This document shows, piece by piece, positions 1-64,000 of a DNA stretch of 64,000 bases. This stretch comes from an uncultured Acidobacteriota bacterium (lineage in GTDB: Bacteria; Acidobacteriota; UBA6911), in contig CAWEJX010000001.1 in the NCBI GenBank assembly GCA_963809485.1, positions 192,001-256,000 of the forward strand, read 5' to 3'. The notes beneath the pieces were generated by a model that was not told where the DNA came from, made no database searches, and was given only the letters and a program-made list of their open reading frames with translations. The translations under genes were made by a program, and so were the position numbers. Within the stretch, counting starts at the first letter, position 1, and every line of letters begins with the position of its first letter.

Positions 1-2
1 TT

Positions 3-2120
3 GCAGAACAGGCTCTGCGTTTCGACCTCCAAAGCACCCGTGTTGTGGTTCTCGGCGGCGGCACGGGCCTTTCCACGGTGGTGGGCGGCAATCCACGGAT
101 GCCCGATTGGCCGGATAATCCTTACGTGGGGATGAAGCAGGAATTCCCGGATCTGCATTCGGTGGTCTGTACCACAGACGACGGCGGATCGACCGGCCTG
201 CTTCTTAAATCGCTGCCCTTGATCGGGGTGGGCGACCTGCGAAAACTCCTGATCTCGTCGATCCTCCTGGAAAATTTGCGCCGGAGATACGGAATTACCG
301 AGCAGGAGACACTTCAACTGGTGAGATTGATACATGCCCTATTCAATTACAGGTTCCCCGAAGGTGCTTCCAAACTGAGTGTTCTCGCAGACCCGCTTAA
401 GGCTGTTCCGGTCTCCCTCCGCCCCGCATGTCCCAGACCGCTTGCCGATGCATTCCGAATGCTCGGAACCTATATTTCTCCAGGCGGATGGGGGCCGAGC
501 GTCGTTCCCGCCGGGCATTCCCTCGGCAACCTGATGCTCATAGCCGCAATTTTCAGGGCAGCCCGCGGGAGAACGGATCGGGCCCCTGGATTGGGGGATA
601 TTCAAACGGGGATTGACGACATCGCCGCCTGGGTTGGGGCTCCGGTGGGAAGAATTCATCCGGCCACAGCCGCACCCGGTCAATTGAAGATCCGTTACGC
701 CAATGGAGTGGAAGTATACGGGCAAAGCAAGCCGGCTTATTCACGCCGCAATTCTCCCGTGGAGCGTATCGTGGCGGAATTTTCCCGAAAGCCGGTCGTG
801 AGCGCCGCGGTTCAGCAAGCCATCGAAAATGCCGATTTGATCATCTACGCTCCGGGAAGCTTATATACTTCGACCATCCCGGTTCTTCAGCTGGAGCCGA
901 TCGCCGCCTCCATCCGCAAAAACAGGAAGGCCCTAAAAGTGCTGGGGGCCAACTCCTGGGTCCAGGAAGGGGAGACCGATATTTCGCTCAAGAATCAGGG
1001 CCGCGGCTTTCTCGTTTCAGAATTGATCGAGGCTTACGATCGAAACATACCGGGCGGGATCCAGGGCTTGTTTGACGTGGTTCTGAGCGCCAATCTGGAG
1101 CATATTCCCGGCAGCATCCTGCGCAACTACGCACTGGAAGGGAAAAGCCCAATCCACATGGACCGGGCGAACGTGGAGGCTACGGGCATACAACCGGTCG
1201 AAGCGACCCTTTTTCTTCCGGTGCGCCAGAGCCAAACGCGTGTCATCCAACATGATGCCCGCCGATTCGCCCTGGCTATCCGAACCCTGCTATATGCCGA
1301 TAGAAGGCTTAAAAACAAAAACGGCTATGCGCTCAGGCGCCGGGCGCCCGGCGAAAGGTTTGTGCAAAGCCCCAAGACAGGGAAACGTGCAGAAGCTTCA
1401 AGTCCGAATCGAAACCCTTTGCTGTGCAAATATCTCGACACTGTTACAAAGATTCTGAGCGAAAAAGACTTTCGTCCTGCAATGCTGAGAAACTTCATGC
1501 TCGATCTTGCCTGGGAGAACCGCGACATCCGCCCGTCCCACCTGATGTTTTTCCGCGGCGTGCGCGTGATTTCAGCCCGGCGCTGGAACCGGAGCACCGA
1601 ATGGGACAATGTTCTTGGCTACTATGATCCTCAGGACCGGATCCTTAAGCTTCACAAGGATTTGCTTGCGAATCCCGCAAGGCTTCGCGAGGACCTGCTG
1701 ATTGCGCTCGGAGAGTCCTTACTGGGACAATACATCCAGCAGCGCCGCTGGATTGACCAATATGGCGCCCGCTGCTTTGAAATTGTACTCAGGCCGTCCG
1801 CACAGAGAGAGTGCTTCCTCACTGATGCGCAGATTCGCACCTACCTCAGGCTGGCACGGATGACGCCCGACCCCTCCGATGACGGTGTCTTCCGCATTGT
1901 GATCAATAATGACGGGGGATTTCTTCCTCCGGGTTTATTATTCGGGCTCATCTATTCCTGGTATCTCTGCGGCAGCGGATTCACCATGGAATACGAAATG
2001 ACGCTGTTGCGATGGCCATTGAAAAGCCTTATCCCCCTCCATGCCAGGGATCGAATCCGCAAGCAGGCACTGGTGACATTTTTTCGTAAGGAAATTTTCG
2101 GTCACACGGATGATGAGTGA
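3..2120 (+). CDS. YvcK/CofD-family (gluconeogenesis factor-like) protein with long C-terminal extension; 5' end lies outside the window
   Basis: Frame is open from nt 3; motifs VVLGGGTGLS, TTDDGGSTG, GHSLGNL, IIYAPGSLYTS, HD. Confidence 0.8.
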   Translation, partial: AEQALRFDLQSTRVVVLGGGTGLSTVVGGNPRMPDWPDNPYVGMKQEFPDLHSVVCTTDDGGSTGLLLKSLPLIGVGDLRKLLISSILLENLRRRYGITEQETLQLVRLIHALFNYRFPEGASKLSVLADPLKAVPVSLRPACPRPLADAFRMLGTYISPGGWGPSVVPAGHSLGNLMLIAAIFRAARGRTDRAPGLGDIQTGIDDIAAWVGAPVGRIHPATAAPGQLKIRYANGVEVYGQSKPAYSRRNSPVERIVAEFSRKPVVSAAVQQAIENADLIIYAPGSLYTSTIPVLQLEPIAASIRKNRKALKVLGANSWVQEGETDISLKNQGRGFLVSELIEAYDRNIPGGIQGLFDVVLSANLEHIPGSILRNYALEGKSPIHMDRANVEATGIQPVEATLFLPVRQSQTRVIQHDARRFALAIRTLLYADRRLKNKNGYALRRRAPGERFVQSPKTGKRAEASSPNRNPLLCKYLDTVTKILSEKDFRPAMLRNFMLDLAWENRDIRPSHLMFFRGVRVISARRWNRSTEWDNVLGYYDPQDRILKLHKDLLANPARLREDLLIALGESLLGQYIQQRRWIDQYGARCFEIVLRPSAQRECFLTDAQIRTYLRLARMTPDPSDDGVFRIVINNDGGFLPPGLLFGLIYSWYLCGSGFTMEYEMTLLRWPLKSLIPLHARDRIRKQALVTFFRKEIFGHTDDE

Positions 2121-2197
2121 TCGAACCGGATTCGTTTCGGCCGGAACCGGCCGTTATCCGGAAGGCCTCGAGAAATGCAGATCCGTTCTAATTGCGT

Positions 2198-2226
2198 TTG
2201 ACTGAACTGGATCGCGGACTTATATT
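2198..2226 (+). promoter_or_regulatory. sigma70-type promoter
   Basis: TTGACT-N17-TATATT upstream of the FmdB-family gene. Confidence 0.55.
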
Positions 2227-2262
2227 TTCAATGCAATAAAATATATGACGGAGGTGTGCCTG

Positions 2263-2559
2263 GTGCCGATCTACGAGTATCAATGCACAAAATGCGGCGA
2301 GGTTTTTGAAGCCTTCCAGAAGATTACGGATGAGCCGCTGGGGCAATGCAAATTTTGCGGATCGAAAGTGGAAAAACTGATCAGCCATTCGAGTTTTCAG
2401 CTCAAAGGAAGCGGGTGGTATCTGACAGACTATGCCCGGCGGAACTCGAGCAGTTCTTCGGAGAAACCCAAAACGACCGAAACCGCCGAAAAATCGACGG
2501 CAACCAAAGCTTCCACAGAAACAAAAAGCGCCGATAAGGGCGCCGAAAGCAAGACATGA
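2263..2559 (+). CDS. FmdB-family zinc-ribbon regulatory protein
   Basis: [12 protein letters not shown]...CKFCG...[13 protein letters not shown]; low-complexity S/T/K tail; GGAGG SD before GTG. Confidence 0.88.
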
Positions 2560-3059
2560 TTCTGGATGACACTTGCAGGTTTTCATCCCCTCAGCGCAGC
2601 TTGGTTTTCCGGGCTCTGGACGAAGCCGAGGAACGCACCAGGGATTACTACTGCATACCCCCTTTCCGCTGGGAGAAGCTGAGATACGACCTGCTCACCC
2701 GGGGCGATCACGGCTGGGAGCCTTTGCCGGAACCGATGTTTGCCAGAGTAAGGTGCCTCCAAAGAATCCATAACAGCCTGCCCTTCGATTTTTACCGTAT
2801 CGAGCTCAACGATGAGAGCATACTGGCTGCCGCGCATAGAGAGAATCTTTTGAAGGAGCAGGACCTTTATCCCTTTTTTGTCTACATTTTAACCCACGAA
2901 ATGGTCCACATGGTCCGGCTCAACAGCATCCTGGAAAACTGGACCGAAACGCTGGTTCCTTTTGACGAGTCCGAGGAACACAGGGTGCAGCGCATATCAC
3001 GCAGGATTCTGACCGGCGCGTCCGATTTCAAGCCGGTTCTCGACCGGTTCTGCAGCTGA
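2556..3059 (+). CDS. Hypothetical protein with HExxH (zincin-like) motif
   Basis: ILTHEMVH followed by downstream EEHRV; ATGA overlap with upstream gene. Confidence 0.65.
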
Positions 3060-3134
3060 ATTTATCTTTGAAAGGACCTGCGGGCCATGCAATCATTCGC
3101 CCCAAGCCCCAGGCATTCGCGGAGGTGTGCCACA

Positions 3135-3671
3135 ATGTCCCAACATAAACTCGACGACTCGGTCGCTGAGCACAGGAAAAAATCCGACCTGCGCGCCGGC
3201 GTTGCAGTAATTACGCTCTCCACATCCCGATCCAGATCCCACTCTTCGGAACCCGATCAATCCGGCGATGTGATCCAGAGTGTTCTGGAGAAAGCCGGTC
3301 ACCGCGTTCCTGTAAGGAAGCTTATGCCCGACAGCCGCCGCATTTTGCGTGCAAGCCTGGGCCAACTGATCCGGGACAAGCGGATTCAAGCCGTCATCAC
3401 GACAGGTGGAACGGGCCTGGCGCCAACGGATGTCACTATAGAAACAGTTCAGGGCATGCTTGAGAAGGAACTCCCCGGATTCAACTCGCTTTTCATGTTC
3501 CTCAGCTACCCCCAGGTCAAAACCGCGTCCATGCTTTCCCGGGCACTCGCCGGAACTGTCAAAGGCAAAATCATTTTTTGCCTGCCCGGCAGTCCCCGGG
3601 CCTGCAAACTGGCGACCGAATCTCTCATTTTGCCTGAACTGGGACATATATTGATGCTCTTGAGGAGTTAG
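3135..3671 (+). CDS. moaB: Molybdenum cofactor biosynthesis protein MoaB/MogA
   Basis: ITTGGTGLAPTDVTIE, SRALAG, IFCLPGSP; GGAGG SD at 3121. Confidence 0.88.
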   Translation: MSQHKLDDSVAEHRKKSDLRAGVAVITLSTSRSRSHSSEPDQSGDVIQSVLEKAGHRVPVRKLMPDSRRILRASLGQLIRDKRIQAVITTGGTGLAPTDVTIETVQGMLEKELPGFNSLFMFLSYPQVKTASMLSRALAGTVKGKIIFCLPGSPRACKLATESLILPELGHILMLLRS

Positions 3672-4355
3672 ATGGCTTTCCCATCACCGCGCCCCTGCAG
3701 CCTCTTCCTGTTCGACCTTGATGGAACTCTGATCGATTCGCGCGAGGATATCACCACTTCTCTCAACCTTGCGCTGGGGCGCATGGGACTGTACCCTCTG
3801 CCGGAAGCCCGCGTGACTGAATTTGTGGGCTCCGGCGTTCAGGTGCTCGTGGAACGCTCGCTTCGGGAAGTAACAGGTTCGGCCCCCACTGAAGACCGTG
3901 TCCGGCTGGGCGTTTCTCTATTCAGGGAAGAGTACGGGATACACCTTCTGGACCGGACGCATCTTTATCCGGGAGTAATAGAGGGCCTGGACCATCTCTA
4001 CTGGGCCAGGTTCGCAGTCGTGAGCAACAAGCCCGAAATATTCTGCCGACGGATCCTTGATGGCCTGGGCGTGGGCACGCGGTTCCTGGCGATTCTGGGA
4101 GGGGACAGTACCTTGCGCAAACCCAACCCCGTGTCCCTTTTGAAGGCGATGGAATATTGCAGGGCCAATCCACACGAAACGGTTATGGTTGGGGACAGCC
4201 CCGTGGATATTCGGGCCGGCAAAGCGGCCGGAGTGATGACTTGCGGTGTCCTGGGAGGATTTCACTCGAGAGCAGATTTAGAGGCTGCCGGGAGTGATCT
4301 TTTCGTCCATAATCTGCTGGACCTGGTCGGCAATTTTTGCCCCTCGCCGCCCTGA
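3672..4355 (+). CDS. HAD-superfamily phosphatase (phosphoglycolate phosphatase-like)
   Basis: FDLDGTLIDS, VVSNK, RKPNP, MVGDSPVDIRAG. Confidence 0.85.
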   Translation: MAFPSPRPCSLFLFDLDGTLIDSREDITTSLNLALGRMGLYPLPEARVTEFVGSGVQVLVERSLREVTGSAPTEDRVRLGVSLFREEYGIHLLDRTHLYPGVIEGLDHLYWARFAVVSNKPEIFCRRILDGLGVGTRFLAILGGDSTLRKPNPVSLLKAMEYCRANPHETVMVGDSPVDIRAGKAAGVMTCGVLGGFHSRADLEAAGSDLFVHNLLDLVGNFCPSPP

Positions 4356-4474
4356 TATCGCATCCCGATTATGAAGGCCCTGAAATAGGCTGAAAAAAGC
4401 TGACGACCGCTGCCTCTCGAGCCGGAAGATGAGAAATCCCGAGGGCCGGAGGAAGCCGCTTCAAGCGGATCCCA

Positions 4475-4708
4475 GTCAGGTACCTCCGGCAAAGCCGGAG
4501 GCTTGAAAGATTGGAACCGCTCAAAGCGGTTGGAGGAGTTACGCCGGTCTTGAACGCTGACTTACGCGGGCAAAAGCCGATGAGGCGCCTCCGATCCCCG
4601 CCGAACAAGTCGGCGTTTGTCAGCGCTTTTATCTGCGTTTCTCAGCGTTTCAAAATACGGAGCTGTCAAACTCTTTGAGTCCCACGGCAGAGCCGGGGGT
4701 TTACCAAT
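4475..4708 (-). mobile_element. Non-autonomous IS200/IS605-type element (PATE-like), copy 1
   Basis: IS200-like end hairpins CCTCCGGCAAAGCCGGAGG + AACCGCTCAAAGCGGTT and GGAGCTGTCAAACTCTTTGAGTCCC...GCCGGGGGTTTACC; no transposase; repeated at 24804 and 27035. Confidence 0.75.
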
Positions 4709-4733
4709 GTAATCAAGCCTCCGGATTTGCCTG

Positions 4734-4910
4734 CTAACAGCAGCGATTGGGCCGGGCGTATTTTTCATTCAGCCGGGAAACGTAAAACTCCCTTGCGGTT
4801 GGGATCCGCATTTCAGGATGCCTGGCACGCAGATGCTCGCAATAGCGCGCATATTCGCCTTCTCCCAGGACCTGTCCCAGAAGGTTCCACCATTTTCGGA
4901 GCAATCGCAT
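4734..4910 (-). CDS. YbdD/YjiX-family small protein (CstA-associated)
   Basis: GEGEYARYCEHLRARHP...EFY...RCC C-terminus; directly downstream of cstA. Confidence 0.85.
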   Translation of the reverse strand: MRLLRKWWNLLGQVLGEGEYARYCEHLRARHPEMRIPTAREFYVSRLNEKYARPNRCC

Positions 4911-4939
4911 TTCCCCTCGCATAATTCCAAATCCGGCCA

Positions 4940-7018
4940 TCAGTCGTATGCCGTCAATCTGTACTCCGCTTCGCATAAAACCGGGATTTTGCGGCGGCTC
5001 AGAATGGCCAGCCAGTCCCGGGCGCATTCGATGAGGATGACCAGTACCATGAGAGCGAAAAGCCCGGTTACGGCAGCATCCAGGCGGTTATTGAAAATCT
5101 GCCTTTGAATCGCGCCAGCCTGGTCCTCGGGAATCTGTCCGGCCTCCATAAGCCCGCTGAGCCGGTTTGCCTCAGCCAGAAACCCGATGTGCGGGTCCGC
5201 GTGGAAAATTTTCTGATAGGCCGCTGTCTGTGTAATCAGGACAAGCCAGAGCATCGGGAGAACAGTCACCCATGCATACCGAGCTTTGTTCATTTTGATA
5301 ATGATGGTTGTCGCGACGCACAAGGCCACGACCGAAAGCAGTTGATTGGCAATCCCAAAAAGCGGCCACAGGCTGTTGATCCCCCCCAGAGGATCCATGA
5401 CTCCCTGATAGAGAAAATATCCCCATCCGCCCACAACCAGGGCGCTCGTCAGGATGACGCCGGGGTACCAGCCCGTGTGCCCCAGCGGTTTCCAGATATG
5501 ACCGAGAAGGTCCTGAAGCAGGAACCTGCCCACGCGGCTGCCGGCGTCCAGCACTGTGAGGATAAATAGGGCCTCGAACATGATCGCAAAGTGATACCAG
5601 ATCGCCGTAAAGGTGTTTCCGCCGAGAGTGCGGGCGAAAATCTGCGCCATGCCTACGGCAAGAGATGGGGCGCCGCCGGTTCTGGAAAACATGGTCTGTT
5701 CACCAACCAGATCGGTCAGATGCTGCATTTCCTGCGGGGTAACCGTGTAGCCCCACGAAGAAATCGTGGCGGTCGCCGTCACAGGATCGGCGCCCACAAT
5801 CCCTGCGGGACTGTTGATGGCAAAGTAGATGCCCGGCTGCAGCACGCACGCCGCCACCATAGCCATGATTCCGACAAAGGATTCCATCAGCATGGAACCG
5901 TAGCCGATCAAGCGGGCCTGGCTCTCCCTGGTGATCAGCTTGGGGGTTGTCCCAGAAGCGATCAGCGCATGGAAGCCGGAAATTGCACCGCAGGCTATCG
6001 TGATGAAAGCGAAGGGAAAAATTTTCCCCGAAAAGACCGGTCCCGTTCCATCCACGAAGCGCGACAATGCGGGCATTGCCAGAACCGGCCGGACCGCCAG
6101 TATTCCCAGTGCGAGAAGAAATATCGTTCCCAGCTTTATGAACGTGCTCAGGTAATCGCGCGGAGCCAGGAGCAGCCACACCGGCAATACCGATGCCGCA
6201 AATCCATACGCAATAATCATCCAGGCAATGTGCCGCGCGTCAAAGGTGAGCATTGCCGCTAGTGCGGGGACCTGGGCGATGTACTGCCCACCCACGACTG
6301 CAGCCATCACAAGCACGAATCCCAGGATGGAAGTTTCCAGCACTTTGCCCGGACGCAGGAACCTTAGGTAAACACCCATCAGGAGCGCGATCGGTATTGT
6401 CATCGCCAGGGTAAAGGTTCCCCACGGGCTCGCCTTGAGAGCATTGGTGATCACGAGCGCGATCACCGCCAGCAATATTACGAGTATGGAAATAATGGCG
6501 CACAGCGCCGTGAAGCCGGCCACCGGCCCGACCTCTTCTTTGGCAATCTGGCCCAGGGATTTCCCGTCCCTGCGCATGGACGCGAACAGGATTACAAAAT
6601 CCTGCACACATCCGCCCAGTACAGCCCCGATAATCAGCCAGAGCGTCCCGGGCAGGTATCCCAGTTGGGCCGCGAGCGTAGGTCCGACCAGAGGACCGGG
6701 ACCGGCGATGGCGGCAAAGTGGTGACCGAATAGAATCCACTTGTTGGTGGGTACGAAATCCCGGCCGTCCTCCAACCGCTCCGCAGGCGTAGCGCGGGTG
6801 TCGTCCAGATGCATCACCTTTAGCGCGATGAACCGGCTGTAGAACCGGTATGCGACGCCATAGACACAAATGGCCGCCACGATCATCCACATCGCATTGA
6901 CGGGTTCGTTCCTGCGCAGGGCCACCGCCCCCAGAGCGCCGGCTCCAATCAGGCTTACCAGAACCCAAAGCCCCGCTCGCGCGCTTTTGCCCCATCCATT
7001 GCGAAATCCAACAGTCAT
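4940..7018 (-). CDS. cstA: Carbon starvation protein A family transporter (CstA/BtsT)
   Basis: [48 protein letters not shown]; AAGGAG SD. Confidence 0.93.
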
Positions 7019-7232
7019 CTCATGCTCCTTCAAGCCCGGCAGGGAGGCTGTTAATGCAAACAAAGCCAAAAGCCTATTGCGTTCCGGAAAATATTGCAAT
7101 GATGGAATCAACGGCGCAGCGCACGCTCGCTTCTCATCGATCACCGACATATGCTGAAAAGGACTCTGACGAATCCCGATCCGTTGCAACTCAAATTTTG
7201 AGTATTCAAGGTTCGGGTGATACAGTTGTTAT

Positions 7233-7718
7233 ATGGCGCTGCGAGTCAGTGCAGGTTTGCTGATGTACCGCATAAAGGACGGGGCCTTGCAGATCTTGCT
7301 GGCCCATCCCGGCGGCCCCCTGTTTCGAAACAAGGATGATGGACATTGGACGTTACCCAAGGGGGAACCGCCCGCGGGCGAACCATTGGTTCAGGCTGCG
7401 CGGCGGGAGTTTGAGGAAGAAACCGGGATAAAACCGCCGGGAGCGCTGATCGAGCTTGGATCGATCCGGCAGAAGGGCGGTAAAATCGTCTATGCCTGGG
7501 CTTTCGAAGGCGATTACGATGATTCTCAATCCGTGCGGAGCAACACATTTGAAATGCAGTGGCCACCTGGATCCGGACGCGTTCAGAGTTTTCCCGAGGT
7601 GGACAAAGTCCGGTTCTTTTCGCTTGCCGAAGCGAAACAGAAGCTGAAAGATTCGCAGTGGCCCCTGGTGGAGCGGTTGGTGGTCACCCTGGGCACCTCT
7701 GTGAATACGGGTCTATAG
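7233..7718 (+). CDS. NUDIX-family hydrolase
   Basis: SAGLLMYR...HPGGP...PKGE...AARREFEEETG...WPPGSG...FPEVD. Confidence 0.88.
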   Translation: MALRVSAGLLMYRIKDGALQILLAHPGGPLFRNKDDGHWTLPKGEPPAGEPLVQAARREFEEETGIKPPGALIELGSIRQKGGKIVYAWAFEGDYDDSQSVRSNTFEMQWPPGSGRVQSFPEVDKVRFFSLAEAKQKLKDSQWPLVERLVVTLGTSVNTGL

Positions 7719-7721
7719 CAA

Positions 7722-8996
7722 ATGCGAGTGCTTCTGATATCAGGGAACCGGGAGGATGCGGAGATACGCGTTCCCGCTCTTGGTTTGGCCTGTGTCGCGG
7801 CAGCAACGGAGGCTGCAGGCCATGATGTAATCCTGCGGGATCTTCTGATCGCCAGAGACCCCCAGGCAGCGGTTGCGGAAGCCATCCAGGAATTCAAGCC
7901 CGATGCCGTCGGCGTTTCGGTGAGAAACCTCGACGATCAAAAAATGCGAGGCGCGCGGTTTCTCCTGGACCAGGCCCGGGACGCCGTCAGGTGGTGCAGG
8001 AATAATTCCACGGCTCCGGTGATCCTCGGGGGTGCCGGATTCAGTATCATTCCTCAGCCCGTCCTGGATTATGTGGATGCCGACATGGGAATCCAGGGCG
8101 AGGGAGAAACGGTTTTCCCGGAACTGCTCAGACGGATTCAATGGCGGGAAAAAATCGACAGCCTGCCCGGCCTTTTTCTGAGACACGGCGTTTCTCCTGC
8201 CCGGCGCGCTTTCGCCAAGGATCTGGATGCATTGCCTCTTCCGGATCCTTCACTGCTGGCGCATTCGCTTTCCGGAGCAGTGGACGCTCCCGTTCCTGTA
8301 CAAACGCGTCGCGGCTGTCCGCTTTCCTGCAGTTACTGCTCAACACCCACCATCGAGGGGAAAACCGTACGGTGGCGCTCTCCGGAATCCGTGGTGGCAT
8401 GGATGACGCGATGGGCGCAGGAAGGGTTCCGCAATTTCTATTTCGTCGACAATACGTTCAACCTCCCCCCTTCCTATGCCGCAAACCTCTGCGCGAAAAT
8501 CATTGCCACCCGGCTGGATATTTCCTGGAGGTGTATTCTCTTCCCTGCCGGGCTCGATCCGAAGCACGTGGAATTGATGGCCCGGGCCGGATGCAAGGAA
8601 GCCAGCATCGGATTTGAGAGCGGGGCCGCGGGCATGCTGCGCCGCATGAACAAGCGATTCGCCATTGGCGAAGTGAGGCGCACTTCCGACCTTCTGAGAA
8701 AGAACCATATCCGCAGGATGGGATTCCTCATGATTGGAGGGCCGGGCGAAACCAGGGACTCCGTGGAAGAGAGCCTGGCGTTTGCTGAAACGCTCGATCT
8801 GGATTCCCTGAAATTGAGCATCGGCATCCGCATCTATCCGAATACCGAGGTTGCGCGCACCGCCATGGACGAGGGGCTGATAGCCTCGGAGCGGGATCTT
8901 GTGTACCCAAAATTCTATGTCGTCCGGGATCTTGAAGAATGGATGTACGAGACGGTTGCCCGGCACATTTCAGCAAAGCCTCACTGGTTTTTATAA
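7722..8996 (+). CDS. Cobalamin-binding radical SAM protein
   Basis: N-terminal B12-binding domain (PALGLACVAA, GVSVRNLD, GEGE); RGCPLSCSYC motif. Confidence 0.9.
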   Translation: MRVLLISGNREDAEIRVPALGLACVAAATEAAGHDVILRDLLIARDPQAAVAEAIQEFKPDAVGVSVRNLDDQKMRGARFLLDQARDAVRWCRNNSTAPVILGGAGFSIIPQPVLDYVDADMGIQGEGETVFPELLRRIQWREKIDSLPGLFLRHGVSPARRAFAKDLDALPLPDPSLLAHSLSGAVDAPVPVQTRRGCPLSCSYCSTPTIEGKTVRWRSPESVVAWMTRWAQEGFRNFYFVDNTFNLPPSYAANLCAKIIATRLDISWRCILFPAGLDPKHVELMARAGCKEASIGFESGAAGMLRRMNKRFAIGEVRRTSDLLRKNHIRRMGFLMIGGPGETRDSVEESLAFAETLDLDSLKLSIGIRIYPNTEVARTAMDEGLIASERDLVYPKFYVVRDLEEWMYETVARHISAKPHWFL

Positions 8997-9359
8997 TTGC
9001 GTAGCCGAACATCCCCGATCTATCCATGGCCTTCCTTTTCTCAAAGGCCAGTTTGCAGGTGCTTTTAAGGCCCAATGCTGGTACAATACCATCACCTCCT
9101 ATGTGCGGCAGATGCCCAGCCGGCCGACCAAAGTTAGAATACTTTTAAGGGCTGATGCATCCAGAAATATTCAAAAGCAAATGCCGTGAGAGACAATTCC
9201 AATCCGCTCTTTTGTCCTGTCTTGATCCGGGCAGCCGGGAGGTTACCTATGCAGCAACTCCGTCCCTATGATCCGCATGAGAATTTTTCGGACCCTGGAA
9301 GCATATCAGGCCCGCAATCCGGGGGCTCCCTTTCGCGCTTGAACCGGCCCATTCGCGGC

Positions 9360-9722
9360 ATGATCAGGATCCTGCTCGCAGACGATCACGCCGTGATGCG
9401 GCAAGGATTGGCCGCATCTCTTTCCCAGGAACCGGACATTGTGATCGTGGGTGAGGCGGTGGACGGCAAAATGGCTGTAGAAAGGGCAAGAAGTCTGCAG
9501 CCTGATGTGATCCTGATGGATATCTCGATGCCGCAATTGGGAGGAATTGAGGCAACCAGGGAAATTCACCTTCAGTTGCCCAAGGTGCGCGTTATTGCTC
9601 TCTCCATGTTCGAAGAGGACGATTTTGCTCATGCAATGCTGGAGGCCGGCGCCGTGGCCTATCTAAGCAAGAGCTGCTCGATGGACGCATTGACTTCCAC
9701 AATCCGCCGGTGCGTTTTATAG
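9360..9722 (+). CDS. Stand-alone response regulator receiver domain (NarL-like, no HTH)
   Basis: IRILLADDH, DVILMDISMP, conserved K; ends after ~120 aa; start could lie further upstream (9186/9249). Confidence 0.8.
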   Translation: MIRILLADDHAVMRQGLAASLSQEPDIVIVGEAVDGKMAVERARSLQPDVILMDISMPQLGGIEATREIHLQLPKVRVIALSMFEEDDFAHAMLEAGAVAYLSKSCSMDALTSTIRRCVL

Positions 9723-9741
9723 CCGGCATTTTGCCCCGTGG

Positions 9742-12700
9742 CTAACCGTCAAAAACGCTTGCCGGCCGCTCATCCAGAAGCTGGTTCAGAACAGACTGTT
9801 CCTCCTCTGCCACCTCGGACAATAGATGGGCCTGGCCGTTTTCATAAGATGCAACCGGCACCCCGTCGCGATATATGAGTTTGTTTCCGAGGATCGCCGG
9901 AATGCGCGCGCCGGGAGTCAAAATGCCGGCCAGATTGAGCGGATCGCATGCCGATACCCTTAAATAAACACCGGCCAGCATTTTTTTGCGCACTCCGCGC
10001 AAGGCATCCACAGCCTCGGGCATTGCAAACTGTTCTCCGTTCAGGCCCGAAATGAAGCGGCCTCCGCGTATTTCTCCCCGCGCTTCGGAGCGCCGCAAAA
10101 CTCTCAGGAGCTCGCGCCAGGGGGGTGCCGATGGCTCGCGTGTCAGCAATTCCCGGCAAAGCACCCCATAGCGGCGCACATACAGAAGCGCCCAGAACTC
10201 CGGTTTCTTTTCAGAAACATCACTCTGGATCTCCAGAATCGACCACCTGCCTTCGCGCGTCCGGCGGGGCAGCCTCCGACGCCGGCGGGAGTGTTCCTGA
10301 CGCCTGGCCTCGCCGCTTGCCAGGGAACGGAGTGCAGCGAAGGAATCCGCCGTAACCAGACCGGCGGCAACAAGCTGCCATAGAGCGTCTTCAATCTCCG
10401 AAGGAAGGCGACGGGTACCGGCAGTGATTTCCGGGAAAAAAGAAGCCCCGTGCCTCTTTAAAAAGCCGAGTGCGTCCCGCGAGGCGGGGGAAAGAGACTC
10501 CTCGTCGGCCGGAGTCGCGTCAAGGAGGAATGGCATGTCTTCGCGCAGGGCCAAACCGACAGGCGTTGTGCGGCTTAATCCGGGACGGCGGGAGGGAACC
10601 TCTGCCAGGGTGCCGCGCTTTTTCCACCGCCCCCAGACCACGTCACCGCCCAGGCAGAGGGTGTCGAGGAAATCCGGCCGATAGTCCGGGATCCTGGACC
10701 GCAGGATTGCGTCTTCCCAAGCCCCGGCGGCTGCCTCAAATCCCTGGAGCTGATCGATAACCTCGAGGACTCCGCTCTCGCCCGCAAGATGCGTATCCGG
10801 AACTGCATGCTGCCACTCGAACAGAAACCGGAGAAATGTCGCCGCAGGCACAGGCTCGATTTCTCTGCGCAGGTGCGCGATGGTAGCACGGTGGATCCTG
10901 GCCAAAATGCGGCGGTCGCAGAACTCCTCCTCTCCATTCCCGGAAAAGGATCCCCGCAGGACCAATCCTTCCGCTTCCAGGTTATTCAATGCCGTGCGCA
11001 CGATCTCCTGTGGAAATCCAAGAACTTCCGCCAATCGCCCGGCGGTTATCGGACCGCTCGCCTCGATCCACCCCCGGACCATCACCACGACCGGATGGTC
11101 GCTCGCCTGCGCTTCGGGAAGGGACATCGCGGCCAAAAAATTTCCGATATTCTGGATCAGCTCGCGGGCTTCTGTTGCCGCCCAATAGCGGCGGCCGTTT
11201 ATCTCGGCCGGGAAAATTCTGCCGTCCACAAGGAGCGAATCGATCCACCGGGCAGCTTCTTCAGGCAGCCGCCGAAGCTCCTTTTCCGGGAATAGAACCA
11301 GCGAGAACAGGGCATCGTGAAATTCTTCCGCATTCCGCATATCCGGCCAGGCGTCTTCCGCCGCGGCTCGAATGGCGTCGGGATCAAGCCGGCCCAGGTC
11401 ATCGGCGCGCTCCGGCAGTGCTCTCCTGAGAATGACGGCGCGCGCCCGCCGCTCCTCAAGCGGAGAATCATCCAGGAAAGCATAGGGCATCGCATTCAGA
11501 ATCTGATGAGCGAAGACAGAAGGGATAGGAGTATCCTTGGCATAAAATTCGATTTCGCCCCGCTCGATCCGCTCCAGCACACGCTGCAGTCCCGCCAGGT
11601 CCATCGCCTCGCAGAGGCAGTCCCGCAAAGCTTCGAACACCAGCGGATGATCCGGTACGGGTGCATCCGGGCCCATTGCGTGATCGCGGCCCTGAGACTG
11701 GAGCGGGAAGATTGCAGCCATCAGGTCTTCGGAACGCATGCGCTGGATGGGCGCCGGCACGCGCTTGCCTCCCGAAAAGCGCAACAATGCCAGAGACCGC
11801 GTAAGCGTCCAGCGCCACCGCGTCGCAAAAAGCGGGGAATCCAGAACGGCCTGTACCAGGTTTTTTTCGATTTCCCGGGAGTCAAGAAACTGCAGAAGGT
11901 TCTCAATGGGAAAAGAATGCTGCGATCCCAGAGAGAGATTGATGCCGTCATCGGTTGCCGATGCCTGCAATTCGGAATGAAGATGCTGTCCGAGGCGCAT
12001 GCGCAGCGCCAGTCCCAGGGCTTTGTTGATCCTCGCACCGAAAGGGGCGTGAATCACGAGCTGCATGCCTCCGGCCTCGTCAAAGAAACGTTCCGCTACG
12101 ACGCGCGTGGCCGAAGGAACCGATCCCAGAACACGCTTCCCTTCCCGAATATAGGCGCACGCCTGTTCCGCAGCGACATCGGAAATTCCGATCTGCCTGC
12201 TCAGCCACTCGATGCAATCCTGAGGAATCCCGGCGCGGCGGTCGATGCCTTCACGCACCTGTGAAACCAATTCCGAGAGTTCGGGGGTTCGGGCCGGCGC
12301 TTCGCCGCGCCAGAACGGCACATTGGGCGCCTGCCCGTGCGCATCTTCGACACGGACCTTCCCTTTCTCGATGCGGCGAATCCTCCACGATGTGTTCCCG
12401 AGCAGGAAGACATCGCCGGCGATGCTTTCAAATGCGAATTCCTCATGGACGCTTCCCACATAAGTGTCTTCGGGCTCGGCGATGACATCATAATCGGCAT
12501 TGTCGGGAATAGCCCCGCCGCTGGTTATAGCTGCAAGGCGGGCGCCGCGCCGCCCTCTGAGCACATCATGGATACGGTCGTAATGGAGGTAACTCGACCT
12601 GCGGCCAAGGCGCGCCGAAAATCCTTCCGAAAGCATGCGCACCACGCTGTCGAAGTATTCCCGAGGCAGCCCGCTGTAAGGATAGGCTCTACAGAGGGTA

Positions 12701-14007
12701 CGGAACAGGTCCTCAACATTCCAGTCCTCGGCAGCGCACATAGCCACGATCTGCTGGCAGAGAACATCCAGGGGCCAGGGCGGGATGCTGAGGCAATCCA
12801 GCTCGCCTTTTCGGACGGCATAAATCAGAGCGGCGCACTCAATCAGCTCATCCCTTGTTAAAGGGAAAATGCGTCCCTTTGGCAAGCCGCCCAGCCGGTG
12901 GCCGGATCTGCCAACCCGCTGCAAGAGCACGCCGATAGATCGAGGAGAGCCGATCTGGCATACGAGATCGACCGCCCCTATGTCGATGCCCAGTTCCAGG
13001 GACGCGGTCGCCACACAGGCCCTTGCGTCTCCTCGTTTCAGCAGGTCCTCCGCCCTCAGCCGGATTTTGCGGGAGAGGCTTCCATGGTGCGCCACGATAT
13101 TCTCTTCACCGATTATGTGCGATAACCGATGAGCCAATCGCTCCACCAGGCGGCGCGTGTTGACGAAAATCAGCGTGGATCTGTGTGCGGCCACGAGATC
13201 GGCCACGCGCGAAACCGTCTCATCCCAGAGCTCGAGCGTCGCGATGGGACCGAGTTCCAGCGCAGGCATTTCGACCTGCAAATCCATATTTCGAATATGC
13301 CCGATATCGATTATCGTGCAGTCCGGCTTCCCGCCGGCGGCTGCCTCGGATGCCCCAACCAGGAAGCGCGCCACTTCTTCGATGGGCCGCAGAGTTGCGC
13401 TTAAGCCGATCCGAGTGATAGGCCTTCCGGCCAGACGGCAGAGGCGCTCGACGGAGAGCGACAGATGGGCGCCCCTCTTATTTCCTGCAAGGGAATGGAT
13501 TTCGTCAAGGATAAGCGTGTGGACACCGGAAAGCCCGCGGCGTCCGCTCTCCGAGGTGAGCAGGATATATAGGGATTCGGGCGTTGTAATCCAGACATGA
13601 GGCGGTTTGAGGGCTCTTGCCCGTCGCTCCCCGGCGGTCGTATCGCCTGTTCTGACCGCAATGCGGATTTCGGGCGCTTTTATGCCTTTGTCCGCCGCCA
13701 GACGAAGTATCTCCTCCAGAGGCACGGACAGATTCCTGTGAATATCGTTGGACAGCGCCTTGAGGGGCGACACGTAAACAACCTGACAGGATTCGGGCAG
13801 CATACCCTCAATGGCGGCCCTGAACAGCTGATCAATGCAAAACAGGAACGCAGCCAGCGTCTTGCCGGATCCCGTAGGGGCGGAGATCAGGGTGTGGCGG
13901 CCCCGGGCGATTGCGGGCCAGCCCGAAGACTGAGCCTCCGTGGGCGACGAAAAGGTGCGTTCGAACCACTCACGAACAACCGGATGAAAGGCGGACAGGG
14001 GATTCAT
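9742..14007 (-). CDS. lhr: Lhr-family ATP-dependent helicase (long form)
   Basis: APTGSGKT, DEIH, SAT, HHGSLS, ELGIDIG, QRVGRSGH; C-terminal RGGRF...GEQFA. Confidence 0.92.
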   Translation of the reverse strand: MNPLSAFHPVVREWFERTFSSPTEAQSSGWPAIARGRHTLISAPTGSGKTLAAFLFCIDQLFRAAIEGMLPESCQVVYVSPLKALSNDIHRNLSVPLEEILRLAADKGIKAPEIRIAVRTGDTTAGERRARALKPPHVWITTPESLYILLTSESGRRGLSGVHTLILDEIHSLAGNKRGAHLSLSVERLCRLAGRPITRIGLSATLRPIEEVARFLVGASEAAAGGKPDCTIIDIGHIRNMDLQVEMPALELGPIATLELWDETVSRVADLVAAHRSTLIFVNTRRLVERLAHRLSHIIGEENIVAHHGSLSRKIRLRAEDLLKRGDARACVATASLELGIDIGAVDLVCQIGSPRSIGVLLQRVGRSGHRLGGLPKGRIFPLTRDELIECAALIYAVRKGELDCLSIPPWPLDVLCQQIVAMCAAEDWNVEDLFRTLCRAYPYSGLPREYFDSVVRMLSEGFSARLGRRSSYLHYDRIHDVLRGRRGARLAAITSGGAIPDNADYDVIAEPEDTYVGSVHEEFAFESIAGDVFLLGNTSWRIRRIEKGKVRVEDAHGQAPNVPFWRGEAPARTPELSELVSQVREGIDRRAGIPQDCIEWLSRQIGISDVAAEQACAYIREGKRVLGSVPSATRVVAERFFDEAGGMQLVIHAPFGARINKALGLALRMRLGQHLHSELQASATDDGINLSLGSQHSFPIENLLQFLDSREIEKNLVQAVLDSPLFATRWRWTLTRSLALLRFSGGKRVPAPIQRMRSEDLMAAIFPLQSQGRDHAMGPDAPVPDHPLVFEALRDCLCEAMDLAGLQRVLERIERGEIEFYAKDTPIPSVFAHQILNAMPYAFLDDSPLEERRARAVILRRALPERADDLGRLDPDAIRAAAEDAWPDMRNAEEFHDALFSLVLFPEKELRRLPEEAARWIDSLLVDGRIFPAEINGRRYWAATEARELIQNIGNFLAAMSLPEAQASDHPVVVMVRGWIEASGPITAGRLAEVLGFPQEIVRTALNNLEAEGLVLRGSFSGNGEEEFCDRRILARIHRATIAHLRREIEPVPAATFLRFLFEWQHAVPDTHLAGESGVLEVIDQLQGFEAAAGAWEDAILRSRIPDYRPDFLDTLCLGGDVVWGRWKKRGTLAEVPSRRPGLSRTTPVGLALREDMPFLLDATPADEESLSPASRDALGFLKRHGASFFPEITAGTRRLPSEIEDALWQLVAAGLVTADSFAALRSLASGEARRQEHSRRRRRLPRRTREGRWSILEIQSDVSEKKPEFWALLYVRRYGVLCRELLTREPSAPPWRELLRVLRRSEARGEIRGGRFISGLNGEQFAMPEAVDALRGVRKKMLAGVYLRVSACDPLNLAGILTPGARIPAILGNKLIYRDGVPVASYENGQAHLLSEVAEEEQSVLNQLLDERPASVFDG

Positions 14008-14104
14008 CTGTTCAACTATAGACCAGGGATGCAGGGATGGGAATGCCGGAGTCCGATGATGAAATAGTGCATGGCATAAAGGCGCCCGTGCTATAAATAA
14101 GTCC

Positions 14105-14866
14105 ATGAGCCCCGATCCAGGCACCATCGAAAAGATCGCGCAGCTTCTTGCCGGGTCCCGGCGCGCCATAGCCTTCACCGGCGCCGGTATCAGCACGGAA
14201 AGCGGAATCGCGGATTTCCGCAGCCCCAACGGAATCTGGAGCAGGTACCAGCCCGTCCTGTTCCAGGATTTCCTGGATAACGAAGAGGCGCGACGCCGCT
14301 ACTGGAAAATGAAGCGGGAGGGATTTCACGAATTGAAGATGGCGCGGCCCAACGATGGGCACCGGGCCCTGGCGCGGATGGAAGCGTCCGGCAAAATCAT
14401 CGCCATCATTACGCAGAACATCGACGGCCTGCACCAGGATGCGGGAAGCCGCCGTGTACTTGAACTGCACGGAACGGGCCGCTATTGCATTTGCCTGAGC
14501 TGCAGCAAACGGTTCAGTCCCGACGAAATTCAGGCACGGCTGGAGGCCGGCGAAGAAATACCGGTGTGCAGCCATTGCGGAGGACTCGTGAAGTCGGCGA
14601 CGATTTCGTTCGGCCAATCGCTGCCGGCAGATGTTCTGGCTGAAGCCTTCGACCTCTCAATGGGCACCGACCTGGTTCTGGCACTGGGATCTTCGCTGGT
14701 CGTGGAGCCGGCGGCGTCCATCCCTTTGCAGGCGAAAAACAATGGAGCCCGGCTCGTCATCATCAACAATGCAGAAACGCCGCTGGACCGACTTGCCGAC
14801 ATCGTCGTGCACAGGGCAATTGGCGCCACTATGTCCCAGGTATTGCACCATCTTGAAAGCCTTTGA
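14105..14866 (+). CDS. cobB: Sir2-family NAD-dependent protein deacylase
   Basis: GAGISTESGIADFR, TQNIDGLH, LHG, two CxxC, GSSLVVEPAA. Confidence 0.92.
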   Translation: MSPDPGTIEKIAQLLAGSRRAIAFTGAGISTESGIADFRSPNGIWSRYQPVLFQDFLDNEEARRRYWKMKREGFHELKMARPNDGHRALARMEASGKIIAIITQNIDGLHQDAGSRRVLELHGTGRYCICLSCSKRFSPDEIQARLEAGEEIPVCSHCGGLVKSATISFGQSLPADVLAEAFDLSMGTDLVLALGSSLVVEPAASIPLQAKNNGARLVIINNAETPLDRLADIVVHRAIGATMSQVLHHLESL

Positions 14867-14945
14867 GGCCCGTTCTAAAAGGCTCCCTGATCGAAGGATC
14901 AGGCCTCAGGCAAAGCCGGAGGCTTGATTGTCAGCGATTTCATGA

Positions 14946-16283
14946 TCACGGCGCGGATTTTGTGTCCGCTTTGACAGTCTGCTCCTCGCTCGTATAAACG
15001 GTTGCGATCACGGACAATCCCGGCCTCAGAGGATGGGCATCATCCTCGCCCCGGTCGATCACGATCTTCACGGGGACGCGCTGCACAACTTTCACAAAGT
15101 TGCCCGTGGCATTCTCGGGCGGCAAGAGGCTGAATCGGGCGCCCGTGGCGGCCGCGATGCTGTCGATATGTCCTTCATATGTGCGCCCGCCATAGGCGTC
15201 CACTGTAATGGTCGCTTTTTGTCCCGGTCGCATGTCTTTCAGCTGATTTTCCTTGTAATTTGCAGTCACCCAGACATTGTGGAGCGGGACGACAGCCAGG
15301 AGCGATTGCCCAATCTGCACGTATTGACCCAGTTCTACTTTTCGCTGGCTTATGATTCCATCGATAGGAGCCCTGACCTCCGCATATTCGAGGTTAAGTC
15401 TCGCCTGTGCAAGAACGGCTTGAGCCAGTTTCACCCTGGCGAGCGCTGTCTGCGCGTTGGAGCGGCTTATCGACATTTGCTGCGGCGCTGTTTGAGTGGC
15501 CTGCAGATTCGCATGAGCTTCCTTGATCCGGGCTTCTGCCTGAGCCACACGCGCCTGGCCCGCTTCTATCGCTTTGGCGGCCTCCTGGACACCGGACTGC
15601 GCCGAGTCGCGGGACGCGCGGGCTGCATCCGCCGCAGCGACGGCGGCATCATACTGCTGTTTGGAAATTTCATCCTTGGCGATCAGGAGCTTCATCCTTT
15701 CCAGGTCCTGCATGCCCTTCGTATAGTTGGCCTGGGTTTCGCGCACCCTGGCCTGCATCGTCTCGAGCCTGGCCCGTGCGGTGTCGACATCCTTGAGCGC
15801 GGCGGCCTTGACGCTCTCCGCCTGTTCGAGGCCGGCGCCCGCCAGATTGAGCTGGCTGGAAGTTGTTGTGGACGTAATGGGCACCTGATGACTCGCGGCT
15901 TCGGAAAGGGATTGTGCGGCGGCCAGGTCTGCTTCGGCTCGTTCCAGCGCGATCACGTAATCCCTGGGATCGATCCGGATCACTACCGTACCCGCCGTTA
16001 CAAATTGATTATCCTGGACGTTTATCGACACGACATGTCCGGAAACCTTCGCAGCAACGGGATTGATATGGCCGTCTATCTGGGCGTCGTCGGTCGACTC
16101 TCGGTCTGAAAAATACTCCTGATATACAAAATAGCCGGCGGCGGCCAGGAGGACAGGAATCAGCGCGAAAACCCATTTCCGGACGCGTGGCGGCCGGACA
16201 TTTTTCCCTTTGCCGGCCGAACCCTGCGCTTCGGCCTGATGGGACGCATCCCCTCTTTGCTTTGCAGTATCTTGATCCATCAT
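14946..16283 (-). CDS. HlyD/EmrA-family membrane fusion protein
   Basis: STDDAQIDG, coiled coil, FSLLPPENATGNFVKVVQRVPV. Confidence 0.92.
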   Translation of the reverse strand: MMDQDTAKQRGDASHQAEAQGSAGKGKNVRPPRVRKWVFALIPVLLAAAGYFVYQEYFSDRESTDDAQIDGHINPVAAKVSGHVVSINVQDNQFVTAGTVVIRIDPRDYVIALERAEADLAAAQSLSEAASHQVPITSTTTSSQLNLAGAGLEQAESVKAAALKDVDTARARLETMQARVRETQANYTKGMQDLERMKLLIAKDEISKQQYDAAVAAADAARASRDSAQSGVQEAAKAIEAGQARVAQAEARIKEAHANLQATQTAPQQMSISRSNAQTALARVKLAQAVLAQARLNLEYAEVRAPIDGIISQRKVELGQYVQIGQSLLAVVPLHNVWVTANYKENQLKDMRPGQKATITVDAYGGRTYEGHIDSIAAATGARFSLLPPENATGNFVKVVQRVPVKIVIDRGEDDAHPLRPGLSVIATVYTSEEQTVKADTKSAP

Positions 16284-17749
16284 TTTCCTCGCAGAAACTG
16301 TTCGTACTCCGTATCCGAAATGCCCATGGCTTTTGCAAGCGCCAGCTTCGCGGCGTTGTGCGCCTGGAGGCCGGAAATATAGTTCTCGCTGGCGGCAGCA
16401 AGCGCCTCCTGGGCCTGGACTACTTCCACGTTATTGGTCACTCCGGCGCGGAAACGGTCTTTCGACTGCTCCACTTGTTCGTTGGCCAGCCCGTTCGCGC
16501 TTTCAGCAACCTGCACAAATTCCGCGGCTGCCTCGAGATCGAGAAAAGCGGTTTGAACTTCGTAAAATATCCGTCCCCGCAAATCTTCGAGCTCGGCTTC
16601 CCGCTGCCGCAACGAGGCATCGGCTTCCATAACGCGCGCCCGGACGCTTCCGCCCTGAAAAATCGGGATGCGCAGAATTGCGGTTACCGTGAAAGTGCCA
16701 TGAGAGTCCCATGGCCGCTGACCGATATCTCCGTAGTCCCCGTTAACGCCTATCGTCGGAAGCCTGCCGGCTTGAGCCGCTTTCCGTGTGGCTCCAGCGG
16801 ATCTTACCTTAGCCTGCGCGCTTTGGTAATCCGGGCGTTCGCGATAGGCCCGCTCGACAGCTTCCTCCAGAGGCATAACGGCGAAAGGGGCATACGACAT
16901 GCTGTCCGTGAGGCTGTATTCCTGTCCCAGGGGCAGTCCGATGGCGCGCGCCAGGGCAAGCTTGTCCTTGGCGAACCGGTCCTCTGCAACTATGAGTCTT
17001 TGCTGACGGGCCTGCAATTCCACTTTAGCGCGCAGCACCTCAATTCCGGGAACCACGCCCGCAGCCTTCTGGTCCACGGCAAGATCATAAAGCGTCTGGG
17101 CCGTTTGCAGCTGGGCGCGGTTAGCCGCTATGCGGCTCTGGCTCGCGACGGCCTGCAAATACAGGCTGGAACAGACAAACACAACCGTATCCCTCGTGTT
17201 CTGCCTGGAGAATTCAGAGGCCCTGACATTCTCCTTTTCAGCGCGATACCGGTTTAGCGCCGGCAAATCCAGCACCGGTTGAGAGACATATGCCCGTACG
17301 TCAAACACGTTGTAGGGGCCGACCACGCCGCCGCCCTTGAATCCATAGGCTTCCAGATTTACCTGTCTCGGCGAATCCGTGACGTCGGCCTCAACCTTTG
17401 GCAGCAACTGGCTTAAGGCAAGCAATCGCGCGCCCCGCGTGGCTTGCAGGGCCTGCTCGCTGAGAACCTTCCCAAGATTGTGCTCGAGTCCTCGCTTGAG
17501 GGCTTCGGAAAACGAAAGGGGCAATACTTCCTTTGTAGCCGTCCCCGACGGGATCCCTCCCATCAGCGGGCTCTGGGTTCCGCCATAGTCGGCTGCCTGA
17601 AAAGCCACGGCGGAGCCCGCTTGAGTGGCCGCATAGGATGCCATGGTGCCCTGGCCGGCAGTGCCGGCTGTTTGCGCCAGAAGGCTTGTGCACAAAACAA
17701 TCAATGCCGCCGGGGCAACGAGAACACGTGTAATTGGCATGGACTTCAT
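16280..17749 (-). CDS. TolC-family outer membrane efflux protein
   Basis: Signal peptide; two OEP repeats (LSFSEAL, F/Y..G...EV..AQ); overlaps start of the emrA-like gene. Confidence 0.88.
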   Translation of the reverse strand: MKSMPITRVLVAPAALIVLCTSLLAQTAGTAGQGTMASYAATQAGSAVAFQAADYGGTQSPLMGGIPSGTATKEVLPLSFSEALKRGLEHNLGKVLSEQALQATRGARLLALSQLLPKVEADVTDSPRQVNLEAYGFKGGGVVGPYNVFDVRAYVSQPVLDLPALNRYRAEKENVRASEFSRQNTRDTVVFVCSSLYLQAVASQSRIAANRAQLQTAQTLYDLAVDQKAAGVVPGIEVLRAKVELQARQQRLIVAEDRFAKDKLALARAIGLPLGQEYSLTDSMSYAPFAVMPLEEAVERAYRERPDYQSAQAKVRSAGATRKAAQAGRLPTIGVNGDYGDIGQRPWDSHGTFTVTAILRIPIFQGGSVRARVMEADASLRQREAELEDLRGRIFYEVQTAFLDLEAAAEFVQVAESANGLANEQVEQSKDRFRAGVTNNVEVVQAQEALAAASENYISGLQAHNAAKLALAKAMGISDTEYEQFLRGK

Positions 17750-17973
17750 CTCCACTTTAGTGCCTGCAAGTTGAAGGGCATTGGTTACAGCCTGAAACCT
17801 GTAACCTGCAACCCGTAATCGTCGCGGAAATGCTCCGCTGCGCGCTTCACCCGTTAATCCTTTGAGAAATTCGCACAAATGCGCGTGCCCGCATTGCCGC
17901 TTCATGGGAAACGCAATGGGCCATTCCGGTGGGGAAAATGCCTGCCGACTGCATCGCAGCATTATGGGCAATA

Positions 17974-20289
17974 CTAAGAACTTCCCCATTTCCCGGCATC
18001 TTTAAGCGCTTGGACGATTTTTTCAGGCGTGACTGGCTGCTCCTTGAACCAGATACCCGTTGCATCATGAAGCGCCGAGATAACCGCGGGAGGCGAACTC
18101 ACAATACTTCCCTCCGAAGCTTCTTTGGCACCGAAGGGGCCGTCAGGATCGTCCGTGATTATGTCTATGACCCGGATCATCGGGACATCGGTGGATCGGG
18201 GCATTTTGTAATCCAGGAAGGTATTGTTGCGGGTTACACCTTTATCCATAATGAATTCCTCATATATGGCTTGCCCCATGCCCTGAACCGCCCCGCCTTC
18301 ATTCTGAGTCTCCACACTGATGGGGTGGAGCGGCCTGCCGCAATCATGAGCGATGGTAAAATCGCTGACGTCCGTTTTCCCGGTTTCCATGTCCACACCC
18401 AGCCGAACGGTCTGGGCAGTGAAGCTGTACGATGTCCCTCCGTTTCCATATCCCGTATTGAAATCCATGGGTTCGATGCCATAGCCAGAATAGCCGCGGC
18501 CGATAATTACGGCCCCGGATCCCTCGTAGCAGGCTATTTTGGCAAGCCTATCGAACGGGATTCGTTTGCCGGGATTGCTTTTGAGAAAGAGAAAGCCGTC
18601 CCTTATGTCCAGCTCACCGGGTTCCACTTTCCAGGCTGATGCGGCGCTTTCTATCAATTGCCGCCTGGCATCCCGGGCAGCTCTTTGAGTCGCCTGGCCG
18701 GCAAGGATGGTAACCCGGCTCCCGTAGCTCCCGGGGTCTACGGGCGTGTAGGCCGTATCGACGCGCTTGATGTCGATGTCCTCCAGACGCACGCCCAATT
18801 CTTCGGCGGCGATCATGCAAAGAACCGTATCCGAGCCCTGGCCGCAATCGGTCGCCCCCGTGAGGAGATTGACGGTTCCATCCTCGCAAATGCGGACCAC
18901 GGCTCCACAGGATTGATGACCGAGCTGGCGCGCACCTCCCAGGTAGGCGGTGCCGGAAATCCCCACGCCGTAGGAGACCGGACCGCTTCTTGCTGGTCTC
19001 CGGCCCCTTTCGGCCCATACAGGATCTTCTGCGGCCGCTTTCAGTGCCTCTTTGAAACCGCAGGTCTTGAATGTTATGTCGTTGATGGTCCGGTAAATTC
19101 CGCCCGCTTCAGGCGGATCAATGCCATTGCGAATCCGCATTTCCACCGGATCAATTCCAAGCTCTTCGGCCATCATCCCCATCTGGATTTCGCAGGCGAA
19201 GCGGGAATGGGTGATACCGTGGCCACGCATGGCCGCCGACATCGGATTGTTTGTGAAGACGCCCCAGATATCGAATTTGTAATTGGGCAGCTTATAGGGG
19301 ATGGTGGTGGCAAAACCCACAAGATACAACGACAGCGGGCTGATGGATGTATATCCGCCCAGGTCGGCAACGGCGCGCGTTTCAATGGCAGTCAGCACTC
19401 CATCCCGGGTTACGCCCATCTTGTTGTAAAGGATCACGGGATGGCGCCGCTTGCTGACGGAAAGCTCCTCTTCCTGGCTGTAGACGAACTTGACCGGTTT
19501 GCCGGTTTTTTGGGAGAGCAGAACGGCGCAGAAATCGCCTGCGACCGAATCGTTCTTCGTGCCCCCGAAACCGCCCCCGATGAACGGCTGCACGATGCGG
19601 ATTTTGGAAAGGGGCAGCCTGAAGCAGGCAGCCAGGTGGCGATAGTGGAAATAGGGGCTCTGCTTGGCCGGCCATACCGTGATAGAGCCCGCAGGATCAT
19701 AATAGGCCAGCGATGCCGGCGGTTCGAGATATCCTTTCGTAACTCGGCCTGTCTTGAACCGGTCCTCACGAACAAGGTAGGATTCCTCGAAGGCTTTCTT
19801 CACATTGCCGAAGTCGTAATGGTACTCAAGGCTTACATTATTGGGCCTGTAGTCGTGAATGACGGGAGCCCCCGGCCTCATTGCCTCTTCCGGATCAAAC
19901 ACGCCCGGCAATTCCTCGTACTCAACCTTGATGAGTTCACAGGCTTCTTCGGCGGTCTCCTCATCGACGGCCGCAACTGCGGCAACCGCTTCATATAAGT
20001 AGCGGACCTTGTTGTCTGCCAGGGGCGGCTCGTCCCGGGTATTCGCCATGAAGCCCCAGGTCCAGCCTCCGAAGTCCTTGCCGGTCACAATCCCTTCGAC
20101 GCCCGGCAATCTTTCGGCCCGGCCCGCATCTATGTTCAGGATGCGGGCATGAGCGTGGGGGGCGCGCAGGACTTTGCACCAGAGCATCCCGGGCAGAGAA
20201 TAGTCCGCGGCGTACTTGGCGCCGCCTAAAACCTTTTCTTTGGCGTCCACCCTGGGCAGCCTCTTCCCTATGACCGCGTACCCGTCCAT
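17974..20289 (-). CDS. Xanthine dehydrogenase-family molybdopterin subunit (HcrA-like)
   Basis: GGGFGG, AMRGHG, GQGSDT, GSYGSRVT, GPFGAKEASEG. Confidence 0.9.
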   Translation of the reverse strand: MDGYAVIGKRLPRVDAKEKVLGGAKYAADYSLPGMLWCKVLRAPHAHARILNIDAGRAERLPGVEGIVTGKDFGGWTWGFMANTRDEPPLADNKVRYLYEAVAAVAAVDEETAEEACELIKVEYEELPGVFDPEEAMRPGAPVIHDYRPNNVSLEYHYDFGNVKKAFEESYLVREDRFKTGRVTKGYLEPPASLAYYDPAGSITVWPAKQSPYFHYRHLAACFRLPLSKIRIVQPFIGGGFGGTKNDSVAGDFCAVLLSQKTGKPVKFVYSQEEELSVSKRRHPVILYNKMGVTRDGVLTAIETRAVADLGGYTSISPLSLYLVGFATTIPYKLPNYKFDIWGVFTNNPMSAAMRGHGITHSRFACEIQMGMMAEELGIDPVEMRIRNGIDPPEAGGIYRTINDITFKTCGFKEALKAAAEDPVWAERGRRPARSGPVSYGVGISGTAYLGGARQLGHQSCGAVVRICEDGTVNLLTGATDCGQGSDTVLCMIAAEELGVRLEDIDIKRVDTAYTPVDPGSYGSRVTILAGQATQRAARDARRQLIESAASAWKVEPGELDIRDGFLFLKSNPGKRIPFDRLAKIACYEGSGAVIIGRGYSGYGIEPMDFNTGYGNGGTSYSFTAQTVRLGVDMETGKTDVSDFTIAHDCGRPLHPISVETQNEGGAVQGMGQAIYEEFIMDKGVTRNNTFLDYKMPRSTDVPMIRVIDIITDDPDGPFGAKEASEGSIVSSPPAVISALHDATGIWFKEQPVTPEKIVQALKDAGKWGSS

Positions 20290-20291
20290 GG

Positions 20292-20774
20292 CTATTTCCT
20301 CATCTTGAGGGCCGCTTCCCGGACCGAAGCTATAATTTTTGTGTATCCCGTACAGCGGCAAAAATTGCCCTCGAGCGCTTTGCGGATTTCTTCTTCATCC
20401 GGGTTTTTATTTTCGTCGAGGAGCGCCTTTGCGGAGAGAATCATGCCGGGGGTACAGAAGCCGCACTGCATTCCGCCCATCTCCACAAAGGCCTGCTGGA
20501 TCGGATGCAGAACGTCTCCGTCAGAAAGCCCTTCGATGGTTTCCACATGCTTTCCGTCTGCTTCTGCCGCGAGCACCAGGCAGGCATTGACCGGTTCCCC
20601 TTCCATCAGCACCGTGCACGCACCACATTCCCCGACACCGCACCCTTCCTTAGTGCCCGTAAGGCCGAGATCCTCGCGGAGGACCTCCAATAGAGTCGCC
20701 GACGGCTTAATGGAGATATCGGACCGGGCGCCATTTACGACCAATCGGATCGAGATTCGTTCTGTGCTTTGCAT
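20292..20774 (-). CDS. (2Fe-2S)2 subunit of molybdoenzyme (CoxS/HcrC-like)
   Basis: GCGVGECGACTV, QCGFCTPG, CRCTGY. Confidence 0.93.
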   Translation of the reverse strand: MQSTERISIRLVVNGARSDISIKPSATLLEVLREDLGLTGTKEGCGVGECGACTVLMEGEPVNACLVLAAEADGKHVETIEGLSDGDVLHPIQQAFVEMGGMQCGFCTPGMILSAKALLDENKNPDEEEIRKALEGNFCRCTGYTKIIASVREAALKMRK

Positions 20775-20785
20775 CCTTCAGCTCC

Positions 20786-21661
20786 TCATGGGACCAGCAC
20801 CTGCTCGAGCGCGCGTCTTGTCAATACGTAAACCATGTCGCGGCGATACGCCGCGGATGCGCGATAATCATCAATCGGGCGGCATTCAGCGCTCGCAGCC
20901 TTGGCAGCTTCTTCAATGGCATCCTTCGAAATGGGACGGTCCTTCAAAGCCGCTTCAGCACGGACCGCACGCATCGGGATGGGCGCCACGGCGCCCAGCG
21001 CAATCCGCACATCGCTGAATCCATTTCGGGATTTTGTAACAGCAGCCGCCACGCCCGTAATTGCCATATCCATCGAATGCCGCGGGGACAGTTTCAGGTA
21101 AACGCATCGTTCCGCGGCTTCGGGTATCCTGAGGGCCGTGACTATTTCATCCGGCTGCAAAACGGTTTCCCCGGGACCGATGAAAAACCTGTTGAGCGGA
21201 AGCGTTCGCTCCGCCCTGGAACTCCGCAGACTCAACTCCGCATTCAGCGACAGCAACGCCGGAGCGCTGTCCGCGGAGGGAATCCCGCTGCAGATATTGC
21301 CCACAAAGGTTCCGCGGTTGCGCACCTGGGGCGACGCCATTGACAGCGCCGCCTGAATCAGCGAAGGATACAGCCTCCGGATCTCGGGATGCCGGCTTAT
21401 GCTCCGGATTGTGGCAAGCGCCCCGATGTGGAGGCCTTCCTGCGGATGCCAGGACAGCCCTGTAAGCTCCTCAACTCCTTTTAAATCCAAGACATAGTTC
21501 GGAGCGGCAAGTTCCCGTCTTTTCAGGTTCGGGATGAGATCGGTGCCGCCTGCCATCGGTTTTGATTCCCCGGCATGGTTCGCCAGAAACAGGACAGCTT
21601 CCTCAATGGTACGCGGCGAAATATAATGGAATGGAGGCAGTCGGCGATAGAAGACAGGCAT
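20786..21661 (-). CDS. FAD-binding subunit of molybdoenzyme (CoxM-like)
   Basis: AGGTDL, SPQVRNRGT, DDYRASAAYR. Confidence 0.9.
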   Translation of the reverse strand: MPVFYRRLPPFHYISPRTIEEAVLFLANHAGESKPMAGGTDLIPNLKRRELAAPNYVLDLKGVEELTGLSWHPQEGLHIGALATIRSISRHPEIRRLYPSLIQAALSMASPQVRNRGTFVGNICSGIPSADSAPALLSLNAELSLRSSRAERTLPLNRFFIGPGETVLQPDEIVTALRIPEAAERCVYLKLSPRHSMDMAITGVAAAVTKSRNGFSDVRIALGAVAPIPMRAVRAEAALKDRPISKDAIEEAAKAASAECRPIDDYRASAAYRRDMVYVLTRRALEQVLVP

Positions 21662-21966
21662 CGGGCGAGATCCCTTTCGAAACTCTTTATTCTCCATGAA
21701 ATATGCATTCCCCGTCAAGGACGGCCGCAGCCGCTCAGCTATGCCCTGCCCCGCCATCCGATACGGCTGGAGCCTTTCCTGCAAACATGATTTCGCCACA
21801 GCATGCAAAAATCCTCTGGCTCAGGCGCTTTTTATGAGGTAAAGATTATGGGCCCTTATTTAGGGACGGCGGAGCCGGCGGAAGCAGGGTTCGAGCGTTA
21901 GGACAGTTCCCTGACGTAATCCGAGTCGAGACGCTGCCGGGATGATTGAATAGAGGAATAAAAACC

Positions 21967-23073
21967 ATGTACGGTCAGGTAAAGCAGTTTGTTGAAGAAG
22001 GCGAGACGCTGGCGATAGCCACAATCGTCTCGACGCTTGGTTCCACACCCAGAGAAGTCGGCGCTCAGATGGTGGTAACCGCTTCCGGAGAAATCCTGGG
22101 CACTGTCGGAGGAGGATGCGGCGAGGCGGAAGTGATCCGGGAAGCGGTTCAGGTGATCCGATCGCGCAGACCCGCTCTCGTAAAAGTGGAGCTCATGGAT
22201 GACATTGAATCCGACAGCCCGGCGGTCTGCGGCGGGATTTTGAATGTGTTCGTCGATCCCTGGTGGAATGATTCCGACTCCGCCCTCTGCGGCAAGCTGG
22301 CAGATGAGCTGTTGCAGGTCCGCCGGGATGGGGCAGCCGCAGTCCTGGCCACTGTTATCAAAGCGGAAAATTGCGGGGCGGCAGTTCCCGGTGAAAAGTG
22401 CTTCATTCGAGACGGGGCCGTGAAAGCGGGAAATATCAACAACGGGGAATTGTTGAAGGCTGTCATTGCTGAAGCGGAGGTCCGGCTCAAAAGAGAGGAG
22501 TGCCGGCAGGTCTCTCTGGCTCTGCCGGGGACGGATGGGAAAGCGGACGTTTTTTTCCAGGTAATTCCTCCAATCCGCAAAGTGATTATCGTGGGAGCCG
22601 GGCACCTGGCGGTTCCCCTGGTAAAATTCGCGAAGATCCTGGGATTCCACATCACGGTTGTTGACGATCGGGTTCTGTACGCGAACCGCAGCAGGTTCCC
22701 CGATGTGGATGAGATTCTCGTGGGCAACATGGCTGAGACACTGCGCGGGATTCCCATCACGCCTCAGACTTACATCGTTCTGATTACGCGCGGCCACCAG
22801 TTCGATGAACCCTGCCTCCGCGAAGTTCTTCACAGTCCCGCGAAGTACATCGGCATGATCGGCAGCCGAAGGCGCGTGAAGGCATGTTTTATCAGGTTTA
22901 TAGACCAGGAAGGCGTACCCAAAGAATTATTGAAGAAGATTTACGCTCCTATCGGCCTTGATATCCGGGCCGAATCACCAGAGGAAATTGCGCTTTCCAT
23001 CGTTGCCGAAATGGTCAAGGTACGCAGAGGCGGTACAGCGCAGTCCCTTGCCGTTCATGATGAAAAACGCTGA
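21967..23073 (+). CDS. XdhC/CoxI-family Moco-insertion chaperone
   Basis: GSTPREVGA, GTVGGGC, CGG, GAGH, TRGH, YIGMIGS, PIGLDI...PEEIA. Confidence 0.9.
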   Translation: MYGQVKQFVEEGETLAIATIVSTLGSTPREVGAQMVVTASGEILGTVGGGCGEAEVIREAVQVIRSRRPALVKVELMDDIESDSPAVCGGILNVFVDPWWNDSDSALCGKLADELLQVRRDGAAAVLATVIKAENCGAAVPGEKCFIRDGAVKAGNINNGELLKAVIAEAEVRLKREECRQVSLALPGTDGKADVFFQVIPPIRKVIIVGAGHLAVPLVKFAKILGFHITVVDDRVLYANRSRFPDVDEILVGNMAETLRGIPITPQTYIVLITRGHQFDEPCLREVLHSPAKYIGMIGSRRRVKACFIRFIDQEGVPKELLKKIYAPIGLDIRAESPEEIALSIVAEMVKVRRGGTAQSLAVHDEKR

Positions 23074-23154
23074 AAGCTGAATGTTTCAGGCCAAAGCCGG
23101 AGGGGAGCAAGGACGTATCCTGTCTGCAACCCTTGCTCCTGGCGGTGTCCGGGA

Positions 23155-24543
23155 TCATAAAAAGCCGGTCAGCTTCCAGAAGCCCACACTCAATGCAAGA
23201 GTTACAAGAACCATAATTCCGTAAACATGGGCCAGGAGCGCACGCTGGCCTCCGCTGAAGGCCTGATTCGAGGTCATGCCCTCCCCCATGGCAATCCAGA
23301 TGTTCTGATAGGAAAGCCAGAACGGTACCTGGGGCAGCAGCAGCGAGGCCATGAGGACGAGTGGAGGTATGCCCGCCGCCAGCATAACGTCGGCGATCGG
23401 CAGGAAAAGCACCGGTATGGCAATAAAGCCCGTCGGATCAAAAAACCTCAAGGCCAGCATCGCCAGGGCCATCACGAGAACCACAACGATGCAGCTGAAA
23501 GAGAGCTCTTTTGCGACGGGCACGAAATAGCCGGCGATCCAATCCGTAATCCGGAATTCCTGGATAACGTTGGCAAGCCCGAAAATCCCGCCCAGGAAAA
23601 GCATCAGAGTCCAGGATACGCCGCCGCCGATGTCTTCGTCGCGCAGGATCCCGGCCAGCGCGAATACGCCAAGTCCGAACATGCCGACCAGAAAACTCGG
23701 CATGTGATGGAGGCGGTCCGTCGCCCAGTATGCCATCGAGAGGGCAACCACAGCGCCCGTGATCCATTCGGTGCGATGGACAGGGCCGAGAGCCCTCAGC
23801 TTTTCCCTGGCAAAAGAGGGCGAGGCCTTGATACGCGATTCCGGTCTCAATACCAATGGATTGGCACCCAGCACGAGCAGGCAAAGGATCAGGGTAGGCA
23901 CCGCCATCACCTTTGCGTACTCCAGCCACACCAGGGAGAAGTGCCTGGCCTGAAATACGGAATCCACCACCGGCCCGTAAAGCGAGCCGTAGAGCAGCGC
24001 GCACCCGGGGATGACGGCCATTTCGATGGCCGTGATCATGATCAGGGCGGAGCCGCGGCTGCGCGGTTCAATGCCCAGAGACTGAACCAGCGCCCAGGCA
24101 ATCGGCACGATGATTGCGGTGCGGACCGTCATCGAGGGGATGCCGAACGACAGCACGGATCCAATCACAAACAGGGCGGCCAGAATCCCCGCGTAAGTCC
24201 CCGGGAAAAGCGTCAGAACGTAATAGGAAAGCCTTTGCGCCAGGCCCGTGCGATTCATGGCGCACCCGTAGTACAGGACCGCCAGCAGAATCCAGAACTG
24301 CGGACTGGAAAACCCGCTCAAGGCCAGTTGCGGGCGGGCTCCCGCCAGGATCATCAGACCCATCATCAGGACGGACGCGATCCCGTTGTTCATGACCTGA
24401 AATAGCCAGAGCACGATGGTGAACGCCACAACGGCAAGAACAGACTGGGCGGTACCGGACAGGCCCTGGGGCGCCGGCACGGCCAGTATCAAGGCGCCCG
24501 ACAGGATCGCGATGCAAATTCCTATTCCCCGGCTCCTGGTCAT
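23155..24543 (-). CDS. SLC13/DASS-family di/tricarboxylate (anion) transporter
   Basis: Many TM helices; SGFSS...W, TGLAQRL, IPSMTVRT. Confidence 0.82.
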   Translation of the reverse strand: MTRSRGIGICIAILSGALILAVPAPQGLSGTAQSVLAVVAFTIVLWLFQVMNNGIASVLMMGLMILAGARPQLALSGFSSPQFWILLAVLYYGCAMNRTGLAQRLSYYVLTLFPGTYAGILAALFVIGSVLSFGIPSMTVRTAIIVPIAWALVQSLGIEPRSRGSALIMITAIEMAVIPGCALLYGSLYGPVVDSVFQARHFSLVWLEYAKVMAVPTLILCLLVLGANPLVLRPESRIKASPSFAREKLRALGPVHRTEWITGAVVALSMAYWATDRLHHMPSFLVGMFGLGVFALAGILRDEDIGGGVSWTLMLFLGGIFGLANVIQEFRITDWIAGYFVPVAKELSFSCIVVVLVMALAMLALRFFDPTGFIAIPVLFLPIADVMLAAGIPPLVLMASLLLPQVPFWLSYQNIWIAMGEGMTSNQAFSGGQRALLAHVYGIMVLVTLALSVGFWKLTGFL

Positions 24544-24803
24544 GGGTCCTCCTCGGAAGCGGAGGCGAATATAGATACCGGCTGTTCCTTTGTCAAGCAG
24601 CCCGTAAGCGCCCTCGCCTCGTTCACGCGGCGCGGCAAACCGGCAGCCGCATTTTTTGGGGTGACCGTGCTGCGGCAGAACCTGAGGCTTTACGGTTGCC
24701 GGCCCCTCCGAGGGGCTCGATCGCTGTCGATAAAAAATAAAACCGGTTTCATATGTAATAAGCATCTATAAGGCTCTTTGAACTGCAGCATGTCGAATAA
24801 AGA

Positions 24804-25186
24804 GTCAGGCACATCCGGCAAAGCCGGAGGCTTGAAAGATTTGAACCGCTCAAAGCGGTTGGACTAGTTACGCTGGTCTTGAACGCTGACTTACGCGGGC
24901 AAAAGCCGATGAGGCGCTTCCGATCCCTGCAGGGGCCAGCGCTCCGCGCTGGACAGTTTTCTGCGGCGGCACTGTGGCAAGCGCCGTGCGGCAAGCAGAT
25001 GAAGGGTATGAGAAACCGGGCGTTTGCCACGGTGCCGCCGCAGAAAACTCCATCGGAAGCGCCTCATCGGCTTTTGCTCGCCGACCCACGCCGAACAAAT
25101 CGGTGTTTGTCAGCGCTTTTATCAGCGTTCCTCAGCGTTTCAAAATACGGAGCTGTCAAACTCTTTGAGTCCCCCGGCAAAGCCGG
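24804..25186 (-). mobile_element. Non-autonomous IS200-type element, copy 2, with nested inverted-repeat insert; one end truncated
   Basis: Same ends as 4475-4708; contains a perfect 26-bp IR (24899-24924 / 25052-25077) around a 31-bp IR. Confidence 0.72.
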
Positions 25187-25279
25187 CAGATCCCCTAATG
25201 GAGCAAACCGTGCTCGCCCTCTATATTTGCGCTTGCTTTCCCATGTATTTGTGGGAAATTTGAGCGACAGGAGAGATCT

Positions 25280-26461
25280 ATGCATCCAAGAAGCATTGTG
25301 GTGATGCCCGGGGACGGCATCGGCAAGGCGCTTCTCCCCGAAGCGCTCCGGGTGCTCGATGCTGCCGGATTCAGGGCCGATTACGTCCACGCCGATATCG
25401 GATGGGAGTTCTGGTGCAGGGAAGGCAATCCGTTGCCGCTGCGCACCCTTGAGCTGCTTGAAAAGCACAGGATCGGCCTTTTCGGAGCCATAACCTCCAA
25501 ACCCAAAGATCAGGCGGACCGGGAGCTGGATCCCGGACTTAAGGACAAGAGCTTCGTCTACTACAGCCCCATTGTCGCATTGCGCCAGCATTTTATCCTG
25601 GATGTGTGCATACGCCCTTGCCGTACCTTTGAGGGAAATCCGCTTAATTTTGTCAAACGCTCAGGCAATCGCGTTTTCGAACCCGCCATCGACGTCGTCG
25701 TGTTCCGACAGAACACGGAAGGCCTGTACAGCGGCGTGGAATGGACGAACCCGCCGCCTGAAGTCCGCTCCGCGCTCGAGACCCATCCCAAAATGGGTGT
25801 GTTCCAGTCCACGCCGAGCGAACAGATGGCGCTATCCTGCCGCATCATCACGCAGAAAGCCTGCCGGAGGATCATTTCGGAGGCTTTTCAATATGCACGG
25901 CGCTACGGCTACAAAAGCGTGACCGTCTGCGAAAAACCGAACATACTCCGGGAAACATCCGGGATGATGCGGCGGGAAGCCATGAGCATAGCGGCAGACT
26001 TCCCCGAGATAGAATTGTGGGAAACCAATATCGACGCGCAGATGATGTGGCTGAACAAGAACCCGGAGGACTATGGAGTCATCGTTACCAGCAACATGTT
26101 CGGAGACATAATCTCCGACGCGTTCTCCGGCCTGGTCGGCGGCCTGGGTTTCGCCAACAGCGCCAACTTGGGAGAAACCTGCGCCATTTTTGAACCGACC
26201 CACGGTTCCGCGCCCAAATATCAGGACCTTGCGCCTTCGATCGTCAATCCCATAGCCATGATTCTGAGCGCCTGTCTTATGCTGGACTATCTTGGCGATC
26301 GCGAGAGAGCGAACAGAATCCGTTCGGCAATTTCGGCCGTCCTACGCGAAGGAAAGGTCCGGACCTTTGACATGCTCCGGATGACCGGCGGGCCCGGTGT
26401 GATCGCCCGGGGCGCCGCATCCACACAGGCCATGACCGATGCGGTCATTGAAAGACTGTAG
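25280..26461 (+). CDS. Isocitrate/isopropylmalate dehydrogenase family protein
   Basis: PGDGIG, RQNTEGLY, KPNI, NMFGDIISD, FEPTHGSAP, NPIAMILS. Confidence 0.92.
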   Translation: MHPRSIVVMPGDGIGKALLPEALRVLDAAGFRADYVHADIGWEFWCREGNPLPLRTLELLEKHRIGLFGAITSKPKDQADRELDPGLKDKSFVYYSPIVALRQHFILDVCIRPCRTFEGNPLNFVKRSGNRVFEPAIDVVVFRQNTEGLYSGVEWTNPPPEVRSALETHPKMGVFQSTPSEQMALSCRIITQKACRRIISEAFQYARRYGYKSVTVCEKPNILRETSGMMRREAMSIAADFPEIELWETNIDAQMMWLNKNPEDYGVIVTSNMFGDIISDAFSGLVGGLGFANSANLGETCAIFEPTHGSAPKYQDLAPSIVNPIAMILSACLMLDYLGDRERANRIRSAISAVLREGKVRTFDMLRMTGGPGVIARGAASTQAMTDAVIERL

Positions 26462-26588
26462 ATCCGACGTTCGAAATTCGAAATGCGGCGATACCGCATT
26501 TCGCCATGTATTCAGCCGATAGACATTTAAAACCGGAAGCAGCACAATGAGTCAGGGATTGAATCGGTTCACGCAAAGGAGCGAGGCC

Positions 26589-27002
26589 ATGGCAGAAAAG
26601 ATTCGCAAAGTCGACTATTTCTACATCGAAACAGCCAACAAGCCCGGCGTAGGCGCAGGTTTGCTCGATGCCCTGCGCGATGCAGGGGTAAATTTGCTGG
26701 CCTTCACGGGATTCCCGCACGGCCGGAAAGCCCAGATTGATTTCATGCCCGAAGACACGGCTGCCTTCAAGGCTGCGGCACGCAAAGCGGGATTGAGGCT
26801 GAGCCTCAAAAAGACGGGCTTCATGATTCAGGGGGAGGACCGCGTAGGCGCAATGGCCGATATCATGGCGAAGCTGGCCGCCGCCCGGATCAATGTTACG
26901 GCGGTGGACGCCGTGAGCGCCGGCAAAGGCCGATACGGCGCGATATTCTGGGTAAAATCGTCCGACGTGCGGAGCGCGGCCAAAATTTTGCGCGTGTCAT
27001 AA
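26589..27002 (+). CDS. Tandem ACT-domain protein
   Basis: NKPGVGA...GVNL and DRVGAMA...RINV repeats. Confidence 0.8.
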   Translation: MAEKIRKVDYFYIETANKPGVGAGLLDALRDAGVNLLAFTGFPHGRKAQIDFMPEDTAAFKAAARKAGLRLSLKKTGFMIQGEDRVGAMADIMAKLAAARINVTAVDAVSAGKGRYGAIFWVKSSDVRSAAKILRVS

Positions 27003-27034
27003 ACCGCACCGGAACAGCATCCTAAATAACTGGA

Positions 27035-27268
27035 GGCAGGTACCTCCGGCATAGCCGGAGGCTTGAAAGATTTGAACCGCTCAAAGCGGTTGGAGGAGTT
27101 ACGCCGATCCTGAACGCTGACGCACGCTGAACGGACGCCGACCCACGCCGAAAAAATTTTTTATATTTTTTCAGCGTATGTCAGCGTCACGTCAGCGTAC
27201 GTCAGCGTTTCAAAATAGGGAGCTGTCAAACTCTTTGAGTCCCCCGGCGGAGCCGGGGGTTTACCAAT
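27035..27268 (-). mobile_element. Non-autonomous IS200-type element, copy 3
   Basis: Same ends as copy 1; interior is a palindrome of ~10-nt tandem units (ACGCTGA / TCAGCGT). Confidence 0.75.
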
Positions 27269-27306
27269 GTAATCAAAATTCGCGCCCGGCAATTTCGAAT
27301 TCCGGA

Positions 27307-28500
27307 TCAGACCGCCCCATTTTTCCTTAGCCCGGCGATCTCCTCGCCGGAGTATCCCAAGCGGGCCAGAACCTCATTGGTGTGCTCCGAGAGCCTGGGG
27401 GGAGCGGTTTCGATGGATGCCGGTGTCTTTTCGAATTTTGCGGTCAGGTTAAAGAGCTTCAGGTCCCCGATCCCCTCCGCATGAACCGTTTGAAGCGTCT
27501 CGCGATGCACGATCTGCTCCTGCCCTAGCGCCGCCTCCAGTCCCAGGATAGCGCCGGCGGGAATTCCGCGGGCATTGAGACGCTCAACCCAGTAATCGGT
27601 TTGCTTCAGTCTGAGCTTCGACTCGATATACTCTGTCAGCGCCTCGCGGTTTTTCTTGCGCATATCCCTCTGCCGGAACCTTGGATCCGCTTTCAGATCC
27701 GGAAGCTCGAGGATATCGGTGAGCGCTTCCCACTGCTCCTGTTTATTGGCCGCGATGTTGATGTGGCCGTCCACGGTCGCAAAAGTGCCCGAGGGCGCCG
27801 CGGTAAAGTTGTCGTTCCCCATCAGCGCCGGCGGCTGTCTCCCGATCAGAAGATTAGCCGCAACCCAGCCCATCAGAGGCATGATGGAGTCCAGGAGCGC
27901 AATGTCGATGAACTGTCCCTCGCCGGTCCTTTCGCGATGAAAAAGGGCAGCCAGTACGGCAAACGCGGCATTCAGACCTCCCACCGTGTCGCAGACCGGA
28001 AAACCGCATCTTAGGGGGTTCAGGCGCTCATCGCCGTTAATGGCCATGACGCCGCTCAATCCCTGGATGATCTGGTCGTAGGCAGGCTTCAGGGCATCCG
28101 GCCCCGTCTGGCCGAAACCGGAGATGGCGCAGTAAATGAGTCCCGGATTGATTTTTTTGAGCTCATCGTAAGACAGGCCGAAACGGCTCATGACGCCCGG
28201 CCGGAAGTTTTCAACCAGAACGTCGGCGGTCTTAGCGAGCTGCCTGAAGATCCTCTGCGCGTCGGGGTGCTTGAGGTTGAGCGTGATCGATTTTTTATTG
28301 GCGTTCTGCGCCAGGAAGCTTGTTCCCATCATCCTGTCGTTCAACTCCGGCACATTGCCGAGTTTGCGGGCCAGGTCTCCCGAATCCGGGGGCTCGATCT
28401 TCAGGATTTCCGCCCCCAGCAGCGCGAGGTGAAGCGTGGCGAATGGTCCCGAGAGAACCATGGTCAGATCCAACACCTGAATTCCTTCAAGGAGTTTCAT
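27307..28500 (-). CDS. Class III CoA-transferase (CaiB/BaiF family)
   Basis: VLDLT...SGP, KIEPP..GD, NANKKSITLNLK, ENFRPG, ISGFGQTGP, AYD. Confidence 0.93.
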   Translation of the reverse strand: MKLLEGIQVLDLTMVLSGPFATLHLALLGAEILKIEPPDSGDLARKLGNVPELNDRMMGTSFLAQNANKKSITLNLKHPDAQRIFRQLAKTADVLVENFRPGVMSRFGLSYDELKKINPGLIYCAISGFGQTGPDALKPAYDQIIQGLSGVMAINGDERLNPLRCGFPVCDTVGGLNAAFAVLAALFHRERTGEGQFIDIALLDSIMPLMGWVAANLLIGRQPPALMGNDNFTAAPSGTFATVDGHINIAANKQEQWEALTDILELPDLKADPRFRQRDMRKKNREALTEYIESKLRLKQTDYWVERLNARGIPAGAILGLEAALGQEQIVHRETLQTVHAEGIGDLKLFNLTAKFEKTPASIETAPPRLSEHTNEVLARLGYSGEEIAGLRKNGAV

Positions 28501-28531
28501 GCCAGTTCTCCCCAATGTGTGCAGTTCCAGC

Positions 28532-29299
28532 CTATTTGTTGGGATTCGGCAGCGGTCCGTCGTAGGTCACGGGGATGCGCACACGCATGGGCTTTTCGCG
28601 GGCGTATTCCTCCATCACCTGTGCCGTCAGTCCGGCCACGCGCCCTATGATGAAAATCAGCTTGGCCGCCGCCGGCAGGAAACCCAGGTCGTGCAGCACG
28701 GCGGCAAGGGCACCATCCACATTGACCGGCAGCGGACGTATCAGACGCCCTGCCGCTTCCTCCAGCGCCTGCATGAAGGCTATGCCGTTTCCCGCCATAC
28801 CGCTTTCCCGCGCGAGATTGAAGAGGACGCGCGTCCGCGGATCTTCCGTGTGGACGCGGTGGCCCATCCCCGGCAGTCGCTTCTTTTCCGCTTTTGCAGA
28901 GGCTGCAATGCGGAACGCGGCATCCTCCAGGGACAGGTTTTCCCGGCGCGCCGTCTCGAGCCCTTCGACGATCATGTGCATGCACTCGTAACCGGCGCCC
29001 CCGTGAGCGTCGCCGATCGCCAGGACGCCCGCAGCGATGGCAGCTTCCAGGGACTGCCGGTTTCCCGATGCGACGATCCGGGCCGCCGCGGCGGAAGGCG
29101 CGGCGGGGCCGTGATCGGATACCCCGATAAGAATTGCATCGATGAGCCGCCGTTCATCCGGCGTCGGCAAACGCCCCTGATGCAGAAGGTAAATGGTATC
29201 CGCAAAGGTGGCCTGCAGCATCAGTGATGTAACGTCGAATCCGCGTATAAAAATGCCTTTTTCGTCCGAAGTGGTGATTGCGGTGCGCCACGGTTCCAT
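28532..29299 (-). CDS. Citryl-CoA lyase (citrate synthase-like domain)
   Basis: WRTAIT, IRG, DHG, HGGA, PGMGHRVH..DPR, NVDGA. Confidence 0.85.
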   Translation of the reverse strand: MEPWRTAITTSDEKGIFIRGFDVTSLMLQATFADTIYLLHQGRLPTPDERRLIDAILIGVSDHGPAAPSAAAARIVASGNRQSLEAAIAAGVLAIGDAHGGAGYECMHMIVEGLETARRENLSLEDAAFRIAASAKAEKKRLPGMGHRVHTEDPRTRVLFNLARESGMAGNGIAFMQALEEAAGRLIRPLPVNVDGALAAVLHDLGFLPAAAKLIFIIGRVAGLTAQVMEEYAREKPMRVRIPVTYDGPLPNPNK

Positions 29300-29402
29300 G
29301 TTTCGCCTCCTTGTGGCTGACTGCATTTACCATATCACGGATTGCTTGACGATGGACGATGGACGGTTAAAGATAAGAGCCTTAACAGGAGCCGCGGCAG
29401 CC

Positions 29403-29939
29403 ATGGAGGAAAAGAAAAACATTATTTTGTGCGGATTCATGGCAACCGGCAAATCGTCCGTGGGACAACGGCTGGCTGCGATGCTGGGCCGGGACTTTGT
29501 GGACCTGGACTCCTGGATTGAATCCGAAGCCGGCATGCCTATACGCCGGATCTTCTCGACCCTGGGAGAGCCGGCGTTCCGGGCGCTTGAAGTCCGCATG
29601 GTGGAACGCGTTGCGGAGAGAACGGGATGCGTCGTGGCAGCCGGAGGCGGCGCCATTGTGAATCCCAAAAACCTCGAGGCACTGAAGCGAAACGGAATCG
29701 TTATCACCCTGACCGCGGACCCTGAAACCATTCTTTCGCGGGTTGGGACAGGCGACGATCGTCCCCTGCTGCGCGGAGAAGGCAAAGCGGAGCGGATCCG
29801 CCTGTTGATGGCGCAGAGGAAGGAATCGTACGCAAAAGCGGACATGATCGTGGACACCTCATCGATGTCCATCGACGAGGTGGCGCGGTACATCATGAGC
29901 CGCCTGGAGGAACGTGCCGGCGGTCAGGGGGCGGGCTGA
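29403..29939 (+). CDS. aroK: Shikimate kinase
   Basis: [27 protein letters not shown]. Confidence 0.92.
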
Positions 29940-30391
29940 TCTCCGGCCTGCTTCCGGTCCCGCAGGATCCCAATCAAGGCCCGAATTCCGCATTCATAGC
30001 TGCGCCAGCCCAGCCCGGCGATGGAGCCGACAACTACCGCAGAGATAACCGATTTATACCGGAATTTTTCCCTCGCGTGGATGTTAGAAAGGTGAACCTC
30101 GATTGCGGGCAACCGGACGGCGGCCAGGGCGTCGCGGAGAGCATACGAATAATGGCCATAGGCGCCGGGATTGATCACGATGCCGTCCGCCCACTCGCCT
30201 GCCTCGTGGATCGCGTCAATCAGCGCGCCCTCGCTGTTGGATTGAAAGATGCGAAGTTCAGCCTGGCACTCATCCGCGACCTGCATCATCCGCGTGTTGA
30301 TATCCTCCAGACTTGTCGATCCGTAGATCTGCGGCTCGCGTTTGCCCAGCAGGTTCAGGTTGGGTCCGTGTATGAGCAGTATCCTGATCAC
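29924..30391 (-). CDS. aroQ: Type II 3-dehydroquinate dehydratase
   Basis: [39 protein letters not shown]. Confidence 0.95.
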
Positions 30392-30409
30392 TGTCTCCCT
30401 CCGCTTCCG

Positions 30410-31402
30410 TCAAAACAGCTTGATGTGGACTTTGCCGGCCACTCCGGTTCCGGCGGTTTCAAAAGCCTCACGAATGCTTTCCAAGGGAAAAGTATGGGTA
30501 ACGACCCGGGCAGGATGGAGCGTCCCTTTCGCCACCCTGTCGATCGCGTTGGCGAAATCGGCCGGGTGGTCATAGATCATGGAAGTGCGTATATTGATTC
30601 CTTCGCGCACAAGCCGCATCGGGACAAAACTCACGGGCGTGGATGCCAGCCCCAGAAGAATCACCTGGGCCCCCCGGGGTGCTGCGCTCAATGCGAGTTC
30701 GAGGGTGGCGGAAACCCCGGCGCACTCGAATACCGCGGTCACGTTCTCCTTCTGCCATACTTGCCCCGTATCTTCGCTTCCTGAAGGGATGGCGCCCATC
30801 CGTCTTGCCATCTCCAGCTTTTCAGCAACGCTGTCATGGGCAACCACGCGGACTCCCTCTGCCAGGGCGGCGTGGATGAGGAGCAGGCCGACCACGCCGC
30901 ATCCCAGGACGGCGACGGTTTCCCCCGCCCGGACTCCGGACGCCAGCAATCCATGGAGCGATACGGCCAGCGGCTCAATGGTGGCCGCGTCCCGATCTGA
31001 AATGGAATCGGGCAAAGGCCAGACGAAATCCGCAGGCGCCACGGCCCGCTCCGAGAAGCAGCCGGGCACGTTCACGCCCATGCTCCGCTTTTGGGGGCAA
31101 ATGGCCCCGCGCCCCGCGCGGCACCATGCGCAGGCTCCACAGGGATAATTCGGCTCCACAATCACCCGCTGTCCGGGTTTCAGCTTCGTGCCCGCTTGAC
31201 ACGGAGACAGGACCCGTCCCACCACTTCATGACCCAGCACGAACGGATAGGGCACCTGACGGTGGCCCGAATAGAACGACAAATCCGTCCCGCAGATGCC
31301 GGCAAACTGCGGCTGTATGACGACGTCATCTTCGGACAGGATGGGCTCCGCCGCATCCGCGATTTCAATTCTTCCGGGTCCCAGCAGCAGTGCGGCCTTC
31401 AT
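30410..31402 (-). CDS. Zinc-dependent medium-chain dehydrogenase
   Basis: GICGTD, GHE, CGACAWC..G...C, GCGVVG. Confidence 0.9.
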   Translation of the reverse strand: MKAALLLGPGRIEIADAAEPILSEDDVVIQPQFAGICGTDLSFYSGHRQVPYPFVLGHEVVGRVLSPCQAGTKLKPGQRVIVEPNYPCGACAWCRAGRGAICPQKRSMGVNVPGCFSERAVAPADFVWPLPDSISDRDAATIEPLAVSLHGLLASGVRAGETVAVLGCGVVGLLLIHAALAEGVRVVAHDSVAEKLEMARRMGAIPSGSEDTGQVWQKENVTAVFECAGVSATLELALSAAPRGAQVILLGLASTPVSFVPMRLVREGINIRTSMIYDHPADFANAIDRVAKGTLHPARVVTHTFPLESIREAFETAGTGVAGKVHIKLF

Positions 31403-31596
31403 CGCATTCTCCAAAACAGAGCCCTGTCCCCCAGGCCCTGATTTAGCCTAACATACAATCCGGGATTTTCCCCATGCTGGAATTGAGGTAAGGTTTGGAA
31501 TGCCGATAAAAAAATGGGATTGAAAAGACGAACCATGCTAGAATGCGTCGCTTAGCAGCAACCAGGACCATCAATATTGTTGGAGGAATCTGAAAA

Positions 31597-31899
31597 ATGT
31601 CCTTTAAGATTTCGGAAGAATGCATTAATTGCGGTGCGTGTCAGCCGGAATGCCCCAATGAGGCAATATTCGCCGGTGGTGAGGATTACGAATTCAAAGG
31701 CAAGACCAATTCGGCTCTCTCCCAGGATTTCTACTATATTGTCGCCGACAAATGCACGGAATGTGTCGGTTTCCACGATGAGCCCATGTGCGCATCCGTG
31801 TGCCCGACCGATGCCTGTGTAAAGGATCCCGAGAAGGTTGAGTCGAAGGAAGCGCTGTTGGCAAAAGCCAAAGCCCTGCATCCTGACAAAAAATTCTAG
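31597..31899 (+). CDS. 2x[4Fe-4S] ferredoxin (YfhL-like)
   Basis: CINCGACQPECP and CTECVG...CASVCP. Confidence 0.93.
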   Translation: MSFKISEECINCGACQPECPNEAIFAGGEDYEFKGKTNSALSQDFYYIVADKCTECVGFHDEPMCASVCPTDACVKDPEKVESKEALLAKAKALHPDKKF

Positions 31900-32314
31900 C
31901 CCCTCTCAAAGACCTGCGGAAGCTCGCAGAGCGATGTAGCCAGGCTGCAGCCTGCGAGCTTCCCCCCTTCATGCAAAACAAGGCATGGCACGTTTTGATG
32001 TGCTTTGTTGCGTTTCAGACCCTATTTCCAGAACATTAACGGCCGTTTCCCTGCTCCCTCCCGCCCCGTCCGGATGTTTAGTTTTTTCCGGCTTTGTGAT
32101 TTTTATCACGCAGTTCCCGATTCCTGCCGATAGGTATTAATACGTAGCTCGATTTGGGTACTTTGGCGTATTGAGCCTTCAACCAAATTGCCTTTGAATA
32201 AAGCCGGATTGGGAAAATAGACATATCGCCCGAAACGGCAAACAAATGACTGAAACGCGGATTAAACGGAAAACGCACATTCGGCTTGCTGGTATGCCAC
32301 AATGGAGAGGCGCT

Positions 32315-32506
32315 ATGACTGCATGCAGTTTCACAAAGCTGGTGCAATTGCTGGACAAGCAACTCAATCTGGACCAGAGGCTGGAAGTTCTGGAGCATCT
32401 GGATTCATGCAAAATCTGCCGCGATGCCGTGTATCAGATATCCCGCGACAGAGACGAGGCTTTCTTCGTGCACCGTCCCTATAACGTAGAAAAAAACGTT
32501 GCCTGA
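32315..32506 (+). CDS. Small zf-HC2 (zinc anti-sigma-like) protein
   Basis: C...LLD..L....LEHLDSCKIC; GGAGAGG SD. Confidence 0.65.
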   Translation: MTACSFTKLVQLLDKQLNLDQRLEVLEHLDSCKICRDAVYQISRDRDEAFFVHRPYNVEKNVA

Positions 32507-32548
32507 TGCCTGTTCGGGAAAGTGCTCCTGGAACGCGCTTCGAGAAAA

Positions 32549-35500
32549 TCATGCCTCTGACTCCAAAACCTCAGGAAAGAGGTTTCCAAGAGGGGTCACG
32601 CCCAGGTGAACCACCCGATCTACGATAGCAAGCTGATTCGGATCAACCTTTCCCCGCTTCAGCAGTAACGCCTCATTAAAAAGCACGTCCGCCCTTAATA
32701 ACTCCAAACTCAGTAATGCCCGGATCTCCAGGGGATCGTCCATTTTGCCCTGGCTTACGGCCCGGGACGCATCCAGGAAGATCCGTATTCCCAGAGACCG
32801 GAGACCGGCTCCAAGCAGGGGCGTGATGCTCGCGTGAAATGCCTCCGTTAGAATGGCCCCGAATTCGGCGAGGGCAGCCAATGCCTGGGAAGGGCCGGAC
32901 GATTTGTGCTTCCTGAATGCGGCGATTTTGAGCCCCGCAGCCACCGCGTGACGGATTATTTGGGATTCAGCCCGCAACAGCTTATCTAGAATCGGGTGCC
33001 GCTCGTCTATATTTTCAAGAATCTTCCGGGCATCGGATGGTCGGAAGTCCGGGTCTTCAGCCAGGGCTGCCTGGGCCTGGCCTAAAAGCCTCTTCATGCG
33101 CTCGACAGTCCGCGATTCGTTGAGCATATTGCGCCGTATCTTTGGATCTGCGTAATCCCACAGCGGCCCATTCCCGGAAGCCCGGCAAGCGGGCACAAGC
33201 GCACAGTAGGCCAGGATCAGGCGCGCCGTCTCGAGCGACTGATACTTTTCGGGTTCCGTGAAGTAGCATTCGTGGATAATCCGCTTCAGGGAGGCCTGGA
33301 TAGCGATGGACATATCCTTGTATAGGGGATCTCCAGGGTCCGCAGGCAGATTCAGCCATGCCTGCCCTGCAAGCCTGGCGGCTGCCTGGGAAAACGATAC
33401 CCGAAGGGAAACCAGGCCGTTGCCGAGCAGATCGGGTCCGTTAGACAGAACCTCCTCCGTCCGCTGCTCCATCATGTCGATATAGTCGCCGACAACCGGG
33501 ATTTCCGCTTTGAAATAGGTTTCCACGGCCGGTCCTGCCTGGATCCGGAGATGCTTGCGCCGCAGGTCGCGCTTCGCATAAAGAAGCGTGTAATTCATCT
33601 CCATCGAATCTTCATGAATCCGGACGCCACCGCCGCCCGGCAGGTTCATGACCAGCGAAAGAATGCTCTTGCGCTGATTGCCCGCCATGATATCCGCGGA
33701 CTTCAGCGTGAACAGCAACTCGCCATCGGCCTCGGCTACTTCCGCAACGGCGACAGACTCATTCAGGTGCGATTGCCACGCACGCAGGAAAGGCATCGTG
33801 ACCTCGACCTCGGTCTGCCTTCGGATGCCGTGAGTAAGTTTTCCCAGGCCGATTTTAACCTGGGGGTGACGGGCTGTTAGAAGCTCCTCAAAGTTTCCCT
33901 CGACCGCCTTCCGGAATAGAGCCGACACGGATTCCGGGTTCACGCTGAAATCGAAACTCACATCGAGCAGTGCCTCCCGGCTGGTGTCTGACCCGCAGGC
34001 AGCCGTCCATTCGAAAACGTATTTGCGATGAAGCGCCTGCAGAGCTTTGTCATAAAGCTCCTGCCGCCTGGAGAGAAGCTGGTTCATCACGCCGCGAACC
34101 TTTTCCAGATCGCCAAAAGCCAGTTTGTCCAATCCGAGGAACTGCGCCAGCCTGCGTTGGAGAAAAGCGTCAAGTCGGGCGAATCCCGCTTCGTCCGCCG
34201 CCTGCGCAGCTTTGTCCAAATTGAGCTCCGTTTCCATGTAGCTTTGAAAACGCATCAGGATCCTCTCGGTGACATCCCCGTCGAGTATCTGCGAGACTTT
34301 TCTTCCGATGCCCTGGATATAGGAAACCGGTTTGGACAGCAGGCTGAGCGCACCGTCGTCCGCTGCCGCTTCGAGCAGCTGACCGGCCGGGGTGCGGAAT
34401 GAAACCGCCCGGCTCAGCTCTGCGTTCAATAGCAGGCGCAAGCCATCGGGCGTGATGTCGCCGAGGCGGTGCGCCAGCCTGCGAGCTTCGGCCAGGTCGG
34501 CCTTTTCCTCAACCATGCTCAACAGGGTCGAGGAAAGCTTGTGGGGCAGGTCGTGCCATTTCACGAGGAACTGGACGACATCCCGGTGAACCGCATCAAA
34601 CTGTTCGTGGAGGTTTTCGGCCGAAACTCCGGCCATGCAGGCGACCAGGTTTTCCGAGCCCTCCAGCCCGGCGTTCATCAGAAATCTCGAAAGAGGTACG
34701 GCCGGATCGTTCCATTGTTCCAGCAAACGCAGATCGCGCAGGATCTGCTGCCCGTGGCAGCCAAAAACTGCGGCAAGGAATCCCTCCATTCGATCGGGCA
34801 GTATTTTGTCCACTGCCTGCAGCGAAAGCCTCGCGTCGAGCGAAACGTCGAGTTGGCGGCTTTTGAGCCGGAAAAGGCGGAGCCGCAGGATGTTTTGATC
34901 GGTATCCCTGCTGATCACGATTGCGCAGCGCCCGCCCGCCGAAAATTCGGCGTCCGCAACGATTCCGGTCTGCAGACGCAGGCCAAGATCGCCCGACAAG
35001 CCGCCCAAAGCAGCCTCTCGCACCCAGCTAAAGCGGTAACCCAACTGGGATTCCAGGCGTAAGCGGATCATGCCAACGGTTTCCGCCATAATCCATGTCC
35101 CGGGCGGTACCTGTTCCGCAGAATGGATCTGGCGCGGCAGTATCCAGCTGTCCGCATTTGACTGGACGACATCGCGGGCGGGCATGGCGGCGGGAAGGCG
35201 GCGGATAACCGCAAAAACTCCTTCGTTCTCCCGGGAGGTCGCCAGAGCGGCTTTCCCCGTCGCTCCCAGCGCAACGGCGCCGTTCACCTTGCTGCCCGCG
35301 GCATATCCCCAGCGCAGCATGCTCAGAATAGAATTCCCATCGCATCCAAATTCCTGGGCCGAAAGCAAAAGATCTTCGACCTCATCTCCAAGACTGGACA
35401 GCAGGGTGTTGCCTGTTCGAAAGACACCGAAACCGGAAAATCTGCCGGCTTGCGCGGTGAAGCTGACTCTATCCCGGCCCTGCCCAAACTCAATCGGCAG

Positions 35501-35683
35501 GGGGGTCGATGCCTCCAGCCTGATCTCCGACATCACGATATCGCGGGAGGGGAACGGCTCCGAATCCGATGAAAGCGCAGCCTCTACGTCGGGCTGGAGG
35601 GGTCCCGTTGGCTTGAAACCCAATGAGGAGGCTTTATCGAGCAGGGACAGGTTCTTTTCGAACCGGAATTCTCTGACTTTCAC
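32549..35683 (-). CDS. Large hypothetical protein (~1044 aa)
   Basis: Long uninterrupted ORF; AGAGGA SD before GTG; no recognisable motif. Confidence 0.8.
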   Translation of the reverse strand: MKVREFRFEKNLSLLDKASSLGFKPTGPLQPDVEAALSSDSEPFPSRDIVMSEIRLEASTPLPIEFGQGRDRVSFTAQAGRFSGFGVFRTGNTLLSSLGDEVEDLLLSAQEFGCDGNSILSMLRWGYAAGSKVNGAVALGATGKAALATSRENEGVFAVIRRLPAAMPARDVVQSNADSWILPRQIHSAEQVPPGTWIMAETVGMIRLRLESQLGYRFSWVREAALGGLSGDLGLRLQTGIVADAEFSAGGRCAIVISRDTDQNILRLRLFRLKSRQLDVSLDARLSLQAVDKILPDRMEGFLAAVFGCHGQQILRDLRLLEQWNDPAVPLSRFLMNAGLEGSENLVACMAGVSAENLHEQFDAVHRDVVQFLVKWHDLPHKLSSTLLSMVEEKADLAEARRLAHRLGDITPDGLRLLLNAELSRAVSFRTPAGQLLEAAADDGALSLLSKPVSYIQGIGRKVSQILDGDVTERILMRFQSYMETELNLDKAAQAADEAGFARLDAFLQRRLAQFLGLDKLAFGDLEKVRGVMNQLLSRRQELYDKALQALHRKYVFEWTAACGSDTSREALLDVSFDFSVNPESVSALFRKAVEGNFEELLTARHPQVKIGLGKLTHGIRRQTEVEVTMPFLRAWQSHLNESVAVAEVAEADGELLFTLKSADIMAGNQRKSILSLVMNLPGGGGVRIHEDSMEMNYTLLYAKRDLRRKHLRIQAGPAVETYFKAEIPVVGDYIDMMEQRTEEVLSNGPDLLGNGLVSLRVSFSQAAARLAGQAWLNLPADPGDPLYKDMSIAIQASLKRIIHECYFTEPEKYQSLETARLILAYCALVPACRASGNGPLWDYADPKIRRNMLNESRTVERMKRLLGQAQAALAEDPDFRPSDARKILENIDERHPILDKLLRAESQIIRHAVAAGLKIAAFRKHKSSGPSQALAALAEFGAILTEAFHASITPLLGAGLRSLGIRIFLDASRAVSQGKMDDPLEIRALLSLELLRADVLFNEALLLKRGKVDPNQLAIVDRVVHLGVTPLGNLFPEVLESEA

Positions 35684-35840
35684 TTGAGATGGTCCTCTTG
35701 CGGGCATCTTCGCCGAAAACAGACTGCCACGTCAAGAAGCGCTAGTTTTCGGCGAGCAGGGATACGCAGGCGGATGAGATTCATCGGCATACATCGCCGA
35801 GGTACGCCCGCAAGATCCGATGAGGCGCTTCCGATGGCGC

Positions 35841-37386
35841 TCATTGCCAGTACGTGCGATCCAGTGTCCGGTATTGAATCGCTTCGGCCACGTGGTGCGC
35901 CTGGATCTTTTCGCTGCCTTCAAGATCGGCCATAGTGCGCGATACCCGCAGGATCCTGTCGTAAGCGCGTGCGGACAAACCGATGCGGGTGATGGCATCC
36001 TCCATCTGTTTTTCGGATTCAGAATCCAGTTTGCAGAAGCGCCGGAGGGTGCGCGGCGTCATTTGGGCGTTGCAGTATATGCCAAAGGCTGCCAGGCGCT
36101 TGTATTGCATGGAACGGGCCGAGAGTATGCGTTCGCGAATAACTGCGGATTCCTCGGATTTCTCGTCCTGAGCCAGCTCCTTGTATTTGACCGCCGGGAC
36201 CTGGATATGAAGATCGATCCGGTCCAGCAGCGGTCCGGACACCCTGGCCAGATAACGCTGGATCAGGGGCGGTGTGCATGCTGCATTCGTGCAGCGCATC
36301 GCCATAATAGCCGCACTGGCATGGATTCATGGCCGCAGCCAGCATAAACCGCGCCGGAAATGTCAGAGACATCGTGGCGCGCGCGATGGTGACCTCTCCG
36401 TCCTCGAGCGGCTGGCGCAGCACGTCCAGTACGTGGCGCTGAAATTCAGGAAGCTCGTCCAGGAACAATACGCCGTTGTGCGCCAGGCTCACCTCCCCAG
36501 GCCTCGGGACCGTGCCTCCCCCGATCAGGCCGGCATCCGAAATGGTATGGTGCGGAGCCCGGAACGGCCGCGACGCAACCAGTCCGGCCTGATCCGAAAG
36601 CAGTCCCGCCACCGAATGGATCTTTGTGGTTTCGATGGCTTCGTCGAAACTCATGGGGGGAAGGATGGTCGGGAGTCTCCTGGCAAGCATCGTTTTACCG
36701 GAACCGGGCGGACCGATCAGCAGAATGTTGTGCCCGCCGGCAACGGCGACCTCCATGGCGCGCTTGGCCTGATATTGTCCTTTGACATCCTTGAAATCCA
36801 CGCCGTACATATCGCGTTGCGCCAGCAGCTGGGCACGGTCCACGGCTAATGGAATCCAGGGCTGTTTGCCGTTGAGCAGTTCAATCACCTGCGACAGGTT
36901 CCGCACGGGGAATGCCCGGACGCCATCGACAACAGCGGCCTCCCGGGCATTTGCCTCCGGAACAATCAGGTGATGGAGCCCTCTCTCCCGCGCCATCGCG
37001 GCCATCGAAAGCGTGCCCTTGATCGGCCGGATCGATCCATCCAGCGAAAGCTCTCCCATGAACAGGAAGGCGGACAAATTCTGGGCACGGACGCATCCGG
37101 ACGCTCCCAGAATTCCCACCGCCATCGGAAGGTCGAAAGCCGAGCCTTCTTTCTTCAGATCCGCGGGGGCCAGGTTGATCGTGATCCGCTGGGCCGGAAG
37201 GATAAACCCGCAGTTGCGCAGCGCGGCTTTGACCCTTTCGCTGCTTTCCCGCACAGCCGTGTCGGGAAGCCCCACAGTCATAAGATTCAGCCGCTGCCCC
37301 GAGCTGAGATCCACTTCCACATAAATCGGATACGCCTTGATACCGAAGACTGCAGCGGACTGAACCCGAAAAAGCATGGCCGGCAT
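35841..37386 (-). pseudogene. comM: ComM/YifB Mg-chelatase-like AAA+ ATPase, split by a 1-nt insertion near 36279
   Basis: [49 protein letters not shown]; continues in another frame as [19 protein letters not shown]...SARAYDR. Confidence 0.85.
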
Positions 37387-37473
37387 GCTCCCTTCGCTAT
37401 ATCCAACCGTCATCCGCGGGATTGAGCCAAAAAATATTTGCATTGAGTCCCCCACCCCTGAGTTGCCCATTAT

Positions 37474-37482
37474 TGGTATAAT
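37474..37482 (+). promoter_or_regulatory. Extended -10 promoter element for hflX
   Basis: TG-G-TATAAT. Confidence 0.45.
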
Positions 37483-37493
37483 GCTTTTTATTT

Positions 37494-39209
37494 TTGATTA
37501 AGGGAGTCCGGCCCATCCAACAGATAGATGGAAACACTTTAGGCATCAAACAGTCCCAGCGACGGGCATTGGAAAGGACCTTTCGCAGACGCGTGTCCCC
37601 GGCACAGGTCGTTTCGCCGGAGCTGGCCAGGCATCTTGCGGTTCTCTCCAGAGAGCTTGGCAGGCAGGTCGGCGTTCTGCTTTCCCGCGACGGCATCATC
37701 CGCAACGTGATTCTGGGAGACGCCACGCATCTGGAACTCCCGGACATCGGAAGGCTGCGCGGAGGGACCGGCAGGTTCCGGGGACTCCGCCTCGTCCACA
37801 CCCATCTGCGCGGCGAACCCCTCACGCAGGATGATCTGAACGACCTGGCTTTGCTGCGGCTGGACCTTGTCGCGATGATTCAGGCGGAAGAAGACGGAGA
37901 CGCGGGCCGAATTGAGATAGCGCATATCCTGCCGGGGATTGAAAGCGAAGGGCAAAACAAAGATCCTTTCCGCAGGATTGAAGCCCGGGACATTTTCCAT
38001 TTAAATTTCAATTTCGAGGAAGAGATCCGGGCACTGGAAAGCGAGTTTTCCAGGCTCATTGGAAGACAGGCGGGCGGCACGCAGAAGGAACGCGCCCTAA
38101 TCCTTTCCATAACACCCGGCCAAACCGCATTATCCGAAATAATGGAACTCGTCCGGGCGGCGGGAGTCGAGATCGCGGAAGCCATGCCTTTGTCGGGAGG
38201 AAGGATCCATCCGCGCACGGTTGTCGGGCAGGGACGTCTCCAGCGCATTGCCCTTACCGCAATGCGCCGCAGCGCCGACGTCGCCATTTTCGACATCGAC
38301 TTGAAACCCGCGCAGGCGCGCGCGTTTGAGGACATGACCGGCTTGAAGGCCGTCGACCGGACTCAGCTGATTCTGGACATATTCGCCCAGCGGGCGCGCA
38401 GCCGGGACGGCAAGCTTCAGGTGGAACTGGCGCAACTCAAGTATTCGCTGCCTCGCCTGACCGAGGAGGACGCCGGATTGTCGCGCCTGGTGGGCGGGAT
38501 TGGAGGACGGGGTCCGGGCGAGACCGTCCTGGAGATCGGCAGGCGGAGAGCGCGCAGCCGAATACGCAGCCTGGAAAAAGAAATCGGAAAGCTCTCCAGC
38601 CAGCGCGGGGTGCGCAGGAGCCGCAGGATCCGGCAAGGCCTGCCCGTGCTCTCCATTATTGGATATACAAATGCCGGCAAGAGCACCCTGCTGAATGCGC
38701 TGACCCAAAGCCGCATCGATACGGCGGATCAGATGTTTGTCACGCTGGATCCGACTTCGCGACGGCTTCGCTTCCCCCGCCGCGGCAACGTCATTGTCAC
38801 AGATACGGTCGGCTTCATCCGTGATCTTCCGCCGGATCTTGTCGCCGCCTTCAAAGCAACCCTCGAAGAGCTTTCCGAGGCCGACCTGCTTCTTCATGTC
38901 GTGGATGCCTCGGATCCACGCCTGGAGGTAAAAATGGAAGCTGTCGGCCGCGTTCTGACCGACCTGGACCTGGGATCCATCCCAAGGCTGGTGGTGATGA
39001 ACAAGACAGACCTGGCCGAGGCCTCAGCCGTCGAAACACTGTGCCGCCGCTACGATGCCGTAGCCGTCAGTGCGCTCAAACGTGAAGGCCTCGACCAGCT
39101 TCTGAAGGCAGCGGAAGCGGCAATGGACCGGCATCTGAATTTATCGATGGAGGATTCCCCTGCAAATTTGCCAATAGTATCCGGCGACAGCCTTGAGCCG
39201 GCGGACTAG
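37494..39209 (+). CDS. hflX: GTPase HflX (long N-terminal form); true start may be ATC at 37515
   Basis: [50 protein letters not shown]. Confidence 0.93.
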
Positions 39210-39403
39210 AGTCCGGCGGTGCCGGCTGTTTTGTCCTGTCCATCCGGCTTTTTGAAGCCCGGCCTTCGCGTCCTAGCCCTGCCCCTTTCCACTTGTGTCT
39301 CAACCTTAGGTTATGCAAAAATCAGCGCAAATTTTGTGACCATTTGAAAAGGAAGGCAATTCTGATAAAGCCGATCCTATTGCTTCGGAAAGGGAAAGCA
39401 AAC

Positions 39404-41161
39404 GTGAAAAGAAAGAATCTACTGACAAGTTCTCTGCTGCTGATTGCGGCAGCTCTGGCATTTGCCGGCCTGACGCCGCTTCAGGCCCAGCGCGGCAAGG
39501 CCTCCGCAAAACCGTTGATAACGGTCCTCAACCCGGCGATCGAAAGCAAGATGGTGGATCGCGTACCTTTGTCCCCGCGTCTGAATACGCTCGAGGGGAA
39601 AACACTCTATATGGTTGACATCGGCTGGGGCGGCCCTGATGCGGCCTACAGCGTGTTCGAGGAAATCCAGGCCTGGTTCCAGCAGAACATGCCCAGCGTT
39701 AAGACCGTCCTCAAAAGAAAGAAGGGACCTTACAGCCAGGACGATCCGCAACTCTGGAAGGAGATCGCCCAAAACGGAAATGCCGCATTGGTCGGCATAT
39801 CCGGCTGAGATGGCTGCACGTCGGCCGTGAGCCAACATGCAAAATCTCTTGAAAAAATGAACATCCCCACCGTAGGCGCCGCCGCCGCAAACATCGTGAA
39901 GTATGCGATGGGGTACGATTTTGAATACACCAACGGCATGCCCATCCGCTACGTAGGTTTCCCATTTCCCGTAGCCGGGCAGCCGAAATCCGTTCACCAC
40001 CGTTATGTATTTGAAAGCAAGGATGTTGTAAGCGGAAAGCCGATGATGACGGCCATCATCGACGCACTCACCAAGCCTTTGACGGAAAAAGAAAAGTTCG
40101 CCGGCAAACCGCCGGAAGCGATTCCGGAAAAGAGGCTTTTGGAGCCGGATACCGAAGACAACCTGCAGCAGCTCTTCAAGGACAAGGACTGGACCGACTA
40201 CTATCCCGTCACCCTTCCCACCGAAGAAAGAGTTGCCGCGATGCTCAAGGGCACCAGCCAGAAGCCGGACAAGGTCGTGAAAGTGCTCAGCTGGCCCGGC
40301 GGAGCGCGTGCGCTCACCGTGGAAAAAGCCGCGGTCTGCGCGGTCATGGCAGGAGCCAAGCCGGAGCATTTTCCCCTGGTTCTGGCCGTTTCCATGTCCC
40401 TGCCCTTCGGCAACTCCACTACTTCCATGGCGAACATGATTCTGGTCAACGGACCCATCCGGAACCAGGTGAAAATGAATTACGGCGGAAATGCCATGGG
40501 GCCGCACAATGAAGCCAATGCGGTGCTCGGCAGGGTCTTTACCCTGTTGTCGAAGACTGCGGGAGGCCTCCATGCCGGCAAGACCACCTTCAGCTCTATT
40601 GGAAGCAACCTCCAGTACAACAACGTCTGCATCGCTGAGAACGAAGAAGCCCTTCCCGCGGGATGGGATCCACTCCATGTGCAGATGGGTTTCAAGCCTA
40701 CGGATAGCGTCGTCAGCGTCGGCACCGGCTGGAGTTACATTTCCAGCGTGGGAGAAGTGCAAAGGTCCTATCCGGCGCAGTATCTGATACGGGATTACAT
40801 GAGATCTCTGGCTGCCATGGGCGGGGGCTCGATAATCCTGGATCCAACGGTTGCCGCCCTGCTGAAGGACACCCAGGGATTCAAAACCAAGGGCGAACTC
40901 AGCCAGTGGCTGGCCGATAATGTGGAAAAAACCGTTTCTTCCTATTGGGGCAATGGCGTCATTGCGACCTTTTCCGCGGCTATGGCGCTGCAGGGTCTCG
41001 AGCCTCAGGCGACTTGGATAAAAGCGCCTCCGGAAACATTGATCAAGCCTTTCAACGCCAAAGGTCTCCAGGTGATCGTGACCGGCGGTGGAATCCAGAC
41101 TACCTGGTTCGTAACCGATTTCAGACTCGGCAGAGGCACGCGGGTCGACGACTGGAAGTAA
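39404..41161 (+). CDS. Probable exported UGSC-family selenoprotein (in-frame TGA at 39806-39808, U-D-G-C) fused to a conserved C-terminal domain
   Basis: ORFs 39293-39808 and 39827-41161 share a frame and are separated only by TGA; reads GISG-U-DGCTSAVS; hairpin directly after UGA; N-terminal signal peptide. Confidence 0.75.
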
Positions 41162-41172
41162 TCAGCAGGCAT

Positions 41173-41225
41173 AAAGAAAAGCCACGTATTTTCACGGCTG
41201 CGTGAAATACGTGGCTTTTCTTTTT
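41173..41225. terminator. Intrinsic (bidirectional-type) terminator
   Basis: AAAGAAAAGCCACGTATTTTCACG-GCTG-CGTGAAATACGTGGCTTTTCTTTTT. Confidence 0.8.
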
Positions 41226-41322
41226 CCGGCCCGAATTTTGGGCGGATTTCCTGCCGCAGCGTTTCAGGCGTCTGCACCAGCCCTGATTTGAAGGTCACAG
41301 GTCGCGATTTTTTTCACCGGTA

Positions 41323-41348
41323 TGTAATAATCAGGCTATCTGCGCGTC
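41323..41348 (+). promoter_or_regulatory. ECF-type promoter (possible autoregulation)
   Basis: TGTAAT-N16-CGTC upstream of the ECF sigma gene. Confidence 0.4.
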
Positions 41349-41370
41349 ATGAGAGTCGGGGCAAACAAAT

Positions 41371-41889
41371 ATGGGAACGGCCGATAGACTCCCGGATGCG
41401 CAACCTTTCAATATGACTTCGCCGACGGAATTCGCCGCGCTTTATGAACGCAACCATGCCGCGGTCTATCACACGGCACTCCGCATCACCGGGAATCCGG
41501 CCGATGCAGAAGATGTCCTGCAAACCGTGTTTTTGCGAATACTTAGCCAGAGTGAGCGGCTCGAAGCCACCCGCTCGCCGGAGGCCTACCTGCGCCGGGC
41601 AGCGGCTAATGCCGCGATAGATCTGCTTCGACGCAGATCATCCCATGGCGAGGTCCGGCTTGAAGACAATGCCCCGCTCAGCGCCAGGGAAGAATCCGCA
41701 CTGTTAAAGGCGCAATTGAGAAATGCCGTCGCCGCGCTGGAGGAAAGCGACGCCATGCTTTTTCTGCTCCGATACGTCGAGGGGATGTCAAACGGCGAAC
41801 TGGCCGAAATGTTCGGCCAGGAGAAGAACAACATAGCCGTCCGGTTGCACCGCATCCGGCAGACTTTGCAGGCCGAAATGGACAGATAG
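41371..41889 (+). CDS. ECF RNA polymerase sigma factor
   Basis: DAEDVLQTVF region 2; region 4 EGMSNGELAE...RLHR; start may be 41413. Confidence 0.9.
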   Translation: MGTADRLPDAQPFNMTSPTEFAALYERNHAAVYHTALRITGNPADAEDVLQTVFLRILSQSERLEATRSPEAYLRRAAANAAIDLLRRRSSHGEVRLEDNAPLSAREESALLKAQLRNAVAALEESDAMLFLLRYVEGMSNGELAEMFGQEKNNIAVRLHRIRQTLQAEMDR

Positions 41890-41906
41890 AATAGGAGGTC
41901 GGTGAA

Positions 41907-44327
41907 ATGTCAGAAGACCGCTTGGAAAAGGCTTTGGAGGCAATCAGGAACGAAAGCGCCACTCCCGAACAGCTCGAAAGCGCGCGAGTCCGCGTCTGGG
42001 AAAATCTTGAGAGTGCAACGGTTTGCGCCGAATTCCGGCTTCAATTCCATGACTATCTGGACGGACGGATTTCCGACAACCGGCGTCTATTGCTGGAAGA
42101 CCACCTGAGCCGATGTCCGCAATGCCGGGCACAAATGGCCGGGCTAAAGGGACTGGCTACCCTGATTCCCATGCCGCGCAGGCGCGCCTCCGTGCCGCTC
42201 CGCTGGGCAGCATGGACAGCGGCAGCGGTTTTGTTTCTTGGAATCATCTATCTGGGACGCGGCAGGATCGATGCGTTGCTGGCATCCGGCGGGCCGCGGG
42301 CTACAGTTGCCTCGGTTGCCGGAGAACTCCACAGGGTTCCGGAAGGTCTCTTGAAGACCGGTTCCACAGTCGGTGAGAATGAGGTCATTCGCACGGGGCC
42401 CGGCGCTCACGCCGTTCTCCGTCTCAGCGACGGTTCTCTGGTTGAAGTCAACGAACGTACCGAACTGGCCGTGCGCGCCACATGGAGCGGGCGGTCTCTC
42501 CGGCTCGAACGGGGAGACGTTATTGTCAGGGCTGCAAAACAGCATCGGGGTTATCTGCGGGTTCAGACACGCGACACGGTCGCCTCTGTAAAGGGCACGG
42601 TATTTGCCGTCTCCGCCGGATTCAGCGGATCGCTGGTTTCCGTGGTTGAAGGCTCGGTGGCCGTCAGCCAGCCCGGCGTGGAACTGCTTCTGACCGCGGG
42701 GGACCAGGCGGCCTCCAATCCGGCGCTGACGGAATCAGTGCAGAGCGCTGTGTCATGGAGCCCTGATGCCGAAACCTATCTTGCGATGTTGGCCTCGCTG
42801 GCCAAAGTTGAAAAACAGATCGCCGAGCTTCCTTCCCCATCACTGAGCGTGCAATCCAGGCTGATTCAGTACATGCCTCAAGGCATGGTCGTATATGGCG
42901 CAGTTCCCAATCCTGGCGGAATAATCAGCCAGGCCATGGCGCTTGGGGATCAGCAATCGGCGGAAAGCCCGGCCTTCGGTCAATGGTGGGATTCCGCATC
43001 GGGCCAGGGATTGAAGCAGCTTGTCGCGCGCATTCAAAGCATCACACCGCTTCTGGGCAACGAGATAATTTACGGGCTCTCCGCGAGTTCATCCGGAACC
43101 ATTCCGATAATTCTCGCTGAAGCACGGGATGGGAAGCAAAACGAGCTGAGCGCCGCATTAGGCAATTTGGGTGCAGGAGCAGGAGGATCTGCCCTGCCCT
43201 ATCGTCTCACAGGCACACTGCTTGCCATTTCCGATTCAAAAGAGCATCTCGATTGGCTGTGCGATCACCTGGGTCAGGGCGCGGGGACACCATTCGCCGC
43301 AGAGATTGCCGCCCGTTATCAGGAGGGCGCCGGGTGGCTCCTCGGCATCGACATGGATGCTCTTCTATCCTTACGCAGCATGGCCGACGATCCTCTGAGC
43401 CATGAGCAGCAGGTTAAGCACATCTTCGTCGAGCAGCGCAAGAGCCAGGGAATCGAGGAGAACGAGTTGGCCGTTGCATTCAAGGGTCCCCGGTCGGGCA
43501 TAGCTTCCCTGCTGGCAAGCACAGGTTCGGGTGGTGCCGCAGAGTATCTTTCCAACGATGCAATCGCCGCCATTTACGTTTCCACACGCGAGCCGCGACA
43601 GCTGTTCGAAGAACTGATGGCCCGGCTTTCCCGGTCGGCGCCTTCGTTCCAGAGCGCTCTCGAACAGGCCGAAGCGAAACTCGGAGCCGGCTTTATGCAA
43701 GATCTCGCCGGCGCGATCGGCACGGAATCGGCATTCGCGGTCGAGGGGCTTTCGGCCGCAGGGCCCGTCTGGGAGCTGGCGGTGCTCGTGAATGATTCAT
43801 CCGCACTTGAGCGCTCCATACAGCGCCTGGTGGATATCGGAAACGCCGAGATTGAACAAGCGGGCCAGTCCGGCCGGATCCTGCTCGAGCAGGATGTCGC
43901 CGATGGCAGAACGTGGACCACTATGAGTAGTCCCTCAACGAAATGGTCGATTTCATGGACCTACGACCGCGGCTATATGGTGGCCGGATCCGACCGTGCC
44001 GCAGCGGCACGCGCCATTGCCACGCGTAACAGCGGCTCGCCGCTTGTCTGGTCTGCCGCATTTCAGCAGCAACTGCCGCCGTCGGCAGGACTGCACCCGG
44101 CAGGCTTTGCCTGGCTGAACACCCGGGGTGCTTTGCAGAATTTTGCCGCGCTGGCGCCGAATCCTGCTTTCCAGAAACTGATCGCGGAGCGGGACCCGAT
44201 CCTGGTAGTCTTTGGAGGTACGACGGAACAAATCCGTGCCACAAGTCGTACTCGGTTATCAGGATTCGTGATGAACGCGCTGCTAATGCAGGGTATGGGA
44301 CTGGCACGCACAGATACCCCGCAGTAG
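41907..44327 (+). CDS. Anti-sigma factor: zf-HC2 + TM + FecR + large periplasmic domain
   Basis: HLSRCPQC, TM helix, FecR motifs (LSDGS.VE, ASVKGTVF, VSVVEGSV). Confidence 0.85.
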   Translation: MSEDRLEKALEAIRNESATPEQLESARVRVWENLESATVCAEFRLQFHDYLDGRISDNRRLLLEDHLSRCPQCRAQMAGLKGLATLIPMPRRRASVPLRWAAWTAAAVLFLGIIYLGRGRIDALLASGGPRATVASVAGELHRVPEGLLKTGSTVGENEVIRTGPGAHAVLRLSDGSLVEVNERTELAVRATWSGRSLRLERGDVIVRAAKQHRGYLRVQTRDTVASVKGTVFAVSAGFSGSLVSVVEGSVAVSQPGVELLLTAGDQAASNPALTESVQSAVSWSPDAETYLAMLASLAKVEKQIAELPSPSLSVQSRLIQYMPQGMVVYGAVPNPGGIISQAMALGDQQSAESPAFGQWWDSASGQGLKQLVARIQSITPLLGNEIIYGLSASSSGTIPIILAEARDGKQNELSAALGNLGAGAGGSALPYRLTGTLLAISDSKEHLDWLCDHLGQGAGTPFAAEIAARYQEGAGWLLGIDMDALLSLRSMADDPLSHEQQVKHIFVEQRKSQGIEENELAVAFKGPRSGIASLLASTGSGGAAEYLSNDAIAAIYVSTREPRQLFEELMARLSRSAPSFQSALEQAEAKLGAGFMQDLAGAIGTESAFAVEGLSAAGPVWELAVLVNDSSALERSIQRLVDIGNAEIEQAGQSGRILLEQDVADGRTWTTMSSPSTKWSISWTYDRGYMVAGSDRAAAARAIATRNSGSPLVWSAAFQQQLPPSAGLHPAGFAWLNTRGALQNFAALAPNPAFQKLIAERDPILVVFGGTTEQIRATSRTRLSGFVMNALLMQGMGLARTDTPQ

Positions 44328-44389
44328 TCAGGCCCCTGGTCGGAACAGGGCTAAAACAGCAGCTATGGGAGGATCCGGGAATACGGTCC

Positions 44390-45346
44390 ATGGCATCTGC
44401 CGTCATCGATGTGGAGAACCTCAGAGTAAAGCTTGGGCGCCGGGAGATCCTCCGCGGGATATCCTGCTGTCTTGGCACTGCGGGAACCGGTAAAGCGATC
44501 GGCTTGCTGGGCCCGAACGGCGCAGGGAAATCAACCTTCATTCTGACTTTGCTGGGATTCCACAAACCGCTGGATGGACGCATGCGCGTGCTGGGCTACG
44601 ACTGCCGGAGCCGGCTGCGGGAGATGCGGGCGCATACCGGGTTCATGCCCGAGACCGATTCTTTCATAGCCAACATGACGGCCGTTGCTTTCCTGCGCCT
44701 TATGGCTGAGCTTTCCGGGCTTCCCGCAAAAATCGCGCTGGAGAAGGCGCACGAGGCGCTGTTTCATGTCGGGCTGGGCGAAGCCCGATATCGCGAACTG
44801 AGGACCTATTCGCAAGGGATGAAACAGATGGCCAAGCTGGCCCAGGCGATTGTTCACGGCCCGGAGCTGCTGATTCTCGACGAACCGACCAATGGATTGG
44901 ACCCTTCAGCGCGGCTGCGGATGCTCAAGCTGGTTCGCGAAATGAAGGAAGAGCAGGGCATGAACGTGCTCCTGTGCTCCCACCTGTTGCGGGACGTCGA
45001 GCAGGTGTGCGACGAGGTCGTCATCATGAAGGACGGCTTGATTGTTCACGAATGCAACATTGAGGAGGAGCGCCGCTCCAACAAGCGATTCGTGGAACTC
45101 GAAGTCACAGGAAGTGACGGGAACCTGGGCACGGCATTGCCGGAAATCGGTGCGGAAGGAGTCACCGAGGGGAATGGCCGATGGCGCATCGTCCTGCCTC
45201 CCGCAGTGGAGGTCAAAGCTTTATGGGGCCTGCTGGGGCGGCAGAACCTCCTGGTCAGGAAGCTCACGCATCGCCGCGACACGCTCGAGGAGATCTTCCT
45301 GAAGGCCATGGGTCACATCACGCGCACTCCCGGGGAAACTCAATGA
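44390..45346 (+). CDS. ABC transporter ATP-binding protein
   Basis: GPNGAGKST, YSQGMKQ, LILDEPTNGLD, SH. Confidence 0.93.
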   Translation: MASAVIDVENLRVKLGRREILRGISCCLGTAGTGKAIGLLGPNGAGKSTFILTLLGFHKPLDGRMRVLGYDCRSRLREMRAHTGFMPETDSFIANMTAVAFLRLMAELSGLPAKIALEKAHEALFHVGLGEARYRELRTYSQGMKQMAKLAQAIVHGPELLILDEPTNGLDPSARLRMLKLVREMKEEQGMNVLLCSHLLRDVEQVCDEVVIMKDGLIVHECNIEEERRSNKRFVELEVTGSDGNLGTALPEIGAEGVTEGNGRWRIVLPPAVEVKALWGLLGRQNLLVRKLTHRRDTLEEIFLKAMGHITRTPGETQ

Positions 45347-45408
45347 GCGACGCTTCCGAAGTTCGATCTTCGCGGCAGCGGCCGGGCATAAACCGAACGG
45401 GATAACGG

Positions 45409-46269
45409 ATGGCTGTATATAGGCGCGGGTATCAAAGGTATCAAGGGCCTGTACGGGGGCGCGGGGCGAGGTTTATGGTGCTTCCCCGCTTTGCCTGGCG
45501 GGGATTGTTCGCGCAGCGCCTGGTTGTGCTGCTTACGGTTGTCGCCATGATCTGGCCGTTTCTGTGCGCCCTGTTCATTTATCTCACCAACCATGCCGAC
45601 CTCCTGAAGGGATTGGGCAAGCAATTCCAGAGCTTCATTGAAGTGAACGGCAATTTCTTCCTGGTTTTTATGAATGTCCAGGCAACTTTTGCGGTCTTCC
45701 TCGCGGCGCTTACGGGTCCGGGACTGATCGCCCAGGATCTCGTGAATAATGCATTGCCGCTTTATTTCAGCCGTCCGATCACCCGGCTGGACTACGTCGT
45801 GGCCAGGTTTCTCACGCTGTTCGGAATGCTTTCCATCGTCACATGGATTCCCGGACTGTTCCTGTTCGGCATGCAGGCGGCCATGGCCGACAGGGGGTGG
45901 CTTCGCGCGAACTGGGAGCTGGGCGCCGGCATGATCGCCGGATTCGCTATCTGGATATCCCTGGTAAGCCTGGTTGCGTTGGCAAGCTCAGCGCTCGCCA
46001 GACTCAAAGTGGTGGCAGGCGGGATTGTGCTAGGCTTCTTCTTCATACTGGCCGGCGTATCCGTGATGATCAACGGTATTTTCCGTGCGACGTGGGGCTC
46101 CGCCCTGAATCCCGCATGGACTGTCCGCCGCTTGTGGTATGCGATGCTTCAACTGGATCCGCCGGCCGGCCCCGGCGTAATGGCCTGCCTGCTGGTTCTG
46201 GCGGCAGTCACGCTTTTGCTTGTATCCATCATCGAGCGCAAAGTACGCGCGGTCGAGGTGATTTCGTGA
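45409..46269 (+). CDS. ABC-2 type permease
   Basis: Multiple TM helices; IAQD..NNALPLYFSRPITR.DY. Confidence 0.85.
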   Translation: MAVYRRGYQRYQGPVRGRGARFMVLPRFAWRGLFAQRLVVLLTVVAMIWPFLCALFIYLTNHADLLKGLGKQFQSFIEVNGNFFLVFMNVQATFAVFLAALTGPGLIAQDLVNNALPLYFSRPITRLDYVVARFLTLFGMLSIVTWIPGLFLFGMQAAMADRGWLRANWELGAGMIAGFAIWISLVSLVALASSALARLKVVAGGIVLGFFFILAGVSVMINGIFRATWGSALNPAWTVRRLWYAMLQLDPPAGPGVMACLLVLAAVTLLLVSIIERKVRAVEVIS

Positions 46270-47198
46270 CCGAGCCCGCTGTCATTTTCGACGAAGTCTC
46301 GAAGTTCTACGGCGAAGTGCTCGGCGTGAACCGAGTCACGTTGCATATTCCACCGGGCATCACAAGCCTGGTAGGACCCAATGGCGCGGGCAAAACCACG
46401 CTGCTGAACCTGATGACGGGGCTCATCCATCCCGACAACGGAACTATCCGCATGCGCGGGATTTCACCGCGCGATCCCGAGCACTTGATGCGCATCACCG
46501 GATACGCCACTCAGTACGACGCCGCGCCCCGCTGGGCCACCGGCTTCAGCTTCATCACCACGGGCCTGCTGCTGCATGGATACAGCCGGCCGGAAGCCGA
46601 GGAAAAAGCCTGGAAGGCGCTTGAGCTTCTGGGCCTTTCCGATGCGGCACAGCGTAAAATGGCTGCCTATTCCAAAGGCATGCGCCAGCGTATCCGGCTG
46701 GCCCAGGCAATCGCTCATGAGCCCGATCTGCTGTTGCTGGATGAACCCTTGAACGGGCTGGACCCGCTGATCCGCGCGGAAACGATTGCGATGTTCAGGG
46801 ACTGGGCCGCCCGCGGGAAGCACGTGATTCTTTCCAGCCACATCCTCCAGGAAGTGGACGTCATCAGCGACCAGGTCGTCCTCATGGCAAACGGAATGAT
46901 TGTCGCCGAGGGCACGATCCGCGACGTGCGCGAGGAAATCCACGAGCATCCCAGCCAGTTCATCGTTCGCTGCCGCGACGCCTCGCGCATCGCGGCGCTC
47001 CTGTTTCACGAAGACCACATAGCCGAAATCCGGCTGAACGAAGACAAGTCGGGGTTGCTGGTAAAGACCAGAGACCGTGAGCGATTCTCCGGAGCCCTGG
47101 GCCGCATTGCCAACGACGGCTACGAGATCAACGGCGTCATACCGGCCGATGAAAACGTTGACGCCCTTTATGAATACCTGATCGGGGATGGGAGATAG
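46266..47198 (+). CDS. ABC transporter ATP-binding protein
   Basis: GTGA overlap start; GPNGAGKTT, YSKGMRQR, LLDEPLNGLD. Confidence 0.92.
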   Translation: MTEPAVIFDEVSKFYGEVLGVNRVTLHIPPGITSLVGPNGAGKTTLLNLMTGLIHPDNGTIRMRGISPRDPEHLMRITGYATQYDAAPRWATGFSFITTGLLLHGYSRPEAEEKAWKALELLGLSDAAQRKMAAYSKGMRQRIRLAQAIAHEPDLLLLDEPLNGLDPLIRAETIAMFRDWAARGKHVILSSHILQEVDVISDQVVLMANGMIVAEGTIRDVREEIHEHPSQFIVRCRDASRIAALLFHEDHIAEIRLNEDKSGLLVKTRDRERFSGALGRIANDGYEINGVIPADENVDALYEYLIGDGR

Positions 47199-47207
47199 GC
47201 TGGCGCC

Positions 47208-48737
47208 ATGAGAGACCGGTTCTGGCTTCAACAGGCATGGACGATCGCGAAGATCGAGTTGCGGCGCGCCTTTTTTTCCAAAAGGGCATTCTGGGTCTAT
47301 GGGCTGGCCCTGTTGCCATCGATCATTTTTTTGGGTCACAGCGTGGCGGCAAATTTCCGACGTCATGGCCTGGCTTCCCATGGCTTTTTGCAGCCGGCTC
47401 TGGTCGAAAACATCAACAACGGCGAATCCGTCGACGACGTCATACTACGCCTCGGTGAACCGCCTCAGGATTTTCAATGGGTAAGTTACCGGCATGCCCG
47501 CACCGAAGGCGAGGCTTCCGGCATCACGACGCACAAGATCGAGCCGGCCTCTGAGGCGCGTTTCGTCAGGCTGCAGATCTTGTCGCCTAACTACAACAAC
47601 GATCCCTTCGCAAGGATCTATGAAATGGAAGTCTACGGCGACGAACCTCGCAACCTTGCGCTGAATCGCCCCGCCATCGGCAGCCCGGCCTGCAGCCCAG
47701 AAGAGGGCCCCGAAAAGGCTTTCAACGGCAGCGTTAAGGGCGGCAAAAAAGACCGCTTCTGCACTTCCGCCTGGAATCGTTTTCTCCAGGTCGACCTTGG
47801 CTCGGCTTTCGCGATCAAGCGTATTGTCGTCAAACACGCCAGCGCCGGCGGTGAAAGCGAGGAACTCAACACCCGGCTCTATAACATCCAGGCAGGCAAG
47901 GACAACAAGAAGTTCGCCACGATTGTAAATGCCGCGGGCGCGCGGCTCGTGGATGAGATTACGGCCCGCCGCAGGCTTGCCTATTCCGACGGGAAGCGTG
48001 AGGTGCGACTCGAGTTTTCCGACGGCAAGCTTGTCTCAAAAGATATCCGCCCGCTTTTAAGCCTGGAAGAGGATCGGCGGATATTCGCCGGAGTGTTCCA
48101 GTATTTTTATTTGAGACTGGCAATATTTTTTGGCTGCCTGGGGATTTTCATGAATCTCTTCCGCGGTGAACTGCTGGACAAGACTCTCCACTTCTGGTTC
48201 CTCGCTCCCGCCCGTCGTGAGATTCTGCTGGCCGGCAAATATGGCGCCGGATTGATCGCTTCAATCGTGATCTTTGCCGGAGGCGCGCTCCTCTGTTTCG
48301 GCGTGCTGCTCTGGACGCACGATCCCGTTGAAGTTCAGGCGTACTGGCAAAACGCCGGGATGGTCCACGCTTTCTGGTATGCCATAGCCGCGGTGTTTGC
48401 CTGTGTCGGCTACGGGAGCGTCTTCCTGGCGGCGGGACTCCTGATGCGCAATCCGATCATTCCCGCGGCGGTGTTGCTCGCGTGGGAGAGCGTTAACGGC
48501 TTCCTGCCCGAGCTTCTTCAGAAGCTGAGCGTGCTGCATTACCTGCAATCGCTCTGCCCCGTTTCCGCCCCTGCCGATCAGAGTATGCCGGCAATCCTGC
48601 AACTGCTGCTGGCCCCGGCCGCGCCGGCCGCGCGCATCGGCGCCATCCTGGGATTGCTGGCGGTCACGGCGTTCGTGCTATCGCTTGCCTGCCTGGCGAT
48701 CCGGCGGATGCAGGTTTCCTACAGTACGGAAACCTAG
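47208..48737 (+). CDS. ABC-2 type permease with extracytoplasmic discoidin (F5/8C, CBM32)-like insert
   Basis: TM1, a large loop with ARFVRL/RIYEMEVYG/NLALNRP/LQVDLG, then ABC-2 TM block (GELLDKTLHF.FLAP.RR...AGKY). Confidence 0.82.
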   Translation: MRDRFWLQQAWTIAKIELRRAFFSKRAFWVYGLALLPSIIFLGHSVAANFRRHGLASHGFLQPALVENINNGESVDDVILRLGEPPQDFQWVSYRHARTEGEASGITTHKIEPASEARFVRLQILSPNYNNDPFARIYEMEVYGDEPRNLALNRPAIGSPACSPEEGPEKAFNGSVKGGKKDRFCTSAWNRFLQVDLGSAFAIKRIVVKHASAGGESEELNTRLYNIQAGKDNKKFATIVNAAGARLVDEITARRRLAYSDGKREVRLEFSDGKLVSKDIRPLLSLEEDRRIFAGVFQYFYLRLAIFFGCLGIFMNLFRGELLDKTLHFWFLAPARREILLAGKYGAGLIASIVIFAGGALLCFGVLLWTHDPVEVQAYWQNAGMVHAFWYAIAAVFACVGYGSVFLAAGLLMRNPIIPAAVLLAWESVNGFLPELLQKLSVLHYLQSLCPVSAPADQSMPAILQLLLAPAAPAARIGAILGLLAVTAFVLSLACLAIRRMQVSYSTET

Positions 48738-48901
48738 CGGCATCGCCGGATCGAATGAACGTTGCCTTCGTGCTCGACCATCCACAGGGAGGAAGTGAGA
48801 ATCCCACGCCCAAGCCTGACATTTTATGGCTGCCGGCAGCTCAAAGGGGACTGATCGGAACCGATAAATGACAAATCTGTATTCTCGCGCAATAGGTATC
48901 T

Positions 48902-49025
48902 TATACAGAGCGTCATATATAATGCCGCATCCACTGAGAAATGGTTTGAATTGAGGCTTGCCGACGCCGGGGCGGGCTGATTCGATCCTTTCCAGCATGC
49001 GGCATCATTTATGACGCCCTGTATA
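48902..49025. repeat. 124-bp MITE-like element with 29-bp terminal inverted repeats
   Basis: TATACAGAGCGTCATATATAATGCCGCAT / ATGCGGCATCATTTATGACGCCCTGTATA (26/29 match). Confidence 0.55.
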
Positions 49026-49036
49026 GAAGCTTTTTG

Positions 49037-49128
49037 AACCGCAGAATGTCGAATAATGAATAATGAATTGCGAAGACCGATCCCGGCTTCTGCGGTTCGA
49101 CATTCGAAATTCGATATTCATTATTGCT
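49037..49128. repeat. Heptamer-tandem inverted-repeat element
   Basis: GAACCGCAGAA-TGTCGAATAATGAATAATGAAT ... TTCTGCGGTTC-GACATTCGAAATTCGATATTCATTATT. Confidence 0.55.
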
Positions 49129-49237
49129 GTCAGAACCCCGGGAAAAGACGCATGCTCCAGCATTTGTCAGACTGGTTCTGCATCACTGGCAGAGCCCGTG
49201 GATACCCGAATGGATAAGGGAATTGTCGATGTAGGCA

Positions 49238-51109
49238 CTAATAACTCAAACCGTAGCCGAAGGGAAAGAGCGGATCGTAACGGTCTTTCGGGCCGTTGAT
49301 ATTGAGCGGCAACTGATCCATCGACTTCGGCCAGGAAAACGAAAGCTTCCCGGTCGGGCCATAATCTCCGAAAACCACGTCCGCAATTCCCTGCCCTTCG
49401 GTCCCCGGCAGAAAAGCGGCTATGAAAGCATCCGCCCGGGCAAGGACGCTGTTAATGATCATCGGGCGGCCGGAGATCAGGATCACAACTACCGGTATGC
49501 CGAGGCTTTTCAGATTATCGACGGCGCGGATATCTTCCGCCTCGAGCGCAAGGTCCGAGCGGTCCCCAACTCCTTCCGCGTAGGGCCGCTCACCGATAAC
49601 CGCGATAGCGAGCGAGGCGCCTTCCGCACCGGTCCCATCCTCCGAATAGGTTACCCTGGTTGCGTCGGATACAGCAGCTTTGACGGCATCCAGAACCGTT
49701 GTGCCGCCCGGTGTCACGTTGCCGCTTTGCCCTTGCCACTGAACGGTCCACCCGCCGCACTGATTCCCGATATTGTCGGCGCTCTTGCCGGAGACGTGGA
49801 TACGCGAGAGCTTTTTGGAAATGGGCAGCGCCCTGCCCTCGTTTTTCAAAAGCACAAGGGATTTGCGCACCGCCTCCCGTGCAACAGCACGGTGCGAGGC
49901 CGAACCGAAAGACTCGTGCAATTTCCTGTCGGCGAGCTGGGACCGGTTTTTGTCCATCAGGCCCATGGCGAACTTGACCCGCAGGATGCGCGTGACCGCA
50001 TCGTCGATCCTTGACATGGGCACCCTGCCTTCATGGACCAGTTCCTTCAGTTTCTCATAGAAATCACGGTAATGGTTAGGTTCCATGGCCATATCCATTC
50101 CTGCATTGATGGATATTTCGATGGCTCCCTTGTAGTCACCCGGCTTTACCTGACCGATTGCGTTGTAGTCGGAAATCAGGAAACCTTCGAATCCCAACTC
50201 CTGTTTGAGAATTTCAGTCAACAGGCGTTTGCTGGCGGAGCAGCGTGTTCCATTCCATGAGCTGTACGAGGGCATGATGCTGCCGACGCCCGAATTCACA
50301 GCGGCGATGTAACCGGGCAGGTGGATGCGGCGCAGCGTTGCTTCATCGATTTTGGTATCACCCTGGTCGAGCCACAGGCGGCCCATGTTGGCAGGGGGAA
50401 CTCCGGGTCGCCCGGCCGTCGTGGCCGATGTGCCGCCGTCTCCGACGTAGTGCTTGGCGCAGGCCAGAATGGAAAGCGGGTGGCCCAGGTCGACTCCCTG
50501 CATTCCGCGGACCGCAGCCTCGCCGAGGCTTCGTACCACTGCAGGATCCTCAGAAAAACCTTCATAGGTCCTTCCCCAGCGGATGTCCTGTGGAACCGTC
50601 ACGCAGGGCGAGAAGGTCCATTGAATCCCGGTAGCCCGCACTTCCTCTGCCGTGACCCGGCCGATTTTTTCCACCAAAACCGGATCCCGGGTACAGCCAA
50701 GACCGATGTTGTGCGGAAAAATGACGGCGCCCAGAACATTGCTGTGCCCATGCACCGCATCGATGCCGTACAGGATCGGAATCGCCAGGCGGGTTTTCAG
50801 GGCTTCGGCCTGAATGCGATCGTACAAATTGGTCCATGCCTCGAGGCTGTTCCCCTCGGCGGGATCCGAATTGCCGCCGCTCAGAACCGAGCCAATGTAA
50901 TATTTCTGGATATCTCCGGGATTCTCGAGCAGCGGCCCCTGCTCAGGCTGTGTCATCTGCCCGATTTTCTCTTCAAGCGTCATAACCGAAAGGAGCTCTT
51001 TCACCTGGGGATCGTTAGAGGAAAGCTTCCTAAACTGGCAAGAAGCAGGCAGGAACAAAAAGCCCAGCAACAGCAGGCAAACTGCAGGCCCGAATATAAG
51101 GGATTTCAT
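49238..51109 (-). CDS. Exported glycoside hydrolase family 3 (beta-glucosidase/beta-glucan exohydrolase)
   Basis: [48 protein letters not shown]; signal peptide. Confidence 0.93.
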
Positions 51110-51156
51110 AGGACACCCTTTCTCCAGATGTATACCTTCATGTTCAGGGCTATTGT

Positions 51157-51471
51157 ATGCACAAGCACGGGACAGGCATGCACAGAAAATTGGCGAAAAA
51201 GGGCAACTGCAGATCAGGAGCCTCCGGCAGGGCGTTTCCGGTGCGGGAGACCTCCGCCGAGACCGCAGCACAGGTCATGAAAAAGCTGAGGGAACGTTTC
51301 GGCCAGACGGCGCCTGCAAATCCTGCCGACGAGGCTTTCACCGCAATAGATAATTACCTGAACGGAATGTGCGTGTTCCGAAAGAGGAACATCATCGGAG
51401 GCTTCGCGGATTTGGAAACCGGCGATGACGGAGTGGAACAATCTGCGAAACTGGCCGCGAATATGGGATAA
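51157..51471 (+). pseudogene. Probable C-terminal gene remnant
   Basis: 3' half is protein-like (AFTAIDNYLNGMCVFRK..IIGGF) but there is no convincing start or N-terminus. Confidence 0.3.
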
Positions 51472-51616
51472 CGCTTCCTCCGGCGAGGCCGGATGCCTGA
51501 TCGCAGGCCGCCCGAAGCTCCTGAAACTACCTTGTCGGACTTTGCCCGCGAATCCCCCCGGCAAGTATTCTCCGGCAGAGCCGGAGGCTTTGATGGAAAT
51601 TGCCGGTTTATATTCC

Positions 51617-52333
51617 CTATTCAAAAATCCGGTTCAGGGCCTGGTAGTCGGCGTGCATCACGGAAATGGCGTTTTCGACCGTTTTCCTGTCATCGCTCCG
51701 GACAACCGATTCCAGCGCATCAACCGACCGGGAAAGCTTTGCCCTGGCGGCTTCAAATTCTGCTTCTTTCTGCCTCAGGCGCTCGGGCAAACTGCTTTGG
51801 TTCAAGGCGGCCATTTTCTGCTTCAGTTCGGCAGCGGAAGCCCGGATTTTTTCAATATCATAGTCCGGCAGGTAATAGTGAAACAGCATGTACAGAACGG
51901 CGTGGAATTCGTCGAGTTCCTTCAGCGCCGGTCGGGTAATGCGCATAAGCGCTTCGAACTGGCTGTGAAGCCGTTCGGCCGAAGCCAGCAGTGCGGTGTC
52001 ATCCCGGGCGCCCGCAGCCCCCTTGTATTCGGACCCGACAGCCTGCAGCTTCCTTACGCCTTCTTCCCAGGCGGCCTTCTTCTCTCTCAGGATGCCCGGC
52101 AGCTGTGCAGAAGCCACATCGGAAATTCCTTTTTCAACCTCAGGCAGCAACTGCCGCAGCAGCGCAACATTTTTTTCCGGCCAGGCTTCGTGCCAGATTT
52201 TGTATATAACCTCGTGAAAGGAATCCAGCGCGGGAACCCTTGCGGTTGCATCAGCGGGTCGCTGTGCGTACGCGAAAGTGAAGGCAATGCACAGCGTGAA
52301 CAAAGATATCAAACAGCGTCTTCTTGCCAACAT
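51617..52333 (-). CDS. Exported all-helical protein with an internal duplication carrying conserved His residues
   Basis: Signal peptide AYA-Q; two copies of LD.FH.V.Y...H...P ... LP..LR.K ... H..(F/Y).AL; AGGAGG SD. Confidence 0.8.
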   Translation of the reverse strand: MLARRRCLISLFTLCIAFTFAYAQRPADATARVPALDSFHEVIYKIWHEAWPEKNVALLRQLLPEVEKGISDVASAQLPGILREKKAAWEEGVRKLQAVGSEYKGAAGARDDTALLASAERLHSQFEALMRITRPALKELDEFHAVLYMLFHYYLPDYDIEKIRASAAELKQKMAALNQSSLPERLRQKEAEFEAARAKLSRSVDALESVVRSDDRKTVENAISVMHADYQALNRIFE

Positions 52334-52379
52334 CCTGGTTCCTCCTGGAACGGTTTTTTTGCAAACTCCCTGGTTAAAT

Positions 52380-53228
52380 TTATTTGTCAGCCAGTTTGTT
52401 AGGCATCCGGCCGAATTCATAATAGCGGTGCTGAACGTCTGAACCCGTAACCGCCACTGCGCGAATTCCTGAGCCCTCTTCGCCAAACGGCATGGCGATC
52501 GGTCCTGTCGCGACAGCTTCCAGCTCCCGGTATTTTCCAGCTGAATTCTGGTGGACATGCCCGGCAAAGACGTACCGCACTCCATAGCTGTACAGCAGCT
52601 CCAGCATGGACTGCCGGCGGTCCAGGGGAATGTTCCCCCATTGGGCCGGCTCCTGGGAGTCCTTGAGAAAATAGGGATGGTGCTGAAAAACCATTATGTG
52701 CAGAGCGCCCGATGCCTTGGCGGTTTGCAGTTCCTTCTTGAGCCAGGAATCCTGCTGCTCAGATTCAGCCATTGCGTTCTTCGGCTCGATGATGAGGTTC
52801 GAGTTCAGAACGATACCGTATACGGGGCCGGCGCGAAAAGAATAATAATCCCGGCCGATATTTTTGCGATAGGCCGCCAGTGTTTCCGGATTGGGGGCGG
52901 GACCCACGTCATGGTTGCCGGCAACATAATAGATGGGTATGAAGGGGTCGATAGTGCGCGATATCCGCAGAAACTCATGCATCTGTTCCATGTCGCCCGC
53001 CTTGTTGACAAGATCTCCAAGCACGACGACAAATTCAGGCTTCAGCCGGTTGATCGTCGCAACGGCAAATTCGTAACTGGCAGCTTCCTGGGCAAAGTTT
53101 TTGTCAGCCGCATGCATGCCGAGCTGAGTATCGGCAATGACTAGAAAATGATACGGCTGTGCCTGCCCGAAACCGGACAGCACCCGAACGATTATGAATC
53201 CAAGGAACAAGGCGGTTCTGTACACCAT
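52380..53228 (-). CDS. Calcineurin-like metallophosphoesterase (CPPED1-like), exported
   Basis: ADTQLG, GDL, GNHD, HHP, GHVH. Confidence 0.9.
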   Translation of the reverse strand: MVYRTALFLGFIIVRVLSGFGQAQPYHFLVIADTQLGMHAADKNFAQEAASYEFAVATINRLKPEFVVVLGDLVNKAGDMEQMHEFLRISRTIDPFIPIYYVAGNHDVGPAPNPETLAAYRKNIGRDYYSFRAGPVYGIVLNSNLIIEPKNAMAESEQQDSWLKKELQTAKASGALHIMVFQHHPYFLKDSQEPAQWGNIPLDRRQSMLELLYSYGVRYVFAGHVHQNSAGKYRELEAVATGPIAMPFGEEGSGIRAVAVTGSDVQHRYYEFGRMPNKLADK

Positions 53229-53323
53229 AGCTCTCCCCCATTGTCAGAGGCCATGAATGCATCGTTCAGATACACCAATCCCCCCGCAAAGAAAACCAAA
53301 AATTTTCAGGAATTCAACGCGGC

Positions 53324-53677
53324 TCAATAGGCTTTTTTAGCAAGCAGGTTAAACCGCTCTTCTACAATCCTGTTAGCCTGCTCACGGTCCTTTACGGATT
53401 CCAGAGTTTGAGCCAGTTTATCGTCGCCCACAACATCCCTGATCCAATTGGTGAAATCTTTTTTTACGTCATTGGAATGATAGGCAAAGGTCTGGTCCGA
53501 CATCGCGCCCAGGGCTTCACTGAGTTCTCTTATATCCCTGAACAGTTTGCCGTCGTTGCACCAGAAGGCATTTGCTTCGGGCACAGGAGCCAGGAACTTT
53601 AGAGCCTGGCTCTTGGTGATACGGGATGTGCGGGACGCAGAGGCGTTCTGGGATTTTGGTTTTATTTTATTGGCCAT
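53324..53677 (-). CDS. DUF5752-like small protein
   Basis: AFWCNDG...L..MSD.TF.YH....KDF.NWIRDV.GD..LA. Confidence 0.65.
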   Translation of the reverse strand: MANKIKPKSQNASASRTSRITKSQALKFLAPVPEANAFWCNDGKLFRDIRELSEALGAMSDQTFAYHSNDVKKDFTNWIRDVVGDDKLAQTLESVKDREQANRIVEERFNLLAKKAY

Positions 53678-54021
53678 GGCGAAGCTGCACTCCTATGAAT
53701 ACCATGTCACAACCTGGCGCTTTACATCCATATTTTTCCTGAAATTCTTCCGGAAGACAAGTTCGGGATGCAAAGCATTCAGATGCGGGCTTTTACAAAG
53801 ACCGTACTCTGCTCATTGCCTGCCGGAAACCGAAACTCGAGAAAAGGATTCGTCTTAAAGCCCACAACTCGGACCCACATTTCCCCTGATAAAATATCCG
53901 ATTCTTCACGGTCAAATCAGGGTATAATAGAACCATTAATGTAACATTAGGGCGTTGTGCCTGCCTTCCCCTCAGCATTTCGCTCCAAATAAGTTATAGA
54001 ATCCTATAGGGAGCCAAGTAT

Positions 54022-55263
54022 ATGAAGATATCTATCCATATTGTTTTGCTAATAATGTGCATTGCCGCCATTCCGGCCTGGGCGTGGGCTCAGGATTCCG
54101 GAATAATCATTTATGGACAGAGCAAGGGCAACAGCGACCAGTGTTCGCTATTGCCGGGGCATGGAACACTGAAGTCGGCTTTGGAGGAAGCAGTGCGGGC
54201 AGAGGAGACGGGGCTCAATCTTCACATGTGGGCAACCGTCGTGGACCGCAATGGGGTGGTCTGCGCTGTGGCCTTCTCCGGAACGGACCGTCAATCGCAG
54301 TGGCCCGGGAGCCGGGTGATTTCGGCACAAAAAGCCAACACAGCCAATGCGTTCAGCCTCGACTACTCTTCGAGCAGCAGCAATTCAGGCTCAACCAGCG
54401 GCCTGGCACTGTCGACGGCAAATCTTTACTCTGCCGTACAGCCCGGCGGCAGCCTGTATGGACTCCAGGAGAGCAACCCGGTGGATGTAAGCGTAGCTTA
54501 CAAGGGTCCTTCGGCCAGTTACGGGAAGTTTGACGATCCCATGGTCGGCAGCAAGATCGGCGGCATCAATGTGTTCGGGGGAGGGCTTGGCCTTTATACC
54601 ACGGGCGGGAGGCTCGTAGGAGGAGTGGGTGTAAGCGGAGACACATCCTGCGCGGACCATAGAATCGCATGGCGAGTCCGCAACATTCTCAAACTTGATA
54701 AACTCGCCGGCACAGGCGGCGTCTCCGGGGATCCGGCCCGTCCCGACAACATCGTGTTCGATATCATTCCGAATCCCAACGGCGGCACAGGCATAAGCAC
54801 AAGCGGCTTTGGCCATCCTCACTGTACCGCAAACGACGGTGATCCGTCGGAGCCTTCCCGCGGTCCGGTGAAGCCGGATTTCCAGTTTCGGTGGCGGGCG
54901 GCTCAGCCTGCATTTGGAATTCCGGTGCAGCCTCCGTTCCGGTGCTTAGCCTGGATTTCTCGCAGGATTTGGGGCGGCGTATACTTGGGCATTTCCATCC
55001 GGGCTGCAGGTTTCATCCCGAATCCATGCCCCGAATCCGATGACCATGATACCGGCCTGTACCACCTCATCCCGGGATGCGGCGAGAAAAGCGGTCCGGA
55101 TGTCTGGCCCGCCGCGCTCATGTATTTTTATAAGGACTCGAGCAAAATCCTGAGGGTTTTGAAGTTAACGCTCGTAAAAAAGGAGGGTGCCGGGCGGTAT
55201 GGTTTTCGGATCGACATCGTCGCCGCTCAGGATCGTGCCGTCGGGCCGGCGATAATAGGTTGA
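54022..55263 (+). CDS. Exported GlcG/HbpS-family heme-binding protein; the tail beyond ~54850 is probably a frameshift artefact (alternative stop 54871)
   Basis: MWATVVDRNG.VC, SRVISAQKANTANAFS, FGGGL.L, GGVGVSGDTSCADH, GFGHPHC. Confidence 0.82.
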   Translation: MKISIHIVLLIMCIAAIPAWAWAQDSGIIIYGQSKGNSDQCSLLPGHGTLKSALEEAVRAEETGLNLHMWATVVDRNGVVCAVAFSGTDRQSQWPGSRVISAQKANTANAFSLDYSSSSSNSGSTSGLALSTANLYSAVQPGGSLYGLQESNPVDVSVAYKGPSASYGKFDDPMVGSKIGGINVFGGGLGLYTTGGRLVGGVGVSGDTSCADHRIAWRVRNILKLDKLAGTGGVSGDPARPDNIVFDIIPNPNGGTGISTSGFGHPHCTANDGDPSEPSRGPVKPDFQFRWRAAQPAFGIPVQPPFRCLAWISRRIWGGVYLGISIRAAGFIPNPCPESDDHDTGLYHLIPGCGEKSGPDVWPAALMYFYKDSSKILRVLKLTLVKKEGAGRYGFRIDIVAAQDRAVGPAIIG

Positions 55264-56502
55264 AGGATAGTTCCACTTCTCTCCGGCGATTCTCGATGGA
55301 TGGCGCCTGGTTTTGAGATGACCGCCGTAGACGTAACCGACAAGCACCCGCGTCCCCTTTGGAGGCTTGTCGAGCAACTCTCGCCAGGACCGGCGTCTTT
55401 TCAATTCAGCGCCTGTCCTGATTAGACCGTCGGGAAAAAAGTAAATCGTTGTGGGGCTTGCGCTTGCAGCGCCTGCAACTTCCCTTGCGGTATCCCCGTC
55501 TTTCCCGATCTCCAAAAAGCCTTCGAAAGGCTGGACGTCGTCCATTTCGCCTAAAAGCACGCGGGTTCCCGTGGGTATCCTCGTCCAGTCCGTGATTTGA
55601 TTCCCTGCCAAACGATTGCCGTCGGGAAAGACATACACTGTCGACGGGTGGTCGTACCTCTCCCGCGCAATCTGCCAGGCAGTGTTTTGGTTGTCAATAC
55701 GCGAGGATTCAGCAGGGGCCTCGATGGGAGCCGCGGGAGTTGCGCCTTTCCCTTTTTCGGCGGCCAGAACCGGTTTGGGCTGTTTTTGAAAGAGGAACCT
55801 GAACAGTTCTCTGTCTCCGACTTTTAACCGGCCCGCATCGACATCCGGGTCCCGCGCGGGACTGGATTTTAGGCCGAGGCGCGCGCGAACATCCGGTCTA
55901 GCAAAAATCATGCCGCAGCGCTTTCGTCCGCGATGGTTGTCGTCCTGAAAACGGTTGGGCCGGCCATAGGCGACCATCGAATGGGTGAGGACGTGGTCGT
56001 CCGCAATGCCATAAATGCTTTTCATCTGATGCAGCAACTCGCGGAGAGAGGCATATTGAGCATCCTTTATGTCCCGGTTGTGATACCCCACGACCTCTAT
56101 GCCGATCGAGTAATTGTCGATGACATTATGTCCTTCCCACATGCTCCGGCCCGCGTGTTTGGCTATCTTCGTTTTGTCGATCACGCGGTACACGGTGCCT
56201 GACGGGCACACGACATAGTGTGCCAACCCATAGCGGACAACCCTGTTCAGCGATCCCTCTTCCTCGCCTTCAGTGGTGTGCAGAATGATATAACTGCCAT
56301 GGCGGCGCCAGGGACGCTTGGCGTTGAGAGGACTATAGCGGTTTTTGAACGCAATCAGGTCGGCCCTTGCAGCAACGGGAAATATCGCTGGTCCGGAGAC
56401 CGCCAGGATGGCGGCGGCCGTCTTTATAAAATTTCTCCGCGTAAAATGCGAACTGTCCGGTATTTCCGTTTGAATCACAGGAATCTCAAATCCTACATGC
56501 AT
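55165..56502 (-). CDS. Tat-exported N-acetylmuramoyl-L-alanine amidase (Amidase_2) with three C-terminal repeats
   Basis: TRRNFIK; IILHTTE, AHY, HAG.S.W, N.YSIGIE, THS. Confidence 0.85.
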   Translation of the reverse strand: MHVGFEIPVIQTEIPDSSHFTRRNFIKTAAAILAVSGPAIFPVAARADLIAFKNRYSPLNAKRPWRRHGSYIILHTTEGEEEGSLNRVVRYGLAHYVVCPSGTVYRVIDKTKIAKHAGRSMWEGHNVIDNYSIGIEVVGYHNRDIKDAQYASLRELLHQMKSIYGIADDHVLTHSMVAYGRPNRFQDDNHRGRKRCGMIFARPDVRARLGLKSSPARDPDVDAGRLKVGDRELFRFLFQKQPKPVLAAEKGKGATPAAPIEAPAESSRIDNQNTAWQIARERYDHPSTVYVFPDGNRLAGNQITDWTRIPTGTRVLLGEMDDVQPFEGFLEIGKDGDTAREVAGAASASPTTIYFFPDGLIRTGAELKRRRSWRELLDKPPKGTRVLVGYVYGGHLKTRRHPSRIAGEKWNYPSTYYRRPDGTILSGDDVDPKTIPPGTLLFYER

Positions 56503-56633
56503 TCGAACATACTTCGCACATCCCGAGCATCAAATTGTGCTAGTGAATGTTGCCAGTTATTTCCCGCGGACTCAATTTAAAACCAACCTGAAGAAGAAAA
56601 AATCATGCGCACGGCCGAGCCTGGACCCGCTTT

Positions 56634-56886
56634 TTAGAAACCCTTGGGACGGACCCAGAAACTGGCTGTCCATTTGCCGTTTCCGGGCACCCTCTGCAAT
56701 CCGGGATACTTGCCCGCATGGTTCAGATTGATTGCATTGGTAATGCCGGCCATGGGTTCGATGCAGATGAAAGCTCCGGTCTGTCCCGGGGGAGGAGCCG
56801 GCTGCCAGATTACGGCTACCGGGTACGCCGGCCGCAACAATCAGCAGCAGCAGTGATCCTACCCAGAAAACAGCCGAATTTTTCAT
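56634..56886 (-). pseudogene. Internally deleted aldose 1-epimerase remnant
   Basis: Signal-peptide start MKNSAVFW... joined out of frame to C-terminal FICIEPMAGITNA.NL.H.G.Y...W..SFWVRPKGF. Confidence 0.55.
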
Positions 56887-56976
56887 GCCTCATTATAACT
56901 CAATCCCTATTCGCAGGAATCGGATGAATTTCACAGGAATGTTGGCCCGTCTCGCAGATTCTGATACATTTCCCGC

Positions 56977-58389
56977 ATGAAGATAGCCGGGATAAGAAAG
57001 ATACACCTGATTGGAATATGCGGAACGGGGATGGCTTCCCTTGCAGCGATGCTCAAGGAAAGCGGCTATGAAGTCAGCGGCTCGGATGAGGGGGTTTACC
57101 CTCCGATGAGCGAGTTTCTGGCCCGAAGGCAGATAGAGGTCGCTCAGGGCTATGATGCCCGGAATTTGCAGCCGCAACCCGACCTCGTTATCGTGGGCAA
57201 TGCGCTGTCGCGCGGGAATCCTGAAATTGAGCATGTTCTGAACATGAGGCTGCCGTTTCTTTCCTATCCGGAAACGCTGAAAAACTTTTTCCTGCGGGAA
57301 AAAGTCCCTGTGGTCGTGACAGGCACGCACGGGAAAACAACCACAACTTCAATGATCGCCTGGGGGCTTCATTTTGCCGGGCTGCAGCCGGATTTTTTTA
57401 TCGGCGGAATCGCCGAGAATTTCCAATCGAGTTACGGCCTGGAAGGCGGCAAGGCTTTTGTCGTGGAAGGCGACGAATACGACTCGGCGTTTTTCGACAA
57501 GGGACCCAAATTCCTGCACTACCTTCCCTTCCTTGCCGTTATCGGAAACGTCGAATTCGACCACGCGGATATCTATGCGGACCTCGAATCAATCAAACTC
57601 CAGTTCCGGCGCTTCGTGAACCTTATCCCCCGGCATGGCTTCCTCGCCGTGGGTGCAGACAGCCCGGAGGCCCTGGAAGTCAGCCGGAACAGCCTTTGCC
57701 GGAAGGAGACTTTCGGATTGAACGGGGAAACCGACTGGGGAGTGCGAGCCGTTGAAATGCAGGGGGAGCGTCTTTGTTTCGACGTCCTGTACGGGAAAAA
57801 GCTCTTCCGGCGCATGCGCCTCCGAATTTATGGTGACTACAGCATTCGCAACGCCCTCGCCGCTACCGCGATCCTTCATCATATGGAAGTCCCTGAGGAT
57901 GACATCCGGGAAGCCCTGGAGTCCTTTCAAGGCGTCCGGCGCCGGCTGCAACTAAGAGCCGAGGTCCGGGGCATTCGAATCTATGAAGATTTCGCCCACC
58001 ATCCCACGGCTGTTCGCGAGACGCTGCAAGCTGTAAGAAACGCCTTCCGCCCGGAACGCGTCTGGGCCATCTATGAGCCCCGTTCGGCAACAAGCCGGCG
58101 GAATGTCTTCCAGCATGAGATTGCCGAAGCCCTCGGAATGGCCGACTGCATCGCTCTGCCCGCGCTTTTCAAGCCGGAGAAGGTGCCGGAGGCCGAGCGG
58201 CTCGATGAAAACCGGCTGATCGAGGATCTGCGCCGCATGGGACGCTCTGCCTGGAACCTTGAAACGGTGGAAGGTATAATTCAAAAGGTTTGCGAAGAAG
58301 CTCGGGCGGGTGATCTGATCGTGATCCTGTCAAACGGTGGTTTCGGAGGCATCTACGAAAAGCTTCCGGCCGCGCTCGAAAAACGTTGA
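56977..58389 (+). CDS. mpl: Murein peptide ligase Mpl (MurC family)
   Basis: IHLIGICGTGM, YPPMS, GTHGKTTT, EGDEYDSAFFDK.PKF, EFDHADIY, DFAHHPTA, EPRS, SNGGFGG. Confidence 0.9.
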   Translation: MKIAGIRKIHLIGICGTGMASLAAMLKESGYEVSGSDEGVYPPMSEFLARRQIEVAQGYDARNLQPQPDLVIVGNALSRGNPEIEHVLNMRLPFLSYPETLKNFFLREKVPVVVTGTHGKTTTTSMIAWGLHFAGLQPDFFIGGIAENFQSSYGLEGGKAFVVEGDEYDSAFFDKGPKFLHYLPFLAVIGNVEFDHADIYADLESIKLQFRRFVNLIPRHGFLAVGADSPEALEVSRNSLCRKETFGLNGETDWGVRAVEMQGERLCFDVLYGKKLFRRMRLRIYGDYSIRNALAATAILHHMEVPEDDIREALESFQGVRRRLQLRAEVRGIRIYEDFAHHPTAVRETLQAVRNAFRPERVWAIYEPRSATSRRNVFQHEIAEALGMADCIALPALFKPEKVPEAERLDENRLIEDLRRMGRSAWNLETVEGIIQKVCEEARAGDLIVILSNGGFGGIYEKLPAALEKR

Positions 58390-58433
58390 AGCGTTGCAGG
58401 AACAGCCTGCAAAACAGAAAGACAGCAGCATCA

Positions 58434-59459
58434 ATGGCAAATCAAAAGCCTTGCGGGCGCCCCTTGATTTTTTGCTTGGCCGCTTTCGCGGCCGCCATGC
58501 TCTGGAGCCAGGAGCCTCAGCCTGCCGACAGCTCGAATCAAGGCCAGGAAGCCTACAAGATCGGCGTGGAAGTGAACATGGTTCCCGTGCCAGTCACGGT
58601 TCGCAGGCCTGAAGGAGGCTTCATCAAGGGGCTTCCCAAAAATGCGTTTTATGTGTATGAGGATGGAGAACCGCAGGAAACCGTCTTTTTTGCCCAGGAA
58701 GGATTGCCTACCCGCATCGCCATTGTGCTGGACGCCAGCGGCAGCGTTCGCACGGAGTGGGGCACCATCAAGTATGCGACGAAAAAATTTGTGGAGCATC
58801 TCAAACCGGACGATGAATTTGCGCTGATCAGTTTCAATACCGAGATCCGGCTGAAAATGGACTGGGGACGTAAGACCGATCGGGTGGATCCGGTTATGAC
58901 CTCGATTTACTGCAAAGGCAACACGAAGCTGTGGGATGCCATCTGGGTAGTCTGCAACGATGTTTTCAAGGGAATATCGGACAAGAAGGCCATGATCATC
59001 ATGAGCGATGGGCTCGACAATGAAAGCGACGTCTCTTATGCCGAGGCGCTGCAGGCGGCAGTCCGGTCCGAAGCGGCTTTATATATCGTGAGCAAAACCG
59101 AGGCCATCCGCCAGCTTTTCATGTATGAGGCTTCCAGGCAGGGCGCCTATGCCAGCATTCCTCATGAGGCTTTCGTGCAGGCGGATCTTGCGCTTCGCAA
59201 GCTGGCCCATGAAACAGGCGGGCGGGTCCTGTATCCGAACAATTTCGGCCAGCTGGACAATATCTATGCCGAGGTCGATGAAGAACTGCGGAATCAGTAT
59301 ACGCTCGGCTACATTTCCACAAATACCGCCAAGGACGGTTCCTACCGGCGTATCGATGTGAGGGTCGACACAAAAGGATCTGCGGCCGTCACCACCTCGC
59401 GACCCGGATATTATGCGCCCGGCAATCCCTCCCCCTCGCCTGCCTCGAGAAACCGGTAA
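58434..59459 (+). CDS. Acidobacterial-type exported VWA-domain protein
   Basis: V.VEVNMV.VPVTV, VYEDG..Q, DASGS (MIDAS), T.LWDA, SDG.DN.S, ETGG, ELRNQY.LGY, R.GYYA. Confidence 0.88.
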   Translation: MANQKPCGRPLIFCLAAFAAAMLWSQEPQPADSSNQGQEAYKIGVEVNMVPVPVTVRRPEGGFIKGLPKNAFYVYEDGEPQETVFFAQEGLPTRIAIVLDASGSVRTEWGTIKYATKKFVEHLKPDDEFALISFNTEIRLKMDWGRKTDRVDPVMTSIYCKGNTKLWDAIWVVCNDVFKGISDKKAMIIMSDGLDNESDVSYAEALQAAVRSEAALYIVSKTEAIRQLFMYEASRQGAYASIPHEAFVQADLALRKLAHETGGRVLYPNNFGQLDNIYAEVDEELRNQYTLGYISTNTAKDGSYRRIDVRVDTKGSAAVTTSRPGYYAPGNPSPSPASRNR

Positions 59460-59652
59460 CGCGCGGCAAGCCAGTCAATAAACTGCCGGGACGAGACCGG
59501 ACTCGCGTCCGGCTATCCTTTCAGAGGCGCAGGGAAGGCCCTTTCCGGTAAAGCCGGGGATATGCCTATGCATCAAACGAACCCCAAGGCCTGACATTTT
59601 CGACGGCTCAGGAAGCCCGATGCGAAGCGTATGCAAAAAGCCCAAAAACTGC

Positions 59653-59682
59653 TTGACAGGAAGCGGACGCCCGACATAGTTT
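59653..59682 (+). promoter_or_regulatory. sigma70-type promoter
   Basis: TTGACA, then 16-18 nt, then CATAGT/TAGTTT. Confidence 0.4.
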
Positions 59683-59748
59683 CATAGGCGCCCAGCGGTA
59701 CCCTCGAATTCAAATACATCCACATCTATTTGAATTGGAGGGTTCCAG

Positions 59749-60405
59749 GTGCGCACTCCCGCTTACCTCAATCTCGAATACAGTCCATACCTCATCTCCG
59801 AAAGCTCCCCTCTGAAGGAATACAAATCCAGGGCAGGCCGAATTGAGTGGACGGATGAGGAGATCGAAGCAATTCGCGTCGCCCTGCAAAGGCTCACGTC
59901 TCTCCGGGTCATGAATGCGACGGACGCCGAGGATCTCGTGCAGGACACGTTACTCACCGTGGTTGCCAAGTGCCCGGGAATCGAATTGGAAAAAGGCCGT
60001 CTGGTATGGAGTCTGGGCATACTTCGCAAAAAAGTGGGCAACTACTATCGCAAGGCCCAAAGGTGCACATGGCAGCAGGAATGGGAGGAACATGCCCGGG
60101 AGGATCTCAGGCAGTCGGAACTCGCGCATACGCCCGAAAAGAAGATCGTCCATGAGGAACTCCAGGGTATCGTTGAAAGGATTCTAGGGCAACTGCCGGG
60201 GACACAACGCAGGGCGATGGAACTCCTGATCGCGGGCCTCGATGCCGGAGAAATTGCGAGGCAGCTTCATCCCGAGCGGTACCAGAATGTCATCAATCAC
60301 CTCTACCGCGGACGCAGAAAATTCGCGATGGAGCTGGCGAAATACGGCTACGGCCCAAACGCAAAGCCAGGGATAATCAAGAGGTTTCGGAAACAGAGAC
60401 CTTGA
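59749..60405 (+). CDS. ECF-like sigma factor (no adjacent anti-sigma)
   Basis: DAEDLVQDTL, W..GILRKK..NYYR, LP..QR, EIA...V.N.LYRGR. Confidence 0.8.
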   Translation: MRTPAYLNLEYSPYLISESSPLKEYKSRAGRIEWTDEEIEAIRVALQRLTSLRVMNATDAEDLVQDTLLTVVAKCPGIELEKGRLVWSLGILRKKVGNYYRKAQRCTWQQEWEEHAREDLRQSELAHTPEKKIVHEELQGIVERILGQLPGTQRRAMELLIAGLDAGEIARQLHPERYQNVINHLYRGRRKFAMELAKYGYGPNAKPGIIKRFRKQRP

Positions 60406-60534
60406 GCATCAGCAAAGGCGAATTTGCAGGTCCGGGTTATCCCCAAGCCTTTCAAAAACCGTAAGAACACATGGGGCCGCTCTGGCGCGGACAGCCCTAT
60501 TTCACAAAATCCCTATTCGGAGTAGAATTTTTTC

Positions 60535-60834
60535 ATGCACATTCTCTTCGAACGCACCGGAGGTTTTGCCGGGCGAAAGCTTCAGGGTTCGCTGGACTCT
60601 TCACAGCTCCCTTTGCCCCAGGCGAGGCAACTCAAGACACTGCTGAAGCAATCCGGCTTTTTTGACTTGCCGGCCGCGCTGAAATCCGGCGTAGAGGGCG
60701 CCGACCGCTTCAATTACCGGGTCACCATACGGACGGAAGATCGCAGCCATACGGTGGAAGCAAGCGACGCCGCCATTCCCGGCAAGATGCGTCCTCTGCT
60801 GGAATTTCTTACACGTACGCTTCTTGAAAGATGA
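60535..60834 (+). CDS. Emfourin-like (protealysin/M4 protease inhibitor) protein
   Basis: I.FERTGGFAG...FF.LP...AD.FNY.VTI...HTV...P..MRPL. Confidence 0.8.
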   Translation: MHILFERTGGFAGRKLQGSLDSSQLPLPQARQLKTLLKQSGFFDLPAALKSGVEGADRFNYRVTIRTEDRSHTVEASDAAIPGKMRPLLEFLTRTLLER

Positions 60835-61004
60835 ATGCAGCTGCGATCGGCAGCATGGCCTGGCGACTCAAGGATTTTGGCAGTCCAAATTAGGCAGCGC
60901 CAGCACAAGCTGAAAGCAACGCTGTCCCCTGATGGGAGGAGCAGGGCGCCAAAGCCTGTGATGCGGGTCCATCGCCGGCAACTCGGAAAGATCCGGGCTA
61001 AGAC

Positions 61005-62463
61005 CAATACTGTTCACTTAACAGTGTAATCTGTGGTATCCTGTCAATAAATTTGACAGGAGGACCACTTATGGCACGAACTATTGCTGAACTCCCCAGC
61101 GGCACACGTATAACCGATTTCATCAGCCTGGGGGTACTGACAAAGACGTTTCCGCCCGCTGCAATCCAGGCTGTGCTCCGCGGTACGGGCAAAGCCAGCG
61201 TAAGACAAAGGGATCTGCCCGCTCACGTGGTTGTCTACTATGTAATCGCATTGGCCTTGTACATGCAGTCCTCCTACCGCGAGGTGCTGCGCTGCCTTTT
61301 TGAAGGCATCCAGTGGCTTCTGGGACCGGGGGCCACTGTCAAGGTGACGGGCAAGTCCGGTATTTCTCAGGCGCGTACACGTCTGGGATGGGAACCACTC
61401 CAGCGATTGCACGACAGGATTGTGAAACCTATTGCTGTCGAGTCGACCCAAGGGGCATGGTATCGCAGGTGGCGTCTGGTCAGCATAGATGGCAGCACTT
61501 TGGATACCGCAGACGAAAAAGATAATGCAAAGTCGTTTGGCCGGCCTTCCGCCAGCCGAGGCAAGAGTGCGTTTCCCCAGATTCGCTTCGTATCCCTGGT
61601 TGAAAATGGAACTCACGTGTTGTTTGGAACCCGGATGGGAGGAGTAGACACGGGAGAGATTACCCTGGCCAAACAAGTATTGTCTTCTTTGGCCAAAGGG
61701 ATGCTGTGTCTTGCCGACCGAAACTTCTTTGGATTTGCGTTGTGGAATCAGGCACGTTCGACCGGCGCAGACCTGCTCTGGAGGGTAAAAAAGAATCTGC
61801 GCCTTCCGTGCGAGAAACGTCTGCCCGACGGCTCGTACCTGAGCAGGATTTATGAGTCGCCCAAGGATCAGCGGCATGGTCAGAATGGAGTGACTGTTCG
61901 CGTTGTCGAATATAGGCTGGAGGGGATTCCCGGAGCCGAACCTATCTACCGGCTGCTGACAACGATTTTGGATCACGAGGCCGCCCCGGCGATTGAGTTG
62001 GCGGCGCTTTATCATGAACGATGGGAAATCGAAACGGCCTTGGACGAACTCAAGACGCATTTGCGCGGCTCCCGGATTGTCTTACGAAGCAAAACCCCAG
62101 ATCTGGTGCAGCAAGAATTTTACGGATTGATGATGGCGCACTTCGCCATCCGCGGACTGATGCACGAGGCGGCGTTGAAGGCCAACGAAGATCCGGATAC
62201 ACTTTCATTCCTGCACGCGGTCCGCGTGGTCCGCAGGAAAATCGCGCGGTTCGCGTCAATTCCCCCCTCGGGACAGGAAAGCATTCCATGAGGCGGTATT
62301 GATGGAGATCCTGCAAGAGCGCGTCGTATCTAGCCGATCGCGGAGCAATCCTCGCGGCCTCAAACGAAAGATGAGCAATTATCCGCTGCGGCCGCGTAAG
62401 CGAGCGAGAACGAAGTGGATAGTGGTTGAGAATCATATCCGACTCATTAAGTGAACAGTATTG
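61005..62463 (+). mobile_element. Complete IS4-family insertion sequence
   Basis: Perfect 17-bp TIR CAATACTGTTCACTTAA; 10-bp TSD GGGCTAAGAC at 60995-61004 and 62464-62473. Confidence 0.95.
61071..62291 (+). CDS. IS4-family DDE transposase
   Basis: SIDGS, LADRNF, Y.ERWEIE...ELK (YREK-type), LRSK.P.LV.QE. Confidence 0.93.
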   Translation: MARTIAELPSGTRITDFISLGVLTKTFPPAAIQAVLRGTGKASVRQRDLPAHVVVYYVIALALYMQSSYREVLRCLFEGIQWLLGPGATVKVTGKSGISQARTRLGWEPLQRLHDRIVKPIAVESTQGAWYRRWRLVSIDGSTLDTADEKDNAKSFGRPSASRGKSAFPQIRFVSLVENGTHVLFGTRMGGVDTGEITLAKQVLSSLAKGMLCLADRNFFGFALWNQARSTGADLLWRVKKNLRLPCEKRLPDGSYLSRIYESPKDQRHGQNGVTVRVVEYRLEGIPGAEPIYRLLTTILDHEAAPAIELAALYHERWEIETALDELKTHLRGSRIVLRSKTPDLVQQEFYGLMMAHFAIRGLMHEAALKANEDPDTLSFLHAVRVVRRKIARFASIPPSGQESIP

Positions 62464-62466
62464 GGG

Positions 62467-63324
62467 CTAAGACTGAAGGATCACATTGGCCGCGCAATGG
62501 GAAAGCACTCGCTCGGTCGTGCTGCCGAACAGCACCTCACGGATGGGGCTATGACCATAGGCCCCCATAACCACAAGGTCAAAGCATCCGGATGTCGCAA
62601 GCTCGCAGATCACGTCCGCGGGCTTGGCGCTGACATGCACCTGTTTCCTTGCACGGACTCCGTGATGCAACAGGAAAGATTCCGCCGGCAAGAGGGTTTC
62701 CTGCCCGATTTCATCCGAGGGAGCTACGGCAATGAGCCTACAATCCACTCCCGGGCGCGCGGTGAGTTCGGCCGCAACCAGCAGGGCACGCGCAGAATGG
62801 CTGCTGCCGTCATACGCAACGAGAATGCTGCGGATATCGCCCTCCTCGCGAAATTCCGACCCGGCGACGAGAACAGGGCGAACCGAACCGCGGATGACAG
62901 GTGCGACCCATCCGTCAACAGTCTCTTCCGCACTGGTGATGCGGCTGTAGCCTGTGCGGGAAAGCACCACGATATCATGGGCTGCCGCCACATGGCTGAT
63001 CACATCTCCCGGGATTCCGGCCTTGATTTCCGAGGAGCATGGGATCCCCCTTGAAGCGCACTGTTCGCTTAGCTGCGCCAGGCGTTGCTCTGCAATTGCG
63101 GTCAAATCATTCATTAAAGCCTGGCTCTCTTTCAATGGAGGCACCATGACCGAGGGCATGAATCCGTCCGGAGTCCCGATCACAGGGACCTCGAAAGCGG
63201 CGATATCGATGACTGAAAGCGCGTGGATACGGCTTCCTTCCTTCCTGGCGAGCCAAAAAGCATAGTTTTTTGCGTTGACATCGTGCGGTGTTTCGGACAA
63301 AACCAGCAGTATAGACCGGATCAT
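62467..63324 (-). CDS. Tandem universal stress protein
   Basis: Two Usp domains; ILVAYDGS, DLVVMGAYGHS...FGSTT. Confidence 0.9.
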   Translation of the reverse strand: MIRSILLVLSETPHDVNAKNYAFWLARKEGSRIHALSVIDIAAFEVPVIGTPDGFMPSVMVPPLKESQALMNDLTAIAEQRLAQLSEQCASRGIPCSSEIKAGIPGDVISHVAAAHDIVVLSRTGYSRITSAEETVDGWVAPVIRGSVRPVLVAGSEFREEGDIRSILVAYDGSSHSARALLVAAELTARPGVDCRLIAVAPSDEIGQETLLPAESFLLHHGVRARKQVHVSAKPADVICELATSGCFDLVVMGAYGHSPIREVLFGSTTERVLSHCAANVILQS

Positions 63325-63392
63325 GGAGCCCTCCTATGAATGCTCAGAGCCACTGGAACTCATGAGCCCTGAAAATTGTTTCCACTTCCTGA

Positions 63393-64000
63393 CTATGCCA
63401 CCCCGAGATCAGACTTAATCCTGAAGAGATTCAGTATGTCGCGACGGGAAACGATGCCCACCAGCCGCCCGTTTTCCACGACAGGCATTCGACCGATATC
63501 GCCGGATACCATTTTCGAGAGCGCTTCGGTCGCGTCATCGGCCGGGCTCAAACAGGGTACGAGTTCGACAGGCGTCATGATGTCCCGGACCTGTTTGAAT
63601 CCCCACAGCTCTTTGGCTATCGTTTTCACTCCCTCCAGCGACACCATGCCGACAAACTCGTCGCGGTTAAAAACCGGGAAATTTGTAAACTGATGTTTGT
63701 AGATGTAGCTCTGCACCAGCTCATCAATCGGAATCAGCCAGTCCACAGACACGACATTTTCGGTCATAATCTGCCGCACCTGCACGCCTGCCAGGGTGCG
63801 CTGCATCATGACCGCCTGATAGCTTCCCACGGCAGACTGTTTCATGAACAGGCCGATGAAGATAAACCATAGTCCGGAAATCAGGCTCTGCGTCACGAGA
63901 AACTGGAGAATGCCGAAAATGATCAGGAACAACGCAAATCCGTTGCCCAGCTGGCTGACTACTTTGGTAGCGCGGGTTAAATCATCCCAACGGTCCCAGA
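63393..64000 (-). CDS. Site-2 protease (M50) with C-terminal CBS pair; 5' part lies outside the window
   Basis: TM segments GLWFIFIGLF followed by two CBS domains (VRQIMT, VRDIMTP, LVGIVSRRDI). Confidence 0.82.
   Translation of the reverse strand, partial: WDRWDDLTRATKVVSQLGNGFALFLIIFGILQFLVTQSLISGLWFIFIGLFMKQSAVGSYQAVMMQRTLAGVQVRQIMTENVVSVDWLIPIDELVQSYIYKHQFTNFPVFNRDEFVGMVSLEGVKTIAKELWGFKQVRDIMTPVELVPCLSPADDATEALSKMVSGDIGRMPVVENGRLVGIVSRRDILNLFRIKSDLGVA

Follow-up and report, generated by a model that had tools for sequence, protein, structure and literature searches.

Three repeats in a window of 64,000 nucleotides (the whole stretch of DNA analysed) from an uncultured Acidobacteriota bacterium are PATEs, non-autonomous elements of the IS200 type, and every PATE feature that was testable here is found in them. 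Very probably they are gene-less PATEs of a tnpA-only IS200 in which a palindrome replaced tnpA, and which likely spread, mostly in the past, by single-strand peel-and-paste with the transposase acting in trans. As defined in the account of Haloquadratum given in PMC3119063, PATEs lack a transposase and have near-terminal palindromes, without inverted repeats or target duplication; a bacterial PATE-like copy is described in PMC7290912. As a PATE, the element is ordinary in kind.

All three copies in the window have a common orientation (minus strand) and common end blocks, and are without terminal inverted repeats or target site duplications, as the original prediction had claimed. The equal length that it reported for copies 1 and 3 also holds (both are 237 bp), but each of them extends three bases further at the left end than the span first given. 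The copies and their parts are the following:

4475-4711, minus strand: copy 1, 237 bp, with the left end at 4711 and the right end (TGAC) at 4475.
4712-4715, minus strand: target tetramer TGAT of copy 1, host DNA and left cleavage site, from the sequence, the empty site in a relative (G006) and the family logo.
4681-4699, minus strand: left-end hairpin of copy 1, from the predicted fold.
4700-4703, minus strand: left guide TAAA of copy 1, for which the guide rule predicts TAnT.
4475-4531, minus strand: right end of copy 1, from the predicted fold and the alignment to the intact IS200 in locus L141.
4515-4531, minus strand: inner hairpin of the right end of copy 1, with the guide CAAG at 4502-4505.
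4483-4501, minus strand: terminal hairpin of copy 1, with the cleavage site TGAC at 4475-4478.
4452-4474, continued at 4712-4731, minus strand: older IS200-type right-end remnant into which copy 1 inserted.
24804-25186, minus strand: copy 2, full-length master body, its own left tip lost.
24899-25077, no strand: inner nested palindrome of the master, with a long stem, side hairpins and an invertible central loop, from the predicted fold.
25187-25201, minus strand: left tip of family B, a second IS200-end repeat family, joined to copy 2 at the left hairpin that both share, from the family B alignment.
24670-24803, minus strand: 3' half of family B with copy 2 nested inside, 109/134 identical to the family B representative.
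27035-27271, minus strand: copy 3, 237 bp, AT-loop class.
27113-27209, no strand: palindrome of ACGCTGA units with an AT-rich loop in copy 3, of a kind found free-standing in the genome.
27272-27275, minus strand: target tetramer TGAT of copy 3, from the sequence; TAAT at the orthologous site in G006.

When the flanks of copy 1 are rejoined, the site matches four other genomic repeats weakly (80-82% over about 40 bp, E 6e-4). The hybrid of copy 2 with the left tip of family B is also present in G006, and the right end of copy 3 has its last base pair mutated (TGCC). Fold z-scores for copies 1, 2 and 3 are -3.3, -11.6 and -11.0, respectively. Two ORFs overlap copy 2, neither with a Pfam match, and no transposase gene lies inside the element, the Y1_Tnp hits being elsewhere. 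The ORFs at 32549-35707 (minus strand, 1052 aa) and 26547-27002 (plus strand, 151 aa) of the window gave no NCBIfam match.

A BLAST search of the whole 6.04-Mb genome under study (G000) gave 298 matches to the right end and 304 to the left end, which pair into 256 elements, 253 of them shorter than 450 bp. The family has at least 253 two-ended copies, about 250-300 in this genome, which together represent 1.2% of the genome, and the recurrence of the end blocks is far above chance. Element lengths peak near 398 bp, with a further scatter between 170 and 290 bp. None of the 253 copies is spanned by a predicted ORF, as judged with a crude home-made gene caller that is blind to genes destroyed by insertion. 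The ends are near-terminal palindromes without terminal inverted repeats, and the assignment to MITEs was rejected because neither the terminal inverted repeats nor the target duplication that define them were found. Besides, four terminal-only forms of about 45 bp, produced via deletion between the left and right hairpins, are each located after TAAT (G000 C4:66700, C15:31693, C16:120641 and C20:734861; a fifth listed hit is spurious). Near-full matches occur in one of 30 sampled relatives (G006), and no report of the family was found in the literature searched on IS200 and PATEs in Acidobacteriota.

The element starts with TACATT directly after TRAT and finishes with CCTGAC, without target duplication. 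Of the 253 copies, 214 could be anchored on internal motifs at the left end, 219 at the right end and 190 at both. The tetramer before the left end is TAAT in 146 and TGAT in 36 anchored copies (182/214), against an intergenic background of 0.7% for TAAT/TGAT, and there is no conservation further outward from this end. The right end stops at TGAC in 199/219 copies, a count that is partly built into the anchor. TGAC is followed by T in 178 of the 219 right ends (81%), which suggests a target preference; a one-base shift of the boundary was rejected, given that the T at the left start is conserved in 97% of the copies compared with 81% for the T after TGAC. Duplications of 4 bases were found in 6/190 copies and of 5 bases in 0/190. 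Twelve of these 190 copies are inside other dispersed repeats, and when flanks are rejoined at the TRAT and TGAC boundaries the product aligns without gaps to uninterrupted paralogous repeats in 148/180 matches, whereas 11 other offsets gave 0-21. The insertion target TTAC, as first proposed, does not agree with the flank logo and was rejected because keeping TAC on the flank leaves 21/131 gap-free matches versus 148/180 at the TRAT cut. In TTGATTAC the target is TGAT and TAC constitutes the first three bases of the element; since TAC belongs to the element, TTAC lies across its left boundary.

According to PMC3201880, bases 1 and 2 of the IS608 guide cross-pair with bases 1 and 2 of the cleavage site; the guide concept is confirmed in PMC8266576. 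The guides of the element studied here are TAAA at the left end and CAAG at the right end. By the IS608 rule the fourth guide base also pairs with the cleavage site, and when the rule is applied TAAA gives TAnT and CAAG gives TGnC, both as observed. The guide TAAA is kept in 32 of the 36 copies with a TGAT target, without co-variation of the guide with TGAT, so that a T-G wobble must be assumed at these sites.

Element orientation is 59:3 on contig C20, whereas genes there are 546:548. On C7 it is 12:2 to the left and 2:10 to the right of dnaA (Fisher p 0.001), the top strand being the lagging-strand template on this contig; on C8 it is mixed (14:21). The top strand is the G-rich one in 193/253 copies. 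Gene orientation was rejected as the cause of the bias, since genes are about 50:50 on each long contig and the gene contexts of the copies are 89/61/59/44. A top strand located on the lagging-strand template is described for the IS200/IS605 family in PMC5027513. With about 200 target sites scored, the family allows the IS200/IS605 guide rule to be tested cleanly in nature; it does the same for the replication-strand bias, and the orientation of its copies marks the direction of the replichores in a genome that is not closed and has weak GC skew.

The same ends flank tnpA elsewhere. A scan of metagenomes with a 42-base left-end pattern gave 37 loci, all with TRAT upstream (37/37). The left end is followed by a tnpA frame in 10, by a tnpA-type leader or a deleted tnpA in 11, by the element family in 8 and by other sequence in 8. 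The frames of the first group bear the KYH, HuH and FWARGY motifs, and the right end matches in 9 of the 10. Thus, an autonomous tnpA with the same ends does exist (9/37 metagenome loci, none in G000) and, together with the empty sites described below, it bears out the assignment to a non-autonomous PATE of the IS200 type. In L141 the transposase has 144 aa (Y1, PF01797, E 4e-39) and the end spacing equals that of the gene-less element. Two same-genus genomes have a broken tnpA between similar ends. The metagenome elements in L107, L110, L117, L123 and L137 combine the IS200 left end of the element with a different gene-less interior; where the sequence extends that far, this interior includes a GTAG-type REP-like palindrome.

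A point against the PATE explanation is that no intact matching tnpA was found in the 95.7%-complete G000 assembly or in the Y1 set of G006. Four Y1 matches were found in G000: one is IS200-type with a TAG stop and without a right end, one is truncated, one is flanked by unrelated REP-like repeats and one is distant. Neither these four matches nor tblastn gave an intact partner tnpA in G000, and nowhere in this genome do paired ends enclose a gene within 3 kb. Among the three Y1 matches in G006 there is no intact matching tnpA, the closest one being frameshifted.

Regarding the interior, deletion forms are the largest class among the 190 copies anchored at both ends (108), followed by 56 full masters, 17 copies whose central loop is inverted and 9 of the AT-loop class. 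In an alignment set of 164 copies, which leaves out the inverted-loop and AT-loop classes, 151 align to one 398-bp master at 90% or more with no more than 10 inserted bases. Aligned to the master, copy 1 agrees in 232/237 bases and lacks one segment of 161 bp, and copy 2 agrees in 371/383. Interiors vary mainly because parts of a single master palindrome are deleted or its loop is inverted. The variable cargo of the original prediction holds for copy 3 but not for copies 1 and 2, both derived from the one master. Copy 1 being a deletion of the master and copy 2 a full body, it is probably by coincidence that copies 1 and 3 are equally long.

The inner palindrome of the master has no free-standing copies of its core or of its side hairpin in the genome. 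It was matched in 4 of 137 genomes of the class, G000 included, with 87% identity in G127 and 69% in G132, where the best matches are in an element-like context. The outer layer of the interior is made of ACGCTGA units, which are also found outside the element as 59 free-standing palindromes and 198 free arms of three units, compared with 0 palindromes in one shuffled genome. Copy 3 belongs to the AT-loop class (14/253 copies), whose end consensus is 100% identical to that of subfamily 1 and whose interior is about 90% identical to a free palindrome (score 134, versus 32 against the master interior). G127, which is of another genus, has a full master that is older and whose ends are only 81-87% identical. 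The comparison suggests that the copy-3 class is likely the result of one interior replacement after subfamily 1 arose; as short ends recombine between copies, the swap is likely, not proven.

Empty-site polymorphism was also found as expected. The site of copy 1 is empty in G006, a relative about 90% identical, with colinear flanks and the TGAT retained; copies 2 and 3 are occupied at the orthologous sites of that genome. The site of copy 3 is empty in contigs of the runs X4 and X1 (about 95% identical), the X4 join being colinear with 237 bp missing. The order of gain and loss of copy 3 cannot be set from these data, the site being filled in G006 and empty in the closer runs. No contig bridging the copy-1 site was found in the runs X1 and X5. 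Conversely, one G006 copy is precisely absent from G000 with TGAT kept, and nine full elements from relatives, when mapped to G000, were filled at five sites, precisely empty at one, empty with rearranged flanks at two and unmapped in one case. In L035, from a relative, an unrelated repeat element of about 250 bp with a short flanking duplication has split a copy close to the right end.

The element likely moved mostly in the past, and current activity, which the original prediction had assumed, is unsupported. There are no identical copies among the 190, the nearest neighbours among 50 full-length copies are 92-98.7% identical, and the full-length copies diverge from their consensus by a median of 2.3%. 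Besides, two of the three window copies are shared with G006, and the only close IS200-type tnpA is the one with the stop codon and no matching right end. In run X5 one contig (depth 6) covering window positions 4482-4504 has the right end (TGAC) abutting the left end with no target between them, as expected for a transposon junction or a tandem insertion; for circle formation it is only a hint. The presumed-RNA runs X20 and X22 gave partial end matches only, without cover of the host flanks.

In the mechanism proposed here, TnpA would bind the two subterminal hairpins on the lagging-strand template, with the guides TAAA and CAAG directing cleavage to TRAT and TGAC, after which a circle of single-stranded DNA would insert 3' of a further TRAT. 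A single ancient event likely put a palindrome of the ACGCTGA repeat family that flanks GxxExxY, with a second palindrome nested in it, in the place of tnpA, giving the 398-bp master. Later variety likely came from microhomology deletions, loop inversion and recombination between copies, plus at least one likely replacement of the interior by a free ACGCTGA palindrome in the copy-3 class.

A different view, closer to the original prediction, is that the element is active at present and regularly takes up and shuffles a wide range of unrelated structured cargos. The one interior replacement is the part of this claim that stood, and the view also draws on other IS200-end families with different host repeats (family B and the elements of G005 and G035), on 8 of the 37 metagenome loci with sequence after the left end that is neither tnpA nor family, 5 of these 8 with related interiors, and on some insertions younger than the split from G006. 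However, derivation of 151 of the 164 tested copies from one master argues against shuffling, and the lack of identical copies, the 2.3% median divergence and the failure to find an intact partner tnpA argue against activity, so that we consider this reading improbable; its strong version, active shuffling within the element family, is largely refuted.

The strong predicted folding of the copy-2 and copy-3 interiors, and a nested architecture that persists at 69% identity with complementary arms in G132, would also agree with a functional non-coding RNA or a TnpB-type guide RNA. Nevertheless, the interior is deleted to varying extents in most copies, its central loop occurs in both orientations (56 to 17), Rfam gave only sub-threshold matches to plant miRNA hairpins and the paired ends of G000 enclose no gene within 3 kb, while co-evolving arms would be expected of any palindrome; such a role is very unlikely. 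Also very unlikely is a REPIN/BIME-type repeat spread by a domesticated RAYT instead of an IS200 TnpA, in spite of the location of all copies outside predicted ORFs (0/253 spanned, with the crude gene caller) and of an intact Y1 HUH gene amid tandem REP-like palindromes in a RAYT-like arrangement at G000:C15:225200-226200 (L002). As far as described, REPINs and BIMEs consist of two like REPs, inverted, that match the REPs flanking the RAYT gene, whereas the ends of the element are unlike each other and unlike the repeats of the C15 gene. These two ends match the left and right ends of IS200, and the fixed tetramer target and the top-strand bias also speak against a RAYT.

The PATE explanation leads to the repeats from which the interior would have come. 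The sole GxxExxY gene of the genome (TIGR04256; G000:C7:764950-765600, L074) is flanked by inverted ACGCTGA arms, and the 59 free ACGCTGA palindromes cluster near contig ends (C7 712-789 kb and C8 607-667 kb), whereas the PATE is evenly spread. GxxExxY genes in two relatives are flanked by similar units with the arms facing the opposite way. Family B is a second gene-less family with IS200 ends, with at least 38 paired copies, 36 of them with the interior motif. Its interior is made of 7-mer repeats (e.g. G000:C8:143820-144140), its orientation is biased 10:1 on C20 and its left end resembles a tnpA element in L039. By eye, this 7-mer interior is similar to the arms around four-helix-bundle genes of G005 and G006; the elements of G005 and G035 carry 6-mer repeats, and a similar motif is seen, also by eye, upstream of one four-helix-bundle gene in G035. 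Most of the four-helix-bundle genes inspected (TIGR02436; L083-L101 in G000, G005, G006 and G035) have flanking inverted arms of 6-7-mer tandem repeats with a gene-specific unit. An older and more diverged IS200-end family has single ACGCTGA-type arms (G000:C1:286570-286800 and C20:404330-404550; 15 paired by BLAST).

A wider and rather doubtful possibility is that pairs of IS200 ends repeatedly serve to carry mobile palindromes of a second class, as yet undescribed. Taken jointly, this claim holds that the palindromes are the short-unit inverted repeats flanking GxxExxY and four-helix-bundle genes, that the GxxExxY protein would spread the free palindromes, that copy 3 would be a fresh swap, and that foldback would be selected for bringing the ends together on single-stranded DNA; it counts at least three PATE families in the genus, namely the ACGCTGA units described here, the 7-mer family B and the 6-mer elements of G005 and G035. 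The literature searched, mostly without subscription papers and supplements, gave no report of GxxExxY-flanking repeats inside PATEs, scarcely any mention of GxxExxY itself, almost nothing on non-autonomous IS200 elements with captured REPs or palindromes and no relevant report on repeats around four-helix-bundle genes. The origin of the interior would tie PATEs to the repeats around both kinds of genes and, if these repeats are mobile with their own enzyme, the element family offers a concrete substrate for testing.

Close counterparts of the element are the intact tnpA-only IS200 of L141, L119, L127, L133 and L140, which share the exact 42-base left-end block and the TRAT target and have likewise a double-hairpin right end finishing in TGAC (TGAT in L119). 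In the place of the palindromes of the element, these loci code for a Y1 HUH transposase of about 145 aa; none of them lies in G000. Like IS608 and ISDra2, as described in PMC3201880 and PMC5027513, the element has subterminal hairpins, 4-base guides 5' of each hairpin that pair with the cleavage sites, a target kept without gain or loss and the orientation of the lagging-strand template. It differs from them in the guides and sites (TAAA/TRAT and CAAG/TGAC here, versus AAAG/TTAC and a TCAA right site), in the distance from cut to hairpin (12 and 8 nt here, versus 19 and 10) and in having no tnpA or tnpB.

With the PATEs of Haloquadratum walsbyi (e.g. the homogeneous HqIRS46), as far as the account in PMC3119063 goes, the element shares palindromes related to IS200/IS605 ends, the lack of terminal inverted repeats and target duplication, a size too short for a transposase, a high copy number, strain-specific insertion sites (one strain being without an intact tnpA), terminal-only forms that have lost the core (four here) and mobile elements nested in one another. 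The same account describes SMR-A, inverted-repeat elements of about 100 bp nested in PATEs whose mobilisation is given as unknown, which are a precedent for a palindromic repeat inside a PATE; they insert into the near-terminal palindromes and are proposed to inactivate the PATE. In contrast to SMR-A, the repeat described here is at the place of tnpA and is co-amplified, and its free form flanks the GxxExxY gene. The element also differs from the H. walsbyi PATEs in its bacterial host, in its tnpA-only IS200 parent, in being one family at 250-300 copies and in its interior, a long nested palindrome built on the GxxExxY-flanking repeat that is part of the amplified unit.

Follow-up and report, generated by a model that had tools for sequence, protein, structure and literature searches.

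A probable exported, long-form UGSC selenoprotein encoded across an in-frame UGA in an uncultured Acidobacteriota bacterium, and its many paralogues

A 64,000-nucleotide stretch of DNA from an uncultured Acidobacteriota bacterium (the window; contig CAWEJX010000001.1, positions 192,001 to 256,000) was found to carry, at 39404..41161, what is probably a single gene for a selenocysteine (Sec)-containing, signal-bearing, long-form UGSC protein. Comparison of sequences strongly supports one monocistronic gene encoding a 585-residue selenoprotein; coordinates given here are window positions, and all the features described lie on the + strand. As claimed in an earlier, sequence-only reading of this DNA, the ORFs 39293-39808 and 39827-41161 share a frame and are divided solely by the TGA at 39806-39808, the six codons directly 3' of which read D-G-C-T-S-A. 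Read-through from GTG 39404 gives 585 codons plus the stop, LVGISG-U-DGCTSAVSQHAKSLEK (in a longer view of the junction, NGNAALVGISG-U-DGCTSAVSQHAK), with U at codon 135 and TAA 41159-41161 as the terminal codon, and apart from codon 135 there are no further stops or frameshifts within the frame. A purine-rich, putative Shine-Dalgarno-like AAGGGA (39390..39395) can be read from the letters 8 nt 5' of the GTG. The terminator claimed to follow the gene was recovered by direct reading as a long hairpin with a T-run (41177..41225), and another terminator-like site lies at 39213-39225, between the upstream hflX and the 585-codon gene; because such sites occur on both flanks, the gene appears to be monocistronic.

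The TGA at codon 135 almost certainly encodes Sec, judging from its conservation. Among 79 genome loci compared, 76 of which span this codon (the other three lack the N-terminal part), the triplet was TGA in 79 of 79 spanning alignments (76 public genome loci, 34-97% protein identity), and protein homology ran on across both of its flanks. The TGA-bearing loci came from Acidobacteriota, Desulfatiglans, Gammaproteobacteria and other MAGs, and within the same genome TGA occupied 43 of the 56 aligned paralogue sites. A Cys at +3 (TGC, 39815..39817; Cys138), likely to be the resolving Cys, was present in 78 of the 79 homologous sites, supporting the U-x-x-C centre proposed in the sequence-only reading (U-D-G-C in this gene). 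Cys takes the place of Sec in P0002, a contiguous metagenome protein of 585 aa (74% identity, aligned over residues 1-585), as well as in nine of 23 full-length homologues without Sec, a set chosen to cover both domains. Neither Sec nor Cys occurred at position 135 in 14 of these 23, and therefore the C-terminal domain can function without the redox centre.

Gene callers were expected to divide such a selenoprotein gene in two, and the database entries agree with this: 119 of the best 120 database homologues consist of just the C-terminal ORF (412-447 aa), while N-terminal fragments of 127-164 aa likewise occur as entries. The same records, together with the gene-caller annotation, match an arrangement in which the TGA is a true stop between two genes, one for an exported 134-residue protein and one for a cytoplasmic 444-residue protein starting at GTG 39827. 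However, the Pfam match and the helix of the structural model both continue through the TGA, GTG 39827 lies inside a conserved helix just 18 nt past it, a contiguous Cys homologue exists (P0002), and TAA or TAG was never found at any of the 79 sites, so that two separate genes are very improbable.

A pseudogene, in which what was once a Cys codon has mutated to a stop, would also place a TGA within one frame, and decay does occur in this family, seven of the 43 TGA-bearing paralogues being truncated or fragmentary for other reasons. Against this stand the retention of the TGA across phyla, the conservation of the protein on both sides and the otherwise undisturbed frame, and a decayed gene was considered extremely improbable. 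In the public sequencing runs, where the maximum share of sampled words in any run was 0.40, the contigs recovered were fragments of related populations, with some gene stretches uncovered in the RNA libraries. None of the 40 listed contig-versus-window differences (of 77) fell at 39806-39808, and RNA-library contigs of these related populations cover the junction, which is weak support for an intact gene and not for expression level or translation.

The genome contains the genes for Sec synthesis and insertion, with selA (565 bits), selB (391 bits), selD (346 bits) and tRNA-Sec all above curated cut-offs; the tRNA-Sec is standard, with anticodon TCA, and selD carries a TGA of its own. Decoding of UGA 135 as Sec via SelA, SelB, SelD and tRNA-Sec, with assistance from a short hairpin that lies 17 nt 3' of it, is strongly supported. 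Read-through might instead insert a residue different from Sec, whether through a suppressor tRNA for Cys, Trp or Gly or through a reassignment of the genetic code, and SelC-like tRNA-Cys opal suppressors and allo-tRNAs have in fact been described in delta-proteobacteria and Acidobacteria (PMC5389517). Such read-through is nonetheless highly unlikely in a genome where the full Sec machinery includes a standard tRNA-Sec and where TGA ends ordinary genes, some paralogues included; moreover, the TGA-proximal hairpin is a requirement of SelB-dependent decoding.

This SECIS-like hairpin (39815..39841), delineated by an MFE fold and aligned stem statistics, stands shortly 3' of the UGA and has G and U in its apical loop. 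It consists of a lower stem UGCA/UGCA (39815-39818 / 39838-39841), an upper stem with one C.A mismatch (39820-39825 / 39831-39836) and the loop CGUGA (39826-39830), whose sequence is near-invariant among relatives. In 53 TGA-anchored sequences, pairing was retained in 74.2% of cells vs 62.5% in shuffles (0/500 shuffles as high), covariation reached 0.189 vs 0.074, and five of the six pairs varied on both sides, indicating compensatory change. Taken by itself, the window gene showed an unremarkable fold energy (z -0.78; 27% of control windows fold equally well); 23 of the 43 paralogue TGA sites folded better than 90% of same-gene control windows. Searched against Rfam (E<=10), positions 39000-41500 gave chance-level matches and no SECIS family.

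The protein was assigned to the UGSC family through residues 41-196 (39524..39991), which match PF24696 (E 3.7e-12; 47.1 bits vs a cut-off of 25; 50.3 bits for the domain alone) in an alignment that runs across the TGA. The NCBIfam equivalog NF041046 gave 33.5 bits, below its 125-bit cut-off, and by this profile score the window protein is no equivalog of the short UGSC proteins. With the family as described (PF24696; NF041046; Zhang and Gladyshev 2008, PMC2398784) it has in common the position of the U-x-x-C, the TGA coding and the PF24696 match, whereas it differs in its 585 residues vs about 145, in its predicted signal peptide and in its motif, U-D-G-C in place of a literal U-G-S-C, with the family pattern U-x-x-C kept. 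An N-terminal alpha/beta domain with Sec135-Asp-Gly-Cys138 at a helix start, in a protein of the UGSC long form, is strongly supported.

The AF2 model gives the Sec domain the order b-a-b-a-b-a-b and places Sec at the N-terminal end of a helix. The best 50 rows of VIA, a second look at Foldseek's list, obtained for residues 62-234, were occupied by PurE, B12-binding, LacI-type and CheY-like structures (Z 8-11), and thioredoxin was absent among them; the fold is modelled as flavodoxin/Rossmann-like. A thioredoxin fold was suggested for the UGSC Sec domain in PMC2398784, and the sequence-only reading had spoken of a thioredoxin-like UxxC motif, a description that suits UDGC although the domain is modelled with a flavodoxin/Rossmann-like fold. 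The top VIA neighbour, chain H of 8S7V from the MCR activation complex (Z 11.2, rmsd 4.8 A, 140 residues), is a likeness between model and structure that may serve as a lead. The full-length model yielded TM <=0.19 with Foldseek, and when the full-length homologue alignment served as a profile against PDB sequences, nothing came below E 0.4.

The C-terminal part, a stretch of some 340 residues at approximately 245-585 (40136..41158), corresponds to the 'Unknown_1' domain, as delimited by the homologue alignment and by a motif match, compared by eye, with Fig. S1A of PMC2398784. The 'UGSC/Unknown_1 fusion' was published in 2008 by Zhang and Gladyshev in the Global Ocean Sampling selenoproteome (PMC2398784), with an identical domain order and with the motif A(V/I)N.VMAG..P....P ... 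VNGP, found here at residues 308-351, although the highlighted Cys of the published domain (VMAGC) is Ala in the window protein (VMAGA). The earlier proposal of a fusion between a UGSC N-terminal domain and the companion domain of UGSC genes thus agrees with both the PF24696 match and the Unknown_1 motif, but the novelty it implied for the fusion is overstated, this architecture being already known and widespread (3531 cluster representatives at E<=0.001). The cases in that paper are fragments from marine reads and are given without mention of export, whereas the window gene belongs to a soil or wetland Acidobacteriota with a greatly expanded family.

P272-T273, M315-A316-G317, G350-P351, N372, R377 and E412 were invariant in the homologue alignment of the C-terminal domain, which matched no Pfam and no NCBIfam family; E307 and E412-E415 are likewise counted as invariant. 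Its AF2 model (pLDDT 93.9) was compared with the PDB; class I fumarate hydratase and the cyanuric-acid-hydrolase 'Toblerone' enzymes were the best Foldseek hits (TM <=0.24, rmsd >11 A), and the best VIA row had Z 5.7 over 75 residues. By this modelling there is no clear match among solved structures, which does not prove a new fold. The ESM Atlas, queried with the same domain, returned unnamed clusters and, at score 0.88, one cluster with PF24696 in 41% of its members.

At the other end of the protein, residues 1-28 (39404..39487) comprise an n-region KRK, the core LLTSSLLLIAAALAFAGL and a c-region TPLQA with the predicted cut before Q29, and these n, h and c regions, conserved as a pattern in orthologues, bear out the suspicion that the N-terminus resembles a cleavable signal peptide. 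The features were recognised by inspection with a hydropathy heuristic (KRK, a core of ~18 residues, L-Q-A then Q). The AF2 model has a helix at residues 2-19 followed by pLDDT <50 at 22-32, and homologues without the N-terminal extension begin near residue 30-40. In 59 of 75 homologous loci the domain is preceded by a 13-mer with KD >=1.9, and 30 of the 36 intact paralogues have a 13-mer of strong hydrophobicity in their N-terminal part; sister clades show twin-arginine motifs of the form RRK(M/L)L, and lipoboxes were seen in some copies. We infer that residues 1-28 would be removed and that the mature protein would reside outside the cytoplasm.

It is unlikely, but less so than a failure of Sec decoding, that a real selenoprotein is made and not released to the periplasm in this manner, either because the segment is an uncleaved membrane anchor or because the folded protein is exported by the Tat instead of the Sec pathway. 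The long hydrophobic core, the three positive charges past the predicted cut, the RRKQFL or RRNQLF of close orthologues and the clear twin-arginine motifs of more distant clades are compatible with an anchor or with Tat export. The window signal itself has KRK and not RR. Conversely, orthologues retain Pro -5 and Ala -1 (TPLQA, then Q) in the form (V/S/L)QA-Q, and some orthologues have lipoboxes instead, also implying export; a cleavable signal peptide is preferred. FdnG and the [NiFeSe] hydrogenases are Tat substrates. The formate dehydrogenase-N catalytic subunit, [NiFeSe] hydrogenase and the DsbA/DsbG-like selenoproteins (families listed in PMC2398784 and PMC1976440) likewise act outside the cytoplasm, yet these periplasmic selenoenzymes have no sequence or fold relation to the window protein, in which no metal cofactor domain was detected.

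Our best guess is that the protein is an extracytoplasmic selenol/thiol-dependent reductase. By analogy, Sec135 would be the nucleophile and Cys138 would resolve it to a selenenylsulfide, the C-terminal domain would supply the site where substrate is bound or converted, which this redox module would serve, and the whole would be a reductase able to cleave or reduce some small substrate, much like GrdB/PrdB; as a whole, this mechanism is put forward tentatively, with somewhat less than even confidence. In GrdB and PrdB, Sec is the nucleophile and is recycled through a selenenylsulfide. The Sec core weakly resembles these proteins (glycine/sarcosine/betaine and D-proline reductases; PF07355) in sequence, with a common pattern of beta-strand, U-x-x-C, helix and (L/I)E..G(I/V)PT. 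Comparison of the UGSC-domain profile with a GRDB-like selenoprotein profile in hhalign placed Sec on Sec over 67 columns (probability 52.6%, E 1.4e-4); the homologue alignment against a single GRDB-like protein gave a probability of 3.9%, and PF07355 did not match the window protein at E<=1. GrdB and PrdB work with a separate substrate-binding partner domain, as is proposed for the window protein, but they are cytoplasmic, and their pyruvoyl partners GrdE/PrdA are unrelated to Unknown_1 as far as Pfam tells.

Cytoplasmic relatives in the same genome may be recycled by a thioredoxin-reductase-like flavoprotein encoded next to them: the operon on contig C12 runs from a thioredoxin-reductase-like gene through a stand-alone U-G-S-C protein and DUF6282 to Unknown_1-like ORFs. 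For the exported form, a Pfam survey of 60 flanking ORFs in the window and 15 loci revealed no partner gene conserved across clades and none hinting at a substrate or a periplasmic reductant. Upstream hflX was shared by the window and five Acidobacteriota orthologue loci, the Desulfatiglans loci having instead an aldehyde:ferredoxin oxidoreductase and a molybdopterin enzyme.

According to PMC2398784, UGSC proteins rank with the most abundant selenoproteins in environmental metagenomes, and the window gene presents their long form in a predicted exported version, within a genus that has dozens of copies. The case bears on the size limit of bacterial selenoproteomes and on the supply of electrons to Sec proteins outside the cytoplasm. 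It also shows how annotation can be corrected, given that thousands of entries in databases represent half-proteins, and it offers several handles: a sister system in the cytoplasm that has its own reductase and lends itself to reconstitution, a C-terminal domain whose high-confidence model lacks a convincing solved relative, and a possible mechanistic link to GrdB/PrdB. New here are the 43 copies in the genome, the multi-copy genus, the flavodoxin-like model of the Sec domain, the weak GrdB/PrdB resemblance and the C-terminal domain without a convincing solved match; no mention of an exported UGSC branch or of such an expansion was found in the literature searched.

The largest published bacterial selenoproteomes comprise 39 genes (PMC9312934) and at least 46 genes (PMC12013277), so that, if all 43 TGA-bearing copies are true Sec genes, this one family would by itself near or exceed them. 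The copies may represent a lineage-specific radiation of mostly exported selenoenzymes, periplasmic Sec-dependent reductases with diverged C-terminal substrate domains and GrdB/PrdB-like selenol chemistry, a view that is plausible and falls a little short of being the likelier one. Of the 43 copies, 36 were apparently intact, and export signals were predicted from sequence in about 34 of these 36. UGSC matches numbered 11-45 in each of the 18 congeneric genomes searched, and UGSC-domain matches range from 11 to 58 per genome across the genus.

The open reading frames 39293-39808 and 39827-41161 share one frame, as the sequence-only reading had claimed, and the TGA at 39806-39808 is the sole intervening stop. 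Reading through from the GTG at 39404 to the TAA at 41159-41161 gave the proposed 585-residue product, with the TGA as codon 135 in the context ...ALVGISG-U-DGCTSAVSQHAK... (C1:231404-233158 in source-genome numbering). A purine-rich AAGGGA was found 8 nt 5' of the GTG. The gene looks monocistronic, since a terminator-like site (39213-39225) closes hflX upstream and a long hairpin with a T-run, the terminator noted in the earlier reading, follows the stop codon at 41177-41225. The anticipated splitting by gene callers was evident in the databases: 119 of the 120 best database proteins corresponded to the C-terminal ORF only (412-447 residues), and separate entries held N-terminal fragments of 127-164 residues ending at position 134.

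Five independent lines of evidence indicate that codon 135 almost certainly specifies selenocysteine. The UGSC family model PF24696 matched residues 41-196, straight through the TGA (E 3.7e-12, 47.1 bits, cut-off 25). When each species was represented by a single genome, scanning yielded 79 homologous loci, and in tblastn all 79 alignments spanning the site (34-97% identical to the first 210 residues of the query) carried TGA at codon 135, representing 76 of the 79 loci; the other three lack the N-terminal part. Cysteine occupied the +3 position from Sec in 78 of the 79 sites (Ser in locus L030), and the alignments showed three local motif groups: G(I/V)(S/A)G-U-D(G/S)C, GVAG-U-N(G/A)C and AIGH-U-GGC. 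A cysteine homologue was also recovered, the metagenome protein P0002 (585 residues, 74% identity, GISG-C-DSC), which aligned over residues 1-585. Among 23 full-length homologues, hand-picked from a representative search for coverage of both domains, the Sec column held Cys in nine (eight as C-x-x-C) and another residue in 14. The Sec machinery was complete for the components sought: selB (391 bits), selA (565 bits, located on the window's contig some 17 kb ahead of it), selD (346 bits, G000:C8:80982-81905) and a tRNA-Sec with anticodon TCA; selD carries one in-frame TGA and is therefore a Sec-type SelD. Parts of the gene were covered by RNA-library contigs of related populations (three libraries, two studies), one of which, of 180 nt, spans the TGA at 39770-39913; this is weak evidence of expression, because such libraries can hold DNA.

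A SECIS-like hairpin, the fifth line, follows the TGA, with an upper stem at 39820-39825/39831-39836, a CGUGA loop (39826-39830) and a UGCA/UGCA lower stem. Across 53 TGA-anchored sequences, 74.2% of the stem cells were paired versus 62.5% in shuffles, a level reached by 0 of 500 shuffles. Members of the AIGH-U-GGC clade carry this hairpin displaced by 3 nt, which lowers the count. Both sides varied in five of the six stem pairs (one pair was U-A 25 times and G-C 14 times), the covariation score was 0.189 versus 0.074, and sliding the partner column by 1-3 positions reduced pairing to 25-43%. Against the selenocysteine reading, the window's own hairpin contains a C.A mismatch and its fold energy is unremarkable (z -0.78), with 27% of control windows from the same gene folding as well; only 23 of the 43 paralogous sites in the source genome folded better than 90% of controls, and no Rfam SECIS family matched around the gene.

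UGSC-containing protein ranks among the most abundant selenoprotein families of an ocean survey, according to Zhang and Gladyshev 2008 (PMC2398784), which also describes a 'UGSC/Unknown_1 fusion'. The Unknown_1 alignment in its Fig. S1, AVNGVMAGCRPEYMP...VNGP, clearly corresponds to residues 308-351 of the window protein, AAVCAVMAGAKPEHFP...VNGP, so that the fused form had already been published. Later reviews, in the portions available, assign the family no function (PMC9312934, PMC13188914), and the term 'signal peptide' was absent from the searched text of PMC13188914, PMC9312934 and PMC1976440. The window protein differs from the UGSC family in its U-D-G-C motif, its predicted signal peptide and a score below the NCBIfam equivalog cut-off. 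The gene is a real hidden selenoprotein of this family; of the fused, extracytoplasmic UDGC variant put forward earlier, the fusion and the motif held and export is probable, but the fused form was not new, and the gene is a variant rather than a new kind.

Export of the window protein is well supported by sequence, because the signal layout, homologues that lack the extension, hydropathy counts and clade-specific signals all bear on it. Residues 1-28 comprise KRK, an 18-residue hydrophobic core and TPLQA before Q, the signal-peptide layout noted initially, and the N-terminus of P0002 has an identical one; homologues without the extension begin at about residue 30-40. A hydrophobic 13-mer (mean Kyte-Doolittle of at least 1.9) was present within the 50 residues preceding the domain in 59 of 75 homologous loci. 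In the window's clade the n-regions are K/R-rich, some with RRKQFL or RRNQLF, and a few members carry lipoboxes. Twin-arginine starts of the form M(D/N)RRK(M/L)L..., e.g. MNRRKLLSLLG..., characterise the U-N-x-C and U-G-G-C clades (L045-L061, L070-L099), whose hydrophobic cores are weaker; this suggests that these selenoproteins are exported in folded form by Tat.

The full-length AF2 model was confident (pLDDT 85.6, pTM 0.83), with a helix at 2-19, a low-confidence linker at 22-32 and a b-a-b-a-b-a-b sandwich at about residues 62-234, in which Sec135 is placed at the N-terminus of helix 136-151. The top structural neighbour of this predicted Sec domain (model m223ed2b5e9ab, residues 62-234) was 8S7V chain H, from the methyl-coenzyme M reductase activation complex (Z 11.2, rmsd 4.8 A, 140 residues), with PurE, B12-binding, LacI-type and CheY-like domains at Z 8-9.6; no thioredoxin appeared among the best 50 neighbour rows, in a second look at Foldseek's list that was not exhaustive. 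As modelled, these flavodoxin/Rossmann-like neighbours do not fit the 'likely Trx-like fold' of PMC2398784. The C-terminal domain modelled alone reached pLDDT 93.9; it matched no family in Pfam or NCBIfam, and nothing among solved structures resembled it convincingly (at best a VIA Z of 5.7 across 75 residues, and a Foldseek TM no higher than 0.24); its alignment showed P272-T273, M315-A316-G317, P324, G350-P351, N372, R377 and E412 as invariant.

No conserved neighbour hinting at a substrate was found among the flanking genes of the window and orthologous loci. Upstream, hflX is shared with five Acidobacteriota orthologues, and other clades differ; downstream (41371-44327) lie an ECF sigma factor (Sigma70_r2/r4_2) and an 806-residue anti-sigma-like protein (zf-HC2 + FecR), and the orthologue in L022 is likewise followed by an ECF sigma/anti-sigma pair, with its FecR/zf-HC2 gene. 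A minus-strand operon on contig C12 (L118, G000:C12:86000-99000, local 4811-8275), flanked by DHDPS-like genes, encodes a flavoprotein resembling thioredoxin reductase, a stand-alone U-G-S-C selenoprotein (PF24696, 137 bits), DUF6282 and then Unknown_1-like ORFs, and is a cytoplasmic counterpart of the fused gene. This arrangement argues that the U-x-x-C centre acts as a redox relay to the Unknown_1 domain. In GrdB/PrdB, selenenylsulfide cycling serves a reductive reaction with partner subunits; by analogy, Sec135 and Cys138 would cycle via a selenenylsulfide and could support a reduction taking place in the C-terminal domain. Against a strict need for such a centre, neither Sec nor Cys was present in 14 of the 23 aligned full-length homologues.

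A split GRDB-like (PF07355) selenoprotein was located at C20:1215735-1217018, minus strand (L120, G000:C20:1214235-1218518), reading LLLPA-U-PGC-TRAVGAISQFIEEAGVPT, with the Pfam model stopping just short of Sec. Its homologues, mostly with one TGA each, occurred in 51 of 201 Acidobacteriota genomes, one match being in the unpublished G049. Profile-profile comparison of 118 UGSC domains with 29 GRDB-like proteins aligned 67 columns, Sec on Sec (probability 52.6%, E 1.4e-4), versus a probability of just 3.9% for the UGSC profile against a single GRDB-like sequence; a relationship between the two Sec cores is a lead, not proof.

More interesting than the gene itself is the wider picture: Sec paralogues, most of them probably exported, have radiated throughout the genus, the C-terminal domain is uncharacterised, and a link to GrdB/PrdB is possible. 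Whole-assembly tblastn gave 56 alignments over codon 135, with TGA in 43, a Cys codon in none and other residues in 13; the TGA copies were spread over contigs C1, C4, C6, C8, C9, C12, C17, C20 and C21. By the lengths of their two halves, 36 looked intact and seven truncated or fragmentary. The hydropathy test was passed by 30 intact copies, and in two more an RR(A)F(L/F) Tat motif was clear; two fell just below the line (KD 1.59, 1.89), yet had a lipobox or hydrophobic core, and two clearly lacked any signal. Three tandem paralogues (G000:C4:342223, 344594, 346598) read SW-U-GAAT, with no Cys at +3 and no strong hairpin in the energy test (74-81% of control windows folding at least equally well). 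The expansion is lineage-specific and no binning artefact: each of the 18 congeneric genomes searched (G201-G218) had between 11 and 45 matches to PF24696, and one of them, assembled as a single contig, had 35; 12 genomes from other genera of the same class held 0 or 1, the unpublished G049 being a non-match. The 43 TGA loci of this one family are close to or above whole published bacterial selenoproteomes, the largest of which, in the text available, comprise 39 genes (PMC9312934) or at least 46 (PMC12013277).
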